DNA from: Sedimentisphaerales bacterium
Lineage (GTDB): Bacteria; Planctomycetota; Phycisphaerae; Sedimentisphaerales; SM23-30
Assembly (NCBI GenBank): GCA_963666285.1
Contig: OY762711.1
DNA: 64,000 nt
Reading direction: 5' to 3' (one strand)
Shown here: piece after piece, positions 1-64,000 of the stretch
Layout of the letters: each line of letters opens with the position of its first letter
How positions within the stretch are numbered: the stretch's first letter is position 1
Position numbers and translations under genes: made by a program
Notes under the pieces: model-generated
The model's database searches: none
What the model was told of the DNA's origin: nothing
Seen by the model: the letters and a program-made list of their open reading frames with translations, nothing else

Positions 1-1
1 T

Positions 2-157
2 TTTTGGATGGTCATCCGCAACAAAGAGCTTATCTGTGTCTGGTCCAGGAATCTGGCAAAAGATGATAAAAAGATAATCAGACTCTGGGACCCGGCCAAA
101 GGATTGACCTGGCACCAATGGTACCAGCTATGGCTGGCCTGCCATGAATATTTATAA
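2..157 (+). CDS. 3' end of a hypothetical phage protein (truncated by window start)
   Basis: Open frame FWMVIRNKELICVWSRNLAKDDKKIIRLWDPAKGLTWHQWYQLWLACHEYL ending TAA at 155-157, same strand as the following genes. Confidence 0.45.
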   Translation, partial: FWMVIRNKELICVWSRNLAKDDKKIIRLWDPAKGLTWHQWYQLWLACHEYL

Positions 158-240
158 TTAAGCGTGAGCGGAGCGAACACCGCCCCTAACACCTAACACC
201 TAATACCAAATACCTTTTATAGCGACAAAGGATTGAAGCT

Positions 241-621
241 ATGAAACACTCAAAACCAATCACAACCCCATCACAGCAATCCGAACTGCTGCACATCCTG
301 CAGGCAGCCGCCGAGCCTGCGCCCGCAATCGACCTGGCCAACACCGCAGGTCTGTCCGGATCCCACGAATCCAAACGCCGCAAGGTACGTGATCTCATCA
401 AAAAACTCCGAGACAATGGCCACTGGATAGTTGCGACGATCCAGGGCGGCTACTGGCTCACTAAAGACAAATATTTATGGCAGCAATACAACGAGCATAG
501 ATCAATCGACGCCAAGGTTATCCTGGCTGATATCTCCCGCCGCAAACAGGCTCAGCGTGACCAGCCTCAGGGCATGCTCTTCGACGTAACTAATTTAAAC
601 GCTATAGCAGGAGGATTTTAA
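241..621 (+). CDS. Phage winged helix-turn-helix protein
   Basis: AIDLANTAGLS...RRKVRDLIKKLRDNGHWIVATIQGGYWL resembles an HTH with a GY wing; AAAGGA RBS upstream. Confidence 0.6.
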   Translation: MKHSKPITTPSQQSELLHILQAAAEPAPAIDLANTAGLSGSHESKRRKVRDLIKKLRDNGHWIVATIQGGYWLTKDKYLWQQYNEHRSIDAKVILADISRRKQAQRDQPQGMLFDVTNLNAIAGGF

Positions 622-836
622 TGGCAGGTCATATCCAAACAGATTACATGCACATTGATGGTACCCCGATCATTCTATCACAAGGCTTAAATCCAAATAG
701 CGGCGAATGGCGTGCATACAAAAAGAACAACCTTACAAAGATCGCGGCCATCAAGCCCGGCACAGTTGATTTCTGTAATCGGCAGATGGCAGAAGGCAAA
801 AGCAGAGTCATTATCCCTAAAGGAGCGAAGAAATGA
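621..836 (+). CDS. Hypothetical phage protein
   Basis: 71-aa ORF with AGGAGG RBS; start and stop overlap both neighbouring genes. Confidence 0.6.
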   Translation: MAGHIQTDYMHIDGTPIILSQGLNPNSGEWRAYKKNNLTKIAAIKPGTVDFCNRQMAEGKSRVIIPKGAKK

Positions 837-1327
837 GTAATATATATACTGATTGTGCCAACGCCGCCATCGCCGCCGCAACAGCCCTGGAATTCACCGA
901 AGGCGTTGCACTCTTTAAGACCGTCGAATTCTGGAACTCACAGTTTGACGCTTCTGTCGGCGGCATGAGCAGCTTCGACCGACTCGCTCCGTTTTTCTTT
1001 ATCGAACCGGCAGCAGACGGCGGCAGGCGTGCCGGTGACGGAGATCTGAACGCGCCGGTAAACTTAAATATTATGATCGGCCAGAGCATGACCGGCAGAA
1101 GCGATAACGTCAAGGTCGGTGATGCCTATAACCCCGGCATCTTTGACATGCTCGAAAAGGTTATGCAAACCTTCGACATTTGGCATCCAAACAGCGTCGA
1201 TGGCTTCAGCGGTATTACTGTAGATGAATTCCGCTATCAGGCATCCTACGAACAGGCCGACGAAAAATGTAAACGGGCATTATACCAGATAACTTTCACT
1301 AGTAACTACATAGTACCAAGGAGTTAA
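833..1327 (+). CDS. Probable phage tail completion/terminator protein
   Basis: 164 aa, immediately upstream of the tube-like gene; C-terminal LYQITFTS beta strand fits tail terminators; assignment mainly by synteny. Confidence 0.5.
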   Translation: MSNIYTDCANAAIAAATALEFTEGVALFKTVEFWNSQFDASVGGMSSFDRLAPFFFIEPAADGGRRAGDGDLNAPVNLNIMIGQSMTGRSDNVKVGDAYNPGIFDMLEKVMQTFDIWHPNSVDGFSGITVDEFRYQASYEQADEKCKRALYQITFTSNYIVPRS

Positions 1328-1332
1328 ATTAA

Positions 1333-2226
1333 ATGGCTAACCAAAGAACCCACAAGGCCCAGGCCGCTACTATCAACGGAGTTTCGGCAGGCGGCCTTAC
1401 CACCGTTAACATAACTAAAGGATACGACAACGTTATCTCGTCCGAAGCTGACGGACTTGAGATCCCGCTCGTCGATAAAGAGATCCAGTTCTGTCGCGGC
1501 AGCGTTACCACCCAGGACATCACCCAGGCAATCAATCTTTTAACCGGCGAAGTAGGCACCTTCGTCTTTTATGAAATGGAATCAGGTGTAGCTACTTATG
1601 TCAAGCATACCATCACCAACCCGGTCATCCACCAGGTAAGTTTTAATATCGCCAAGGGCGGCTACGCTACCTGCAGCTTTAATTTCGAATGCAAAGCCGC
1701 CGACGCCACCAAAGGTTTCGCCGACATGCATACTGTCCTACGCGAACAGGCATCCCCGGATTATGTCGCAGCTAATCGCGGCGGCCACCGTGTCAAAACT
1801 CTGGCCTTATCTACTGTCAACATCCTGCATGTTACCGGCATTTCATTCTCACTGGCTCTGGAACTCAGCCGGGCCTGTAACGATAGCGATATTGGTTACA
1901 CCGTTGTCGATGCTATCCTGCAGGGCTATCAGCCGGGCGGTAGTATCGCTTTCGAAGATTCCGGCCCAACCGCCGCCCAGGACTTATCAGCCGACATCCT
2001 GTCAGCTGCTCGCGGCAGCCTGGTAGCTACAATCGCAATGGCCCAGGGAGCCACTGACAAAGTTATCACAATCGCCGGCGTCGAGTCCACCCAATGCAGC
2101 CAAAGCTCCTCTTCGTCCGGCGGCTTTACTACTTATGAAGGTAGTTATATAGTAACAAACAACACCATGACGCCGTTAACCCTGGCAGGTACCAACAAGA
2201 TCATCACTATCGCTAACGCGGCATAA
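1333..2226 (+). CDS. Probable phage major tail tube protein with internally duplicated domain
   Basis: Beta-rich, rich in Thr/Ala/Gly/Ser; AAGGAG RBS; lies between terminator-like and tape-measure-like genes; two alignable halves. Confidence 0.55.
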   Translation: MANQRTHKAQAATINGVSAGGLTTVNITKGYDNVISSEADGLEIPLVDKEIQFCRGSVTTQDITQAINLLTGEVGTFVFYEMESGVATYVKHTITNPVIHQVSFNIAKGGYATCSFNFECKAADATKGFADMHTVLREQASPDYVAANRGGHRVKTLALSTVNILHVTGISFSLALELSRACNDSDIGYTVVDAILQGYQPGGSIAFEDSGPTAAQDLSADILSAARGSLVATIAMAQGATDKVITIAGVESTQCSQSSSSSGGFTTYEGSYIVTNNTMTPLTLAGTNKIITIANAA

Positions 2227-2238
2227 TAAGGTAATATT

Positions 2239-3849
2239 ATGGGCAAAGACCTAAACATTGAAATAACCGCAACCGGCGTTAATGTCACCAACGAAAAATT
2301 AAAAGGGCTCGGCAAGACCGGCAAGAAGGTCGGCGAAGAAATCCAGCAAGGCAGCCAAAAAGGCAAAGAAGGTTTAGAAGGACTTGACCAGCAAAGCAAA
2401 AAAACAGAGAGAGGTCTAGGTTCATTTGTCAAATCTATAGGAGACTTTAAGACCAAAATCTTTTCTGCAGTTGGTATCATTACCACCCTGATCGGCATAC
2501 TCAAAATATGGCTTGACTATCTTAACAAAATCGCCGCCGCCCAGCGTGAAATCGCCGAACAGGCTAAAAGCCTGGATTCCGCTGCCAAAGCTCTTGCCTC
2601 CCAGGCCGGTATCATGAGCACCGAAGGGGGGATCGCCGCTTCCAGGGAACAAATAATTAAAATAATGCAGGGCGGCAACCTTTCAGACGTCGGGCTCGCC
2701 GAAGGCATCGCCGTTTCCACCCATTCAGCTTTTGGCACAAAAGGCCAGGCTTTGACCGACTCGCAGGTTGGTATCGCTTCAACTGTAGCTGACTTTGCTC
2801 AGCGTAAAGGCATCAGTGCCTCCGGAGCTGACCAGCTCTTCAAAGTCTTAGCCGCTATGGATGTCTCCGACCAGGCGTCAGCTCAATCGGCTATCCAAAA
2901 GATATCCTCCGTCCAGCAAGCATCCAAAGCCAAAACTTTCGAGCAGTTCATTACCGGCGGTGTAAAATCTCTAATCCCGGCCATGGCAATGGGAGCCTCC
3001 CCGGAGCGAGCCCTGGCAGATTTTGCAACTACCCTTAACGCTTCATCCTCCGCCGAAGAAGGTGCCACAACGGCCAGCCAGCTCTCCAGGTTATTACAAA
3101 GCCCTGACGCGATCGCCGGTATGACAGCAGGCACCGGCCTCTCTGAAGTACAATTCCGCAACCTGCCCTACGATCAAAAGATGGGCATGCTCGACCAATT
3201 TCTTAAAGGAAACTCTTCTACCGGTGAAGGGCAGATGTACCTGCAAAGTTTAGGCCTGACCGAAGAGCAAATGAAGGCAGCCGTAACTTTATACAACCCG
3301 GCAAACGTTGCCGCACGCTCAAACTTTATGCAGCTCGGTCGAACCTCGACCGCTGCCGAATTCGCCAAAGAATCTGCCGGTTGGCGCAATACCACCCTGG
3401 GCCAGGTTGAGACCATGGACTCCCAGGCAGCTATTGTTTCGATGCAAGCTACACGTGACCAAAGAATCGGCTTAGCTATCAAAAATCTGGCAGAAAAACA
3501 TTTTCAGCAATACAAAGCAGCTGGCCTAACAAGCATTCTTGCTACAGATAAAAAAGATCAGCAAAACGAAATAATATTCAAGCCGTTGTGGGAAGAATTT
3601 ATCAAAACTACAGATGGCAAATCCTTCATCAACTGGACGCCAGAACAGAAAGACATGCGAGAAAAATTGATTAAGCTCAAACGAGCTAACCTAGACTCAG
3701 AAGTGCCTGTAGGAACTATCGGTGAGGTGGTTGAAGATTTCGAACAATTTACAGGAAAAAGTGCAACAACGGTAATAAATAACTATATGGCGCCGATATA
3801 CAACCGTCAGGATTCCGGCAGTCCGCCGCGAGTCTCACCCACAGATTAA
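2239..3849 (+). CDS. Phage tail tape-measure-like protein (short, 536 aa)
   Basis: N-terminal MGKDLNIEITATG, Ala/Gly/Gln-rich helical sequence, one hydrophobic segment, C-terminal TTVINNY. Confidence 0.65.
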   Translation: MGKDLNIEITATGVNVTNEKLKGLGKTGKKVGEEIQQGSQKGKEGLEGLDQQSKKTERGLGSFVKSIGDFKTKIFSAVGIITTLIGILKIWLDYLNKIAAAQREIAEQAKSLDSAAKALASQAGIMSTEGGIAASREQIIKIMQGGNLSDVGLAEGIAVSTHSAFGTKGQALTDSQVGIASTVADFAQRKGISASGADQLFKVLAAMDVSDQASAQSAIQKISSVQQASKAKTFEQFITGGVKSLIPAMAMGASPERALADFATTLNASSSAEEGATTASQLSRLLQSPDAIAGMTAGTGLSEVQFRNLPYDQKMGMLDQFLKGNSSTGEGQMYLQSLGLTEEQMKAAVTLYNPANVAARSNFMQLGRTSTAAEFAKESAGWRNTTLGQVETMDSQAAIVSMQATRDQRIGLAIKNLAEKHFQQYKAAGLTSILATDKKDQQNEIIFKPLWEEFIKTTDGKSFINWTPEQKDMREKLIKLKRANLDSEVPVGTIGEVVEDFEQFTGKSATTVINNYMAPIYNRQDSGSPPRVSPTD

Positions 3850-3915
3850 TTACAACGAGCTACAGAGCTGCGAGTACCGCAGCTTATTACTTATATCTTA
3901 TTACTGAGTTTAAAA

Positions 3916-4281
3916 ATGGCAGACATCAACACAATTTTTGGTTATGAAACCAGGGTTATAGCTACTCCAGGTAAGGTCAGAAGAATTCTGACATCAATCC
4001 CAGGCTCAGATATTCGCCTTTGTAGCAATCTCGGCAAAGCAGGTTACACCCTCTATGTATTCTCAAACATTCGCGGTCTTACTCGCGATGCCACGGCAGC
4101 TATATTTGAATCGCTGCAAGCCATGCAGTCAAATGCCCCCGAAACCTGGACCTACGGCTCAGATACTTTTTACAATGTCATAATGACCGGAGTCCGCCCA
4201 ATTGGCGACCGAATGTACACCTATTCTGGAAGTTCAGGCACCTGGCTCTGTCAGGTCATGGCAACCCTGGAGGAACTGTAA
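3916..4281 (+). CDS. Probable distal tail (Dit-like) protein
   Basis: 121 aa directly after the tape-measure gene; ends ...VMATLEEL, as is typical of distal tail proteins. Confidence 0.45.
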   Translation: MADINTIFGYETRVIATPGKVRRILTSIPGSDIRLCSNLGKAGYTLYVFSNIRGLTRDATAAIFESLQAMQSNAPETWTYGSDTFYNVIMTGVRPIGDRMYTYSGSSGTWLCQVMATLEEL

Positions 4282-4674
4282 ACAAGTGAAGAACGAAGCC
4301 AAAATAGAATAAAACAGGTCCCACCGCAGGCGGCACCTTCTCTAATACCAAATACCTAACACATAAAACTTGTTAGAGTTTTTTCTGCCGGTATAGCAAT
4401 CGCGATGCCAAAGGCGACAATTGAATAACCAGGCAGCCAGCCGGACAGTAATTTTTGAAAGAGAAAAACACTGAATCCGGCCATAGGTATTTTTAAACAC
4501 CTGATTTCTACTATTTTAACCCAAAATCCCGCGCACGCAACGCGCACGGGCGCACGATACTGGCGCACGAAAGAAATAAAAAAACGGCAAATTATTAAAT
4601 CTAATAATCGCCGTTTATAGTGCCGTTAATGGCCTTTTAAACGCTTTTAAATTGTTCTCACCTGACTATACTTT

Positions 4675-4836
4675 TTGGCCATCTGTCTTGTCATAGATCA
4701 TAATCTAACGCCATTTTGGCCATCTTTCGATTGCTCGGACAATCGCCACAAATCTTTCGTAAGTCTTTTCATTCCCACGCATTATCGGCTATCTCCCTTC
4801 AATCCCGCAATTGGCCATCTAGTCTGTCGGTTTACA
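4675..4836. repeat. Putative transposase-binding repeats and right terminus
   Basis: TTGGCCATCT at 4675-4684, 4716-4725 and 4811-4820; degenerate TCGGCTATCT at 4785-4794; terminal ACA at 4834-4836. Confidence 0.6.
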
Positions 4837-4888
4837 CCAATATGAGCTTTGTCTTTCATATAGAATAAAAATATCCCCCCCGGTATTT

Positions 4889-5323
4889 TTAGACCCATTT
4901 ATTATAACTTTTGAGGGTAACGAAGGTTTCTGTGCGGGCGATGCCGGAGACCTTCGAAAGCGATTCGGTCAGAAAATGAACCAGCCCCTTATTGGAATCG
5001 ACCAGTACCTCAATGAACAAGTCGTATCTGCCAGAAGTAATCGAGACAGAAAGCACATCATCAAGTTCGGCAATCTCCTTTGCTTTTTCGGTTAGCAGGC
5101 TGGACTTTTCCACGTTTGCCATAATGGTCGCCAGCTGCTGGTTCTCCAGCAGGTTTGGATCTCGCAGTCCCCTGATCTTGAGGATATTATTGTCCTGAAG
5201 GCGTTTGATCCGCTGTCGGACAGCACCTTCAGAAAGCCCGATGATTTTAGCGATCTCGGTATTGGTGTAGTTATTTTCCGATAAAAGGTTAATTATTTTC
5301 CAATCGGTTTCGTTTGGCTGCAT
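4889..5323 (-). CDS. Lrp/AsnC family transcriptional regulator
   Basis: N-terminal HTH (TEIAKIIGLSEGAVRQRIKRL) and C-terminal SGRYDL RAM domain; directly downstream of ald. Confidence 0.9.
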   Translation of the reverse strand: MQPNETDWKIINLLSENNYTNTEIAKIIGLSEGAVRQRIKRLQDNNILKIRGLRDPNLLENQQLATIMANVEKSSLLTEKAKEIAELDDVLSVSITSGRYDLFIEVLVDSNKGLVHFLTESLSKVSGIARTETFVTLKSYNKWV

Positions 5324-5334
5324 TATACCCCCCT

Positions 5335-6450
5335 CTACTGCAAAACACTCTCTACCGGGTAATATTCAATATCCAGGCTTTCTGCAACATTCTGATAGAC
5401 ACATTTGCCAAGATAAAGGTTGGCACCCATCGCTATTGCCGGATGTTCCATACAAGCCCGTTCGAACCCTTTTTCTGCAATTAACAGGCCGTAACGAAGC
5501 GTGGTACCGGTAAGGGCCAGAGTGGAAGAAAGAGCAACGGCGCCCGGCATATTGGCAACGCAATAATGTACAACATCATCTACTATATATACCGGGTCAT
5601 TGTGGGTAGTCGGCCTGGTAGTTTCGGTACAACCGCCCTGATCAACGGAGATATCAACAATAACCGAGCCCTTTTTCATCTTCGGCAGATCGCATTTTTT
5701 GATTAGACGAGGAGTCTTGGCACCGTGGATAAGGACCGCGGCAATAACAAGGTCGGACTGTTCCAGAACATATTCGATATTGGCATCGTTACTATATAAA
5801 GTAGTAATCTGAGTGCCGAAGATATCGTCAAGATAAGCCAGCCGGTTGGAATTAACGTCCAGTATAGTAACATCAGCACCTATGCCAACAGCCATCTTGC
5901 AGGCATTGGTTCCGGCGATACCGCCGCCTAATATAGCAATTTTACCGCGTCTGATGCCAGGAACGCCGCCAAGCAATATGCCGCGACCGCCGAAAGGCTT
6001 TTCGAGATATTTGGCACCTTCCTGAATAGAAAGCCGTCCGGCGATCTCACTCATAGGCTTCAGGCAAGGCAACTGACCATCCGGAGTTTCGATAGTCTCG
6101 TAGGCGATCGCCTTTATCTTTTTGGCCAGCAATGCGTCGGTAAGCTCTTTATCTGCGGCCAGATGCAGATAGGTATACAAAATCTGCCCCTCATGGAAAA
6201 GATCGTACTCTTCCGGCAATGGCTCTTTGACCTTAACAATCATATCACAGGTATCAAAAATCTGCTTTTTCTCTGAGATTATCTCGGCACCGGCAGCAGT
6301 ATACTCGCTATCAGTGAAACCGGCGTTCAAACCGGCATCTTTTTCGATAAAAACTTTATGCCCTCGAGCGATATATGCCTTGGTACAGGACGGGGTCAGG
6401 CCAACACGATATTCGTGAGTCTTAATTTCTTTAACACAGCCAATATTCAT
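5335..6450 (-). CDS. ald: Alanine dehydrogenase
   Basis: KEIKTHEYRVGLTP, KVKEP, PMSEIAGRLS, DQGGC and VANMPGAV motifs. Confidence 0.97.
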   Translation of the reverse strand: MNIGCVKEIKTHEYRVGLTPSCTKAYIARGHKVFIEKDAGLNAGFTDSEYTAAGAEIISEKKQIFDTCDMIVKVKEPLPEEYDLFHEGQILYTYLHLAADKELTDALLAKKIKAIAYETIETPDGQLPCLKPMSEIAGRLSIQEGAKYLEKPFGGRGILLGGVPGIRRGKIAILGGGIAGTNACKMAVGIGADVTILDVNSNRLAYLDDIFGTQITTLYSNDANIEYVLEQSDLVIAAVLIHGAKTPRLIKKCDLPKMKKGSVIVDISVDQGGCTETTRPTTHNDPVYIVDDVVHYCVANMPGAVALSSTLALTGTTLRYGLLIAEKGFERACMEHPAIAMGANLYLGKCVYQNVAESLDIEYYPVESVLQ

Positions 6451-6603
6451 AATGTTTATCCTTTATACAAAAGTGTCAAATTAGTTGTCATGATGTATTA
6501 ATACTACTATTTTCGTAATTAATCAACTAAAAATATACTAATTTAGTAGATTTATTCAAAAAAATCACAGTTTTTGACAACAAAATTGGAATTTTCGATA
6601 CAT

Positions 6604-6638
6604 AAAAAAAGGCAAGGCTCCAAATTGGAACCCTGCCT
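6604..6638 (-). terminator. Rho-independent terminator after gltD
   Basis: Imperfect stem AGGCAAGGCTCCAA/TTGGAACCCTGCCT with a T7 tract on the minus strand. Confidence 0.6.
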
Positions 6639-6716
6639 GAATATCTTCTCAAATTTGAATTTGTCTGTCGCTTAGCGGCAAACAACTCCTTATTTATTAT
6701 ATATATATTAGCCGGT

Positions 6717-8147
6717 CTATTTCTTATCTGCGAGATAGCTGCTGATAGCAGCGGCGGCCTGACGACCTTCCCAGATACAATGTACCACAAGGGAAGCACC
6801 ACGATTGGCATCACCGGCGGCAAATACGCCCGGCACACTGGACATATAATTAGCGTCCAGCTGGACATTACCGCGATTGTCAAGTTCAACGCCAAGGTCT
6901 TCGAGTAAACCGTTATGAACCGGATGGACAAAACCCATCGCCAGCAGAACAAGATCTACATCAAGTTCGAACTCGCTGCCCGGCACTTCGCTCATCTGGT
7001 AACGGCCATCGACCATTTCCCATTTAACTTCACAGCATACGGCTTTCTTAACTACGCCGCCTTTGCCGATAAGTTTTTTGGTATTGATGCACCAGCGACG
7101 CTGGCAGCCTTCCTTGTGTGAAGAACTGGTACGCATGATACGCGGCCAGTACGGCCACGGGTTAGAATTATCATCGCGTGCTTCCGGCGGCTGAGGCAAA
7201 ATTTCGCACTGGGTAACACTTTTGGCACCATGACGGATAGAGGTACCAACACAGTCGCTACCGGTATCACCACCACCGACAACCAGCACATTCTTGCCCT
7301 TGGCAGAAATGATCTGATCGGCTGGTATCTTATCGCCCAGGTTGATCTTAACCTGCTGGCCAAGAAGCTCAAGGGCAAAATGAACACCTTTCAGTTCACG
7401 GCCTTCGACGCCGAGGTCACGAGGCTGGCCGGCACCGATAGTAATACAAATCGCATCGAAATGGCTCTTCAGATAACTAACGGACAGGTCTTTACCAACA
7501 TTTATGCCGGTTTCAAATTTAACGCCTTCAGCTTCCATCTGCGCCAGTCTGCGGTCGATAACGCTCTTATCCAGTTTGAAGTTCGGGATACCATAGCGAA
7601 GCAGACCACCAATCCGGTCATCTTTTTCGTATACGGTAACATCATGCCCGGCACGAGCCAGCTGCTGAGCAGCCGCAAGACCGGCAGGACCTGAACCGAT
7701 AACAGCAACCTTTTTGCCGCTTTTAACTTCGGCCGGTTGAGGTACGATCCAGCCTTCTTCCCAGCCCTTCTCGGCGATCTGATTTTCGATATGACGGATC
7801 AATACCGCATCGTCGTTCAGGTTAAGGGTACAAGAAGCCTCGCAAAGAGCCGGGCAGATACGACCGGTAAACTCGGGGAAATTATTAGTAGCATGGAGAA
7901 TATCCAGTGCCTTTTTCCATTTACCCTGATAGATCATATCATTAAAGTCCGGGATATCATTGCAAAGAGTACAGCCCATCCCCTGGCAGAACGGTATGCC
8001 GCAATCCATACATCGAGCAGCCTGAGTTCTCAGGTCTTCTTCGGTAAGGTGAACTTCAATCTCATTGTAGTCTTTTACCCGGTCATCTACCGGGCGATAG
8101 CCTACTTCCTGTCTTTTATATTCTATAAATCCTGTAGGTTTAGCCAT
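6717..8147 (-). CDS. gltD: Glutamate synthase small subunit
   Basis: [42 protein letters not shown]; overlaps the gltB stop. Confidence 0.97.
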
Positions 8148-11100
8148 TGTTAAAAACCTCCTCCGTAGCTGGAGTTTGTTCTGTCAATCTAGATTCTTTT
8201 TCTTTCATTTGCTGAAGTGCCCTGCGATAATCGATAGGCATTACCTTAACAAACATTCCTACCGCTTCATCCCAGTTGTCCAGCAGCCGCTTAGCCTGCT
8301 TTGAACCGGTCCACTTATAATGTTTCTGAACAAGGTCCAGCAGAAGTTCCTTATCTTCATCGAGCCAGACGTTCTCAAGGTCAACCATGTCCAGGTTGCA
8401 AAGAGTATCGAACAGCTGATGTTCATCATATACATAAGCGATACCACCGCTCATACCGGCGGCAAAGTTTCGACCGGTTGTACCCAGTACAACAACCACA
8501 CCGTTTGTCATATATTCGCAGCCATGATCGCCGACACCTTCTACAACGGCACGGGCACCACTGTTACGAACACAGAAACGCTCACCGGCAAGACCATTGA
8601 TAAATACCTCGCCACCGGTCGCACCGTAGAGCAGGGTATTACCAACGATAATATTATTATGAGCTTCAAACGGACAGGCTTCAGGAGTCTTAACAACGAT
8701 ACGACCGCCAGAAAGCCCTTTACCCAGATAGTCATTAGCATCGCCAGTCAGGTTCAGGGTAACACCCGGACACAGCCAGGCACCAAAACTCTGTCCGGCG
8801 GAACCCTTGAGCTTAACTTCAAGAGTATTGTCCGGCAGGCCCTTGGCACCATGTTTCTTGACGATCAGGTTACTCATTATTGTACCAACTGTACGATAGA
8901 TGTTTTTGGTTTCCATCTCAACGACAGTCTTTTCTTTATTTTCAATCGCAGGTTTGGCCTGTTCGATGATCTTCCAGTCATAGCTTTGCTCCAGCGGATT
9001 TTCCTGCTTCTTGGAACAATACAGAGTCTCACCTTCATGAACTTCAGGCACCTTAAAGATCGCACTGAAGTCCAGGCCTTCTGCCTTCCAGTGGTCGATA
9101 GCCTTTTCACGGGCCAGGTACTGAACCTGTCCAACCATATCTTCAAACTTACGGAAGCCAAGCTGAGCCATAATCTCGCGAACTTCTTCTGCTACGAACA
9201 TCATGAAGTTCACCAGGTGGGCAGGATCGCCGTTGAATTTCTTACGCAGGCAATCAGTCTGAGTAGCAACACCAACCGGGCAGGTACCCAGATGACATTT
9301 ACGCATCATAACACAGCCAAGAGCGATAAGAGCCGTTGTACCGAAACCGAATCTTTCAGCACCGAGTAATGCCGCGATAACAACGTCGCGACCGGTCTTG
9401 AGCTGACCATCCGCCTGAACAATGATCCTGTCACGCAGGCCATTCAGCACTAATGTCTGCTGAGTTTCGGCCAGGCCAAGTTCCCAAGGCAGTCCGGCAT
9501 GCTTGATAGACGATAGCGGGCTAGCACCGGTACCACCGTCATAACCGGAGATAAGCACCTCATCGGAGTTTCCTTTACTAACACCGGCGGCAACAGTACC
9601 AACACCAACTTCTGATACCAGCTTAACCGAAACCTGGGCACCATTACCGGCACACTTCAGGTCATAGATCAGCTGGGCCAGGTCCTCAATAGAGTAAATA
9701 TCATGATGAGGAGGAGGTGAGATCAGAGTCACACCCGGAGTAGAGAAACGCAGTCTCGCGATCTCTTCAGAAACCTTGTGGCCGGGCAGCTGCCCGCCTT
9801 CACCGGGCTTGGCACCCTGAGCCATTTTGATCTGTATCATTTCAGCACGGGACAGGTAATCCATTGTAACGCCGAAACGACCGGACGCAACCTGCTTGAT
9901 ACGGCAGGAACGGTCATCACCGTTAGGATCAAGAGTATAACGGGCAGAGTCTTCGCCACCTTCACCGGTATTACTCCTGGCACCAATCCGGTTCATTGCG
10001 ATTGCCATTGACTCGTGAGCTTCCTTACTAATCGAGCCATGCGACATCGCACCGGTACAGAAACGTTTTACAATTTCGTTGGCCGGTTCAACTTCATCAA
10101 TAGAGACCGGGGTACCGGGGATGAACTCGAACATACCGCGAAGAGTACAGCGGCGTTCGGCCTGTCTATCTATAATAGCTGAATACTTTTTAAATGTGGC
10201 AAAGTCGTTATTACGAATCGCCTGATGGACCAGTGCTATCGCTTCAGGTGTCAGCAGATGCTGTTCACCGCTCTTGCGATAGTGATACTCGCCGCCATGT
10301 TCGAGATCCATCGCCCCGATTTTTTTAGGGGTAAACGCTTCGTCATGACGCTTGATAGCTTCAGCAGCTATCTGGCCGAGTCCGATACCTTCGATACGAG
10401 AAGCGGTACCGGTAAAGTATTCATCGATAACAGCTTTATTTATACCAACACATTCAAACAACTGTGCAGAATGATAACTGCGAAGGGTCGAGATACCCAT
10501 CTTCGACATAGTCTTGAGGATACCTTTCTTGATCGCAGCTATATAATTATCAACATAAACGGTATCTTCCTTATCAGCCGGCAGGTCACCTTCCTGTTTC
10601 AAAAGGTGCAGAGCTTCAAATGCCAGGTAAGGATTAACAGCATTGGCACCGTAACCGCACAGCAGGCAGAAGTGCATAACTTCTCTAGCTTCGGCTGTCT
10701 CGATTACCAGCCCGGCCTCACCACGCAAGCCCTTATTGAGCAAGCCATGGTTCAGAGCCGCAGTTGCCAGCAAAGACGGGATAGCAGCTTTTTCTTCATT
10801 GAAGCCCTTATCGCTTACAATAATCAGCGAAGCACCATCTTCGATAACCTTCTCGGCATCAGCGAGAAGTTTATCAAGGCCTTTCTTCAGAGCCTTGCCG
10901 GGGTCAGCTGCCTTGGCATCGAACAAAGCATCGATAGTAGCGACCTTAAAGTCTTCCCTGGTATTTGCCCTGAGCAGGTCCATATCATCACTAGTCAATA
11001 TCGGATGAGGGATCTTTAACTGTCGGCAATGTTCAGGAGATTCCGTCAGCAGGTTCTGCTGCTTACCGGTAAATGACATCAGGCTCATTACCAATCCTTC

Positions 11101-12696
11101 ACGCAGCGGATCGATCGGCGGGTTGGTTACCTGTGCGAACAATTGCTTGAAGTAGTTGAATAAAAGTTTAGGACGATTACTCAATACCGCCAGCGGGCTG
11201 TCATTACCCATTGAGCCGATAGGCTCCTGACCGTTAACCGCCATCGGCTTCATAAGAACGTTCAGCTCTTCGCGGTTATAACCAAAACCTCGCATCAGGC
11301 GAGTGGTTTCTTCCGGGGTGGCAGAACCAAGCTTTTTAGGCTGGAACATGCCGCGAAGTTCGATACGATTTTCTTCCAGCCATCTGCGGTAAGGCTGCTG
11401 GCGGGATATTTTACTCTTGATTTCATTATCAGTAATAACACGACCGGCTTCGGTATCAACCAGGAACATCTTACCGGGCTGCAGTCTGCCTTTACGCTGG
11501 ATCTGCTCATCGGGGAATTCCTTAACACCGATTTCACTGGCAAGCACCATAATGCCGTCGGTTGTGATTACATAACGACAAGGACGCAGACCGTTACGGT
11601 CGAGGGTACCGCCAACCAGGCGACCATCAGTGAATACCATCGCCGCCGGGCCATCCCATGGCTCCAGGACAGATGAATGATACTCATAGAAAGCACGTTT
11701 ATCTGTACTGATATGATACCTGGCACCAAACGCTTCAGGAACCATCATCATCATGGCATGCGGCATAGAACGACCGGCCTGTACCATAAGCTCAAGAGCA
11801 TTGTCAAAGGTAGCAGAGTCGCTGTCACCCTTGGTCAGAATCGGCTTGATAGCGTTGAGGTCAGCACCGAACAATTCGCTTTCAAAGCGTTTCTCGCGGG
11901 CACGCATACGGTTGAAGTTACCACTGAGGGTATTGATCTCACCGTTATGAGCCAGGCAGCGGAACGGCTGAGCCAGACGCCAGTTCGGGAAGGTATTGGT
12001 ACTGTATCGCTGATGAACCAGTGCCAGAGCGGTCATCATCCGTTCATCATGCAGCTCCGGATAGTAAGCGAACAGCTGAGGAGCGAGGAACATACCTTTA
12101 TAACAGATAGTCCTGCAGGACATACTGGTTATATAGAAATCTTCCGCTTCCTGACCGAAAGTCTTCTGCACTGCCAGCTCAGTTGCCCGTCGAGCAGTAA
12201 ACAGCTTGCGTTCAAACTCATCGCCGGTCATGCCGCAGCCATCGATAAACATCTGACGGATGCTCGGCTCGGCACTCTTGGCAATCTTGCCCAGGCATGA
12301 GCTGTCGCCCTCTACCTCGCGCCATCCCAGAACCTTCATGCCGTATTTCACTACGGTATCTTCCAGTTCCTTGTCACAGCGATGGCGTAATGCGGTATCT
12401 TTCGAGCCAAATACCATAGCCACGGCATATTTGCCCCGTTCCGGCAGATCAAACCTGACTTCTTCTTTGAAGAACTCATGAGGGATCTGGAACAGTATGC
12501 CGGCACCGTCACCGGTCAGGCCGTCACTACCGGCCGCACCGCGATGCTGGATATTCATTAGTATCTCGCTGCCGATTTGTATGATGTTGTGGTCTCGCTT
12601 ACCGGATATATTACATACCGCACCGGTACCACAGGCATCATGCTCTAACTGCGAGTTATACAAGCCAAATTCTTTGGGTTGTCGTCGCGAACTCAC
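8140..12696 (-). CDS. gltB: Glutamate synthase large subunit
   Basis: [51 protein letters not shown]; likely GTG start at 12696 with AAGGAG RBS (ORF track starts at 12723). Confidence 0.98.
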
Positions 12697-13132
12697 TGGA
12701 TTGTCTCCTTGTGTTAACTTCAAGCCATTATAATTATAGTCTCGCCGGAGTACCCTTCGCTTTTCAGCGAAAGTGGCGGAACATTATTCTACCGATCCTT
12801 CAGCAACTAATGCCACTGTCTCCCTACATTTTTTCCTGCTATGAAACCACTCTCCGAGACATACAAGTCCTGTCTCTTTAAGTATATACATACAGTCCAA
12901 CTATTATACCACCGTTACTAAACCTGTAAAGCGACATTTATGTAAGAAATCACATCTTTGTAACTATTATGCTCTTAATTTATTCAAAAATCCCAAGTTA
13001 GAGCGACTATTTTTTCAACTTTTCTCAAAAAATTCTCGAAAAAAGATCAAAAACGACAAAAAAGTCTCGATTTTTTCAGACCTCATTTTTTCAATTCTAC
13101 AGAAAAGTGATCTAAATAATGGGCGTATTTCT

Positions 13133-13185
13133 CTGGATATATTATTCCGAAACTATATGATATAAAATGTCGGTTTTGGGCCGGA
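13133..13185 (+). repeat. Copy 1 of a ~53-bp upstream motif shared with 19052-19105
   Basis: CTGGATATA...AAACTATAT...ATGTCGGTTTTGGGCCGGA present at both loci. Confidence 0.7.
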
Positions 13186-13229
13186 TATATGTGATAGTTT
13201 CTAACATAATCGTAAATGGAGAATCTGTA

Positions 13230-16148
13230 ATGGAACCGTTATTATATTTTGCCGGGATATTTATATTTCTAAAGGTAGCTCAAATCGCTGCTACTGCCAA
13301 CAATCTCAGAAACATAAGGTTTAAATATGGAGATAGCAATGTAATAGAAGTTGATACTGTTCCAGAACATATCAGGCACTTTTTTGAGCAGCAAGCAAAA
13401 CAAATTACAAATCTAGGCTTTAATTTTTCTCACTGCCAGCTAGCAGATGAACCGGTATCTTCTGATTATTCCAAAGTATATGAATTTATCTATTTTCATC
13501 CGGAACATAACAGCTATGCCAACCTGGTTCAACATGAAGCGCCAGATAAAATAAGTCCCATAAAGTATGAGTTCAGCACAATATTGGATGATAATTCAAT
13601 TATCACCACCTTAAATGGAATACTGCATTGTTCGTTTAATACTCCTAACGTTCAATACTATGACCATTATGTCGATTCAGTTGAAAAACAATTCCAGCTT
13701 CATATTAAAAATGTATCAGCCAATATCGGTAGCAGAAAGACAACCGTACTACTTCCGGAAGATTATGCCAAGCTTGAAAAACATCAAATGGCAAAATATA
13801 TTGACCAGTCCATAGCCAACGGCGAGCTAAAACCGGCACACGAAGAAAATACATATAAAATGAGTTTTATCTTTTCTTTAAGATTCGCGAGCAAAATGAT
13901 TTCCGGAATGCCAAAATCAACCAAACGTCATAATGCAGTTAAAGCTCAGGCCAAAAAACAAAATATAGTTTTGCAGGACGTCCCGGTTGAACTGGAAGTC
14001 GAAGCATTCCAAAAAAATAAACAAATCACAGAAGCTAAAAAAGGGGGATTCGTTCCTAATCTTATCATATTTATTATTAGTATGCTGGCCTTTATGATAT
14101 CATTCAGGGTGAGCTTGTCACTGGCAATTATCCTCCAAATGGTAGTTGTATTATTCATCCATGAGCTTGGCCATTATATAGCCATGTATATATTCAAATA
14201 TCAAGACCTGAAGGTTATGTTTATACCATTTCTGGGCGCCGCAACAATCGGTCAGGGTCATAATAAAACATCTGCTCTACAAAAAGTTATTGTTTACCTT
14301 ATGGGTCCGGCGCCAGGTATTATCATAGCAACTGTTCTATTGATATTTTTCCAGGATAAAGCACCTTTTATCAGGGAATTTGCAATTATGATGCTGACCC
14401 TGAATTATATTAACCTTTTACCAATTCTTCCACTGGACGGCGGCAGACTGTTTGAACTGGCTTTATTTTCCAAGTACAGATTTTTGAAAACAGGATTTAT
14501 TGCAATAAGTATCCTACTACTGGCAGCCGGAGCTGTTGTAGCGAATACCCCTATTTTATGGTTTCTGCCTATTGCCCTGCTGGTAAACCTGATATCACAA
14601 ATGAAAAACGGTAAGATAATATCAGAAATAAACAAACAAGTTGAAAATGAAAACCTCGAAAATAGTGATAATGTTCTGCTGCCAAGAATATTTAAGGCTT
14701 TACAAAAAGAACCTTTCAGTGAGATGAAATATACCCAAAAAAGCGGTATTGTAAAGAATATCCTAGCTGCCATAGCAATAAAAAAAGTGTCACTAGGAGA
14801 ATCTATCCTGGCGTTAATACTCTACGGTGCAGTTTTCATTTCTCCATTTGTTATAATTATTATTGCCGGTTTTACCATGGGACTCTCTGGAATATACTCA
14901 AATAACTCTTCCGGTGTTTATTCCATTTCCCCTTCTCCAAACAAGGAAATGTTCATCGTCAACGGTAGCCATAATGCATTCAGTCAATATAATTATATAC
15001 TTGACAGAGAAGGTAACAAAATAATGGATCTTGATAGAAATGCAGTTTTTAACAACTATCTTTGCTGGTCACCTAACCCAGATTCTAAGTTTATAGCTTT
15101 TTCATATCCCAAAAAAGGAAATCTGTTTTCATCAGAAAGCTCCGCTATAACCAGAGAGCCCCTTGTATTGCTTGACATGGAAACCAGTAAACAAATAACG
15201 ATTACAAACAATGCCATCTCGCAAGATTGTGGTTTTAACTACAAATATTGGGATAAACAAGGCAACTACCTGCTTGGTATCACCTTTGAAAAAGAAACAC
15301 CATGGCAAATAAAAGATCTGTTCCGTCATGAAATCGCCAGCAACACAATCAACAGTATTGATATTAGTGAACTGAACTGTACTACATATGCAGATATGAA
15401 TTTTACCGACCGCGATAAAGTAATATTAACTGTAGATCAAGACGATTATGATTCTATCAGCATGGAATTTGCATCTGTTAATATTGGAACTAAAGAGATA
15501 AAGAGGTATAAATACGAAGACGCAATCCAATGCAAACTTTCAAACGATGGTAAAACTGTTTATCTCCTGGATAAGATATTTGAAAACAATATCGTAAAAT
15601 ACCAAATTGCAAAATCTGAGCTGGATGATTCTAACCGATCTGAAACTGTGATAATCGACTCCAGCCACTTCCCTCAATTCAGCTTTGAAGATGCAGCACG
15701 GGGAAAAGAGCTAGACATATATTTTGAGCTATCACCCAAAGAAAACTGGCTCTGGTTTGAACTTGATAATTCAGAGGAAAAGACCGCTACACACATTTTC
15801 AATTTAAAAAATGAAGCAAATTGTATTCTTTGCGAACAAAACAGCAATTATTATTCCAACTTGTATTTCTCAGACACAGAAGATAAGATCCTGTTTAACT
15901 GTTACACCTTTGACTATGACGATACTGAAAACAATGAAGACCTCGTCTATCTATTTGATATGAAACAAGAACCCCCTGTCAGAACTATACTAAGTGAAAG
16001 TCTGGCCAAATGCGACAGCTTTGAATTCATCAATAACAGCCAGATATTGCACATTAAAGACATTCCAGGCGAAACAGAAAAAGATACAACCAGGGAATTA
16101 TGGCTATACGATATTGAAACAGAAGTGAATGAACCTTTTGAAAACTAG
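13230..16148 (+). CDS. Site-2 protease (M50) family membrane metalloprotease with long N-terminal domain and C-terminal beta-propeller-like region
   Basis: HELGH, MGPAPG and NLLPILPLDGG motifs; several TM segments; WSPN/LSPK-type repeats in the C-terminus; start 13230 with GGAG RBS. Confidence 0.85.
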   Translation: MEPLLYFAGIFIFLKVAQIAATANNLRNIRFKYGDSNVIEVDTVPEHIRHFFEQQAKQITNLGFNFSHCQLADEPVSSDYSKVYEFIYFHPEHNSYANLVQHEAPDKISPIKYEFSTILDDNSIITTLNGILHCSFNTPNVQYYDHYVDSVEKQFQLHIKNVSANIGSRKTTVLLPEDYAKLEKHQMAKYIDQSIANGELKPAHEENTYKMSFIFSLRFASKMISGMPKSTKRHNAVKAQAKKQNIVLQDVPVELEVEAFQKNKQITEAKKGGFVPNLIIFIISMLAFMISFRVSLSLAIILQMVVVLFIHELGHYIAMYIFKYQDLKVMFIPFLGAATIGQGHNKTSALQKVIVYLMGPAPGIIIATVLLIFFQDKAPFIREFAIMMLTLNYINLLPILPLDGGRLFELALFSKYRFLKTGFIAISILLLAAGAVVANTPILWFLPIALLVNLISQMKNGKIISEINKQVENENLENSDNVLLPRIFKALQKEPFSEMKYTQKSGIVKNILAAIAIKKVSLGESILALILYGAVFISPFVIIIIAGFTMGLSGIYSNNSSGVYSISPSPNKEMFIVNGSHNAFSQYNYILDREGNKIMDLDRNAVFNNYLCWSPNPDSKFIAFSYPKKGNLFSSESSAITREPLVLLDMETSKQITITNNAISQDCGFNYKYWDKQGNYLLGITFEKETPWQIKDLFRHEIASNTINSIDISELNCTTYADMNFTDRDKVILTVDQDDYDSISMEFASVNIGTKEIKRYKYEDAIQCKLSNDGKTVYLLDKIFENNIVKYQIAKSELDDSNRSETVIIDSSHFPQFSFEDAARGKELDIYFELSPKENWLWFELDNSEEKTATHIFNLKNEANCILCEQNSNYYSNLYFSDTEDKILFNCYTFDYDDTENNEDLVYLFDMKQEPPVRTILSESLAKCDSFEFINNSQILHIKDIPGETEKDTTRELWLYDIETEVNEPFEN

Positions 16149-16264
16149 TTCAATATTGATGTATATAGAATAGCAACCACCAATTTACCCGGTAAGTTTA
16201 GTAAGCTCATTAATAACCCCTACGGCTAAAGCCGTATGTTACTTAAAATTGGAACCGGGAATAA

Positions 16265-18748
16265 TCAGTCGGCCGGCAGCCAAACAGAAACGGTTGTACC
16301 TTTACCTACTTCGCTATCGATATCAATTTTGCCGTTATGTCTTTCGACGATAATCATATGGACGATATCCATGCCAAGACCGATTCCCTCGCCGGCAGGT
16401 TTGGTGGTAAATAAAGGTTCGAAAATCCTGGCCTGAATTTCCGGCGACATGCCGTAGCCCTGATCGATAACTTTGACAAGCACCCCATTATTATGGGCTT
16501 TTACGTCGATTCTGACTTTGCCGCTGTTATTCATGGCATGGATTGCATTTTGAATAATGTTTGTCCATACCTGGTTGAGCTGATCGGGATAGCAAGGAAT
16601 TTGAGGTAGATTTTCCTCGCATGTAATTTCCAACTCAACAAAGAACTTAAAGGTATTTTGAAATAACTGCAGTACTATCTCTATACCTTGTCTAATATCG
16701 GAAACAACCTTATTTTGCGTATCACCTTCTTTGCGAGTATAGCTGCGCAGGGCATTGACAATCTTTGAAGACTTATCAACAGCGGTTTTAATTGTATTGC
16801 AGGCAACATAGGAATCCAAAACGCTTTTAATAACACTCAGTTTATCGATAATATCATTCTGTCGAAGAAGAGGTAAAAAGTGATCCATCTTATCACATAC
16901 ATTAAACTCAACCAACACTGTTCCGATTTCATCGGCATTGTCAATACGGTTTTCTTTCAATCGAGCAATAATATCAGAGCGAACTTTCCGCTTTTCACTG
17001 AAACTCATTGTATTATTAATAGTGCTGCTATCCATTAATTCCGAAAGTAAATTTCCGTCAGTTTCGTTCAGCCACCGAGAAATATCGGTAATATGACTTA
17101 CCAGCAATTTTATGCCTTTTTCCAACAGTTCGCGAGAAGAATCAATCGCTCCCAGCGGATTGTTAATTTCATGTGCAATACCGGAGATAAGATGGCGTAA
17201 AACAGTCATCTTTTCAAATAATATAAGCTGGCTCTGGGTCTCCTGCAATCTAAAAATAGCTTCTTCCAGATCGGCGTTTTTCTTTTTGAGTTCCTCGGTA
17301 CGCTGCTGCACCCTTTGTTCCAGTTCGGCATTCAATCTACTGATCTTTTCCTCAGCCTGCTTACGCTCGGTAATATCCTGAGCAGCACCAAAAAGACCAA
17401 CAATTTTCCCTTTAGAATCAAATTCAGCTTTGCCATAAACCCACATCCAACCCTTACCACCTTCATTTCGAACGGTTTCAAGCTCTAGTTCATACGGCAC
17501 CCCTGTTCTAGCAGTGTTATCCAATGTAGATGTCAACCTTTCCCAGCTATCAGGAGTAAACAGTTTTTTGTGCTCAGGATACGGCGGCGGCGGTTTGGTC
17601 GGGTCAAAACCATACATTTTATATAGTTCCTCTGACCATACCACTTCGTTACTGGCAATATTCAGATGCCAGCTGCCGACATGAGCGATACGCTGCGACT
17701 CTCTCAGGTCTTCTTCACTTTCCTTTAAAGCTTTTTCAGTCAGTATTCGCTCGGTGATATCTAAAAATATAGTAGCAAACCTTCCCGGTTCAGGCGAATA
17801 TGCTGTAACATGGAAATATTTATCCAGTACTTTACTGTAATTTTCAAAATTAATACCCTTGCCGGTAATGACAACTTCACCATAGGTATCAATCCAGTGT
17901 TGTTCGCCGCCCGGCAGCGCCTCTCTGAAGGTTTTGCCGATCAAATTATCTGCTTTTAGACCCGTAAGCACTTCAAAGGCTGGGTTAACTTCCAGAAACC
18001 TGAAGTCGCAAGGCTTCCCTTCATCATCTAATATAATTTCATGCAGGGCAAACCCGGTCGAAAGATTACGGAATAGCAACCGATATGTTTCTTCACTTTT
18101 CAGAGCTTTTTTCCTGGCCGTGGTAAGCTCCGCATTAATTTCAACATATTTTCTATTCAGTCTCTCATATTCTTCATTGATCCTTTTCAGATTCTGCTTT
18201 TCTACCTCTTTTTGCCTGTTCTGCTCAAGAGCTACAAGATTTTCCAGACCGATATTACCTACAATTTCAGTTAATTGGACCAGAAATGAAATATAAGACT
18301 TTATCTGCTCCTCGGAAAAGACAGGAACTTTTGCCAGGTCATCCAGGTATGCCTTTTCATCGAAATTATATTTTTTCGCCTGGTTCCGAAAATATTCAAT
18401 ATCCGGCTCTTCGGTAAAAAATTGACCTGTGAAGAAATTTCCAATGTGATTATTACCGACAACAATCGGCATTGCAACATCCATCAGCCCGTTTTTGCAT
18501 TTATAGACATTATACTTTGAACCGCTCTTTAGATGACCGGCAAGAACAGTATCGCTTTCGGTACATAATTTCGATGTTTCAGGGTGTACCCGGTGGAATT
18601 TCGTACAGATCGGCTGCCAGCCGGTAGCAACATGGACATTGCCCTCAAGGTCAAGAATTGCAGTTACCACACCTGTAATATTAGTAAAACTTTCACATAA
18701 CTCATGCAATTCTTCTATATTATAAATATCGGTCAGATGATATTTCAT
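16265..18748 (-). CDS. Cytoplasmic sensor histidine kinase with PocR sensor and two PAS domains
   Basis: ICTKFHRVHPETSKLCTESD...YKCKNGLMD (PocR); PAS regions; HEINNPL H-box; NAIHAM, DQGYG, FTTK and GIGLG boxes. Confidence 0.9.
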   Translation of the reverse strand: MKYHLTDIYNIEELHELCESFTNITGVVTAILDLEGNVHVATGWQPICTKFHRVHPETSKLCTESDTVLAGHLKSGSKYNVYKCKNGLMDVAMPIVVGNNHIGNFFTGQFFTEEPDIEYFRNQAKKYNFDEKAYLDDLAKVPVFSEEQIKSYISFLVQLTEIVGNIGLENLVALEQNRQKEVEKQNLKRINEEYERLNRKYVEINAELTTARKKALKSEETYRLLFRNLSTGFALHEIILDDEGKPCDFRFLEVNPAFEVLTGLKADNLIGKTFREALPGGEQHWIDTYGEVVITGKGINFENYSKVLDKYFHVTAYSPEPGRFATIFLDITERILTEKALKESEEDLRESQRIAHVGSWHLNIASNEVVWSEELYKMYGFDPTKPPPPYPEHKKLFTPDSWERLTSTLDNTARTGVPYELELETVRNEGGKGWMWVYGKAEFDSKGKIVGLFGAAQDITERKQAEEKISRLNAELEQRVQQRTEELKKKNADLEEAIFRLQETQSQLILFEKMTVLRHLISGIAHEINNPLGAIDSSRELLEKGIKLLVSHITDISRWLNETDGNLLSELMDSSTINNTMSFSEKRKVRSDIIARLKENRIDNADEIGTVLVEFNVCDKMDHFLPLLRQNDIIDKLSVIKSVLDSYVACNTIKTAVDKSSKIVNALRSYTRKEGDTQNKVVSDIRQGIEIVLQLFQNTFKFFVELEITCEENLPQIPCYPDQLNQVWTNIIQNAIHAMNNSGKVRIDVKAHNNGVLVKVIDQGYGMSPEIQARIFEPLFTTKPAGEGIGLGMDIVHMIIVERHNGKIDIDSEVGKGTTVSVWLPAD

Positions 18749-19051
18749 ATTATCCCTATTGTTTGAAAGACACAAATGCATAAATTACCTAATTAGTTAC
18801 AAATAAGAAACTTAAGAGCCGATTAGCCACACAGCCTCAAACAAAACATACCATATATATATATATTATCGACTTATATATGACAGAATATAAATAAATT
18901 ACATCCATAATGAAGAACTCACTAAACAGACATATTAGCATAAAAACTGAAATTTAACACTGAAATACTAAAATCAATAACCGATTTCATATTATTGATA
19001 TCGTAATCGGTAAATATTGGAATTTTATTGGACGATTACCAGAGCATTTTA

Positions 19052-19105
19052 CTGGATATAGCCGGACCAAAACTATATCATTTAGGATGTCGGTTTTGGG
19101 CCGGA
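19052..19105 (+). repeat. Copy 2 of the shared upstream motif, containing an inverted repeat
   Basis: CCGGACCAAAAC (19062-19073) and GTTTTGGGCCGG (19093-19104) match 11/12 as an inverted repeat; 19 nt identical to 13167-13185. Confidence 0.7.
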
Positions 19106-19146
19106 AGAATATAGGAAATTCAATATTAACTCGAGAAGGATTTAAC

Positions 19147-21411
19147 ATGAATTCATTACGTATCAGATTATCACTCGTTATTCTACTTACATTTAACCTG
19201 GTAACTGCCTGGGCGGCGACTACATCATCAGAACTCGCCCGGCTTGTACCTGACAATACCATTTTTCTAATCTCTTGCAGCGGTGGCGAAAGCCTTAAAG
19301 CCGATTTCGAAAAAACTATTATAAGTAAGGTATGCCAAGACCCGCAGGTAAAGGTCTTTGTCGAGCAGCTGACAACATCACTCCAGGTAAGCAGTCCGCA
19401 GGTTAACGGCGCTATAAATATGCTGCCGCTGATAATCACTCCCATCCGGGATAGCCAACTGTTGAGCGAACCGCTGGTAATTGGTGCTGCTTATGACAAT
19501 CTTGACATTGAAAATGAGAAAGTAAACGGCTGTATTTATATCGCTGCTGCCGGCGGACCGGATAAGCGTGCGAAAATCCAGAATATGGTCCAGTCGTTCA
19601 GTTTCCTTACCGGCCAGCTAATGAGCCAGGACCAGACCGCGGATGATTACTACCAGTATGACTTCCCCGGAGCGAAATTAATCATGTCAGGCACAGAGTC
19701 CTGCACATTTATAACATTTGGAATGGCTGATAATGCCGATAAATATATGTCCGGCCTGATCGCAACCGCAAAAAAAAGTAACACCCGTAAGCCGGAGATT
19801 ATAAATATATTCGATAAATTTTCCGGCAGAAGCAGTGATATAAAAATTGCGATAAACACTCCCCTGATAATTTCCGAATTGAAGAAACTGCTCGAAATAC
19901 CTGAGATCAAATCCAAACTGGAAAATGATAGCGATGACGCAAAAATTGTTTATGGCTTACTCGACATCATTTCGCCGATGGGCAAGATCGGAGCCAGGAT
20001 CGGATTCAACGACAGCCAGATCGAAGTGGAAAATATTTGCGAGAATTTCGGCAATGTCGTCTTGAATGACTGCATGCTACCGGTCAACAAATCAGTTTTA
20101 AGAGCAGTTTCAAAAGACGTAACCGGCTTTTATCTAACCAATGTAAACCTGGAGAAGGTCATAGAGCAGGTAAAGTCACTTATCTTACAGTTTGACGGAC
20201 AGGAAACCCTGGATGATATAGCCGAAGGACTGGAAGATGCTAAAAGTGAAACCGGTATCGATCTCAGTAAAACCATCTTTACCAACTTTACCGGTGAGCT
20301 GCTTTTTTCATCAAACGGCACACAGACAGCAGCCATGCTCGGCAGTTCAGGCTATGCCATACTCGGAGTTAAAGACTGTGACCTGATGATAGAGACTTTC
20401 CAGAAGCTTATCGAGCTATTAAAAGAAAAAGCCGGTGCCGATATGAAAGTGAGCCTAGTCAAGTCTGAATACAACGGATATGAGATTAATTCTCTAATAT
20501 TGCCGCAGGTTTCGATAGTCGGTCTGCAGCCGGCATTTGCGAAAATTGATGATAATCATATCCTTATCACGAGCAACATATCTGAAGCAATCCCGATAAC
20601 ACAGCTTCTGAAAGCGGCAGACAGCAGTAACAGTATTTTGTCAAACCCTAAATACATTGCCGCTTCGAGTGGATGCCCTGATAACGCTTTTTCGGTTTCT
20701 TATTCCGATACATCCAGAAGCTGGAACGCCTTGAACACCCAGCTTTCAGCCATTTGGCCACTGTTGTCGATGGGGCTGGCCGAACAGGGTATCGTTCTGC
20801 CGCCGATGCTGCCGAATGTATCGTATCTTATGGCTGACGCACCTGGTACTATTTCATGGTCGGCCTTTAAGGATAAGGACTTGATATCGTATAACCGCGG
20901 GCTGGCTGTCAACACATCGATGATGAACGTCAATGGCGGCAGCGCAGCTATAGCAGTATCAATTCTTATGCCGGCATTGTCGCGGGCAAAAACACTTGCA
21001 AAGAATACTGTTTGTCAGACTAACTTGAAGGGGATCGGAGTTGCTACAGTAATATATATGAATGATCACAAGGGAAAAGCACCTGATACTCTTGAAGAAC
21101 TTACCGAAGCAGACCTCACGGAGAAATCAATGATCTGCCCGGAATGTGAAGAGAAATATACCTGGTGCGGTAAGGGCCTGGATGACAGCTGCCCATTTGA
21201 CGCTGTTCTTGCCTACTGCGAATGCCATCTTGATGACGATCTGGGCTATAATGTTCTGTATGCAGACGCTCATGTCGCAAAAGTGGACGAGGAAAAATTC
21301 ATCGAAGTTATGAAAAAGAACAATACAATTCGCAAGCAGCTCGGACTCGAACAGATCGACATACCCGGCACTATCGATGAAACGGAAGTTAAAGAACTCG
21401 ATACATTTTAA
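19147..21411 (+). CDS. Exported DUF3352-like protein with C-terminal pilin-like/H-X9-DG (DUF1559-like) domain
   Basis: Signal peptide; LARLVPDNTIFLIS; SILMPALSRAKTLAKNTVCQTNLKGIG; H...GYNVLYADAHV. Confidence 0.7.
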   Translation: MNSLRIRLSLVILLTFNLVTAWAATTSSELARLVPDNTIFLISCSGGESLKADFEKTIISKVCQDPQVKVFVEQLTTSLQVSSPQVNGAINMLPLIITPIRDSQLLSEPLVIGAAYDNLDIENEKVNGCIYIAAAGGPDKRAKIQNMVQSFSFLTGQLMSQDQTADDYYQYDFPGAKLIMSGTESCTFITFGMADNADKYMSGLIATAKKSNTRKPEIINIFDKFSGRSSDIKIAINTPLIISELKKLLEIPEIKSKLENDSDDAKIVYGLLDIISPMGKIGARIGFNDSQIEVENICENFGNVVLNDCMLPVNKSVLRAVSKDVTGFYLTNVNLEKVIEQVKSLILQFDGQETLDDIAEGLEDAKSETGIDLSKTIFTNFTGELLFSSNGTQTAAMLGSSGYAILGVKDCDLMIETFQKLIELLKEKAGADMKVSLVKSEYNGYEINSLILPQVSIVGLQPAFAKIDDNHILITSNISEAIPITQLLKAADSSNSILSNPKYIAASSGCPDNAFSVSYSDTSRSWNALNTQLSAIWPLLSMGLAEQGIVLPPMLPNVSYLMADAPGTISWSAFKDKDLISYNRGLAVNTSMMNVNGGSAAIAVSILMPALSRAKTLAKNTVCQTNLKGIGVATVIYMNDHKGKAPDTLEELTEADLTEKSMICPECEEKYTWCGKGLDDSCPFDAVLAYCECHLDDDLGYNVLYADAHVAKVDEEKFIEVMKKNNTIRKQLGLEQIDIPGTIDETEVKELDTF

Positions 21412-21525
21412 TTCCTGAAATATGAGCAGCCTGCATAAATACGTGCGGGCCAGTAACATATAGCCTAGCGAACCGGTGCGGTTCGGCAAATAACATGCCC
21501 CACAGCTGGTTCATATATTAAACTA

Positions 21526-21554
21526 TTGACATTGCTCATTTATGTCGATAGACT
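21526..21554 (+). promoter_or_regulatory. Sigma70-type promoter of the metG leader
   Basis: TTGACA (21526-21531), 17-nt spacer, TAGACT (21549-21554). Confidence 0.75.
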
Positions 21555-21600
21555 AATATATAGTAATAAACAAATAATGGCATTTACCAAGGAGTTTGTT

Positions 21601-21702
21601 ATGCCGAGCAATTTGACAAAATCAGAATTTCGAATGATGTCTCATATGGAGATGTCAAGGCGGACTCGGTTTGTCTTCTGCTCGGGAACTATGATACTTT
21701 AG
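21601..21702 (+). CDS. Met-rich leader peptide MPSNLTKSEFRMMSHMEMSRRTRFVFCSGTMIL (33 aa)
   Basis: AAGGAG RBS at 21589-21594; ATG at codons 12, 13, 16 and 18; overlaps the antiterminator 5' arm; below the ORF-track size cutoff. Confidence 0.8.
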   Translation: MPSNLTKSEFRMMSHMEMSRRTRFVFCSGTMIL

Positions 21703-21761
21703 ATTCTCTCAGAGCAGAAATTCAAGCCCGGAAGTCCCCAAATAGCTTCCGGGCTTTTTTT
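21665..21761 (+). promoter_or_regulatory. Attenuator: antiterminator plus intrinsic terminator upstream of metG
   Basis: Terminator stem AAGCCCGGAAG (21724-21734)/CTTCCGGGCTT (21746-21756) with T tract. Alternative stems TTCTGCTC (21676-21683)/GAGCAGAA (21712-21719) and GGTTTG (21668-21673)/CAAGCC (21723-21728). Confidence 0.8.
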
Positions 21762-21802
21762 ATTTATATAATCATACACAAAAATATAAAAACGAGAATC
21801 AA

Positions 21803-23236
21803 ATGAAAAATCAAATATATATAACAACAGCAATTCCATACGTAAACGGAGACCCGCACCTGGGTTTCACACTCGAACTCGTCCAGGCAGATGTAATCGC
21901 CAGGTACTACCGACTGATAAACACCCAGACACTGTTTCAGACCGGCACAGATGAAAATGCGTTCAAAAATGTGCTCAGCGCCCGCCGGGCCGGCATAGAA
22001 ACCAGTAAATTTGTCAGGCATAATGCCGACAAATTCCTGCGTTTGAACGACAGGCTGAAAATATCGTTAGACAGCTTTATCAGAACCTCATGCAGCAGTC
22101 ATCAATCAGGTGCCCAGCTGCTCTGGCAGCAATGCCGTCAGGAAGACATATACCAGAAAAGCTATACCGGGCTATACTGCACCGGGTGCGAAGATTTCCT
22201 CAACGAAGGCGTGCTAATCGACGGGCTATGCCCCGAACACCGTCAGCCGCCAACCGAAACCAGCGAAACTAACTACTTCTTCCGCCTGTCAGCCTATCAG
22301 GACAAGCTCGAAAAACTTATCTCCGACGACACTATCAGGGTAGTACCGCTGGCCAGGAAGAACCAGGTACTAAGCTTCATCAGAAGCGGGCTGCAGGATT
22401 TCAGTATTTCCCGCAACAGCGACAGGTCCGGCGGCTGGGGTGTGCCTGTCCCGGGTGACCCATCCCAAACGATCTATGTCTGGATCGACGCACTGGCAAA
22501 TTATCTGACCGGGATAGGGTTCGGCACCAACAATTCCTGGCTGCAAACCTGGAACGAACATAGTAAAAAGATCCACGTTATCGGCAAAAACGTATGGAAG
22601 TTCCACGCTATCTACTGGCCCGCTATCCTGCTGTCTGCCGGGCTGCCGCTGCCGAACGAAATAGTCGTTCACGGGTTTCTAACTGAAAACGGATCGAAGA
22701 TAAGTAAATCGCTTGGCAACGCAACCGATCCAAATATACTGATCGATCAGTACGGCCCGGACCCGCTGCGATATTACCTGCTGGCTGAGTTTTCGCCCTT
22801 TAATGATGGCGACTTTTCACTCGACAGGTTTAGAAAGACTTATGAAACCAGGCTGGCTAATACGCTTGGAAACCTGCTCAGCCGACTGACAACTATCTGC
22901 CAGAAATCGTCTTTCAGTAAATTCGATCCTGCCGGCATCCCCCAGGCACCGGACGGATTCCATGATTTTATCGCACAATATCAGCTCGACAAGGCCCTGG
23001 CATTATTGTGGTCTGTCATAACAACACTTAACCAGGATATCGACAACGTAAAACCATGGATACTGATCAAGGAGAATAAACTGGAAACCGTAAGGGAAAT
23101 TCTGCCCAGGTGGCTCGCCCGGCTCGAACAGGCGGCGTACTGGCTAACCCCGTTTATGCCCGACACTGCCGGTACAATCCTAAAAACGATCAGGAGCAAC
23201 CCCATCACACCCGGCGAAATACTATTTCCCAAATAA
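21803..23236 (+). CDS. metG: Methionyl-tRNA synthetase (short form, no C-terminal tRNA-binding domain)
   Basis: YITTAIPYVNGDPHLGF, TGTDE, CTGC...CPEH knuckle, YVWIDAL, FHAIYWPA, KISKS. Confidence 0.93.
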   Translation: MKNQIYITTAIPYVNGDPHLGFTLELVQADVIARYYRLINTQTLFQTGTDENAFKNVLSARRAGIETSKFVRHNADKFLRLNDRLKISLDSFIRTSCSSHQSGAQLLWQQCRQEDIYQKSYTGLYCTGCEDFLNEGVLIDGLCPEHRQPPTETSETNYFFRLSAYQDKLEKLISDDTIRVVPLARKNQVLSFIRSGLQDFSISRNSDRSGGWGVPVPGDPSQTIYVWIDALANYLTGIGFGTNNSWLQTWNEHSKKIHVIGKNVWKFHAIYWPAILLSAGLPLPNEIVVHGFLTENGSKISKSLGNATDPNILIDQYGPDPLRYYLLAEFSPFNDGDFSLDRFRKTYETRLANTLGNLLSRLTTICQKSSFSKFDPAGIPQAPDGFHDFIAQYQLDKALALLWSVITTLNQDIDNVKPWILIKENKLETVREILPRWLARLEQAAYWLTPFMPDTAGTILKTIRSNPITPGEILFPK

Positions 23237-23289
23237 CACCATACTATCAACAGCAATGCAAAGTTCAGATAATATGAGCTTTGCATTGT

Positions 23290-23754
23290 TTAGTTTTCTT
23301 TTATCGCTTCAGCCATATTTTCCGGCATGTCGGTAATAGTTATCTCGCGTGTGGTTTCGTTTATGTGTTTGATAGTGATATGGATCGGATCATAAGCGTC
23401 AACAATGGTATTAGTACGGTCAGCCCACTCTACCAGTACAATAGCCGGTCCGCAAAGCAGCTCATCGAACCCGATCGCCTCCAACTGGTCGGAGCTCTCC
23501 AGCCGCCAGGCATCCAAATGATAGATCATCAGCCGCCCTTCATACTCGTTCATCAGCGTAAAGGTCGGGCTGGTAACATCTTCAACATCGGGCACATCAA
23601 GCCCGGCGGCAATGCCCTTTATCAGGTGTGTCTTACCGGCACCAAGGTTGCCCACCAGCGACACCAGCGTGCCGGGGGCGACATTACGCCCGATCTGCTC
23701 GCCCAGTGCCAGGGTCTGGGCGATACTGGTACTTGTTATTGTTATACTGCTCAT
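23290..23754 (-). CDS. tsaE: tRNA t6A biosynthesis ATPase TsaE
   Basis: GNLGAGKT, VTSPTFTLMNEY, HLDAWRL, VEWAD. Confidence 0.95.
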   Translation of the reverse strand: MSSITITSTSIAQTLALGEQIGRNVAPGTLVSLVGNLGAGKTHLIKGIAAGLDVPDVEDVTSPTFTLMNEYEGRLMIYHLDAWRLESSDQLEAIGFDELLCGPAIVLVEWADRTNTIVDAYDPIHITIKHINETTREITITDMPENMAEAIKEN

Positions 23755-23843
23755 AGGGTCATATATGATAACAACAGAAACAGAAATTTAAACGAAAAAA
23801 TGATACCGCCAGGCGTTCCCCGACGGCAAAACAGGCAGGAAAA

Positions 23844-24719
23844 TCAGATTTTTCCGGATGATAACGCGACCCAACCGTCATTATCAGGATGAAAATACGC
23901 GTATATCCCCTTGCGGCAATGCTCCATCGTACTCTGCGGATAAAAACAGTTTGTATAGCAGTTACACGACTGGTACAGCTCTTCGACCTCGTCAATACCT
24001 AAAGCCAGGCATTCAAACTCCTCATCAACATCGGATATATACTCCATAACCTTATTGATAACCTGACGAGGCTGAACAACAAACTCGCGGCCAATATGCT
24101 CTTCCGTCAAAAGATAATCCATAACAAACATATTATGATTGTCGTCGGTACTGAACCGGTCAAACAAACCGACAAGGTCGTCTTTGGTCAGGAAATAACT
24201 CAGGCCCTCAGCAACAATAAAAGTCGGCTTGCTCCTGTTATACCCGCAATAAGATTCCAATCGCGAGACCATATCATCATCTCTGACATCGGCCTGCAGA
24301 AAATTTATACGGCCATACAACTCCGGTGCAATATCGGCATACAGCTGGCGTTTACTGATATTGTCAGCCAGATCAACCTCAATAACATTATCGAGCTTAT
24401 TGCCGTATAGATCCAAAGCTTCCAGCGCCAGCGGATCGGCCCCGGCCGCGAGAACAACAAGCTGAAAATGCCCTTCTGTCCGGCGGTTAAACTGTTCCAG
24501 CAGTTTACGGATATAAAACTTACGGTTGATAATAACCTCTGAATACCAGGGGCATATTATATTACAGGACTCTACCAGGTCATAACCCTCGCTAAGGTCC
24601 AACCGGTCAACATACGCCCGGGCGTAGCGATTGCGCAACGCCTCCATGCCCCACAACATCACCAGTGCTGCGGTATGCGATAGTTTTATCCCTGCTTTAT
24701 TTCGATCTGGCCCTGCCAT
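23844..24719 (-). CDS. Class I SAM-dependent methyltransferase (leucine carboxyl methyltransferase-like)
   Basis: VVLAAGAD, IEVD, ADVRD, PTFIVAEGLSYFL. Confidence 0.75.
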   Translation of the reverse strand: MAGPDRNKAGIKLSHTAALVMLWGMEALRNRYARAYVDRLDLSEGYDLVESCNIICPWYSEVIINRKFYIRKLLEQFNRRTEGHFQLVVLAAGADPLALEALDLYGNKLDNVIEVDLADNISKRQLYADIAPELYGRINFLQADVRDDDMVSRLESYCGYNRSKPTFIVAEGLSYFLTKDDLVGLFDRFSTDDNHNMFVMDYLLTEEHIGREFVVQPRQVINKVMEYISDVDEEFECLALGIDEVEELYQSCNCYTNCFYPQSTMEHCRKGIYAYFHPDNDGWVALSSGKI

Positions 24720-24764
24720 ATATTACCCCAATCCAGATATATTCTTTAATTATCAGCGGTAAAT

Positions 24765-25169
24765 TTAGTCGCTGACTTTCTTTTTCATAATATTACCCGG
24801 TTCAGCTACTTTCCTGTAACCAAGCGCAATAATGATTTCAAGAATCTCGGTATAACTCGGAAATGGTTTATTATTAACCCGTTTATACTCATCAATAGCC
24901 TTGATAAGTTCGAACTGGTCATCGGTCATCTCGCCTTCTTCGGCACTGCGCCTGTCATCACAACGACGGCGACCGGGTCCGCGACGACGTTCCATAGCCG
25001 CGCGACGTTCCAGTTCTGTCTCTCTACGATCCGGACCATCAAACTCTGTTTCTAAACAACGTCTGTCCATACCGCTTCTGCGGTCTGATTTGCTGCGCCG
25101 ATCGGAACCTTTGCGATTTTCCTGATCTACCTTTTCATCCTGAAGTTCTAGTACTTCCTGTTCAGCCAT
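24765..25169 (-). CDS. Hypothetical protein with repeated (D/E)RR motifs
   Basis: DRRSKSDRRSGMDRR...ERRAAMERRRGPGRRRCDDRR followed by AEEGEMTDDQFELIKAIDEYKRVNNKPFP; AGGAG RBS. Confidence 0.75.
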   Translation of the reverse strand: MAEQEVLELQDEKVDQENRKGSDRRSKSDRRSGMDRRCLETEFDGPDRRETELERRAAMERRRGPGRRRCDDRRSAEEGEMTDDQFELIKAIDEYKRVNNKPFPSYTEILEIIIALGYRKVAEPGNIMKKKVSD

Positions 25170-25241
25170 TTCTAATTTCTCCTGTCCTTTACTAAGGAAT
25201 TAAATACCTTGTCTTTCTGCTATAATCAATGACATTTTGAA

Positions 25242-25652
25242 TCAATATAAGTCATCTTCGTCCATATACCCACCCGCACCATAGTCATCATCTTCATCGT
25301 AGCCGTCATCTTCATCGTAGTCATCGTCGTCGTCATAGCCCATTACATCATCTTTGATTTCTTCTTCTTCATCATCCAGCGGACTGTAATCTGAAAAATC
25401 GTCATCATCGTCGGCATCGCCGAAAAGCTTTTCATCCTCATCAATCTCGGCATTATCTTCCAGCTCTTCCTGCTGAATCAGAATATGCCTGGCATCTTCC
25501 AGCTCTTCCTCTGGTACCATCACCGCAATTTCATCTTCACTTTCTGTGTCAATCTCAACAGAAATATCATGATCTTCCAAAAGTGTCTGGTAAAATTCAG
25601 CCTTTTCCAAACTTTTAACATATACCAGAACTGACATATCCTGGGCCATCAT
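25242..25652 (-). CDS. Acidic hypothetical protein (DUF2007-like N-terminus, Asp/Glu-rich tail)
   Basis: AEFYQTLLEDHDI...VMVPEEELEDARHIL; GAGG RBS. Confidence 0.7.
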   Translation of the reverse strand: MMAQDMSVLVYVKSLEKAEFYQTLLEDHDISVEIDTESEDEIAVMVPEEELEDARHILIQQEELEDNAEIDEDEKLFGDADDDDDFSDYSPLDDEEEEIKDDVMGYDDDDDYDEDDGYDEDDDYGAGGYMDEDDLY

Positions 25653-26192
25653 ATTATTACCTCGCTCAAAACGTTGTCCTTAACAATATATTTCTCTTAT
25701 GAACGATAAACTTTTTCTTATAACAATATTAAATACAGAAACTTATAAACATTTTCAATCTGCCGGTATTTTATTATAGCACCTTGCAGCTGTATAAGTT
25801 TACTTTTACAATATTTCCATTCTTCTTTCTTTTCGGATTTATGCACATCTTCTTTTAAGAAAAAATGGATTTTCTACCGATAACTTTTCATCTTTAGGTA
25901 AAATACCTGATACCAATACCCATATTCACGATTATTCCGATTATCCATCGTTCCTGATAACAGGTGATTTTACTTATGGTTTGCTGATATATTCACTATC
26001 CCGCTTTTGAATTGATAATTATTTCATATCAGTTATATTTATATAGTCAGTAATATTTCGTCAGCCGGCGGCAACGGAAGTTATTATAATTAAATTAGTT
26101 AGCAATTATATAACCTTTACAGGTCTGCTGTTGCTTTGTGTATGAATATGTGGGGTATCATATTTTTCAATTGGCATATCAGAAAAGAGACT

Positions 26193-26855
26193 ATGAGCAA
26201 TAACAACTTAAATCTATTATATGAAACACTTTACAACCACTACGGGCCGCAGTATTGGTGGCCTGGAGATACCACCTTTGAGATTATGGTAGGTGCTATT
26301 CTGACCCAGAACACAAACTGGACCAACGTTGAAAAGGCTATTAAGAATCTTATTGATGCCGATGCTTTGTCTTTAGAAGTCATAAATAAAATGGAACATG
26401 ACCGGCTTGCGGAACTTATCAGACCTGCCGGATACTTCAATGTAAAAACCAAACGCCTGAAAGCTTTTACTGAATGGCTGGCACAAAACGCCGGCGAAGA
26501 CCTGGAATCTCTTAAAAGTTATTCGCTCAGTTCACTGAGAGAGCAACTGCTGGCGGTAAAAGGAATAGGCAAGGAAACCGCCGACTCTATACTCCTTTAT
26601 GCCCTGGGCATGCCAACTTTTGTCGTCGACACTTATACCTATAGAGTTTTTACCCGCCATCAGCTGATCGAACCGGAAGCTGATTATGACGAACTTCGAG
26701 ATTTCTGCATGTGGAACCTGGAAGAAGATATACAACTTTATAATGAGTTCCATGCCCTGCTGGTGATGGTAGGCAAAAATCACTGCAAACCAAAACCAAA
26801 ATGCCAGGGATGCCCGCTGGAACATTTACCTCACGAAATAGAAATGGATTTCTAA
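26193..26855 (+). CDS. Endonuclease III-related HhH-GPD DNA glycosylase
   Basis: GPQYWWP, AILTQNTNW, LLAVKGIGKETADSI, VVDTYT, C-terminal Cys cluster. Confidence 0.9.
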   Translation: MSNNNLNLLYETLYNHYGPQYWWPGDTTFEIMVGAILTQNTNWTNVEKAIKNLIDADALSLEVINKMEHDRLAELIRPAGYFNVKTKRLKAFTEWLAQNAGEDLESLKSYSLSSLREQLLAVKGIGKETADSILLYALGMPTFVVDTYTYRVFTRHQLIEPEADYDELRDFCMWNLEEDIQLYNEFHALLVMVGKNHCKPKPKCQGCPLEHLPHEIEMDF

Positions 26856-26906
26856 ACCTGTTCTTAAAAGAAAAAGCAAATATGCAGTTATTACCAAGGA
26901 TGCAGC

Positions 26907-28298
26907 ATGAGACCAATACTGACAGATGAAATTAAAATCGCGATAAATGCCGTAATGAAAACCAGGATGAATAAGGCACTTATCCATGACGTCTCAATTG
27001 ATTCGCGCGAACCGCAAACAGATAAAATCTTTTTCGCCATTCGCGGCGAACGATTTGACGGCCATAGTTTCATCGACCAGGTGGTTCACAACGGCGCCGG
27101 TGCCATTGTCGTCGATCAAGATATTGCTATTACTCCTGTTATGAAAGACCGGGAAGTCGTGGTTTATAAGGTTAACGATACCATCGAAGCCCTGGGGAGA
27201 CTGGCCAGATATTATCGAAGCAAAATGATTGGTGCCGTACAGGTTATTGCCGTTACCGGCTCAAATGGCAAGACAACCGTTAGAGAGATGATCCATCACA
27301 CTCTTTCAACTAAATACAAATCCAGCCAATCGCCGAAGAATTTTAATAATAACATCGGTGTTCCACTGAGTATCCTTTCAGTCGAACATGATCAGGACTT
27401 TGCCGTTATCGAACTGGGTACAAATTCGCCCGGTGAGATACATTATCTTTCGCAAATTGCTCAGCCTGATATCGCCGTGATCACATCGATCGGCCCTTCC
27501 CACCTGGAAGGACTGAAATCTATCGACGGGGTATGCGCAGAAAAATCTTCGATTGTCTCCGGCCTGAAAAAAGGCGGAACCGTTATCTGTACCGCCTCCG
27601 CCCCGGATGCAATTACTCGACTGAAGCATAGTAATGTCAAGATTATTACTTTCGGCCTGAATCGCGACAGTGACGTTCATGCCGTAAATATCAAGACCGA
27701 CTCTGACGGCAGTATAACCTTTGAAACCAATGACCGCTGCCGAATCACCCTGCCGATACCCGGTAAACACAATGTCAGTAACGCCCTGGCGGCTCTTGCG
27801 GTCTGCAGAAAGATGGATATTACTACCGGGCAGTTCGCTGATGCCATCAAGAGTTTTAATGCTGTAGGCGGAAGACTGAACGTTAAGAAAAACGGGAATA
27901 TAACCATAATAGATGACAGTTATAACGCCAACCCTGCCAGTATGGAAGCAGCCCTGGATGTGATGGATGACCTGGAAGCGGCAAGAAGAATTTTCTGCTG
28001 CGGCGATATGGGAGAACTGGGCTCGCAATCTAGTCAGCTCCACCATACACTCGGCGACACAATTGCCTTGAGCAAAACAGATATACTGATTACTGCCGGA
28101 CAGCTGAGTAGAGAAACTGCTGATGCTGCGGTTGATGCCGGGCTCAGCAGCAGTAATGTATTTTCATTTGACGATGCAAATGAGGCTGCCGTAAAGCTGA
28201 CCGATATTGCACAGCCAGGAGATGTTATCCTGGTTAAAGGTTCACGAATGATGCAAATGGAAAAAATAGCAAAACGTGTAAAAGAATACTTCCAATGA
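26907..28298 (+). CDS. murF: UDP-N-acetylmuramoyl-tripeptide--D-Ala-D-Ala ligase
   Basis: DSRE, GERFDGH, VTGSNGKTT, NFNNNIGVPL, DDSYNANP, VKGSR. Confidence 0.95.
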   Translation: MRPILTDEIKIAINAVMKTRMNKALIHDVSIDSREPQTDKIFFAIRGERFDGHSFIDQVVHNGAGAIVVDQDIAITPVMKDREVVVYKVNDTIEALGRLARYYRSKMIGAVQVIAVTGSNGKTTVREMIHHTLSTKYKSSQSPKNFNNNIGVPLSILSVEHDQDFAVIELGTNSPGEIHYLSQIAQPDIAVITSIGPSHLEGLKSIDGVCAEKSSIVSGLKKGGTVICTASAPDAITRLKHSNVKIITFGLNRDSDVHAVNIKTDSDGSITFETNDRCRITLPIPGKHNVSNALAALAVCRKMDITTGQFADAIKSFNAVGGRLNVKKNGNITIIDDSYNANPASMEAALDVMDDLEAARRIFCCGDMGELGSQSSQLHHTLGDTIALSKTDILITAGQLSRETADAAVDAGLSSSNVFSFDDANEAAVKLTDIAQPGDVILVKGSRMMQMEKIAKRVKEYFQ

Positions 28299-29437
28299 AG
28301 ATAATAATCGCACCAGACTCATTCAAAGAATCACTCAGGGCCGAGCAGGCAGCAAACGCTATCGCTGCCGGCGCCCGCAAGGCTGCTCCTGGTGCCGCTA
28401 TCGAATTAGTCCCGTTGGCTGACGGCGGCGAAGGACTTATCAGCTGCTTCAAATTCAAAGATCACCATATCGAAACCTGCCATGTGCATGGCCCGCTTTC
28501 CGGGTATGTAACCGCTGAATATCTTATCTTCGAGGAAAACAAACGCAAAACCGCCGTTATAGAAATGGCATCTGCCGCCGGAATTGAACTGATTCCGACA
28601 GAACAAAGAAACCCGCTCCTGACTACGACTTATGGCGTAGGTGAAATAATATTTAATGCCTATAACAAAGGCTGCCGCAAGTTCTATATCGGGTTGGGCG
28701 GCTCTGCTACCAGCGATTGCGGCTGCGGCATGGCTCAGGCACTTGGCGTACGGTTTTATGACTCGCAGTGCAATGAAATTGAACCGGCGATAAACGCGGC
28801 TCTCAATATTCATATCAATTCAATTAATACGGAAAACATTTCCATTGATATAAACGATTGCTCTTTTACCGCGGTTTGCGATGTTGCCAACCCGCTGCTT
28901 GGCGAGCTCGGCGCCGCTTTTACCTATGCCCGTCAGAAAGGGGCTGATGACAACCAGATCATCCAGATCGAACAGGCTTCAACCTCGGTCGTTTCCGTTA
29001 TCGAAAAAGAAACATGCAAAAAGTTGAGGTATATTCCCGGCAGCGGTGCAGCAGGCGGCATCGGTGTTTCTATTGTCGCCTTCATGGACGGAAAACTCGA
29101 ACCCGGCATGGAAATAATTTTACGGGAAACTGATTTCTACAGTAAAATAAAGGATGCCGACCTGATCATAACCGGCGAAGGATGCATCGACCAGACTACC
29201 ATACATGGCAAAGTTATCTCCGGCGTTCTAAAAGCAGCCTCTGGGATACCTGTCATTGCCCTGTGCGGAGCAATCCAGGGCGATATCAAACCTCTATACG
29301 AAGCCGGGCTGACCGCCGCGTATTCCATTTGCCCCGGACCGGCCACACTTCAGCAGGCAATAAATGACACTGCACCTAACCTTGCCAGAACCGCACACCA
29401 GGTAGTAAAAACTTTTATTGCCGGAAATGGTTTATGA
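28295..29437 (+). CDS. glxK: Glycerate kinase
   Basis: MKIIIAPDSFKES, ADGGEG, GLGGSATSD, GAAGG, ITGEG. Confidence 0.93.
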   Translation: MKIIIAPDSFKESLRAEQAANAIAAGARKAAPGAAIELVPLADGGEGLISCFKFKDHHIETCHVHGPLSGYVTAEYLIFEENKRKTAVIEMASAAGIELIPTEQRNPLLTTTYGVGEIIFNAYNKGCRKFYIGLGGSATSDCGCGMAQALGVRFYDSQCNEIEPAINAALNIHINSINTENISIDINDCSFTAVCDVANPLLGELGAAFTYARQKGADDNQIIQIEQASTSVVSVIEKETCKKLRYIPGSGAAGGIGVSIVAFMDGKLEPGMEIILRETDFYSKIKDADLIITGEGCIDQTTIHGKVISGVLKAASGIPVIALCGAIQGDIKPLYEAGLTAAYSICPGPATLQQAINDTAPNLARTAHQVVKTFIAGNGL

Positions 29438-29474
29438 AGTTGACCATTTTTTTTTGCATCGGTCACACTCAAGC

Positions 29475-30551
29475 TCATTCTATCCAGCCGCCGCCAAGAA
29501 CATACTCACCATCATATACCACTGCCGCCTGACCCGGAGTTACCGCTAATATCGGCTCTTCAAACTCAACCTTCATCCTGCCGGTATAGTTATCACCATC
29601 CCAGATCGGGATAATCCTGCCCGGTTTGCCCGGCCTGTTATTATATCGTATCTGTACAAGCGAATCGAAAGGCTCACGCGGCGGCTCAGGCATCAGCCAT
29701 ACCATATCACCGGCAGACAGTTCCGGGCTATGTGCCTGTTCCTTGTTGCCCAGCACGACAGTATTAGTCTCTGCGTCCAGCTTAATAACATACGCCGGGT
29801 CACCCAGCGGAATCCCCAGGCCCTTTCGCTGGCCAATAGTAACCCTGTGTATGCCGTTATGCTCGCCCAGTACTTTGCCGGTGGAATCAATCACTTTGCC
29901 CGGCCGGTCAAGCTCTGGTGCCCGCTCTGCCAACAGAGCAATATAGTCATCATTAGGAACAAAACATATCTCCATCGAATCACTCTTGGCATGAACCGGC
30001 AAATCCATATCTTTGGCTATCTGGCGAATCTCATTTTTATGATAGCCGCCGGTGGGAAGTATCACTCGCTGAAGACGTTCCAGCCCCATGCCAAAAAGCG
30101 AATACGACTGATCCTTACCCATATCTGCCCCACGTCTCAAACGCTTACCGTTCGGACCATCTTCAACACGGGCATAATGACCGGTAGCAACATAATCAAA
30201 ACCCTGGTCAAGGGCATAGTCTGCTATCTTGCCAAACTTCAAACGGCGATTACACATCACGCAAGGATTGGGGGTACGACCGGCCTGGTATTCCGCAACA
30301 AAATAATCTACTATCTTTTCTATTTCGCTGCGATAGTCGACAACTATCAGCTCGATGCCAAGCTTATCGGCAACATCGCGGGCATCAGCTTCAGCAACAT
30401 CCTGGTCGGAGCCGGAGCTTCGGTTCTGGCCCAGCTGCATAAACAAACCGCTCACCCGGTATCCCTGCCGAAGCAGCAATCCGGCAGTTGCCGAACTGTC
30501 TACCCCGCCACTCATTGCCACCAGTACTCTTTTATTATCTGCATTTGTCAT
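29475..30551 (-). CDS. mnmA: tRNA 2-thiouridine synthase MnmA
   Basis: AMSGGVDSS, TPNPCVMCN, ATGHYA, KDQSY, TIGQRKG, VTPGQ. Confidence 0.97.
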   Translation of the reverse strand: MTNADNKRVLVAMSGGVDSSATAGLLLRQGYRVSGLFMQLGQNRSSGSDQDVAEADARDVADKLGIELIVVDYRSEIEKIVDYFVAEYQAGRTPNPCVMCNRRLKFGKIADYALDQGFDYVATGHYARVEDGPNGKRLRRGADMGKDQSYSLFGMGLERLQRVILPTGGYHKNEIRQIAKDMDLPVHAKSDSMEICFVPNDDYIALLAERAPELDRPGKVIDSTGKVLGEHNGIHRVTIGQRKGLGIPLGDPAYVIKLDAETNTVVLGNKEQAHSPELSAGDMVWLMPEPPREPFDSLVQIRYNNRPGKPGRIIPIWDGDNYTGRMKVEFEEPILAVTPGQAAVVYDGEYVLGGGWIE

Positions 30552-30645
30552 GATTAAGATTATATGACATAAATATGAAAAATGCAAACATACTGTTAAA
30601 GTAAGAAATTGAGTAACTCTTTTTTAATTAATCAAATTTTTATAA

Positions 30646-30954
30646 CTATCTTAGTAACATATTAAAAATCATAATAAATAAAAATAATAACCCAAAAGTA
30701 AATAATATTTTCCCAGAATTAAGATACTTTTTCTTTAAATGTTTTAATTTCGCATCTGAAAAATCTTCACTAGAACGAATGAATTTTCTCAATTTATATT
30801 TATTAACTGTCTGGTGATGATAGATAATTTCTAACCTTTCAGGATAGTTTTCTTTTAAGTATTTTGTTAGTTGAAAAAGAGATTTTATATTCCAATAAAA
30901 ACAAAGGAAATACAATATAATAAAAATCACAATAAGAATATATAAATAGTCCAT
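30646..30954 (-). CDS. Small AT-rich hypothetical membrane protein
   Basis: 102 aa with hydrophobic segments at both ends; follows mlaD by 17 nt. Confidence 0.55.
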   Translation of the reverse strand: MDYLYILIVIFIILYFLCFYWNIKSLFQLTKYLKENYPERLEIIYHHQTVNKYKLRKFIRSSEDFSDAKLKHLKKKYLNSGKILFTFGLLFLFIMIFNMLLR

Positions 30955-30971
30955 AATAATAACCGAAAAAT

Positions 30972-32279
30972 TTATTCCATCTCTTTCCAGAGTTTCTCTT
31001 CTGCTTTCCGGAACTGGCTGAAGCTCATCTCCAGTTCCGACAGAACATTATTGATCTTTTCAGGAACAATATTTTCTCCCATTTCACTCACTGTTTTCTT
31101 TAAGGCAATTGCCGCACTGTCCAGCCTTTCAGCCCCGGATGCAAATGCCGCTGCTGCGTCAACCGTCGACTGGAGTTCCATCTCCTTCTGATTCGGCTTA
31201 TAGAGCAGCCGCCAGGGCGCCCGACGAACCTCCTGGCTGACAAGTTTCAGATTAGAGCTGACCTCTGTTATATTATTTATCATCAGGTCTATCCGATCCC
31301 GGTTCATTGCGATCGTTTCCCCGGCACCTATCGCTGCTTCCTTTAACTCTGCCAGTGCTTCCCTGGCAGTATCAAGTCCGCCGTTTGCCTTGTCCATTAC
31401 CTGGCCCATTTTTTCCACTATTGACGGTAATTCAGTTTCAATTACTTTGGCAGATTTCTTTAATGACTGAATTGTTTCGCCTATGCCTTCCTTATTGTCA
31501 TTCACTATCTCTTTTAGTCCGGCCATCGAATCGTCAAACTTTGTCAGCGAACTCAAAACCTTTGCCAGTAAAGCTTCGTTATTGCCTTTGTCCATTTGGA
31601 TGCGTATCGAATCTGTTAACTCTTCCAGGTTTTCGGCGACATGCCTCAACTGTGCCAGAAAGGTACCGTCAAACTGATCATTAATTTCCATCTCATGCCT
31701 GATCGTATCGGTAACTTCTCGTATGTTTGTTGCGGAAGTGGTAAGAGAGCCGAGAAGCGAGTCCGGATTATCACGGTTCAGCTCCTGCTTCATTGTATAC
31801 ATAATTCCATCAGGATTAGTGATATCAAATTCCTTTTTGATCTTGTCCAATACACCATCTGCAAGGTTAAGCGTCATTGTATCGCCGTCAGACAACTCAT
31901 GACCCTGACTGCCTAAATTTTCAACTGCCAGTATCGCTTTTGCCCCCAGGATATTCTGTTCCGGTGTCAGTATGCAATCGTCATACAGCTTATACTTAGC
32001 CGGCAGCTCCATTGTAAATGATACGAATATCTCGCCTTTTTCATCTACGCTGATATCTGTCTCTGCTATCTGACCGACTTTATATCCGCCAAGCTGGATC
32101 GGGCTGCCCTCGCTCAAACCATGAAGACCGGTTGTATACGGCACTCTCACAGTTATCATCTGATACTCTTCGGTTAGCTTCGTAACATCTGCCAATAGCA
32201 CGACAACATAAACCGCCAGGGCCAAAACAGCAAAAACCGTTATGCCCACTAATATTTCATTATTTTTATTCTTTGCCAT
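30972..32279 (-). CDS. mlaD: MlaD/MCE family lipid-transport protein with long helical extension
   Basis: N-terminal TM; GLSEGSPIQLGGYKVGQI MCE motif; coiled-coil region; PWRLLYKP. Confidence 0.85.
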   Translation of the reverse strand: MAKNKNNEILVGITVFAVLALAVYVVVLLADVTKLTEEYQMITVRVPYTTGLHGLSEGSPIQLGGYKVGQIAETDISVDEKGEIFVSFTMELPAKYKLYDDCILTPEQNILGAKAILAVENLGSQGHELSDGDTMTLNLADGVLDKIKKEFDITNPDGIMYTMKQELNRDNPDSLLGSLTTSATNIREVTDTIRHEMEINDQFDGTFLAQLRHVAENLEELTDSIRIQMDKGNNEALLAKVLSSLTKFDDSMAGLKEIVNDNKEGIGETIQSLKKSAKVIETELPSIVEKMGQVMDKANGGLDTAREALAELKEAAIGAGETIAMNRDRIDLMINNITEVSSNLKLVSQEVRRAPWRLLYKPNQKEMELQSTVDAAAAFASGAERLDSAAIALKKTVSEMGENIVPEKINNVLSELEMSFSQFRKAEEKLWKEME

Positions 32280-32302
32280 CTTCCATCAACTATAAAAGGT
32301 AA

Positions 32303-33181
32303 TTATCTTTCTTCATGATATCCTGCGCCCAGAAGATCATCCTGGTAACTGGCACTATTAGCTTTGCTGGTCAGCGGCCCCTCGGCTTCGCCCCTGAGAA
32401 ACTGCCTCATCAGTAACTCGTCTTCTCCGGCCAGCTCATCCGGTTCACTATCTCGCAATTTTTCAAAATCACTTCGCGGACCAACCATCAAAATTCTGCC
32501 CTTATCCAGCATACACATGCGGTCGGCTATCGCAAACGCGGAATCCATCTCATGAGTCACTACCACACTGGTAACACCCAGTTTACTCGACAGGTCTTTT
32601 ATTAAGTTGTCAATCTGGGCACTCGTTACCGGGTCCAGACCGGCACTCGGTTCATCGTAAAATAATATATCAGGATCCAGCGCTATCGCCCGGGCCAGTC
32701 CGGCACGCTTCTTCATGCCGCCGCTCAACATGGCAGGCATCTTATCTGCATGGTTACGAAGGTTCACCAGCTCCAGTTTTATTTTCACCATTATATCAAT
32801 GGTTTCCGCATCCAGTCCGGTATGTTCCGACAACGGCAGCGATACATTCTCACTTACTGTCATCGAATTAAACAACGCACCCGACTGAAACAGTATTCCG
32901 AATCGTTTGCGTATCTCGTCCAGCTCTCTCTCACTCATCTGCGTAATTTCTTTGCCAAAAAGTTCTATCGTACCTTCGTCCGGTCGATGAGATCCTATCA
33001 AATGACGCAGCAGAGTACTTTTACCACAGCCGCTGCCGCCCATAATAACCATAATCTCGCCCGGATATACCTCCAGGTTCAAACCGTCCAGCACTACCTG
33101 GCTGCCGAATGTTTTACACAAACCGCTAACCCTGATCACCGGCTCGTCCGGGCCATATTCTCTTTTACACTCTGTTACCAT
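32303..33181 (-). CDS. mlaF: MlaF-type ABC transporter ATPase
   Basis: GGSGCGKST, LFQSGALFNSM, LSGGMKKRAGLARA, YDEPSAGLDP. Confidence 0.92.
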   Translation of the reverse strand: MVTECKREYGPDEPVIRVSGLCKTFGSQVVLDGLNLEVYPGEIMVIMGGSGCGKSTLLRHLIGSHRPDEGTIELFGKEITQMSERELDEIRKRFGILFQSGALFNSMTVSENVSLPLSEHTGLDAETIDIMVKIKLELVNLRNHADKMPAMLSGGMKKRAGLARAIALDPDILFYDEPSAGLDPVTSAQIDNLIKDLSSKLGVTSVVVTHEMDSAFAIADRMCMLDKGRILMVGPRSDFEKLRDSEPDELAGEDELLMRQFLRGEAEGPLTSKANSASYQDDLLGAGYHEER

Positions 33182-34021
33182 TTAACTAAAAATACCATAA
33201 GCATAAAATATTACCGTAAACACCGCTGCTGCCATTATAACCGCCACGATACTGTAAACCACCGTCAGGGTTGTCGCCCGACCGACACCTTCACTTCCTT
33301 CCCAGGGCTTGACCGACAATCCCATATAGCAGGCCACCAGGCCTATGAGCAAACCATATACCCCGGCTTTCACCAGGCCGCTTACGAAACCTGATATATC
33401 CACCGCTTCTCGACTCAACTGCATATACAGTCCCGGATCGACCCCGAGGTTCCGGCCTGTAGCCATGCCTGCCGCTACCATCACAACATCAGCAATCACC
33501 GACAGCAACACGGTCATTATCATCGTTGCCGCCAATCGCGGCGCGACAAGAAACCGTACCGGGCTTAACGCTGTTGCACGCAAAGCTTCTATCTCTTCGG
33601 TCGTTACCATAGTACCCAGCTCGGCGGCTATACTGGCTCCGGCAAAACCGCTCAATATTATCGCGGTCATCAACGGCCCCAGCTCACGCAACGCTGCAAT
33701 AGCATTAATGGTGGCAATCTGCTCACCCTGACCAAACTCGTTTAACTTCGGATACATCTGCAGCGGCATAATCACACCGACCGCAACCTGTATCATAATT
33801 ACTATCGGGATAGCTCTCACTCCTACCCGAACCATCTGGAACGCCAGCGCAGAACGGCTTACCCGCTGCGAACGAAATACCATTCCCTTTAGGAGCACCA
33901 TGACAGTTTCAAATAATAGAAATGTCATCCCGCCCAACATAGAAAAAAAACCGGCAAGCTTATCTATAAGCAACCGGCCTGGTATCATTATGGAATTCCT
34001 GTTATCTGCCTTTTCCGGCAT
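33182..34021 (-). CDS. mlaE: MlaE-type ABC transporter permease
   Basis: RELGPLMTAII, AAELGTMVTTEEIEAL, GVGRATT. Confidence 0.92.
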   Translation of the reverse strand: MPEKADNRNSIMIPGRLLIDKLAGFFSMLGGMTFLLFETVMVLLKGMVFRSQRVSRSALAFQMVRVGVRAIPIVIMIQVAVGVIMPLQMYPKLNEFGQGEQIATINAIAALRELGPLMTAIILSGFAGASIAAELGTMVTTEEIEALRATALSPVRFLVAPRLAATMIMTVLLSVIADVVMVAAGMATGRNLGVDPGLYMQLSREAVDISGFVSGLVKAGVYGLLIGLVACYMGLSVKPWEGSEGVGRATTLTVVYSIVAVIMAAAVFTVIFYAYGIFS

Positions 34022-34045
34022 TACCTGTCTCCTGACAAATAAAGG

Positions 34046-34411
34046 CTATTGCAATGCAAGTACTACTGAATCGTAGAAATCAAACATTGACTCCAGCCTG
34101 GCTATTTCAAATACTCCTCTTACACGCTCATTAACACCTGAAAGCCTTAAATTACACATCTTCTTCTTGGATAATTTCAAGCCTTCGATCAGGGTTGCCA
34201 GGCCGCTCGAATCCATACAGTCTACCCCGGCCATATCCACGATCAGCTTCTTGGGCGGGTCCTGCAGGATTGACAGCAGTTCCTGCCGCAAATCCATCGA
34301 ACAGCTCATATCAAATGAGCCGGACAATTCGAGGATGATACTATCATCTACTTTTCGGATATCTTTTATTATTTTGTTATTTTCATACTGCATAGCTATA
34401 TTATTCACCAT
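34046..34411 (-). CDS. STAS-domain protein (anti-sigma antagonist or MlaB-like); start uncertain
   Basis: DMAGVDCMDSSGLATLI STAS phosphoacceptor motif. Confidence 0.85.
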   Translation of the reverse strand: MVNNIAMQYENNKIIKDIRKVDDSIILELSGSFDMSCSMDLRQELLSILQDPPKKLIVDMAGVDCMDSSGLATLIEGLKLSKKKMCNLRLSGVNERVRGVFEIARLESMFDFYDSVVLALQ

Positions 34412-34481
34412 TGATCTTCTCAATTCTGTTAATAATACTACATTTACTTTCCCCTCATATTTGATCCCCAATCCTGCACAT

Positions 34482-34916
34482 TTACAGGTATTTAATCATC
34501 GTCAATATCATTCCTTTATCTTCAGCTTTCTTATATTCGACAAAATCCATTATCGTCTTTATTATATGAACACCCAAACCTCCCGGTCTTATATCCTCCA
34601 GGTCCCTGCTCTTGATCTGGGAGATATCCACCTGGCAGCCAAAGTCACGGGTTACTATTTTCAGTCCCTTTTTGCCTTCGGTTTGGTCAAATAAAACCTT
34701 AATCTTATTGTCATTCTTCTGACATCCATAACCATGCCTGATTATATTTGTAAACGCTTCGGTTACGGCAAGCGAGATCTTCGCGACGACCTTATCATCA
34801 AAGCCAACAGATTCTGCACACTTGCATGTCGCCGAACGGATATTTCTAATCTCATCGCAAACCGCTGAAAATTCCATTTCAACCGGCATATCAGTTATGT
34901 TATTAGATGTTGACAT
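34482..34916 (-). CDS. RsbW-like anti-sigma factor / Ser kinase (HATPase_c)
   Basis: LAVTEAFTNIIRHGY, RDFG, GGLGVHIIKTIMD. Confidence 0.88.
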   Translation of the reverse strand: MSTSNNITDMPVEMEFSAVCDEIRNIRSATCKCAESVGFDDKVVAKISLAVTEAFTNIIRHGYGCQKNDNKIKVLFDQTEGKKGLKIVTRDFGCQVDISQIKSRDLEDIRPGGLGVHIIKTIMDFVEYKKAEDKGMILTMIKYL

Positions 34917-34932
34917 TAAAATAATTTTGCCT

Positions 34933-35334
34933 TTACTCTTTCTCTGATGACGTTTCGACCGGGTAATTATCCGCCAGCCATTTACGCCAGGTCTTCACCG
35001 CTTCGTATCTACGGCCCGCATCATAGCGGTAATTATAGCCGTTATCAGTACCGGTAAGTTTCTTTAATGACATTATGGCATAAAATCTCACACCGGCATC
35101 TTCATCTTCCAACAGATCAATTTGCCTCGACAAATATTCATAATTTCCGGCTTCAGCAACTTTATGCATTGCTGATACCTGAAAAGCAGGCACACCGCTG
35201 TCAATATCTGACATTTCAGTTTTATCAAGGCCGCGATTGCAGCCGCCCGAAAAACAGAATATCAATATCGCCGAAAGGTATGTCCAAAATACGACTCTCC
35301 TGGTCGTACCAAATTTTGTCATATTATATTTCAT
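34933..35334 (-). CDS. Probable lipoprotein with HEAT-like repeat
   Basis: Lipobox-like SGGC; LLEDEDAGVRFYAIMSLKKLTG; start codon uncertain. Confidence 0.7.
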   Translation of the reverse strand: MKYNMTKFGTTRRVVFWTYLSAILIFCFSGGCNRGLDKTEMSDIDSGVPAFQVSAMHKVAEAGNYEYLSRQIDLLEDEDAGVRFYAIMSLKKLTGTDNGYNYRYDAGRRYEAVKTWRKWLADNYPVETSSEKE

Positions 35335-35504
35335 TTATTATTTCTGGTTTATCTAATGTCATTAAACGCAACTATCAGCTGACATTATATTTTCGGCAAT
35401 ATTTGATTATGTTTTCAGTTTAGCTCGATTTACTATTTGTTTTATTAAAACTTTGTTGAATTTACCACCACAGACAGGTCCCATAACAAGAAATGGTTTA
35501 AAGC

Positions 35505-35534
35505 AAAAAGCCCGGGTATCTATTTACCCGGGCT
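35505..35534 (-). terminator. Rho-independent terminator
   Basis: AGCCCGGGTA/TACCCGGGCT perfect 10-bp stem with T tract on the minus strand. Confidence 0.75.
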
Positions 35535-35775
35535 GGTTGCAGCTTCCACTTGTGAATCCAAAAGGAGATTAGGGGAAAATGAAGTTCATAAAAGTTTTAT
35601 AATAAAACTTTGTTGTTCAGCTTTAGTCTTTATATATCCTGTAAATTATTACAATTTAACTAATTACATTTAAGATGATTCTTTTCGACAGTTATAACGC
35701 CTCTTTGCTTCTCTTGTCTTTTCCGCATCAACTAAACAAAAACTGGTGCTTTAAAGATTATATACTTGAGAAACA

Positions 35776-36819
35776 TCATGGGGCAATAAAAGTATCATCT
35801 TCTTCCGGAGTTTCAACTCCATAATATTCTACCGCTTTTTTGATCGTAAAAATATCATCCTGCTGCGGACCGTATAACCGATCACGCATAAAGACAACAT
35901 TTCCGTCGGAGAACAGTACCACCTGGCCTTTACTGCCGTGGTTCAGCGAGTTCACTTTTCGTAATTCAGAATCCATCGGAACTGATATTACATGCTGCAG
36001 ATTACTGTCAAAACCGGCAAAAATTGGATTTTTATCCGATGCTGCCGCCTCGCGTTTTATACCCCACTGGGTATTACTGTTAGGAATGATCAGCCTAAAA
36101 CTGTAATTCACATGATCTTTACTCATAAAGTCGTTCAGCTCACGTGCTTTTTTATCTGACATCTGCTCCAGCTGAACAAATATTTTGCCATTATTGCGGT
36201 CTGCCGGGCACAGGAAATTCTCCGGACGGGCATAACCGTCTTTGACCAGCCGGTAAACATGGCGGGTATTCGAACCGGCATCCGGTCTCTGCTCTCCTAT
36301 ATTCCACCATTTGCCGTTACTGCTGTCTGCCTGAGGCATAAGACCATTATTATCTGATGCATAATTCTGGAACGCGCCGCCAAGTTCGGCCATCTGTTTC
36401 TCACATTGCTTACGCTGTGCGATACTGCGGGAATAATCAAGGCCGGGCTTTCCTACCAGAAATACCAGCAGCAGACATGCCGCTACCGCAAAGATATCAC
36501 GCAAATTGCCCAATACCCAGCTCAAACGACCTTCGTTTGTATATTCACGCTTGTTATAGCGTACTCGGGCACTTTCCAGGTTAAGCGAATATTCCTTATC
36601 CTGATGGGTCTGTACATAACCGGCTGTTCGGTCGGCCAATCCAACCGGAACATGAACATCATTTATTAGATCAAGCCGGTCAAAAGTATGCTTCAGACCG
36701 TCATACACCGCTCGGGCCTGCTCATCTTGAGCAATCAGCTTTTCAACTTCTTCCTTTCGGTCATTCTGACCGGTCAGAAAGTCAAAAATCAGTTCAAATT
36801 GTTCCTGTCTTTTTTCCAT
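35776..36819 (-). CDS. Membrane anti-sigma-like protein with pilin-like/H-X9-DG extracytoplasmic domain
   Basis: Follows the ECF sigma gene; anti-sigma-like N-terminus, TM AVAACLLLVFLV, then CEKQMAELG, FLCP, NHGSKGQVVLFSDGNV. Confidence 0.7.
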   Translation of the reverse strand: MEKRQEQFELIFDFLTGQNDRKEEVEKLIAQDEQARAVYDGLKHTFDRLDLINDVHVPVGLADRTAGYVQTHQDKEYSLNLESARVRYNKREYTNEGRLSWVLGNLRDIFAVAACLLLVFLVGKPGLDYSRSIAQRKQCEKQMAELGGAFQNYASDNNGLMPQADSSNGKWWNIGEQRPDAGSNTRHVYRLVKDGYARPENFLCPADRNNGKIFVQLEQMSDKKARELNDFMSKDHVNYSFRLIIPNSNTQWGIKREAAASDKNPIFAGFDSNLQHVISVPMDSELRKVNSLNHGSKGQVVLFSDGNVVFMRDRLYGPQQDDIFTIKKAVEYYGVETPEEDDTFIAP

Positions 36820-36985
36820 AATTCGTCTAACCCACAATATTTATCAGGGCCATAATATTCAATTATATCATACTATTCCGTTACTACCGCTTATAGTAAC
36901 TCACTGTAACGGCTGCAAGCTATGCCGATACTGCCGGCAATACAAAATATTGTTATATCTTCCAAATCCGGCTTCTTACTTATAT

Positions 36986-37567
36986 TTACTTGTTCATTAC
37001 CTTCCGGAACCGCTCGGAGAAGTTATTCACCGCGGTATGCAGCCGTGACTTCACCGTTCCCAGCGGAATATCAAGCATTTCGGCTATTTCCTTATATGGC
37101 ATATGCTTAAAATATGCCAATACCAGCATCTCTCGCAAATTCTCAGGCATACCTGCCACCACGTTTCTAACCAGGTCGCGGGTCTGCTCTCGTTCCAAAA
37201 TATCCAACGGAGTCTCTTCATCCCTCATCAGGTTATCCCAAATAGAGGACAATTCCTCATTATCTTCCGAATTACTGAAATTAACCGTGGGACGACGACT
37301 CTGCGATCGCAGGATATCACGTGCCTTATTTGTTGCTATTGTATAGAGCCATGGCTTGAACCTGCGAGATGGATCGAATGAATCTGCAGATAAATGAACC
37401 TGAAGAAACGCTTCCTGAAAAGCCTCCTCGGCCAAGTTCGGCTGATTCATAAATCGCGATAGATAACTATAAAGCTCTTTCTCATAACGCCTTATGAGAA
37501 ACCCTATCGCGCCCTCATCGCCGCTCTGCAGGTCAGCCATTAATTGTTCGTCTGTTTTATCAGTCAC
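36986..37567 (-). CDS. ECF RNA polymerase sigma factor
   Basis: TDEQLM, AEEAFQEAF, FKPWLYTIATNKARD, YKEIAEMLDIPLGTVKSRLH; GTG start. Confidence 0.95.
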   Translation of the reverse strand: MTDKTDEQLMADLQSGDEGAIGFLIRRYEKELYSYLSRFMNQPNLAEEAFQEAFLQVHLSADSFDPSRRFKPWLYTIATNKARDILRSQSRRPTVNFSNSEDNEELSSIWDNLMRDEETPLDILEREQTRDLVRNVVAGMPENLREMLVLAYFKHMPYKEIAEMLDIPLGTVKSRLHTAVNNFSERFRKVMNK

Positions 37568-37785
37568 TTTTTATTACGCTTTTATATTAATGTGGGTTCT
37601 GAGATATAATTTTTTTTCATATATTTATCGTCAAATTACAGCATTTATGCTTAGATATTACTGATTTAACGATTATAACATCAAAAACAAACGAATTGGC
37701 TCTTTGCCTTTTAAACCCTTAATTATTCAGATAGTTACAAGAATTATTCTTTTTTATATTTTTTTATTTTTTTCAGGAAAAACCC

Positions 37786-37813
37786 TTGCATAAATTAAAA
37801 AAACAGGTATATT
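37786..37813 (+). promoter_or_regulatory. Sigma70-type promoter of tRNA-Asp
   Basis: TTGCAT, 16-nt spacer, TATATT, preceded by an AT-rich tract. Confidence 0.55.
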
Positions 37814-37853
37814 ATCTAGTCTCTTGATTGCTTGAAAGAAATCAGGCAAATGA

Positions 37854-37927
37854 GGGGCGGTAGCTCAATTGGTTAGAGCATTGGACTGTCGATCCAAAGG
37901 TTGCGAGTTCGATTCTCGTCCGCCTCG
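37854..37927 (+). tRNA. tRNA-Asp (GTC), CCA not encoded
   Basis: Acceptor GGGGCGG/CCGCCTC; D arm GCTC/GAGC; anticodon arm TTGGA-CTGTCGA-TCCAA; T arm GCGAG-TTCGATT-CTCGT; discriminator G. Confidence 0.97.
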
Positions 37928-37934
37928 CTTAATA

Positions 37935-37972
37935 AACCGCGGTTGTCAATAGATGACTGCGGTTCTTTTTTT
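37935..37972 (+). terminator. tRNA terminator
   Basis: AACCGCGGTTGTC-AATA-GATGACTGCGGTT stem followed by CT7. Confidence 0.8.
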
Positions 37973-40900
37973 GCGCTTAACTCTGGAATGCTCTGATAGC
38001 GTATTTCGATACAACTGGCCAATTAAATACACGACTAAACCACTCATTTTCTCTTTCTGGTATTTTAATAACTGAACATGCATTTCCTAACAACAAACTA
38101 ACCACCTGATAATAAACAAATTACAACACAGTTATGCGAGAAAAGAAATATTTCATCATGATGATTATAATTAAAATAGTATTCAAATCCATAAAGGAAA
38201 GCATATAATATAAGAGCGATAAAGCTTGTTAAATACTAGAAGGAATACCCCCGTGTTACAAATTACGTTAGAAGCTGATAATAGTATAGTTGATGAAGTT
38301 GATTTATTCCGTTTCCGAATAAATAATGAACTTGAATCTAAAAACAAATCAGCGCTTGGACAGTATTTTACACCTGCACCAATATGTCGATTTATGGCTT
38401 CTTTATTTGATAGTATCCCCTCAAAATCTTATCTTCTAGACCCTGGCTGTGGCACCGGTGGGTTAACTTCGGCTTTTATTGAAGAAGCAATAAACAGAAA
38501 TGAAATAGTAGACATAGAAGCTGATCTATACGACATTGAACCAAAAGTTAAACCATACATTACAGAAGTCAAAAATCTTTGTAGCAAATCTGCAAAAATC
38601 AACTTTATTGAAGACGATTTCATACTAAATTTTGATACAATACTAAATGAATCTTTTTTCAATTCAATTAGTGTTGAAAAATACAGCCATGCAATACTAA
38701 ATCCTCCTTATAAGAAAATTGCGACAAAAAGTAACCATAGAATCTGCTTAAGAAAAGCCGGAGTTGAAATAGTCAACATATATGCCGGTTTTGTTGCCCT
38801 CAGCATACTGCAACTTCGCAAAGGTGGTGAGCTAGTAGCCATTATACCTCGATCTTTTTGTAATGGTTTGTACTATGAGCCTTTTAGAAAATTTATTCTT
38901 AATAGAACTGCAATAAAACACATACACATATTTGAAAGCAGAACAGACGCCTTTTCTGATGAAGATGTTCTTCAGGAAAATATTATTGTTCACTTAGTCA
39001 AAGGCGAAAAACAAAAAGATGTAACAATCACTTCGAGTCCAACATCTGACTTCCATATTGATCCGATTACTAACACATATTCCGCAACAGATATGACTAT
39101 ACGTTCTGTTCCTATTAGCTCAATAGTAAACCAACATGACAGAAATTTATTCATCCATATTGCGGCTAACAACAGAGATCAGGCTATCATAGATAAACTT
39201 AGTATCTTTACTTCAACCTTAGACGACCTAAATATAGAAGTATCAACAGGTCCTGTTGTTGATTTTCGCCTTAAAAATGATCTAAGAGAAAACTATGAAG
39301 ATGGCTTAGCTCCTTTGCTTTACCCTATTCACTTTAAAAACGGATTTAAATGGCCGCAAAAAACAAAAAAACCTAACGCAATCAATATTTCAAAAAAGTC
39401 CAGAAAATGGCTCTGGGATAATACTGGATATTTTGTAATCACAAAACGTTTCAGTTCAAAAGAAGAAAATAGGAGAATAGTTGCGTCAATTTACGATGGT
39501 ACCTTACCAGGAAGGTTTATTGGTTTTGAAAATAAATTAAACGTCTTTCATCACAAAAAAAAAGCTATTGAAAAAGAGCTAGCTTTAGGATTAATGATTT
39601 TTCTTAATTGCACATTGGTAGATAAATACTATCGTCTTTTCGGTGGTCATACACAAGTTAATGCAACAGACCTCAGAGCAATTAAATATCCTGACTTTGA
39701 AACATTGATTAGGCTTGGAAAAAAGGTAGATAGTCCATCATTATCACAAAAAGAAATTGACGACTTAATTGAAAAGGAAATTATCAAAATGACCGGGAAT
39801 GATAATAATAACCCTATTGAGATGCAAAATAAAATAGACCAAGCCTTACAGATACTCATTGACGTTGGAATGCCTCGCGCTCAGCAAAATGAAAGGTCTG
39901 CACTCACTTTATTAGCATTACTAAACCTGACACCACAAAAGCAATGGAGTGATGCTGAATCTCCAATGATAGGCGTAACACCGATAATGGATTGGTGCCT
40001 TAATGAATATGGTAAAGAATACGCGCCAAATACAAGAGAGACATTTCGCAGACAAACTCTTCACCAATTTGTTGATGGTGGAGTTTGTCTTTATAATCCA
40101 GATAAACCAGATAGACCTGTTAACAGCCCAAAGGCTTGTTATCAAATTACTCCTGAATTGCTCAAAATAATCAAACATTACGGCACCACCAATTGGACCC
40201 CATATTTAAATCGCTGGCTTAAAAAACGGAAAACACTGGTTCAAAAATATGCCAAAAGCCGCGATATGGCAATGATCCCTTTAACTTTAGATACTGGAGA
40301 GGAAATATTATTAAGTCCAGGAGATCATAGTCAATTAATCTGCGATATCGTTAATGAATTTGGGCAGCGTTTTGTTCCTGGCGCAGAAGTTATATACTTA
40401 GGCGATACTGGAGCTAAAGAAGAATTTTTCAATAAGGAAAAATTAGAAGAACTTGGAGTAACCGTTAATCGAAAGGGTAAATTGCCAGATGTTGTATTGT
40501 ATTGGCAAAACAAAGACTGGCTGCTACTTATTGAATCTGTAACCAGTCATGGACCAGTAGATAGTAAAAGACATTCTGAACTATCAGAATTGTTCAAAAA
40601 TGCAAAACCAGGATTGGTTTATGTAACAGCATTCCCAAATCGCTCCATAATGGCAAAATACCTTACTGATATTTCATGGGAAACCGAAGTCTGGACAGCA
40701 GATACCCCAACCCATTTGATACATTTTAACGGTGACAGGTTTCTTGGACCACATAATAATAATTCACAAACTTGATAGTATAACTGCAGTTTTTTACAAA
40801 AAACTTTTATACATTTCAAGTCAAAACAATCTCCTAAAAGACCTTCCTGCTAAGTTTTAAATTTTGAACAAAGCGTGAGACAATATTGCCTACCCACCTA

Positions 40901-41061
40901 ATTGATCCCATTCTGTCCCACGAATAACGTCGAACTGTAAAAGTATCTCTCTTATAAGATACAAAGCGAAATGGTAAAAAACATTTCCTTTAAATTCGAA
41001 AATAGAATCCCTTAACTTACTAAAACAGATGACTGCGGTTCTTTTTTTGCGCATAACTCTG
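37951..41061. mobile_element. AT-rich restriction-modification islet bounded by a 35-bp direct repeat
   Basis: AGATGACTGCGGTTCTTTTTTTGCGC(T/A)TAACTCTG at 37951-37985 and 41027-41061 (one mismatch). Confidence 0.75.
38253..40775 (+). CDS. Fused N6-adenine methyltransferase + BsuBI/PstI-type restriction endonuclease
   Basis: LGQYFTP, LDPGCGTG, NPPY, GHTQVNATDL (MTase); RAQQNERSAL, YAPNTRETFRRQTLHQF, GKLPDVV, IESVTSHGP, ISWETEVW (REase); likely GTG start at 38253. Confidence 0.9.
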   Translation: MLQITLEADNSIVDEVDLFRFRINNELESKNKSALGQYFTPAPICRFMASLFDSIPSKSYLLDPGCGTGGLTSAFIEEAINRNEIVDIEADLYDIEPKVKPYITEVKNLCSKSAKINFIEDDFILNFDTILNESFFNSISVEKYSHAILNPPYKKIATKSNHRICLRKAGVEIVNIYAGFVALSILQLRKGGELVAIIPRSFCNGLYYEPFRKFILNRTAIKHIHIFESRTDAFSDEDVLQENIIVHLVKGEKQKDVTITSSPTSDFHIDPITNTYSATDMTIRSVPISSIVNQHDRNLFIHIAANNRDQAIIDKLSIFTSTLDDLNIEVSTGPVVDFRLKNDLRENYEDGLAPLLYPIHFKNGFKWPQKTKKPNAINISKKSRKWLWDNTGYFVITKRFSSKEENRRIVASIYDGTLPGRFIGFENKLNVFHHKKKAIEKELALGLMIFLNCTLVDKYYRLFGGHTQVNATDLRAIKYPDFETLIRLGKKVDSPSLSQKEIDDLIEKEIIKMTGNDNNNPIEMQNKIDQALQILIDVGMPRAQQNERSALTLLALLNLTPQKQWSDAESPMIGVTPIMDWCLNEYGKEYAPNTRETFRRQTLHQFVDGGVCLYNPDKPDRPVNSPKACYQITPELLKIIKHYGTTNWTPYLNRWLKKRKTLVQKYAKSRDMAMIPLTLDTGEEILLSPGDHSQLICDIVNEFGQRFVPGAEVIYLGDTGAKEEFFNKEKLEELGVTVNRKGKLPDVVLYWQNKDWLLLIESVTSHGPVDSKRHSELSELFKNAKPGLVYVTAFPNRSIMAKYLTDISWETEVWTADTPTHLIHFNGDRFLGPHNNNSQT

Positions 41062-41188
41062 ACATTTCCAAACATTTAGCGTTATCAGGTAAATACTCAA
41101 TTGCCAAACCAACTGCCGCAACTGGCAGGCTCTACCAAATAGCCCGCCAGGTATAACTCTCATATATCATCTACAAGATCTCTAACAC

Positions 41189-42481
41189 CTACTTTTTAAG
41201 ATTAAAGGCCTTGCATAAATCGTCAATAATTTCCTGACTCATCGCAATATGCCCGCCAATAGGCTGCGCATCGAGGACCGCCTCTGCCGAACAATCCAGC
41301 ACTTCCAGTTTATCGAATGCCGCCAGGATACTGTCGCCGACCACCATAACACCGTTATTGCACAACACCGCCGCCGGTGAATTTAATGTTAAGGTCGAGG
41401 TCAGCTTTTCAATATCATTGAATGATGTCTCAAACGGCAGCAAACTAACATCCCGGACAAAAACATAGCTTTCAGGGATCGTATAGGTATCTATAGTTTT
41501 ATGACAGACACTGAACGCCATTGCATTTATCGGCAGAGCATTAATTATGGCATTCACTTCCGGCTGGGCTTCATAAATAGCCTTATGAGAAAGCACCGCA
41601 CGACTTGGTGTCTTGCCGAATTCGGCCTTGCCCTTCCGAATCATTACGATTTCCTCTGGCCGAACATCATGACGGTCCAAAGGAAAAGGCGTTATCAAAA
41701 ATCTGTTCTCATCAATACGTGCCGAAAACGTACCTGTTGTCGTTGTCAATAGCCGCTGCCGATATCCACGCTCGATAAACTCACACATCTCATTTCGAAG
41801 CTGCTTCTCTAAAATACACATCATTGTCGGATCATACTCAAATGAGTCCAGCTGCACTCTCTTGCTCTGCAGTTGAAGCTGCTGATCGGTTAAAAGCTTA
41901 GGTTCTCCGATTGCAGCTGCCTTGATATATATCTTGCAGCACATTTCCAGGGTTTCAAATTTCTGAAATGAATCCTGCAGGGTTTTACCGCCGCAGCAGA
42001 CACCATGATTTTCCAAAATTACTGAATCAAAACCCTCTCGAAATTTATCAGCTATTTTTCGGCCCAGATCATCGCTGCCCGGCACACCATATGGTGCAAA
42101 ATCTACCGTACCGTTTGAACGCCAGGCCTGTTGAAACAACTTCGTGTCAGGCACCTTATGGGCAATCGAAAAGGCCACCAGTGCCATCGGATGAGCATGA
42201 ACAATGGCCTTTATATCTGGACGAATCTCGTAGATCGCTTTATGGAACGGCCATTCACTGGACGGACGATGCAAACCCTCGATTTCTCCGCCTGACCGAA
42301 TACATACTATATCACTCGGCGTCAGCGAACCCTTGTCAATCCCGGTCGGAGTTATCCAGATATCGCCATTTTCATCCTTAATAGACAAATTTCCGCCTGA
42401 TGTCGTTGTCATCTTATAATTATATATTCGCTTCATTGTCAGCACTAACTCATCACGAGGGTGCAAATATTCATATTTCAT
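41189..42481 (-). CDS. Class II aldolase/adducin family protein with two tandem domains
   Basis: TTSGGNLS, PSSEWPFH, HAHP, LENHG in the first half; degenerate second copy (PSRAVLSH, INALP, LCNNG). Confidence 0.9.
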   Translation of the reverse strand: MKYEYLHPRDELVLTMKRIYNYKMTTTSGGNLSIKDENGDIWITPTGIDKGSLTPSDIVCIRSGGEIEGLHRPSSEWPFHKAIYEIRPDIKAIVHAHPMALVAFSIAHKVPDTKLFQQAWRSNGTVDFAPYGVPGSDDLGRKIADKFREGFDSVILENHGVCCGGKTLQDSFQKFETLEMCCKIYIKAAAIGEPKLLTDQQLQLQSKRVQLDSFEYDPTMMCILEKQLRNEMCEFIERGYRQRLLTTTTGTFSARIDENRFLITPFPLDRHDVRPEEIVMIRKGKAEFGKTPSRAVLSHKAIYEAQPEVNAIINALPINAMAFSVCHKTIDTYTIPESYVFVRDVSLLPFETSFNDIEKLTSTLTLNSPAAVLCNNGVMVVGDSILAAFDKLEVLDCSAEAVLDAQPIGGHIAMSQEIIDDLCKAFNLKK

Positions 42482-42960
42482 TTTTGTATTCCTTCAAAAT
42501 TAAGGTGACCTCATGTATTTCCACAGGTTGCCTTAAGTACTATAAGTGACTGATTTTAACACCTTGTCTTGCTCAAACACTTTTAATACATCTTGTCATA
42601 TTGATAATTATAGCCTGCCGCCCAAAGTCTTTCCTTAAATAAGCATTTGTACCTTATGTCTTTTAAACTGACAACCGGTCAGTTTGAGTAAAAATGTAAA
42701 TTTCACTTTATAGCGGCATTTCGCATCATTTAATTTAGTGCATCGGTTTCAAATATGCAAGATTTTTCATCGAAAGATTAATACCATAAAAACACCCGTA
42801 CTATCAGCAATATCCCCGACACTAAACCTGGAAGTATGACCGCCAACCATAAACTAAATGACCTGATACCGAATCAGGTACAATCGACTTCCCAACCATA
42901 ACAAAACAAACCATTCTCCGGATATTTTTTGATCCGCTAATCAAAATCTGAATCCGCAAC

Positions 42961-43001
42961 AAAAAAACAGCTGTGAGAAACCGGCTAAAGCTCTCACAGC
43001 T
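42961..43001 (-). terminator. Terminator downstream of the Cys-rich peptide gene
   Basis: AGCTGTGAGA (42969-42978)/TCTCACAGCT (42992-43001) stem followed by GT7 on the minus strand. Confidence 0.75.
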
Positions 43002-43026
43002 CAATTATTACAAAAAGCAACAGGTA

Positions 43027-43221
43027 CTATTTACCGCAGCAACGACCGCCACATACTAAACTACAACCTTCAGTGTCTATCGGCTGATCAACAGATACAC
43101 ATACTGCAGATTGAATTTCGGCTTCCGGGGTCAATTCCAGCCCGACCTTACCCAGCTCAGATAATGCGTTCATTGCAGATACAATAGCCAGCGAATGAAT
43201 TACAACATCTTTTATATTCAT
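43027..43221 (-). CDS. Small Cys-rich peptide (64 aa), possible RiPP precursor or metal-binding peptide
   Basis: GAAAGGA RBS; ends AVC...EGCSLVCGGRCCGK; has its own terminator. Confidence 0.7.
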   Translation of the reverse strand: MNIKDVVIHSLAIVSAMNALSELGKVGLELTPEAEIQSAVCVSVDQPIDTEGCSLVCGGRCCGK

Positions 43222-43898
43222 AATTAATTTCCTTTCAAAAATAAATTTCAACTTCGATCCTGTTTACACTTACAGAATTAACAGACACATTTTCAACCAT
43301 GTCATTAACGGTTCTATCAAAATTCACTTTACACTTCGCATCAAAGCATGCCGCACTTTTCAATATTCGTTTTAACTTAATTTGATCGGACTTTGCGTAT
43401 AATACCGCACAAACAAAAGCACGCAAGCCTTCTCAAACTCAATAAAATCTCTCTTCACAAATATGGCCAACTGTTACAAACAAAGAGCAAAAAAATGATT
43501 TTTTTGAATAAAATATCCGACTCGATACGTTTTAAATAATGGTGACCTCTGGAAATTGCTTTTGATGTTTGTGATTTCGCAAAAATGACGATATAATTTA
43601 ATAATGACAGCGTTTTCTTAATTAATGGCATAAAACCACCAATGGGCATACCATTTCTGGAGAACGCAATAAAATAAGTGCGGCTAAATTTTTATCGTAA
43701 CAATCACAGGACAAAAGCGTATAATATTATGATACAGCTTTAGTTATCTATTATAATTTAATAAATCAAACGTTGTTTTTTGACTTTTTTTCAATTTTTT
43801 AATAAAAAATCAGCCGTTTTTTGTAACAGTTCGGATTACTTATAAGAAACAATGTAATTAAAATTCATATTATTCACTAATTACAGGGAAACATTATT

Positions 43899-44054
43899 AT
43901 GAATAAAATTTGTAAAACATTAGGAATAAGGAAGTTAGCAAGCTTACTTGGATCATTCATATCAAAGCCGCTCATAATCACTTTGATTATTGCTGCCTTG
44001 ATTTTGTTTTCCAATGCAGCTTTGCTGGCTGGTGACGGTTCCGGTATGAACTAA
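43899..44054 (+). CDS. 51-aa signal-peptide-like precursor ending in GDGSGMN
   Basis: MNKICKTLGIRKLASLLGSFISKPLIITLIIAALILFSNAALLA-GDGSGMN; CAGGG RBS; below the ORF-track size cutoff. Confidence 0.7.
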   Translation: MNKICKTLGIRKLASLLGSFISKPLIITLIIAALILFSNAALLAGDGSGMN

Positions 44055-44145
44055 CATTTTCTCTAAATCTGGATTAGTTAATTCTGGGGTTCGATCGAAG
44101 TATTCGAAAAAATATAATTAACTAATACCATGGATGGAGGTCCAT

Positions 44146-45744
44146 ATGAATAATAATATTAAGCAAAATCGAATACAAAATGCTCTTGGCTATCTTAAAG
44201 ATCAGACCTTTGAGCAGCTGACAGATTTGCTTCAAATTCATATATCTGATAAATATATTTCCATGTTATCCAAAAATCTGGCTTCTGACAGTATCGATAA
44301 GTTTATCTCCAAAAATATGAGAAGCCTAAGTAATAACCTGCAGCCTGACACTGAATCTATCGAAGATGATTCTATATATCTATCTATCATGTTCGCGTAC
44401 CCGCATCTTATGCGTACCAGGACACCTGATGATATTACTTTCGGTACACAGGCCAATGAAGTTATTGATGAAACTATAGTCGTCAATTCCGACAACAAAA
44501 ATGAAAATAACAGCGTCAGCGAAAGACGCGCAAGCATTGTGGATATTGCCGATAAAATCTTTGATAAAAAATATCTCTCAAGCAAAATTACCCGGGCAAA
44601 ACATCAGGTTGAAGTTGCCTGCGGGTTATCATTGCTGGTTGGCAATGCCGGTAATAGAACAAATTTCATTGAGACATTAATTAATAACGGAGAGCTGAAA
44701 ATTGACTGCATAAGAAAAGCTTTGGCCCTGGAAGGTATTACTACAACTAATGTCACAATCAAGAGAACTTATGAAACACTGCGTAAACTATACCGCGAGG
44801 AGATGGCGATGGATATAAATCATGCAATAACTAACAACCTTGAATCTCTGAAGATGTTTTATAAAGAACTTCTGAAAGATGATCAGGATCCGGAATTGCG
44901 TGAACTTTGCGGGTATGCCCTTATCGGGCTTGTCAGGGAATTAGCCGGTGAAGCGTTTGAAACTATCCAAAATTGTAAATCTTATACCGCCGGACAGAGC
45001 GGCAGCCCTGACGCCGAAACTGCTAATGATATTATCCTGGATTTCTTAAGAATATATGTAGCTGACGACCAGGAAGGTACCTCGCCTGTTGAAGATATGG
45101 CTTTTGCAATTTCTGATAACATGGCCCCTTATACAAAAGCGATTGCCGGGGCACGGTCTATCTGCACGCTTCTCGGTAAAGACTCCTATGGCGGACTGTC
45201 CATTATGGCGTCAGTTGCGATCATGGCATACGAGATGATGGAACCTGACGAATATAATATGTTCTTTGCCCAGGTAAGAGAAAAAATGATGATGCTCGAC
45301 AAAAATGAAGTCGATGCAATTCGAGAAAAATACAGCGGCTTTAGCTTGAAAACACTGGATTACTTTTTTAACACAACATCATATAATCCGGCAACTAAAT
45401 ATCACGAAGCTGCTGTCATCCGGATGTCAGAATCAGAAAATGCTGACGATTTGATTGATAAAGCATGGAATTGTATCTCCTTGTTTAACGACGACATTGA
45501 CAGTATTCCTGCTCATGCGAGCATACTTGCAGAATTTGCCGGCGTTGCTTTCAAAGCCGGTATGATTGAACGGTCAAAAGACGCATGGCAGAAGGTTTTC
45601 AAACTTGGTTATGAAAATGCAATGGAAGTGGTTATTAACCATAAAAACGGTCAGAGCAACCAGGCTATAGTCCAGGCTGTTCAGGAATCTGCAATTGCAT
45701 TTAACCTGGTTCAGGAAAATGATATCATCGATGCCGGAAATTAA
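44146..45744 (+). CDS. Hypothetical alpha-helical protein with possible HTH/sigma4-like segment and TPR-like C-terminus
   Basis: GGAGG RBS; IRKALALEGITTTNVTIKRTYETLRKLY; SILAEFAGVAFKAGMIERSKDAWQKVFKLG; no obvious TM or signal peptide. Confidence 0.7.
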   Translation: MNNNIKQNRIQNALGYLKDQTFEQLTDLLQIHISDKYISMLSKNLASDSIDKFISKNMRSLSNNLQPDTESIEDDSIYLSIMFAYPHLMRTRTPDDITFGTQANEVIDETIVVNSDNKNENNSVSERRASIVDIADKIFDKKYLSSKITRAKHQVEVACGLSLLVGNAGNRTNFIETLINNGELKIDCIRKALALEGITTTNVTIKRTYETLRKLYREEMAMDINHAITNNLESLKMFYKELLKDDQDPELRELCGYALIGLVRELAGEAFETIQNCKSYTAGQSGSPDAETANDIILDFLRIYVADDQEGTSPVEDMAFAISDNMAPYTKAIAGARSICTLLGKDSYGGLSIMASVAIMAYEMMEPDEYNMFFAQVREKMMMLDKNEVDAIREKYSGFSLKTLDYFFNTTSYNPATKYHEAAVIRMSESENADDLIDKAWNCISLFNDDIDSIPAHASILAEFAGVAFKAGMIERSKDAWQKVFKLGYENAMEVVINHKNGQSNQAIVQAVQESAIAFNLVQENDIIDAGN

Positions 45745-46077
45745 AGTTTCTGCTCGATAACATAAACTTAAATCAATATAAATTACCTTTTCGCACTTTC
45801 CACCTTGGAATGTGCACGCCCAAAAGGCAGCGTGAAGCATTAAAAATAAAATATAACGTGTGACAGCTTATCCTGGAATCCCGTACTTAACCTGGCAAAG
45901 GATATCAGGGGACAGCCAAACACATAAATCTCTCACTTTTATACTTCGCATCTTTTCAAGGCAATAAAACCTTCCGTTTACCGGTGCGCCTTGAAATAGT
46001 GTGCCGCACAAAATTGCAAAAAAAATATGAGCTGATTCTGAAACAGCCTGTAGACAAAATTGAAAGGATATATAATT

Positions 46078-47967
46078 ATGAATGCTAAAATATATATACA
46101 GACGTTTATTTTGATAGTATCTCTGGCAGGAAGTCAATTATACGGCCAGTTAAATGATTCTGTCCCGCCGATTCCTGGCCAGGAAGAGCCTGAAATATTA
46201 AACCAGGGACCTATCCATGAAGCGTTCGCCCAACCGGTCGAACTGGTAACCGAGTCAGGCATTGTCTCACCGCAAGAGCCGCCCGACGATATCATAGAAG
46301 ATCCTGCCGAGGAAAAACCCGAAAGCTCCAGATATGTCTGGATACCCGGATACTGGGCCTGGGACTCCGAGCGAAGCGATTACGTCTGGATCAGCGGCTG
46401 CTGGAGAATTACCCCGGTAGGCATGTCATGGGTACCGGGCTACTGGGACGAAATTTCTACCGGCTGGCAATGGGTACCGGGATTCTGGATATCCACTACC
46501 CAGGCCGAACAGATCAAATACCTGCCCGAACCACCGGCAATTGCCGAAACTGAACCACCGGTAACTGTCGTTGAGACTGAGAAAATCTGGGTGCCGCCCT
46601 GCTATTACTGGCACCAAAATAATTATATCCTCCGAGCCGGATATTGGCTCGACCCGCGGGATAATTGGGTATGGGTTCCATCCCATTACTCCTGGACACC
46701 GCATGGATATGTTTTTGTCTCTGGATACTGGGATTACGCTTTGGAAACACGAGGCATCTTGTATGCACCTGTTTACTTCCCAAGACGCTTCCATAGACCT
46801 CATAGATACACTTACTCATTGGGTGTTGTCGTGAATATCAGAAATCTTGAATTCAGCCTGTTCAGCCACCCGCGTTACTGCCATTATTATTTCGGTGATT
46901 ACTACAGCGACTTTTATGTCAGTATCGGAATTTTCCCATGGTTTGAATTCAAGAAACGGCACGGTTGGTACGATCCGATCTACGAACATAAACGCTGTCG
47001 ACACCGTCGAAAAGATCCGCATTGGGGCGATCATATCCGACATGAATATGAACTCCGGCGAACAGATGCTAAACGACGTCCGCCACGAACCTATCGCGAA
47101 ATTAAATCTCGACACTTACAATCGCCTAAAGATCATCGTAACGATTTTCGATTCGTTGAACCGGTTAAGTCATATACCAAAAAGAAGGATACACCATTTA
47201 AGTCCTACAGAATGGACCACAAGGAACGTCTGAAAATCGTTGGCCATGCAGACAGGGTAAATAAATCCCGTCAGCAGCGAAGAACGCTGGAGTCACATCG
47301 GTCCGCTCCGACATTCGAAAGGTCATCTAATAAATCCCATCCATCGGAAAGAAAAATGTCTGAAAAGAGTTCACGCACTACAAGTCCTGCAAGGCGAGAC
47401 CGAACTACACCTCCGACCAGGATTCAACCGGCACCACAAAGAAAAACACAAACCGACTCACCTGCCAGAAATCGAACGACTCCGGCAACCAAAACCAGAA
47501 CTGACTCGCCAACCAGAACCCAACCAACGCCACAACGAAAAACGCAGCCTGACTCGCCAACCGAGGCCAGGCCTGCACCATCATCAAAATCTAAGCCTGA
47601 CAATTCGTCCAAGACACGGTCCAACTCTCCGACCAGATTCCGGCCGGCTCCTCCAACAAACTCCCGGTCAGTTGCACCTGCCAGAGTCCAGCCTAACTCA
47701 TCAACCAAGTCTCAACCTTCATCACCAGCCAAAGTTAAACAGCCGACCAAACAATCATCAGAAAAACAAAAAAGCAATAAGAATATTTCTCCGAGACAGC
47801 AATATTATTCAAAATCATCTAATAAAGAAAAAAGTTCCAGCAGCAGTTCCCAGAACAAAACTACTTCAAAGCCAGAAAGAAACTCGCAACCACAACAGCG
47901 TAAAGATTCTGACAAAAAGGATAAAAAACAAAAAAGCGGAAGAGGTGTAGGCCGCTGGCATAGATAA
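46078..47967 (+). CDS. Exported YXWGXW-repeat protein with basic low-complexity tail
   Basis: Signal peptide; RYVWIPGYWAW, YVWISGCW, WVPGYW, WQWVPGFW repeats; C-terminus rich in P/S/T/K/R. Confidence 0.85.
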   Translation: MNAKIYIQTFILIVSLAGSQLYGQLNDSVPPIPGQEEPEILNQGPIHEAFAQPVELVTESGIVSPQEPPDDIIEDPAEEKPESSRYVWIPGYWAWDSERSDYVWISGCWRITPVGMSWVPGYWDEISTGWQWVPGFWISTTQAEQIKYLPEPPAIAETEPPVTVVETEKIWVPPCYYWHQNNYILRAGYWLDPRDNWVWVPSHYSWTPHGYVFVSGYWDYALETRGILYAPVYFPRRFHRPHRYTYSLGVVVNIRNLEFSLFSHPRYCHYYFGDYYSDFYVSIGIFPWFEFKKRHGWYDPIYEHKRCRHRRKDPHWGDHIRHEYELRRTDAKRRPPRTYREIKSRHLQSPKDHRNDFRFVEPVKSYTKKKDTPFKSYRMDHKERLKIVGHADRVNKSRQQRRTLESHRSAPTFERSSNKSHPSERKMSEKSSRTTSPARRDRTTPPTRIQPAPQRKTQTDSPARNRTTPATKTRTDSPTRTQPTPQRKTQPDSPTEARPAPSSKSKPDNSSKTRSNSPTRFRPAPPTNSRSVAPARVQPNSSTKSQPSSPAKVKQPTKQSSEKQKSNKNISPRQQYYSKSSNKEKSSSSSSQNKTTSKPERNSQPQQRKDSDKKDKKQKSGRGVGRWHR

Positions 47968-48215
47968 TCTACATAATAACCAATCAGTTTAACTTAATTT
48001 GTTTTAATATATTTTATGTTAAATTTCGCACTGCAAACCTTTAAACATTATTCATACTCCAACCGACTCAAACTGTCTACCGGGCAGTTTGAGTTATTAT
48101 TTTGTAGCATTATTTACATAAATAAGGTACGATATCGCCTAATGAATAATTTAATCGGGATATGCAGTTGGTCTATCCCATTCGACATCAATCTACTAAT
48201 TGAAAGGCAGGTAAC

Positions 48216-49469
48216 ATGAAACATAAATACTGCGGTTTACTCAAAATTGCTTCAGTCTTGTTGCTCTTCTTTACAATATGCCTGACCGGCTGCGAAAAGA
48301 AAACAGATGAAACTTCCAGTCCGCCGGATAATGAATCTTCTGCCAATAATACCGCTGCAGAAAATGACGTCAAACAGCTTGACCCTGAAAAAGCATTTGT
48401 TTCTGCCCCGGATGTCTCTATTGCTGCTCTAAAGGAAATCAAAGCTGACCAACTCGAAATGAAAGATCCTCCTTCTTTTGTCAGACGTATGAAACGTAAT
48501 AATAAAGAATCACTTAAAATGGGTACTATCAGTTTGGGTGAACATCAATATATGGTCCTGCTCGGCGATAACACCAGCTATGAATTCCATATTCAGGATG
48601 TTAATAAAGACCAGGCCCCTTACTGGTGGGGATCATGGAGCCTTCACTCCAGGCACCTGCTGAAAGGCAAGTATTATGAATTCAAACTGATTGAAAACGG
48701 CACCAAAATTGCCGGCAGACCATATACCGGCGAGTTTGGTATATTTAAGCTTGGCAAAGGCGAAAGAAACATCGAAAAAATGGAGATGAACGGTTCAATC
48801 GAACAAACCGGCGATGTTGGAGCACCTGTCGGCGATCTATCTAAACTCATGTGGCCTGACCCTGTTGCGGAATGCTCTGTACCGGTCGGCGACTATACCG
48901 CTAACCTTATGAGCGTCGTATATGACGATCTGAAAATCGATATTTCTCATAACTACTATACCAATGTCAAGGGACAATCTGCCACGAAAAACGTCGTTTA
49001 CGGCATGCAGGTACGAAAGGATAAACCCTACATACTTGATTTCTCAAATGAACCAGCAATTATCTTCGAATCGCCCAAAAATGACGGAGATACATATTCG
49101 CTTGGCAATGAAATAAAGTTTTCCGCGGTTTTGATTGATCCAAAACTCGATATCATGATTAGAGGTTTGGACGACACCTCCCAAAAAGTAGAAAAAGAAT
49201 ACAAGGATAATGACGGCAATGTAATCCACACCGCTAAAATATCCAAGTCACTTGACCCCAAGGTAGTCGTCACCCGTTCTAACGGCGAGGTTGTAGGAGA
49301 GGGCGTTATGCCCTTTGGCTGAGGCGGCACATGCGGGTATGCGTGGCGCATACCGGAAGACCTGAAACTTAACGGCGACAGCGAAGAATTTACAGTGACC
49401 GTTACCTACGAAACTAAGATACTGTACGGTAACGTTTCTGCTCAGCGAAAAATTAAAATTACCAAATAG
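48216..49469 (+). CDS. Lipoprotein, candidate selenoprotein (UGA at codon 369, U-G-G-T-C motif, 417 aa)
   Basis: Lipobox LTGC; TGA at 49320-49322 followed by 48 sense codons to TAG at 49467-49469; SECIS-like hairpin; terminator only after the TAG. Confidence 0.75.
49336..49354 (+). promoter_or_regulatory. Putative bacterial SECIS element
   Basis: GGTATGC-GTGGC-GCATACC perfect stem; G-containing apical loop about 20 nt after the UGA. Confidence 0.65.
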
Positions 49470-49513
49470 TTAATTTCATCTCAATTTAACATAACAATTG
49501 ACTCAACCACATG

Positions 49514-49543
49514 CCGCCTGAGATTATCTCAGGCGGTTTTTTT
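49514..49543 (+). terminator. Rho-independent terminator
   Basis: CCGCCTGAGA-TTA-TCTCAGGCGG followed by T7. Confidence 0.85.
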
Positions 49544-49814
49544 ATTACTATTGCCAACTTTCGCTATTTTCAGAGGTTGCCTTAATTGTAAGCAACGCTC
49601 AAATGGAACCAGATGAAGGTACCATACAAATCCTGCGGCTAATATCACAAATGATGCTATATATAGAATTAAATTTACATAAAAATACAAAATATCACCG
49701 ACAAAACCGCCCCTTATACTGAAAAGCTCTTGTAACCTTATCAATATTAATTAAAATAAAACCAGGTATAATCTTTTATGAAAACAACCGACACACCCGG
49801 ATAAAAGGAATATA

Positions 49815-50624
49815 ATGAATATCAATAAAACAAAACTTATCTATTTCTCGCCAACTGAAACAACTAAAAAGGTCATGGAAGGTGTCGCCGCCGGAATAAA
49901 TGCCGACAGCACCGAACATCTTAACCTGACCTCACCACAAAATACCGAAAAAATCTTATCAACTTCTCCAGACGAACTCGTAATCATCGGCGCTCCTGTT
50001 TATGCCGGACGACTGCCGAACGATGCCGTCAAACGATTCAGACAGATCAAAGCTGACAACACACCCGCCGTACTGATCGTTGTTTACGGCAACAGAGAAT
50101 TCGAAGATGCTCTGCTGGAACTAAAAGACCTCGCAATTGAATTAGGATTCTGCCCCATAGCTGCCGGTGCGTTTATCGGCGAACATTCTTTTGCCACAAA
50201 CGACATCCCAATCGCCAATGGTCGACCCGATTCTACTGACCTCCAAAAGGCAAAAGAATTTGGAACGAAGATCAACGAAATTGTCACTTCCATAAATGAA
50301 ACTGACAAAAATATCGATTTGCCAATACCCGGCAATTATCCACATCGAAACGGGGCACAGCCGATGGGATTCGCACCGGCCGTCAATAAAGATACCTGTA
50401 CCAAATGCGGCCTGTGTGTCACGGTATGCCCGACTGCTGCGATATCGCTCAACGATTCCATCCAAACTGCAGTAGATTTGTGCATTCAATGCTGTGCCTG
50501 CATTAAAAAATGTCCGGTCGATGCATTGTCTTGGCAGGACGATAAAATCACAGGCATAGCCCATCGTTTGAATTCTAATTGCCAGACACGCAAAGAACCC
50601 CAATATTTCGGCATAAACAAATAA
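49815..50624 (+). CDS. Flavodoxin-fold + 2x[4Fe-4S] ferredoxin protein (EFR1-like)
   Basis: YFSPTETT, PVYAGR, VYGNREFEDALLEL, CTKCGLCVTVCP, CIQCCACIKKCP. Confidence 0.9.
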   Translation: MNINKTKLIYFSPTETTKKVMEGVAAGINADSTEHLNLTSPQNTEKILSTSPDELVIIGAPVYAGRLPNDAVKRFRQIKADNTPAVLIVVYGNREFEDALLELKDLAIELGFCPIAAGAFIGEHSFATNDIPIANGRPDSTDLQKAKEFGTKINEIVTSINETDKNIDLPIPGNYPHRNGAQPMGFAPAVNKDTCTKCGLCVTVCPTAAISLNDSIQTAVDLCIQCCACIKKCPVDALSWQDDKITGIAHRLNSNCQTRKEPQYFGINK

Positions 50625-50897
50625 TACAATAAGTACATCATCTAAAAATACACAAAATCTATGCAAAATAGGTCGTGGTCCTAGCATTAAACACTTGCCG
50701 GCATTCAAAACGATACTATGCATAGAATCATTTTTAGAAAACAGCAATACTATCATCTGTAAAATGCCTGATTTTTCCGAAAATTGAATAATACAATAAG
50801 TTTGCCTATGTTAACTGTAAGTATGACATTCTCCAGAAACTCTCCACCAATAATCAAATAAATCTATTGTCATACGATACTTGATTTATATAATAAA

Positions 50898-51058
50898 GGG
50901 TACTTCTAGAAATTGCTTTTGTTGCGAAAGTGAGGAGTTTTGTTTGCTGGCAAGAAAGGTAAAATCGTGCATATTGGGCTATATTCGCGGTTTTATCTGA
51001 CGCAGACCAGCAAGCAAAAGATCCATCTTTCGCTAAAAATGAATTTTTAGAGGTGCCC
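50898..51058. mobile_element. MITE-like palindromic element (~161 bp)
   Basis: Terminal inverted repeats GGGTACTTCTAGAAATT / AATTTTTAGAGGTGCCC; internal arms GCGAAAG/CTTTCGC and TTTTGTTTGCTGG/CCAGCAAGCAAAA. Confidence 0.65.
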
Positions 51059-51110
51059 TAATATATTCTTAACAAATTAATCGGTATCATTCAAATAAAG
51101 GAAGGTCTAC

Positions 51111-52148
51111 ATGAAAAAGTTAGTTCTATTGCTTGTTTGTTTAACGTTTGTTTTTATGACTAATGGCTGCCGGAAAGATGACGGCAAAACATCTGAAAGT
51201 GAAACTATAAACATCACTTACAGCATTTTCTTCCCGCCGACACACATCCAATGTGAAACCGCTCAACTATGGGCCGACGAAATCAACAAGCGGTCAAATG
51301 GCAAAGTTACAATTAAATTATTCCCTGCCGGGTCACTCACCAAGGCACCGCAATGTTACACCGGAGTAGTTGACAATATCTCCGATATTGGAATGAGCTG
51401 CTTTGCTTATACTCGCGGACAGTTCCCGCTTATGGAAGCGCTCGACCTGCCGCTTGGCTACCCCGATGGCAAAACTGCCAGCACAATCGCCACCGAACTT
51501 TTTAACAAGTACAAACCTGAAGAACTCAAAGACGTTCACGTCTGCTACATACATGCCCATGGCCCGGGTATTCTTGCCGCCAAAAAAGATGTTAACACTT
51601 TAGAAGATATGGCCGGACTAAAAGTGCGGGCAACCGGGCTTTCAGCTTCTATCGTTGAAAATCTGGGCGGCATCCCTATCGCTATGAGCCAGGGTGAAAC
51701 TTATGAAGCGCTCCAAAAAGGTGTCGCCGAAGCAACCCTGTGCCCGATGGAAACTCTTAAAGGATGGAAACAGGCCGAGGTTATCGAATCTGTCACCGAC
51801 TCTTCTGCCATCGGCTATACCACTGCAATGTACGTCGTCATGAATAAAGGTAAATGGGACGCTCTGCCGGATGATATAAAAGAAATATTCAACCAGGTCA
51901 ATAGCGAATGGGCCAAAAAACACGGCGAAGCCTGGGACCTGGCAGATCTTGAAGGACGCGAATACACCCAGTCTCTTAATAAAAAGATAATTAAACTCAG
52001 CGACCAGGAACAGGAAAAGTGGGTTCAGGCTATGCAGCCGATTATTGATAAATATATCAAAAATACCGAAGACAACAACCTGCCCGGCAAAGAGTTTGTG
52101 AACGACATTAAGGAAATGATCAAAACTGCACGTTCGGCAACAAAATAG
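51111..52148 (+). CDS. dctP: TRAP transporter substrate-binding lipoprotein
   Basis: Lipobox [29 protein letters not shown]. Confidence 0.92.
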
Positions 52149-52231
52149 AAAGTCAAATATTTTTTCTGCCGAACCAATAACAAAACTGAAACCACTCAAA
52201 CTGACCTCATGGTCGGTTTGAGTTTATTACC

Positions 52232-52729
52232 ATGAACTATATTTTTAACCTCTATACCCGCTGCCTCAAAGCTGTCGTTATGTTTCTCGGCACTGTATCA
52301 GCCTGCTGCATACTGGCGATGGTAGCTATTGTCGTTATCGACGTCGTACTCAGAATTTTCCGTATGCCGGTTAAAGGAGCATACGACCTCGTCGGTATTG
52401 TCGGGGCTATTACTATTGCTTCCGCCCTGCCATATACAACCGCTATTAAAGGGCATATTGCTATCGAGTATTTCTTCCAGAAATTCAATCGCTTCGGCAG
52501 ACTTATGGTCGATTCGGTCATGCGGCTGATGTCGATTATTTTCTTTTTCGGCGCTGCCTGGCAATTCTTCTGCTACGGCAACTCGCTCAAAAGCTCCGGG
52601 CTCGGAACTCCTACCCTGCAGGTACCTTTGTTCTGGCTGCCCTGGCTGCTGGCGATTATTTTTATTGTCGTTGCACTGGTAATTGTCCAGCATCTGATTG
52701 ATCCCAACAAGGAGTTTATCAAACCGTGA
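52232..52729 (+). CDS. dctQ: TRAP transporter small permease
   Basis: Four TM segments; DVVLR, GHIAIE. Confidence 0.9.
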   Translation: MNYIFNLYTRCLKAVVMFLGTVSACCILAMVAIVVIDVVLRIFRMPVKGAYDLVGIVGAITIASALPYTTAIKGHIAIEYFFQKFNRFGRLMVDSVMRLMSIIFFFGAAWQFFCYGNSLKSSGLGTPTLQVPLFWLPWLLAIIFIVVALVIVQHLIDPNKEFIKP

Positions 52730-54027
52730 CACCACTGGAAATTGGATTAATTGGATGCCTGGCAATGATCGCTTTGCTCGCTTTGAGCATGCCGGTCGCC
52801 TTTGCCATGGCGATTGTCGGATTCGTCGGTTTCGCCGTACTGGTTACCCCCAAGGCAGCACTCAGCATGATAACCGTCGATCTTTATGATACCTTCTCTA
52901 GCAACTCGCTGACGGTCATACCCATGTTCATACTGATGGGACAGGTGTCTTTTCACGCCGGGATCAGCTCCCGGCTGTTCGATGCCGCCTACAAGTGGCT
53001 TGGACGGCTGCCCGGCGGTATGGCTATCGCGACTGTCGGCGCCTGCACCGCGTTCGGCGCTATCTGCGGGTCCGGTCCGGCAACTGCCGCTACCATGGCA
53101 TCGGTTGTATTGCCGGAAATGAAAAAATATAAATATGATATGGCCATCGCGACTGGAGCCGTTGCTTCCGGCGGCAGCCTGGGAATGCTTATCCCGCCTT
53201 CGGTGGTTTTCATTGTCTATGCCCTGCTCACTGAGCAGTCAATCGGTGAACTTTTCATCGCCGGCATCCTGCCCGGCATAATGATTGCCGCACTTTTTTC
53301 ACTCGCTATATACATAAACTGTGTTCGCCATCCTGAATACGGCCCGGTAGGCCAGATCTTCTCGCTAAAGGAAAAAATCCATTCGCTGCTGGGCGTATCT
53401 GAAACTCTTGTCCTTTTTCTCCTGGTTATCGGCGGCATGTTCAGCGGGTTTTTCACCCCTACCGAAGCTGCCGCTATCGGAGCCGCAGGCTCGATCACCA
53501 TTGCTGCTGCCCGCGGTAAATGCAGTATAAAAATGCTCAAACGATCGCTGTTTGAAACCCTGAGAACTTCCTGCATGGTCATGCTTATCGTCGCAGGTGC
53601 AACGGTTTTTGGCCATTTCCTCGCTATCTCTCAGCTGCCGAGCTGGCTTGCTGAATATCTGGCATCACTACCGCTGCCCGGCTGGTCCATCATCGGACTG
53701 ATTATACTTTTCTACCTGATCGCAGGATGCTTTATTGATGCCCTGGCACTAATAATCCTGACCACACCCATCTTCTACCCGGTTATACTCGAACTCGGCT
53801 ATAACCTTATATGGTTCGGCGTTATACTGGTTGTCGTTACCCAGATGGGTGTTATCTCGCCGCCGGTCGGCGTTAATGTCTATGTTGTCAGCGGCATAGA
53901 AAGAGACATTCCGCTTCAAACTATATTCAAAGGGGCAATGCCCTTCCTGTTCATGCTGATAATATCCGCAATACTATTAATAATGTTCCCGCAAATTGCC
54001 TTGTTCCTGCCCGGCATGATAAGATAA
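52726..54027 (+). CDS. dctM: TRAP transporter large permease
   Basis: IPMFILMG, GMLIPPS, FTPTEAAA, ISPPVGVNVY. Confidence 0.93.
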   Translation: MTPLEIGLIGCLAMIALLALSMPVAFAMAIVGFVGFAVLVTPKAALSMITVDLYDTFSSNSLTVIPMFILMGQVSFHAGISSRLFDAAYKWLGRLPGGMAIATVGACTAFGAICGSGPATAATMASVVLPEMKKYKYDMAIATGAVASGGSLGMLIPPSVVFIVYALLTEQSIGELFIAGILPGIMIAALFSLAIYINCVRHPEYGPVGQIFSLKEKIHSLLGVSETLVLFLLVIGGMFSGFFTPTEAAAIGAAGSITIAAARGKCSIKMLKRSLFETLRTSCMVMLIVAGATVFGHFLAISQLPSWLAEYLASLPLPGWSIIGLIILFYLIAGCFIDALALIILTTPIFYPVILELGYNLIWFGVILVVVTQMGVISPPVGVNVYVVSGIERDIPLQTIFKGAMPFLFMLIISAILLIMFPQIALFLPGMIR

Positions 54028-54287
54028 TCTTTACACTTAATTAAGCAGCAGATAACTGGCAATGCACGAAAAACCGAATAGAAACTTGATATATAATTTC
54101 TTGTATTTTGTTTTACATATTTCCGAACTTGGTATTTAGTGATAAGTTTCGCAATGCAAAACTTTTAAGCAAGTTTTGAGCCGTCAGGCAAACACTGCAA
54201 CTCATCACCCGCTTGCAACATGCGAAGCATACTTTGTTCTTCACTTGTCGCTTGGCGGCATAATCTTTTTTCGCTGGACCAAATATT

Positions 54288-54764
54288 ATGACAAAGCATT
54301 ATTTCAAAACTGTACTCATTTGCAGCGATTTCTCTAATAACTCAGATTTCGCCTTTGACTATGCCCTCGAAATATGCAGCCGTTCACCGGGTACCTCACT
54401 GCACCTGCTGCACGTCATACCCGAAGCTGACGCCCAGTTCTGGAAAACTTACATCTACGAATATGAAGGTGATGTCGATGCCAAGGCCAAAGCCGATATC
54501 GATCATCGCCTCGAAACCTATAAACAGATGGTACCCGCCGACCAGGATTTCCATATCGAGATCAGGATCGGTAAAGACCATCGCGAAATACTCGACTACG
54601 CTAAACATATCCAGGCCGACCTGATCGTTCTCGGTCGGCAGAGCAAAACATCTTTCCAAAAAGCTTTCATGGGCAATATCACCGAAAAAATATGCCGGTC
54701 AGCCGACTGCGCCGTACTTGTTATGCCCGCTTCCTACCAACAAAACCTGACAAAGAGAGACTAA
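54288..54764 (+). CDS. Universal stress protein
   Basis: VLICSDFS, LHLLHV, ADLIVLG, MGNITEKICRSADCAVLV. Confidence 0.9.
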   Translation: MTKHYFKTVLICSDFSNNSDFAFDYALEICSRSPGTSLHLLHVIPEADAQFWKTYIYEYEGDVDAKAKADIDHRLETYKQMVPADQDFHIEIRIGKDHREILDYAKHIQADLIVLGRQSKTSFQKAFMGNITEKICRSADCAVLVMPASYQQNLTKRD

Positions 54765-56215
54765 TGAAAAAATATCATCTTTACCTGTTCGTTCTAAGTT
54801 TTATTTCACTCGCATCTGAAGCTTGGTGCAGCGAAACTTTTACCGATAAAACATCAGAACTTGGACTGCAGTTAGCCAACCAGGCCGCTGCCTGTTTTGA
54901 CTACAATCAGGACGGCTGGGTTGACATATTCTGTTCCGGTACCTTATGGAAAAATAACGGTGGCAAAAGCTTCAGCAAAGTATTCTCAACAAACGGCAAT
55001 GCCGTCTCGGCTGATTATGATAACGATGGCTTTCCCGATATCTTTTGCTACAGTTCAAATAAACTGTTCCATAATGACAAAGGTGAAAATTTTTCTCCTC
55101 AACCTTTCCCCGAAATTCCCGCCAAAGTATCCAGGGCCGCATGCTGGGCCGACTTCAACGGCGACGGTTTCAACGACCTCTATATCGGCGGCTTTGAAAT
55201 CTGGGAAAAACAGATTACCTATCCAGACGCTCTGGCAATAAACCAGCAGGGAAAATCATGGCTGATCATACCGCTCGAAACTCAATACAGGGCACGCGGG
55301 GTCTCAGCCTGCGATTTTGACCAGGACGGCGATATTGACATCTATGTTTCAAATTATCGGTTACAGCCGAATATCTTATGGCGTAACGACGGCACAAATA
55401 ATTTCACTAACGCCGCCGACTCTCACAATGCGGCGGCGGCCTGGGATGGTTTCAACGGCGGCCATTCGATTGGTGCCGCATGGGGCGATTTTGATAATGA
55501 CGGGCTGCTCGATATCTTCGCCGGTAATTTCGCGCACGATGACAATCGCGGCCACCAGCCGCATTCATGTTTCCTGAGAAACACCGGACCCGACTCGGAC
55601 TATGTCTTCAATAATATGGGACAGGGTGGCATCCATTATCAGGAATCTTATGCTTCACCGGCCGTTGCTGATTTCGATAACGATGGCGATATTGATTTAT
55701 ACTTTACCACCGTCTACGGCACTGCTTCTTTCGGCAAAAAGAACTTCCCGGTTCTATTAACCAACGAAGGCAGCTGGAACTTTAAAGATTGCACCGACCA
55801 ATACGGCATAGCGAATCTACCGCCAACCTATCAGGCAGCCTGGGCAGACTTCAATAATGACGGGGCTATCGACCTGGTTACCGCTGGCCGTGTTTTTATC
55901 AACCAGAACAACGATAATAAATGGCTAAAGATTAAACTTATCGGTGACGGCACAACTATAAATTCCGAAGCTGTCGGCTCCCAGGTCAGAATCAAAATCA
56001 ATGACAAAACTCTTACCCGCCAGGTAGAGGCCGGAACCGGTGAAGGCAACCAGAACGAATTAACACTGCACTTTGGCCTGGCCCAACATGACACACCAGT
56101 CTCCTTGGACATATTCTGGACAAAGCAGTTATATCAAAAAGTCGATAACGTGAATATCAACCAATTAATAACTATCAAATTCGATAAAAATAACTGCACC
56201 GAAAAAGCAAACTAA
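54764..56215 (+). CDS. CRTAC1 family protein (FG-GAP repeats + ASPIC/UnbV domain)
   Basis: Signal peptide; repeated D(F/Y)(D/N)xDGxxD motifs; NKWLKIKLIG...LHFGL; start overlaps the USP stop. Confidence 0.9.
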   Translation: MKKYHLYLFVLSFISLASEAWCSETFTDKTSELGLQLANQAAACFDYNQDGWVDIFCSGTLWKNNGGKSFSKVFSTNGNAVSADYDNDGFPDIFCYSSNKLFHNDKGENFSPQPFPEIPAKVSRAACWADFNGDGFNDLYIGGFEIWEKQITYPDALAINQQGKSWLIIPLETQYRARGVSACDFDQDGDIDIYVSNYRLQPNILWRNDGTNNFTNAADSHNAAAAWDGFNGGHSIGAAWGDFDNDGLLDIFAGNFAHDDNRGHQPHSCFLRNTGPDSDYVFNNMGQGGIHYQESYASPAVADFDNDGDIDLYFTTVYGTASFGKKNFPVLLTNEGSWNFKDCTDQYGIANLPPTYQAAWADFNNDGAIDLVTAGRVFINQNNDNKWLKIKLIGDGTTINSEAVGSQVRIKINDKTLTRQVEAGTGEGNQNELTLHFGLAQHDTPVSLDIFWTKQLYQKVDNVNINQLITIKFDKNNCTEKAN

Positions 56216-56324
56216 ACAACTACACACAATCGGTATACCTGCTACTTACCTGCATAATAAAGCTATGAGTTATCAATGCAAAATAAATCACCAGCATGAT
56301 TAGGGACACAAATAACAGAATTAA

Positions 56325-57161
56325 CTAATGCCAGTATTTTACGGTAACATCATTACCTTCCGTTTCAAACGCAAGATGATAATGGGTATCTGTCCTAAAA
56401 TACTGCTTACCGGAATAATATCTCTCGTTTTCAAAAGCATCTATGACACATTTATGTGGATGCGGATGAGGCTTAATATGGCTACTTATTCCAAGTCTAA
56501 GCTCATCTGGCGAGAACCTGCTTGTATCAAGCCATGTTAAATTACCATTATGCAGTGAACCATTTCTAGAACCATGATGCGGCACTTTTATAAATTTGAC
56601 ATTTGAGGGAATGTCATCTGCGATCTTATCCCATACTTCCTCTTCGGCATCACCTGTAAGCAAAAATGAACTATCATCCAGCTCATACAATAAAACAACA
56701 GAATTGTTATTATCTTTATCTATGATATTGCCTGGCTCTGGCCAAAGAACTCTCACTATTGCATCGCCAAAATTTGGCATAGGTTTTGAATTATCAAGAG
56801 ACTCATGATGTATCCCAACTCTTTCAACATATTTAAGCAGATGCCCCAGAATGGAAGGGCTGTTTGTTTTAGGATACCAGAATTCTTTCGTGCCAAATTG
56901 TTTCATTAATTCTTTTAAACCATCACCATGATCAGAATGGTCATGACTTAATAAAACAAAATCAAATATTGGTTTACATTTTTTTATATCTAATCCGGCT
57001 TTTTCAAAATACCGCTGTAGAAATATCCTTGATGACCTGTTATATTTTGTATCGTTTGAATCAATTAAACCATATGAATTATTACCATGAGAATCCTCAG
57101 CTCTTAGCAATATTGAATCGCCCCATCCTACATCTATCATAATAACTTCTAGTCTTGACAT
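56325..57161 (-). CDS. ComEC/Rec2-like metallo-beta-lactamase-fold hydrolase (stand-alone, no TM)
   Basis: DVGWGDSIL, SHDHSDHGDG, NNNSVV, LLTGDAE, KVPHHGS, HPH, RTD. Confidence 0.88.
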   Translation of the reverse strand: MSRLEVIMIDVGWGDSILLRAEDSHGNNSYGLIDSNDTKYNRSSRIFLQRYFEKAGLDIKKCKPIFDFVLLSHDHSDHGDGLKELMKQFGTKEFWYPKTNSPSILGHLLKYVERVGIHHESLDNSKPMPNFGDAIVRVLWPEPGNIIDKDNNNSVVLLYELDDSSFLLTGDAEEEVWDKIADDIPSNVKFIKVPHHGSRNGSLHNGNLTWLDTSRFSPDELRLGISSHIKPHPHPHKCVIDAFENERYYSGKQYFRTDTHYHLAFETEGNDVTVKYWH

Positions 57162-57165
57162 TATA

Positions 57166-57786
57166 TTACTCCAATGGTTTACCATTTCTTATACGTAATT
57201 GTTTATCTTCATTCGAATGGTAATACTTTCTTGCATTATTTATCTGCTGTTTATTCCATTCACTAAATATCTTTGTCTCTACTGAACAATACATAACTGG
57301 ATTTTCAATAATACCGCAATAGTATTCGAAATCATCTAAATCTGTTGTATTATTTTGATATGACAAAGCCTTATAAAATAGTTTCCAATGAACTCTGTAT
57401 ACACTTCCCCTCTTGTGATTCCTACAAAACAGGTTATTAGGAATCCATACATAATTTGTTTCAATAGATAAATTACTTTTCCCTTCAATAACTTCATATA
57501 AATTATCTATGTCTTTAGGATCAGTAAAACTCTGCTTGCCAAATGGAGAAACAATAATACCTGACAATAAATACATAATAAATGGAAGATCATTTTCTGC
57601 AATAGACAATTCCCAGCCTTCTTGAAAATCATCATTCTCAACCGAAAAGTATATACCTCTTGTCATATTAAAACCATCAGTAGTCTTTATACTATCAACA
57701 ACAATTGGAACTGTAGGATATTCATCGATTCGAGTGGTTGATCTTTTTATAATCCTTTTCTTCTTTTTTTCATTTTCTTCATCCAT
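57166..57786 (-). CDS. Hypothetical protein, upstream partner of the MBL hydrolase
   Basis: 206-aa AT-rich ORF; GGGTG RBS; 4 nt from the MBL start. Confidence 0.75.
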   Translation of the reverse strand: MDEENEKKKKRIIKRSTTRIDEYPTVPIVVDSIKTTDGFNMTRGIYFSVENDDFQEGWELSIAENDLPFIMYLLSGIIVSPFGKQSFTDPKDIDNLYEVIEGKSNLSIETNYVWIPNNLFCRNHKRGSVYRVHWKLFYKALSYQNNTTDLDDFEYYCGIIENPVMYCSVETKIFSEWNKQQINNARKYYHSNEDKQLRIRNGKPLE

Positions 57787-58511
57787 TATGTCACCCCTAC
57801 AAGATTATTATTGTATAAACCAAAACAGTTGCCGCATTATATCTTTGCTAATCTAAAATAAATTATTTCAATACAAATTAAAAACAAATCAACACATATA
57901 ATATCACTAATAGTAGTTTTAACTCCACTCGTAATAATAAGTCTTATTACTATCAACTTTTTCAAAGACCTGAATAACACATTAATACAATCTATAGTCT
58001 ATGCTAATAACTGCCGAGACCACTGTCAATCTATAATATTAAGATAATCAAATCCATAGTTATTAAATTAAAGAATTCTTAAATATATCATGTTAATTCT
58101 TTTTTGCTAAATATGGAAATTTATTATAAATACATAATTAATATACCGTATATAGCCATTGATAAAGTTAAATTAATTTATAACACTGCTATAAAATATT
58201 TTCAGCACCTAAACTGCTATTTCAAGCTGTTATGAGGAAAAGACTAACAAGAAATTTTACACTTGTATTGAAATATTGCGAGGAACTATGACGTATTTAA
58301 TAGAAACAGCAACAAGCGTAAATAACATTAAAACTTCAATTCAAACCAAAACTTCAATTCGTATCACCTTGCAGCACAAACACTTACAGCAGTTATGAAA
58401 CAACCACCCTCCTTCACTCCTGTATATTTCCTCCTTACCATTTATTTTCCCCTTGCATTTCCTTTCTCTTTTCTCTACTATATTGATAGAGTTAATAAAG
58501 AAAGGATTGAA

Positions 58512-58913
58512 ATGAAACTTACAACCAAAAGCGAATACACGATACTGGCATTATTATACATCGCCCGCCAGCCGGAAGACTCATTTGTCAAGGTTGACGA
58601 TATCGTCTCCAAATGCGACATTCCAAAAAAATATCTCGAACTGCTGCTGATGACTCTACGCCAGAACAGGCTCATCAAAACCAAACGCGGCAAACAAGGC
58701 GGCTACCAGCTCGCCAAACCGGCCGACCAGATCTCGCTCGCATCTGTCATAAGACTTATGGACGGCGCCCTGGCCCCCACCGAATCTGTCAGCACATATT
58801 ACTACTCCGATACTCCTATATCAAAGGAACCTAAGCTGCTCGGAGTCTTCAAAGATATTCGCGACTATATATCTGACAAACTGGAAAAACTTACTTTAAA
58901 CGATCTTATCTAA
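58512..58913 (+). CDS. Rrf2 family transcriptional regulator lacking the Fe-S Cys triad (CymR-like)
   Basis: MKLTTKSEY, IPKKYLE, RGKQGGYQLAKP; AAAGGA RBS. Confidence 0.9.
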   Translation: MKLTTKSEYTILALLYIARQPEDSFVKVDDIVSKCDIPKKYLELLLMTLRQNRLIKTKRGKQGGYQLAKPADQISLASVIRLMDGALAPTESVSTYYYSDTPISKEPKLLGVFKDIRDYISDKLEKLTLNDLI

Positions 58914-58932
58914 AAGGAAGGATGTTATTGGC

Positions 58933-59772
58933 ATGGAACTATCAATTGGCATTATCGCGGTTATTATCACCCTGGCATTTCTATGTGAATACATGGACTC
59001 TACTTTAGGCATGGGCTACGGCACAACCCTGACGCCTGTATTCCTGCTTATGGGGTTCGGACCCCATGAAATTGTACCAGCCATTTTAATGAGTGAACTT
59101 ATTACCGGGATGCTCGCCGGACTATGCCACCATGCCGAGGGAAACGTTAACTTCAAACCACACAACAAAGATTTTCTGCATCTGCACGACCTGGTCCATC
59201 CAGTCAAATACTACAATAAACTGCGAAACTCACTGCCGATTCACCTCAAACTTGCACTGCTCTTTGGTATATGCAGCACAATAGGTGCAGTCGCCGCTGT
59301 GTTCGTCGCCGTAAGTATACCAAAATTCTGGCTCAAAATGTATATCGGCACACTCGTTCTTTCCATGGGCATACTCATACTCGTCTTCTTCAACAAACAG
59401 GTAAAATTCTCTTACGCCAAAGTCACAGGCATGGGACTGCTGGCATCATTTAACAAAGGTATCAGCGGCGGCGGGTACGGACCGGTCGTCACCGCCGGAC
59501 AGGTACTCTCCGGCGTAGAAGGCAAAAGCGCGGTTGGTATTACCTCGCTCGCCGAATCTCTCACCTGCCTTACCGGCGTTATAATGTATATGCTTATCGG
59601 CAATAATATCGACTGGAAACTGGCTCCATGGATCATTATCGGCGCTGTTGCTTCCGTTCCGCTTTCTGCCAAAAGCGTAAAGTTCGTCAAAGAACAAAAC
59701 CTCAAAATGGCGATCGCTATCGCTACTATATGCCTCGGATGCTTTACCATATACAAAACACTCGCGGCATAA
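58933..59772 (+). CDS. Sulfite exporter TauE/SafE family protein
   Basis: DSTLGMGYGT, GISGGGYGP; multiple TM segments. Confidence 0.9.
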   Translation: MELSIGIIAVIITLAFLCEYMDSTLGMGYGTTLTPVFLLMGFGPHEIVPAILMSELITGMLAGLCHHAEGNVNFKPHNKDFLHLHDLVHPVKYYNKLRNSLPIHLKLALLFGICSTIGAVAAVFVAVSIPKFWLKMYIGTLVLSMGILILVFFNKQVKFSYAKVTGMGLLASFNKGISGGGYGPVVTAGQVLSGVEGKSAVGITSLAESLTCLTGVIMYMLIGNNIDWKLAPWIIIGAVASVPLSAKSVKFVKEQNLKMAIAIATICLGCFTIYKTLAA

Positions 59773-60182
59773 TCAGCTATATATACCACAACAGTTGAAA
59801 TTGCCCGTTCTCACGTGCATAAGTAATAACATTACACTTTCAGACACCAATTTCTAAAATAATATTTTCCCATAACATATTTTTGAGGTGATATTCAAAT
59901 ACAATTGAATACCGCCTCTTTTTTTTATTTTAATTTCTGTTATAATAGTTTACTTTCGTAGTTGTTAGTTGCAATAACGAAGTGCCTCTGGTAAATCGCC
60001 TAAAAGGGACTTTCTGCAACACTTTAAATTTAACAAAACTTGAGACGATAGCGAATTATTCCTGATGTCAACGTACATCAGGACACCTTAACTTTTCACT
60101 ATTCGTTTTTCACTTAAGGCCCTGTTCCGGCCTTTGAGTATAACATTGAACAGTAAAAGTGCGATACCGTACTAATCTATAT

Positions 60183-61028
60183 ATGAATAATAACCAGATT
60201 AGAATTAGAACGCTTGTCAATAACGAACTGCCTGAACCGCTGCTGTCAGAGCATGGGCTCTCTTTTTGGATCGAATATGACGGTAAAAATATACTGTTCG
60301 ATACCGGCCAGAGCGACATTGTCATTAAAAACGCCGAAACTCTCGGCATCGAACTTTCCAAAACTGATATTATCATACTCAGCCACGGCCACTATGACCA
60401 CACCGGCGGATTAGCACACATATTAGATATCGCGACAAATGCTCACATCTATTTGCACCCGCTGGCAACCAAAACCAGATACAGCTGCCATACCGACAAG
60501 CCGGTACGCAATATTTCTATGCCAAAATCGACCGCCGAACACCTGGACGAAATCAAAAACAGGATATGCTTCACTGACAAACCTTTGGCCATCCATCGGC
60601 AAATGAACATCACCGGCCGGATTCCGCGAAACACATCATTCGAAGATACCGGTGGACCGTTCTACCTCGAATCGAATAAAACCGAAAAAGACCTGATCGA
60701 AGATGACCTCGCTATGTTTATCGATAGCCCCAAAGGTATCATTGTTATCGTCGGCTGCGCCCACTCCGGCATTATAAACACTCTCGACTATATTACTTCA
60801 ATCACCGGAAAAAACAAAATTCACGCTGTTATCGGCGGCATGCACCTGTCAAAAGCAAACAACAACAGGATCGACCAGACAATTACTGCCTTGAATAAAT
60901 TCAATATCGACAAACTCTTCCCCATGCACTGCACCGGCCTGGAATCTGCCGCTGTCATCAAACAAAACTTCAATAATAACTGCTATATCGAACCTTCCGA
61001 ATTTGCCGATATCTCATTAGATATCTAG
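60183..61028 (+). CDS. MBL-fold metallo-hydrolase
   Basis: EHGLS, LFDTGQ, LSHGHYDHTGG, GCAHSG, GGMHL, PMHCTG. Confidence 0.9.
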   Translation: MNNNQIRIRTLVNNELPEPLLSEHGLSFWIEYDGKNILFDTGQSDIVIKNAETLGIELSKTDIIILSHGHYDHTGGLAHILDIATNAHIYLHPLATKTRYSCHTDKPVRNISMPKSTAEHLDEIKNRICFTDKPLAIHRQMNITGRIPRNTSFEDTGGPFYLESNKTEKDLIEDDLAMFIDSPKGIIVIVGCAHSGIINTLDYITSITGKNKIHAVIGGMHLSKANNNRIDQTITALNKFNIDKLFPMHCTGLESAAVIKQNFNNNCYIEPSEFADISLDI

Positions 61029-61091
61029 AACTCATCCACAAATATGAGCTCTAGATAACTATATACTTAACCAACCTTCAGCCGACTTGCA

Positions 61092-62588
61092 TTATATCGG
61101 CCTGCTGTGGCCCTGTGTTTTATATTTCTCCAGCAAAGCCTTAAGCTCTGCTATTATTTCCTGATGCTCAGGACTCTCATATAAATTAGTTTTCTCTTTC
61201 GGGTCCGTTTCCATATCATACAGCTGACCAGGCAAACCATCTCCTTTACCGCTCCAGCCGCCGGAACCTACACAATCCAGGTATTTCCATTTGCCTTTGC
61301 GTATCGCAAACTTACCGCTTATGGAATGATGAACCGTAGCTTCTCGTATCGGACCGGCTGGTTTCTTACCCTCCAATACCGGCAGAATACTATAACTGTC
61401 TTCCGCAGCATTATCTGCCAGCTTATGACCGACAATCTCGGCACAGGTCGCGGTTAAGTCAACCAGGCAGACCGTCTCATCGGCACTGCTGCCGGCTGCA
61501 ACCTTCTCTGGCCACCTCACGATAAACGGTACCCGATGACCGCCGTCCCAGGCATCAGCTTTCTGACCGCGATATATATAGTTAGCATCATGTCCAAAAT
61601 ATCGCTGTGAACCATCTGAAACTCCGTTGTTATGATTGCCGATACAGGCTATATGCGAACCGTTATCGCTGGTAATTATCAATATAGTATTATCTTTTAT
61701 TCCGTGTTGCTCCACTGACTTCATAACTTCACCGATCGTCCAGTCTACCAGTGTCACAAAATCGCCATAAACGCCGGCCTTACTCTTCTGATTATTTCTT
61801 TCCAGCGGCACCCACGGGGTATGCGGTGCTGTCAGCGGAAAATACAAAAAGAACGGCTTCTCTGGCATATCCGCCATATGCTTATCGATAAAACCGCAGG
61901 CCTTTTTCGTTATCATCGGCATTACATCTTCGACCTTGAAACTAGGTGATGCTGCTCCTCCACGATAAAACCGCGGCATCTTCTCTCCCTTAACACTTCC
62001 AGTCAACGGCTCCAGCGGCAGCCCGTTCTCGATAAAACAATACGGATTCATATCCAGCGAGGCCGGGATACCAAACCAGTAATCAAATCCAACCTCGTTC
62101 GGACCGGGACGCAGCGGTTTGCTGAAATCAGCTGGCTGAGTATCTGTCAGGCCCAGATGCCATTTACCCACACAGCCGGTATGATATCCATGCTCCTTCA
62201 GCATAGAAGCTACCGTCATCCTGTCCGGCTCGATCAGCCTGCTGCTGTAACCGTTCAGCACGCCTCTCTTCAACCTAGACCGCCAGCAGTAGCGACCGGT
62301 AAGAACACTATAACGGGTCGGGGTGCATACCGAAGACGGTGTATGGGCATCGGTAAAGTACATTCCCTCAGAAGCCACCTTATCCATGTTAGGTGTCGGA
62401 ATCTTAGATTCAGGATTCAGATACTTGACATCGCCATAACCCATATCATCTGCCATGATAAATATAATATTCGGCAGCTTCTCAACTGTATCGGCAGACT
62501 GGTACGTACCAGCAGCTGTCACACTCCCCACCACTATCATCTGGCATAACAAAACAATATAACATCTCATCCTTAACCTGTTGTACAT
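61092..62588 (-). CDS. Arylsulfatase (formylglycine-dependent), exported
   Basis: PNIIFIMADDMGYGD, CTPTRYSVLTG, GKWHLG, SDNG, GGHRVPF; start may be a few codons downstream. Confidence 0.95.
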   Translation of the reverse strand: MYNRLRMRCYIVLLCQMIVVGSVTAAGTYQSADTVEKLPNIIFIMADDMGYGDVKYLNPESKIPTPNMDKVASEGMYFTDAHTPSSVCTPTRYSVLTGRYCWRSRLKRGVLNGYSSRLIEPDRMTVASMLKEHGYHTGCVGKWHLGLTDTQPADFSKPLRPGPNEVGFDYWFGIPASLDMNPYCFIENGLPLEPLTGSVKGEKMPRFYRGGAASPSFKVEDVMPMITKKACGFIDKHMADMPEKPFFLYFPLTAPHTPWVPLERNNQKSKAGVYGDFVTLVDWTIGEVMKSVEQHGIKDNTILIITSDNGSHIACIGNHNNGVSDGSQRYFGHDANYIYRGQKADAWDGGHRVPFIVRWPEKVAAGSSADETVCLVDLTATCAEIVGHKLADNAAEDSYSILPVLEGKKPAGPIREATVHHSISGKFAIRKGKWKYLDCVGSGGWSGKGDGLPGQLYDMETDPKEKTNLYESPEHQEIIAELKALLEKYKTQGHSRPI

Positions 62589-62740
62589 ACTTATCTCCGA
62601 TACATTCTTTCAAATCAATAATGAAATACCTGCACTTGCTGCCCGGCAAAAAATTTCATCCTACACTATATAAATTCCAAAAAACTCTATATTATTAAAC
62701 ATATTTTTCCAAAAAAAGCAATTTATCTTTAATTATTCGC

Positions 62741-62776
62741 AAAAAAAAGCCTTCGGCATATTACTGCACGAAGGCT
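62741..62776 (-). terminator. Terminator after the secretin gene
   Basis: AGCCTTCG/CGAAGGCT stem with T8 tract on the minus strand. Confidence 0.7.
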
Positions 62777-62823
62777 GCTGAAAAGGTTTGCACTAAAACC
62801 AAAATTATTTTCTACATGTATCC

Positions 62824-64000
62824 TTACTGCTTAGGTGTCACCACCTGCTTCATGTTTTCGATATGATCGTTCAGAAGAGAATCTTCTTCACGCTCCTGCA
62901 GCAGTTTGCTCTTCAACTGTTCTTGGTCTGAGATATTACTCAGCACATCTGTTGTCTCGGCTACCTGCGGGGTAAGGAATATCAACAGCTCGGTCTTATC
63001 CTTGCTGGTTACTTTCCTCTGGAACAATAGACCCAGCAGAGGAATATCACCCAGCACTGGAACTTTATCAACTATCTCTGACTCGGTATCCTGCATCAAT
63101 CCGCCGATCACAATTGTCTGGCCATTGCGAACCGCTACTTTACAACTTGACGAACGCTTAGTGAATATTGTCGCGTTAACATTTTCCGTCAGCTGGATTG
63201 TATCATCTGATATCGTCGATATCTCAGGTGCGACATCCATGATCACCAGCCCTTCAGGGTTAATGTAAGGAGTAACATCCAGCATGATACCAATATCATC
63301 ATATTCGATAGTATTTACTGTCTGACCGGTCTCGGTATATGTCGAATCTGTAATAAACGGCACTGACTGGCCCACATTAATCGTTGCCTGCTGGTTATTA
63401 CTGGTCAAAATATACGGCCTGGACAACACATTCAACTTGCCGTCCTGCTGCAGGGCATACAGTTTTGCAGTCAGGTTGTCGTTCAGAATATCTGTTGTTA
63501 TGCCGTCTCCGGTTATCGATGGCAGGAAGTTGGTCGATGATGTCAGAGAGTTGCCGTTCGCCTCGGTATCAGAATATGAAAGCTCGACTCCAAGGTCAAA
63601 ATCATCTGTTACGGTCAGCTCGGCAATAAGTACCTTGATTAACACCTGAGGTATCGGCTTATCCAACTCTTCTATCACTGCTTTTATCTTGTCATAATTC
63701 TTGTTGGAGGTCAGAATTATCAAGGAGTTGGTATCACTATCAGACTCTATATAGGTCTCATCTGAAATATCATTTGAATCACTACTACTGCTGCTGTTAT
63801 TATTACCAAAATTACCGCCCCGCATTCCGCCGCCGCCGAAACCGGAGGTATTATCTTCGTTTATCGCTTCAAGCTCGCTGAACAGACTGTTAAGAAGCTC
63901 TTTGATATTTTCTGAATCGGCATTCTTCAGCGGATAAACATACAAACCTCGCTCTTCGTCCGGGTTACTGTCCAGTTCCTGTATCATATTACCGATAACT
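62824..64000 (-). CDS. gspD: Type II secretion system secretin, C-terminal part (start lies beyond window)
   Basis: YVYPLKNADS, LDKPIPQVLIKVLIAE, LSRPYILTSNNQQATINVG, KVPVLGDIPLLGLLF, TELLIFLTP. Confidence 0.9.
   Translation of the reverse strand, partial: VIGNMIQELDSNPDEERGLYVYPLKNADSENIKELLNSLFSELEAINEDNTSGFGGGGMRGGNFGNNNSSSSSDSNDISDETYIESDSDTNSLIILTSNKNYDKIKAVIEELDKPIPQVLIKVLIAELTVTDDFDLGVELSYSDTEANGNSLTSSTNFLPSITGDGITTDILNDNLTAKLYALQQDGKLNVLSRPYILTSNNQQATINVGQSVPFITDSTYTETGQTVNTIEYDDIGIMLDVTPYINPEGLVIMDVAPEISTISDDTIQLTENVNATIFTKRSSSCKVAVRNGQTIVIGGLMQDTESEIVDKVPVLGDIPLLGLLFQRKVTSKDKTELLIFLTPQVAETTDVLSNISDQEQLKSKLLQEREEDSLLNDHIENMKQVVTPKQ

Follow-up and report, generated by a model that had tools for sequence, protein, structure and literature searches.

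The metG gene in the window (the whole 64,000-nt stretch of DNA that was analysed) is probably controlled by a ribosome-mediated transcription attenuator with methionine specificity, which would induce a backup methionyl-tRNA synthetase (MetRS) when charged elongator Met-tRNA is short; we put the probability of this reading at about 0.85. The arrangement is real and conserved and, as an attenuator, has good computational support; its terminator, its helices and ribosome stalling are predicted. Judged from sequence, it appears to be a new amino-acid variant of a known switch type, coupled to a distinctive Met-free backup synthetase.

Results

Leader of the window locus

The features of the locus, in order along the window, are as follows.

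21526..21554, + strand: sigma70-type promoter-like site TTGACA-N17-TAGACT, matching 10 of 12 consensus positions; predicted start at ~21561
21589..21594, + strand: Shine-Dalgarno (SD) sequence AAGGAG of the leader, 6 nt 5' of the ATG; anti-SD duplex of -7.5 kcal/mol
21601..21702, + strand: leader ORF of 33 codons, translation MPSNLTKSEFRMMSHMEMSRRTRFVFCSGTMIL*, with homologous leaders elsewhere
21604..21620, + strand: segment 1, the 5' arm of the predicted protector, abutting the leader start codon and pairing with 21670-21685 (including 21604-10:21679-85)
21634..21654, + strand: control codons Met12, Met13, Met16 and Met18, from the translation and from frame enrichment among homologues
21659..21691, + strand: segment 2, which supplies the 5' strand of the predicted antiterminator and the 3' strand of the protector, from folding and a homologous core helix
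21700..21739, + strand: segment 3, the 3' side of the predicted antiterminator, from folding; overlaps the terminator 5' arm (21724-21735)
21724..21761, + strand: intrinsic terminator-like hairpin with a 12-pair stem (21724-21735/21745-21756) and a 9-nt loop, -20.5 kcal/mol
21803..23236, + strand: second metG, encoding a 477-aa single-knuckle type-1 MetRS (predicted) with one internal Met and the motifs HLGF, DENA, GKNV and KISKS
23252..23290, no strand assigned: terminator-like hairpin at the end of the unit, with metG on one side and the convergent tsaE on the other, -21.6 kcal/mol

An earlier sequence-only reading had proposed that a promoter and an AAGGAG ribosome-binding site precede a 33-residue leader with four Met codons in seven, and that a GC-rich terminator lies about 40 nt before metG. 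Each of these elements is present: translation gives Met codons at positions 12, 13, 16, 18 and 31 of the leader, and the terminator, which runs into seven T (21755-21761), ends 41 nt from metG. The promoter-like site is weak by itself because 11 such sites, this one included, occur in 3.5 kb where 5.5 are expected; as a raw count, 33 of 55 homologous leaders have a match to a loose promoter pattern no more than 110 nt away. With Met at 2.4% of codons, the rough chance of at least four ATG per seven codons is 3e-4 per leader, and among 51 SD-led short ORFs before terminators in the same genome, the window leader alone has more than two Met in eight codons. A simple terminator scan did not return the window terminator because its 9-nt loop exceeds the 8-nt limit of that scan. 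The leader RNA folds with a z score of -4.5, and none of 200 shuffles folds equally well. The metG unit is monocistronic, the hairpin at 23252-23290 parting it from tsaE.

No Rfam family reaches its gathering threshold at the locus, the His_leader and Trp_leader families scoring ~14 bits against cut-offs of 49 and 41, and neither the T-box (RF00230) nor SAM-I (RF00162) matches there. T-box, SAM-I and MetJ were likewise not found in the whole genome (97% complete), and control by any of the three is rejected. A crude scan of the same genome revealed no other classical leader attenuator, a point against the attenuator reading.

A second MetRS nearly free of methionine

The 477-aa product scores 395 bits against TIGR00398 (cut-off 336), its best PDB sequence matches are type-1 MetRS, and its structural model (pLDDT 92.6) superposes on MetRS structures with TM scores of 0.86-0.89. 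Its zinc ligands C126, C129, C143 and H146 are invariant, it has one zinc knuckle and a helical domain for anticodon binding, and it has no C-terminal tRNA-binding domain. From sequence and model, the protein is predicted to be a type-1 MetRS (family C, single zinc knuckle), following the type definition (single knuckle, type 1) given in a section of PMC8165550; charging of tRNA-Met by the enzyme is likewise suggested by its sequence and fold. The same genome encodes a 671-aa type-2 MetRS, 25% identical to the 477-aa protein, which has the C-terminal domain and no such leader. The window metG is a second (backup) MetRS gene, not the housekeeping metG. The sequence-only reading, which took an atypical metG to be the controlled gene, was right as to metG, and its claim is narrowed to a second, nearly Met-free enzyme beside the 671-aa one. 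It had made no mention of the second metG in the genome, of the scarcity of Met in the protein or of the protector helix (21604-10:21679-85).

Homologous proteins of at least 46% identity fall into a single clade (62 of 95 rows; SH-like support 100, FastTree) that spans at least six phyla (Planctomycetota, Armatimonadota, Chloroflexota, Spirochaetota, Lentisphaerota and Bdellovibrionota); the closest named homologue among the matches listed is from Sedimentisphaerales, at 68%. The signature motifs HIGH and KMSKS are altered in the clade to H[ILV]GF and KISKS: H-x-G-F occurs in 71 of 94 members, GKNVWKFH in 93 and KISKS in 70, and Asn-Ala replaces His-Gly clade-wide after the catalytic Asp-Glu. 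These changes may correspond to known inhibitor-resistance positions, a correspondence that we do not use as evidence, and are no more than suggestive of insensitivity to an inhibitor of the housekeeping enzyme. According to PMC8165550, the Asp of this Asp-Glu lies at the auxiliary pocket and at the tRNA acceptor site.

Carriage of the short MetRS is patchy. It is present in 5 of 61 genomes (the window's own and 60 relatives), each of which has the long form too; in one of these relatives the short MetRS is split into two frames. A different MetRS also accompanies the clade enzyme in 9 of 10 further carriers (two as partial matches) and in 2 more genomes, giving 16 of 17 carrier genomes once one genome that repeats the split-gene relative's pattern (L014) is excluded. 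Plasmids of Rhizobium, Sinorhizobium, Agrobacterium, Streptomyces and Embleya encode MetRS that are 41-44% identical (9 records) and form a sister clade (SH-like support 100, FastTree); at the five plasmid loci inspected, internal Met number 1-3 in the enzyme, and an apparently leaderless short ORF containing an MM or MMM run lies 5' of a hairpin. Six of 401 genomes of an actinobacterial class carry a form that has 0-1 Met and is preceded by a comparable leader lacking the U tract. Phage MetRS are only 33-37% identical among the 10 records listed of 23. The GC content of the window metG (50%; GC3 60%) exceeds that of the genome (41%) and of two nearby genes (45-47%), an excess that is compatible with transfer.

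The clade has lost nearly all internal methionine. In a set of 120 proteins (the query and 119 homologues), internal Met is absent from 80 and occurs once in 28, for an overall 0.12% Met; the locus set gives 0.15%, with none in 57 of 89 proteins, against 1.4% in the outgroup, where none of 59 proteins lacks it. Housekeeping MetRS of relatives have 11-20 Met each, and the 504 ORFs of 430-530 aa in the window's own genome include none without internal Met and two with one. This depletion, which does not depend on the RNA evidence, points to Met-tRNA as the signal, and the enzyme may lack internal Met so that its synthesis can continue under the very shortage that induces it. Cys is not depleted (1.4%), and sulphur sparing is rejected on that ground; a zinc-free (zinc-sparing) paralogue is rejected given the four invariant ligands.

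Conservation of the leader across phyla

The homologous loci comprise the best 80 from each of two sets, 305 loci in genomes and 210 in metagenomes. Those with at least 180 nt upstream numbered 94 in the clade (68 non-redundant) and 58 in the outgroup (56 non-redundant). The upstream ORF was chosen by two rules blind to Met, one using SD strength alone and the other the distance to the terminator (geometry). Under the best-SD rule, at least three internal Met were found in 35 of 68 clade loci, whereas of the 54 outgroup loci that had an ORF, 1 reached this number. Terminators were present at 57 of 68 clade and 2 of 54 outgroup loci. The geometry rule gave 59 terminators and 57 leaders at the 68 non-redundant clade loci; 45 of these leaders have at least three internal Met, and over their 1680 codons 195 ATG fall in frame as compared with 10 and 7 out of frame. 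Loss of the Met codons from orthologous leaders was an outcome against which the sequence-only reading had staked its case, and this frame bias shows them to be conserved. After removal of two leaders without internal Met (L007 and L185), 55 were kept: the last control Met lies 14-17 codons from the stop in 53, and 40 have one further Met within the last five codons. Features other than Met also recur in the leader peptides, namely an MPS start, R-A-W after the Met run and S-G-x-M near the end.

Conservation is not uniform. Nine of the 68 clade loci have no terminator by the geometry rule, in several soil loci the leader has just one internal Met, and the Met run is missing from the leaders of a Bdellovibrionota-type subgroup; leaders of this type and the related actinobacterial ones have no U tract and apparently pair over the metG SD. 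A covariance model built on 33 leaders matched 26 of 38 clade loci on which it had not been trained and none of 51 outgroup or housekeeping loci. It gave one strong match per genome, 5' of the second metG, in 4 of 5 genomes, and no second leader copy before other genes was found in these four. Across 150 genomes of the phylum (18 candidates scored in each), one other match was found, of 89 nt including a terminator-like hairpin, at a locus without metG. Among the 68 loci, neither conserved neighbours nor a biosynthetic cluster could be found. Three tRNA genes in all were found in 50 loci, none of them for tRNA-Met.

Competing helices

Three mutually exclusive helices (protector, antiterminator and terminator) covary. 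The alignment comprises 33 leaders of the MPS type, which we chose from the 55 and whose rows are related. Its consensus fold consists of the protector, in which the start region pairs with the S-G codons, and the terminator; 11 of the 17 pairs show compensatory change. The terminator stem has compensatory changes at 8 of 10 pairs. In the outer helix of the protector, pairing stands at 91% and 5 pairs are compensatory. For the antiterminator core, GGGCCUGG:CCAGGCCC, pairing is 89% and there are 12 compensatory cells, a value reached by none of 500 shuffles, and only 3 of its 8 pairs are altered on both sides, as in 99 of 500 shuffles; in both cases the relatedness of the leaders inflates the control. 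A three-way complement, GGGC..GCCC..GGGC, is conserved, such that segments 2 and 4 compete for segment 3. In the window leader and two relatives of the same genus, the register of the antiterminator helix is shifted and pairing is kept. Met-rich upstream ORFs with compensatory changes, which the sequence-only reading had proposed to look for before orthologous metG genes, occur across phyla.

Whether segment 2 is specifically matched to its partner depends on the measure. The cognate antiterminator duplex has an energy of -22.3 kcal/mol as compared with -16.7 for swapped (48 of 55) and -14.2 for shuffled segments (54 of 55), whereas sequestration of the terminator arm does not separate real from shuffled segment 2 (0.53 and 0.56 in 55 leaders; real higher in 24).

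In the window, the protector forms with a probability of 0.97-0.99 in ribosome-free RNA up to 21715. The alternative hairpin that had been proposed to invade the terminator's 5' strand through CAAGCC is borne out by folding: GGUUUG (21668-73) pairs with CAAGCC (21723-28), enclosing a long inner stem (21676-91/21700-19), and the helix is extendable to 21659-67/21730-39. A ribosome was then placed at chosen codons, with three footprints, on RNA ending before the terminator 3' arm exists. With the ribosome at Met12, Met13 or Met16, 8.7-8.8 of the 12 terminator-arm bases were predicted to be paired upstream, and at Met18 5.0-8.8 of 12; the corresponding values were 0.2-1.8 at codons 21-22, 3.0-5.9 at codon 25 and 0.8-2.6 of 12 at the stop.

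Across species, the result was less simple. In a first masking, where the footprint was 12 nt and the ribosome stood at the last Met, arm sequestration was lower for real than for shuffled segment 2 (4.2 and 6.4 nt). A second, with an assumed 9-nt footprint and scanned ribosome positions, gave a sequestration of 0.55-0.69 for a ribosome standing 2-4 codons upstream of the last Met, and at the last Met itself predicted no antitermination (0.26, versus 0.32 at the stop). The effective sensors are thus predicted to be the first Met codons of the run rather than the last. In full-length window RNA, the terminator formed with a probability of 0.97-0.98 in all 14 mask states, and no switch was seen under equilibrium folding of the full leader. 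Because the terminator wins every state at equilibrium, the switch must be kinetic, with the antiterminator predicted to be a kinetic intermediate only. The earlier proposal that stalling at Met codons frees the antiterminator and that full translation lets the terminator form is therefore upheld by folding of the nascent masked RNA, where Met12, Met13 and Met16 differ from the stop, and is not upheld at the last Met or in full-length RNA. As it stands, the model requires the ribosome to stall at the first Met codons and depends on the footprint assumed for it.

Discussion

These results suggest the following mechanism. A ribosome held at Met12, Met13 or Met16 would cover segment 1 and leave 21659-21691 free to pair with 21700-21739, which would tie up ~9 of the 12 terminator-arm bases before the 3' arm is made, and transcription would continue. 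A ribosome that has passed codon 20 or has reached the stop would free the terminator 5' arm and transcription would end; an untranslated leader would first form the protector from segments 1 and 2, and the outcome would likely be termination as well. Each protein takes a single initiator tRNA, which should in theory remain charged for longer than elongator tRNA-Met, and initiation of the leader would then be expected to persist under a shortage of elongator Met-tRNA.

The purpose of such a switch is less certain than its mechanism. Within the attenuator reading, we consider the most likely trigger, at somewhat better than even odds, to be a housekeeping MetRS blocked by an inhibitor, an analogue or a toxin, with low methionine supply as the second most likely. 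An inhibitor is favoured because the active site is remodelled, the spread is patchy and plasmid-borne, Cys content is normal and the zinc ligands are retained. The locus might accordingly be read as a widespread mobile resistance cassette, in which a Met-codon attenuator and a Met-free, active-site-remodelled MetRS would rescue translation from an undiscovered natural MetRS inhibitor, for example the product of an agrocin-84-like cluster; we advance this tentatively, at a little under an even chance.

Alternatively, the same attenuator may induce a scavenging (low-Km) or oxidation-proof MetRS in response to Met shortage or oxidative Met loss, a purpose that we regard as credible and still rather doubtful. 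A Met-free protein could presumably not suffer Met oxidation, MetH was found in the window's genome only as partial matches, no conserved neighbours or biosynthetic cluster accompany the 68 loci, and low cognate content is described as a starvation safeguard in part of PMC4209129. However, Cys at 1.4% does not fit sulphur sparing and the invariant ligands do not fit a zinc-free paralogue, and this purpose leaves aside active-site motifs that are changed throughout the clade and a distribution (5 of 61 related genomes, 6 of 401 in the actinobacterial class, plasmids included) that is decidedly patchy.

The remaining explanations dispute the attenuator itself. It is improbable that the terminator is effectively constitutive or merely damping, with helices that block re-initiation or control translation rather than transcription. 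The dominance of the terminator at equilibrium is what such an arrangement would give, as are the Bdellovibrionota-type and actinobacterial leaders that lack a U tract and apparently pair over the metG SD; the GGGC..GCCC..GGGC complement, by which segments 2 and 4 compete for segment 3, and the fixed spacing from Met to stop are difficult to reconcile with it. Arrest by the nascent leader peptide (e.g., in response to a ribosome-binding drug), with the Met codons incidental, is quite unlikely. Although the MPS start, R-A-W and S-G-x-M recur beside Met, these residues lie in RNA segments that pair, and the helices account for them; the same scaffold, moreover, bears His runs 5' of a hisG-like gene, and the scarcity of Met in the regulated protein speaks for Met-tRNA. 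That a chance small ORF happens to lie 5' of an ordinary metG has next to no probability, as a promoter match near chance level, taken alone, is outweighed by cross-phylum conservation of the Met frame, spacing, terminators and leader-model matches, which already refutes it.

With a Met-specific attenuator, methionine would join the set of amino acids sensed through classical leader-peptide attenuation. Methionine is a hard case, since it also starts the leader, and this makes sensing through initiator as opposed to elongator tRNA-Met directly testable. The purging of nearly all Met from a backup MetRS clade, even in KMSKS, would be an unusually clean escape from the inducing shortage. Should an inhibitor prove to be the trigger, the cassette would point to a new class of natural antibiotics, and the leader could serve as a ready biosensor or reporter. 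The occurrence of the sister form in cultured Rhizobium, Sinorhizobium and Streptomyces, the plasmid-bearing Rhizobium sp. CCGE532 and Streptomyces sp. NBC_01558 among them, makes such tests practical.

The full-text literature searched describes neither a methionine-codon attenuator nor a Met-free MetRS; other comparative surveys (e.g., Lopatovskaya, Seliverstov, Lyubetsky 2010) might hold an earlier prediction. The window leader has the features of a classical attenuator, namely an SD-led cognate-codon ORF, a predicted terminator between leader stop and gene, an antiterminator and a protector. With the trp, his, leu, thr and pheST attenuators, known in detail from E. coli, and with those of Streptomyces trpS2 and leuS, it shares the cognate-codon leader ORF, the protector/antiterminator/terminator arrangement and a GC-rich stem followed by a U tract. 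The Met leaders differ from classical attenuators in that the antiterminator core of the consensus starts only ~5 nt after the last control codon. The relevant portions of PMC1262725 predict the trpS2 and leuS attenuators in Streptomyces, describe in actinobacterial trp attenuators a complementary triple, gGCC-rGCy-GGCC, which the GGGC..GCCC..GGGC of the window type resembles, and report no conserved RNA element 5' of actinobacterial methionine operons, the S-box being named there for Met.

Extra MetRS genes are known in other settings. A second MetRS occurs in agrocin-84-like actinobacterial gene clusters, where a role in self-immunity is proposed in the section of PMC8323819 that treats them; the likeness lies in an extra MetRS beside the housekeeping one, and the clusters suggest that natural MetRS inhibitors exist. 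No genes of such clusters were found beside the 68 clade loci or the five plasmid loci inspected. Gentry (2003) and Brown (2003), to go by their titles, reportedly dealt with MetRS2 and insensitivity to MetRS1 inhibitors. Portions of PMC7916415 and PMC8165550 attribute insensitivity to synthetic MetRS1 inhibitors to a horizontally acquired MetRS2. Genomes with MetRS1 and MetRS2 are alike in having two MetRS genes of different type; in the window's genome, by comparison, the extra copy is of type 1, is 25% identical to the type-2 housekeeping enzyme, is depleted of Met and would be leader-controlled. Low cognate amino-acid content as a safeguard against starvation is described for biosynthetic enzymes in part of PMC4209129, and the parallel is an enzyme that is needed under shortage of an amino acid and contains little of it. 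The clade MetRS differs from those cases in being an aminoacyl-tRNA synthetase and in a near-total bias that reaches KMSKS (KISKS in 70 of 94).

The closest parallel to the whole arrangement may be an auxiliary, antibiotic-resistant TrpRS of Streptomyces, which, by the title of Vecchione and Sello (2010), is said to be under ribosome-mediated transcriptional attenuation. Known to us from that title, it is likewise a second aminoacyl-tRNA synthetase gene under leader-peptide attenuation, whereas the system described here would read methionine instead of tryptophan, extends over many phyla and controls an enzyme that is nearly free of its cognate amino acid.

Variant leaders among metG homologs

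At seven of the homologous metG loci (L007, L009, L018, L145, L153, L162, and L166), the leader upstream of metG still has the protector helix of the start region, along with a single distal Met codon, but it has neither the run of Met codons nor a clear terminator. In several of these leaders the metG Shine-Dalgarno sequence is predicted to be paired, and none of the MetRS proteins encoded downstream (0 of 7) contains an internal Met. The seven leaders are possibly a translational variant. In a soil-type subclade (L161, L165, L176, L181, L183, and L184), each leader carries a single control Met codon, which is followed by the usual antiterminator/terminator triple.

A sister clade of Met-poor MetRS was also found, consisting of L198-L202, which are located on plasmids, and L204-L209; its hosts are cultured Rhizobiaceae and Streptomycetaceae, together with actinobacterial genomes. 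The Met-run ORFs of this clade are apparently leaderless.

Tandem His/Met leaders

Three loci have two leader-terminator units each, built on a common RNA scaffold:
L134:2084-2454, tandem leader-terminator units
L191:2149-2485, tandem leader-terminator units
L147:1272-2480, tandem leader-terminator units

In all three, His runs adjoin Met codons. No gene intervenes between the units of L134 and L191; in L147, the first unit lies upstream of a hisG-like ORF (Pfam HisG, E = 3.5e-5, slightly short of the cut-off) and the second, a Met leader, lies upstream of metG. These arrangements possibly reflect dual sensing of His and Met, or a his attenuator derived from the Met scaffold.

Possibly disrupted copies

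In the related genome G001 (C1:936703-938134), an intact leader is followed by the short form of metG, broken into two frames, representing either a pseudogene or a sequencing error. One contig of sequencing run X3 matches metG at ≥99% from window position 21797 to 22697 and is flanked on either side by DNA unrelated to the window, so the leader has been replaced or interrupted in that contig. The flanks of this single contig are perhaps insertion elements.

Other features of the window and genome

Directly upstream of the leader/metG unit is a 774-aa ORF (window 19087-21411) with no NCBIfam match, the C-terminal part of which contains what may be a prepilin-like stretch of the planctomycete type, together with a motif resembling H-x-D-x-H. 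Genome-wide, MetH-domain matches in G000, the window's own genome, are only partial and separate, one having an internal stop. Outside the window, nine tRNA genes, including a fourth CAT tRNA, lie on one strand within 3 kb (G000:C1:5226832-5229866), a cluster resembling a mobile-element tRNA array.

Follow-up and report, generated by a model that had tools for sequence, protein, structure and literature searches.

The window analysed in this study, a stretch of 64,000 nucleotides from a Sedimentisphaerales genome (GenBank assembly GCA_963666285.1, contig OY762711.1; genome G000), contains on its plus strand a gene that starts at position 48216 and is annotated in the database as encoding a protein of 368 aa (P0002), ended by a TGA codon. 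Rereading of the sequence confirmed the features to which an earlier note on this DNA had drawn attention, all on the plus strand: the TGA (49320-49322) follows ...MPFG after 368 codons, 48 open codons separate it from a TAG (49467-49469), a Cys codon (49332-49334) stands four codons after it, a perfect hairpin is found at 49336-49354, and an intrinsic-terminator-like hairpin with a T run (49513-49545, stem 49513-49537) follows the read-through stop. When the TGA is read through, the gene (48216-49469) is predicted to encode a selenolipoprotein of 417 aa with selenocysteine (Sec) at residue 369 (U369) and Cys at residue 373, the latter being a probable resolving residue or second ligand. A purine-rich stretch (48203-48212) is a putative ribosome-binding site, and the region 48216-48293 would encode a signal peptide with a lipobox pattern at residues 23-26, Cys26 being the predicted lipidation site; a lipobox-like regular expression, as a pattern match only, was also found in 83 of 120 close homologues. 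No promoter-like site stood out on the plus strand upstream of the gene. A terminator-like hairpin, likewise a pattern match only, closes the upstream gene at 48065-48095, so that the gene at 48216 is probably transcribed alone. The TGA codon is covered letter for letter by two public contigs, of which one (X1) is possibly source data and the other (X3) derives from the same study; a third contig from another study showed 13 differences over 49244-49477, none of them listed in the TGA codon. Since public contigs show the same codon, the TGA is not an assembly error. The plus-strand neighbours of the gene encode a protein with WXXGXW repeats and a long tail of low complexity (46060-47967) and an EFR1-family flavodoxin-ferredoxin (49815-50624). 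Neither recurs beside orthologues, and no conserved neighbourhood could be found among 55 loci of close orthologues within 4 kb, the neighbours being variable. The window also carries an 849-aa ORF with an NPPY motif (38226-40775, plus strand), in which an adenine methyltransferase and a restriction endonuclease are presumably fused.

An AlphaFold model of the read-through product, built with Cys in place of U from 129 sequences (mean pLDDT 91), showed three beta domains preceded by a signal peptide and a disordered linker. Domain A (approximately residues 61-171; 48396-48728) had no clear structural match (best Z 6.3, rmsd 3.1, 95 residues aligned; no Foldseek match at E<=0.001), and domain B (approximately residues 172-277; 48729-49046), which carries a conserved PVGDY motif, showed a weak beta-sandwich likeness (Z ~4) and no clear fold match, neither result being proof of a new fold. 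The third domain, hereafter the Sec module (approximately residues 278-417; 49047-49466), was modelled as an Ig-like/MG2-like sandwich consisting of strands only, which is complete only with the read-through tail; the proposal of the earlier note that the extension supplies beta strands completing a domain agrees with this model. The predicted Sec369 falls in the loop that joins strand 359-364 to strand 373-378. In fold, residues 278-417 matched the MG2 domains of alpha-2-macroglobulin (Salmonella A2M, 4u48: Z 10.4, rmsd 2.5, 99 aligned) and of C3 (9qk2: Z 9.7, rmsd 2.5, 99 aligned), but glycoside hydrolases and S-layer proteins have Ig-like domains that scored equally well (Z 10.0-10.9). Identity in the top rows was 9-19%, and CopC was among the lower matches (Z 8.6, rmsd 2.9, 96 aligned). 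A profile search of PDB sequences gave one weak match (E 0.018). The Pfam MG2 model (PF01835) matched weakly in 10 of 36 module members (best E 0.007) and did not match the domain of the window gene itself; unlike MG2 proteins, the 417-aa protein has no macroglobulin architecture.

Taken alone, the signals of the gene at 48216 are within chance for its genome. An extension of at least 48 open codons follows 34 of the 448 long TGA-ended ORFs of G000, and extensions of the same length were observed at 150 of 1532 TAA and 41 of 591 TAG stops. A simple hairpin filter was passed by 33 of 675 TGA, 56 of 1201 TAA and 17 of 461 TAG sites, and the 56-nt fold at the TGA in question had a z of -0.71. As these single-sequence signals are not beyond chance, the case for recoding rests on the comparison of homologues.

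The nearest named homologues came from Anaerohalosphaera sp., Sedimentisphaerales and Planctomycetota, and one more distant cluster belonged to Candidatus Sumerlaeota. Of 319 protein matches 120 were listed, and 118 of these, including the window's own shortened product, end exactly at the UGA column, in PFG or SFG. An exhaustive search yielded 399 representatives (50% identity); among the best 150 of them, 138 end in F, Y or W followed by G. A search of genome contigs with a single protein as query returned one locus only. The DNA survey comprised 83 loci, some of them near-duplicates (80 kept of 146 metagenome matches, and three others including the window gene); 94 alignments covered the column, with TGA in 92 and a loop deletion in two, while three loci fell short of it. 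The tail is conserved in forms having a single domain after the column, and ends 46-50 codons past it, which is consistent with the TAG at 49467 being the true stop. Conservation of the TGA and beyond it, which the earlier note had named as support, is thus found, and so are homologues with Cys at the column, of which there were only two (L128 and L129); the Cys of a further protein (P0234) was left uncounted, as it looks like a misaligned loop-deletion form. Trp, the residue that in the earlier note would have spoken for a nonsense mutation, was seen at the column in none of the homologues examined, and other residues do occur there: full-length forms without TGA have Ser, Gly, Arg, Leu, Glu or Cys at this position, or show a deletion. 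One such full-length homologue without Sec comes from a genome with tRNA-Sec (G109). As these homologues are intact, Sec is dispensable for the fold.

Distinct TGA contexts (n = 104) were picked with a motif pattern that demands TGA and favours Cys or small residues at position +4. The motif of the approximately 140-residue module is G-U-x-G-T-C-x-Y-S-W-R; its G-U-x-G part was present in 99 of the 104 contexts and is too short to be diagnostic. Cys at +4 was likewise found in 99 of 104, under a selection that favours it. The Cys four residues after the TGA is thus common, as had been proposed, but not invariant, being replaced by Ser in one paralogue of G000 and by Ala, Thr, Tyr or Asn elsewhere. 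Likewise, the U-G-G-T-C motif is real, but it is not simply a C-terminal signature of one lipoprotein; it is part of a mobile Ig/MG2-like domain that occurs in many architectures and is often internal. Several lineages have U without C and others have C without U, and both were lost together through deletion of the loop in several close homologues. In a quick unrooted IQ-TREE tree of 77 module sequences (64 with U), non-Sec forms appeared as small tips nested among the U forms. The tree supports this nesting, not a formal ancestral state, and suggests that non-Sec forms may have arisen by repeated loss.

The predicted bacterial SECIS (bSECIS) hairpin (49336-49354) starts at the 14th base past the TGA; it has a stem of 7-8 bp and, as a 19-mer, a folding energy of -10.4 kcal/mol. 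Its loop, GUGGC, has G in first position and begins 20 nt after the UGA. The consensus given in PMC13188914 is a loop of 3-9 nt, a stem of 4-16 bp with G in loop positions 1-2, a distance of 16-37 nt from the UGA and an MFE of -7.5 or below; judged by hand, the hairpin lies within this consensus on all four points. Six core pairs were each formed in 98-102 of the 104 TGA contexts. The Arg codon of the motif follows its pairing partner, ACG occurring with CGT in 42 of 42 cases and TCG with CGA in 39 of 43. Among 41 contexts with distinct hairpins, 85% of the cells were paired, and changes on both sides were observed in six of seven pairs. The covariation score of 0.38 was reached by none of 500 shuffles and slid registers gave at most 0.21; since the sequences are related, this is not a probability. 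In the Cys forms of two genomes (G072 and G225) the hairpin is lost, with -3.5 and -3.7 as compared to a median of -11.7. A homologue lacking the motif (L084) still folds a hairpin of -8.4.

The genome of the window (6.35 Mb, 97% complete) contains selA, selB, selC and selD, all over curated cut-offs; the Sec machinery that the earlier note had proposed to look for is therefore present. Two selD genes were found, and tRNA-Sec is the only tRNA found with a UCA anticodon. In G072 and G225, which carry Cys forms and are 91% complete, neither selA nor a SelB over the cut-off was found, and tRNA-Sec candidates scored 47-51 bits versus 75-76 for clear ones. In a sample of 401 genomes of the phylum, the module was found in 71 and selA in 288; 62 of 63 genomes with a TGA-bearing match have selA, the exception (G063, 90% complete) giving no selA match. 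In the order, the module was found in 37 of 151 genomes and selA in 33, all of which are among the 37, the four genomes with the module in which no selA was found being 78-86% complete. All 150 module matches in these 151 genomes contain TGA, its exact column being unchecked in these rows. These counts are to be read with the limits that related genomes are not independent samples and that absence means not found. The frequency of selA thus differs between the phylum sample (288/401) and the order (33/151). In three genomes of the window organism's own genus neither selA nor the module was found, indicating that the trait is patchy. Formate dehydrogenase (FdhA) is the commonest bacterial selenoprotein and the usual client of the Sec machinery. 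No FdhA was found in G000; in the order it was found in 23 genomes, of which six have selA, and none of its 25 matches contains a stop. That a patchy quarter of the order, in which FdhA lacks UGA, has Sec machinery is explained by the module, which co-occurs almost exactly with selA and appears to be a main client of Sec machinery in Sedimentisphaerales.

Taken together, the comparisons make it very likely that the UGA is read as selenocysteine and that the module defines a new selenoprotein family, a judgement that concerns recoding and family, not function. The sequence comparisons give strong support to SelB-dependent recoding at the hairpin: SelB with tRNA-Sec, bound to the downstream hairpin, would recode UGA 49320 to selenocysteine and yield an exported lipoprotein of 417 aa, selenium insertion and export both being predicted. 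Sec369 would then be placed in an exposed beta-hairpin loop of the C-terminal Ig/MG2-like domain, four residues before Cys373, and this domain would be a portable module of several lipid- or membrane-anchored envelope proteins per genome. The alternative, a genuine stop or a nonsense mutation at this TGA, or its decoding as Trp or Cys through an alternative code or leaky read-through, would account for the chance level of the single-sequence signals and for the fact that every gene caller ends at the TGA. It would leave unexplained the conservation of TGA and tail over hundreds of sequences, the covarying hairpin and a module distribution that tracks selA, and no Trp occurs at the column; we regard it as highly improbable. 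An alternative genetic code in particular was rejected, as the UCA anticodon was found only in tRNA-Sec and extensions are not in excess after TGA, which terminates 448 long ORFs in G000.

Seven module copies were observed in G000, four of them lipoproteins including the window gene. A single-domain copy of 178 aa has an N-terminal hydrophobic segment and lies directly upstream of selA-selB. In a 964-aa copy the UGA is followed by carbohydrate-binding domains (F5/8 and LamG) and, at the C terminus, a hydrophobic anchor, and in a 373-aa copy, the one with Ser at +4, by approximately seven membrane segments; read-through is needed to reach these parts. Up to 13 copies per genome were found in the genomes searched.

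The Sec island of G000 (C1:4437891-4446890; L154), outside which the window gene itself lies, has selB, selA and the single-domain module gene on its minus strand, whereas its plus strand carries an SsuA/SaoX-like ABC transporter, selD and selC. G222 has a comparable arrangement. The SelD of this island carries two fused parts, a Cys-rich segment at its N terminus and a CMD/AhpD domain at its C terminus. A 45-codon ORF (C1:4442134-4442268, plus strand) with a degenerate copy of the UGA motif and of the hairpin lies in the leader of the ABC-selD-selC operon. It may be what is left of a module gene, since intact ones are syntenic with it in G222, or else a leader that senses selenium. Truncated module copies also flank selA in G206 and G254. 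The second SelD of G000 (C1:1953363-1954280; L005) has an in-frame TGA in an atypical N-terminal C-A-G-U-V-G-K motif. Within the G000 cluster, the neighbouring thioredoxin-like protein lacks CxxC. The regions around selA in G206, G254 and G006 (L144, L146 and L149) contain genes for 2-hydroxyacyl-CoA dehydratases (double-cubane-like), a SAM methyltransferase and MtaA/CmuA-family methyltransferases. Elsewhere in G000, nine tRNA genes are clustered at C1:5226832-5229866, and contigs C2-C4, of 65-67 kb each, are without tRNAs.

A second putative selenoprotein family, apparently also unlisted, was observed; it consists of exported proteins of approximately 410-460 aa that are interrupted at Y-[ML]-U-[NF]-C-[ML]. 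Its members are G000:C1:4495735-4497021 (plus strand, TGA at 4496149) and, on the minus strand, L099:3434-4825, L106:3864-5210 and L109:1204-2511. A hairpin is present in the G000 member; the members in the three metagenome loci lie divergent from the module cluster. The L099 member gave no Pfam or NCBIfam match.

In its recoding signals the module resembles known bacterial Sec insertion, with an in-frame UGA, a hairpin that lies within the coding sequence and has its loop, beginning with G, 20-21 nt downstream, and an MFE below -7.5; the full machinery is present and, as far as the legend to Fig. 2 of PMC13188914 describes it, the mechanism shows no difference. Neither Pfam nor NCBIfam (release 20.0) gave anything over the cut-off for the full protein or for 36 module sequences, in keeping with the earlier view that the protein belongs to no recognised family. 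Thioredoxin-fold UxxC/CxxU selenoproteins share with the module a Sec and a nearby Cys and possibly selenenylsulfide chemistry, but the module is all-beta, has i,i+4 spacing (UxxxC) and matched no thioredoxin family, so that the earlier note was right to set the protein apart from the thioredoxin type. The DUF1573 domain is Ig-like, and the DUF1573/OS_HP2 selenoprotein (PF07610) resembles the module in that its Sec belongs to a small domain of beta-sandwich type in exported proteins; its motif is UGC, in contrast to UxxxC. PF07610 matched one of 36 module members (E 0.046), and the five DUF1573 matches of G000 all lie off the module genes. Identity with DUF1573/OS_HP2 was therefore rejected, there being no UGC motif and no PF07610 match over the cut-off. 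Hypothetical protein DG (NF049953) shares the local G-U-x-G motif; PMC12013277 lists it among the deep-Sep predictions with a GUxG motif. The NF049953 model, of 172 positions and from Desulfosediminicola, did not match P0001 or any of the 36 module sequences at E<=0.1, and this identity was likewise rejected; across the whole of G000 the model matched nowhere, and neither did the control. Six motif strings were without match in four deep-Sep supplements (PMC12013277), and a hypothetical protein GOS_A is listed without model or sequence in PMC9312934. The module is absent from the 119 families in Table 1 of PMC13188914, none of which, as tabulated there, has UxxxC or an MG2-like domain. In the literature covered, in which Haft and Tolstoy 2025 was represented only through the table and reference list of PMC13188914, no description of the module family was found. 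The module is thus very probably a selenoprotein family so far undescribed, combining a known recoding mechanism with a new fold context and motif.

As to function, we lean, at somewhat less than even chances, towards a redox-active selenol/selenenylsulfide centre facing the periplasm or the outside, in which Sec would be the residue that reacts and Cys the one that resolves. A redox role is favoured because U is more conserved than C, because joint loss is frequent and because genomes lacking Sec substitute Cys. Alternatively, the Sec/Cys pair might serve at the cell surface to capture, detoxify or sense soft metals (Hg, Cu, Ag, Cd) by binding them. Such a role would suit the exposed loop on a non-enzymatic Ig-like scaffold, the likeness to CopC and the many copies per genome, and several bacterial selenoproteins tabulated in Table 1 of PMC13188914 bind metal; around the motif of the module, however, neither His nor Met nor a further Cys is conserved, no metal-resistance genes recur among annotated neighbours, and we consider metal binding unlikely.

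A role of the module in periplasmic capture, delivery, storage or sensing of selenium for an adjacent transporter and SelD seems about equally unlikely. It is suggested by gene position: 25 of 33 order genomes have a module copy no further than 5 kb from selA, and 31 have one within 12 kb (in the phylum sample, the 5-kb count was 11 of the 28 genomes with a listed selA position), the single-domain member directly precedes selA-selB in G000, and the transporter and selD share the island in G000 and G222, with selC too in G000. Clustering of Sec machinery with client genes is, however, an established pattern and expected from co-transfer; the window gene and its close orthologues are solitary in variable neighbourhoods, and Cys forms persist in genomes in which no Sec machinery was found. 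Less probable still is a structural Se-S or intermolecular Se-Se staple of envelope proteins under strongly reducing conditions. Scaffolds that are all-beta, resemble adhesins or S-layers and are anchored by lipid or in the membrane would fit a staple, as would the joint loss of U and C, but in several lineages one residue occurs without the other, and the residue sits in a small loop and bridges no distant strands.

The family adds to the current inventory of selenoproteins a large group whose UxxxC motif and fold context are missing from it, and it indicates that hundreds of database proteins are cut off at the UGA codon. In the usual picture, as the 2026 review has it, Cys homologues far outnumber Sec forms (PMC13188914); the module family is a counter-example, and it was probably because Sec forms prevail over Cys that searches for Sec/Cys pairs missed it. 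We tentatively propose that a portable Sec-Ig module, carried by many unrelated envelope proteins, may perform selenium chemistry at the cell surface through a non-thioredoxin UxxxC loop with an undescribed substrate, Sec being the prevailing and probably ancestral form and Cys a rare, derived one, and that it may be the main reason why the order keeps or acquires its Sec island in place of a formate dehydrogenase client. The single-domain member beside selA offers a small and directly testable handle on this extracytoplasmic selenium chemistry.
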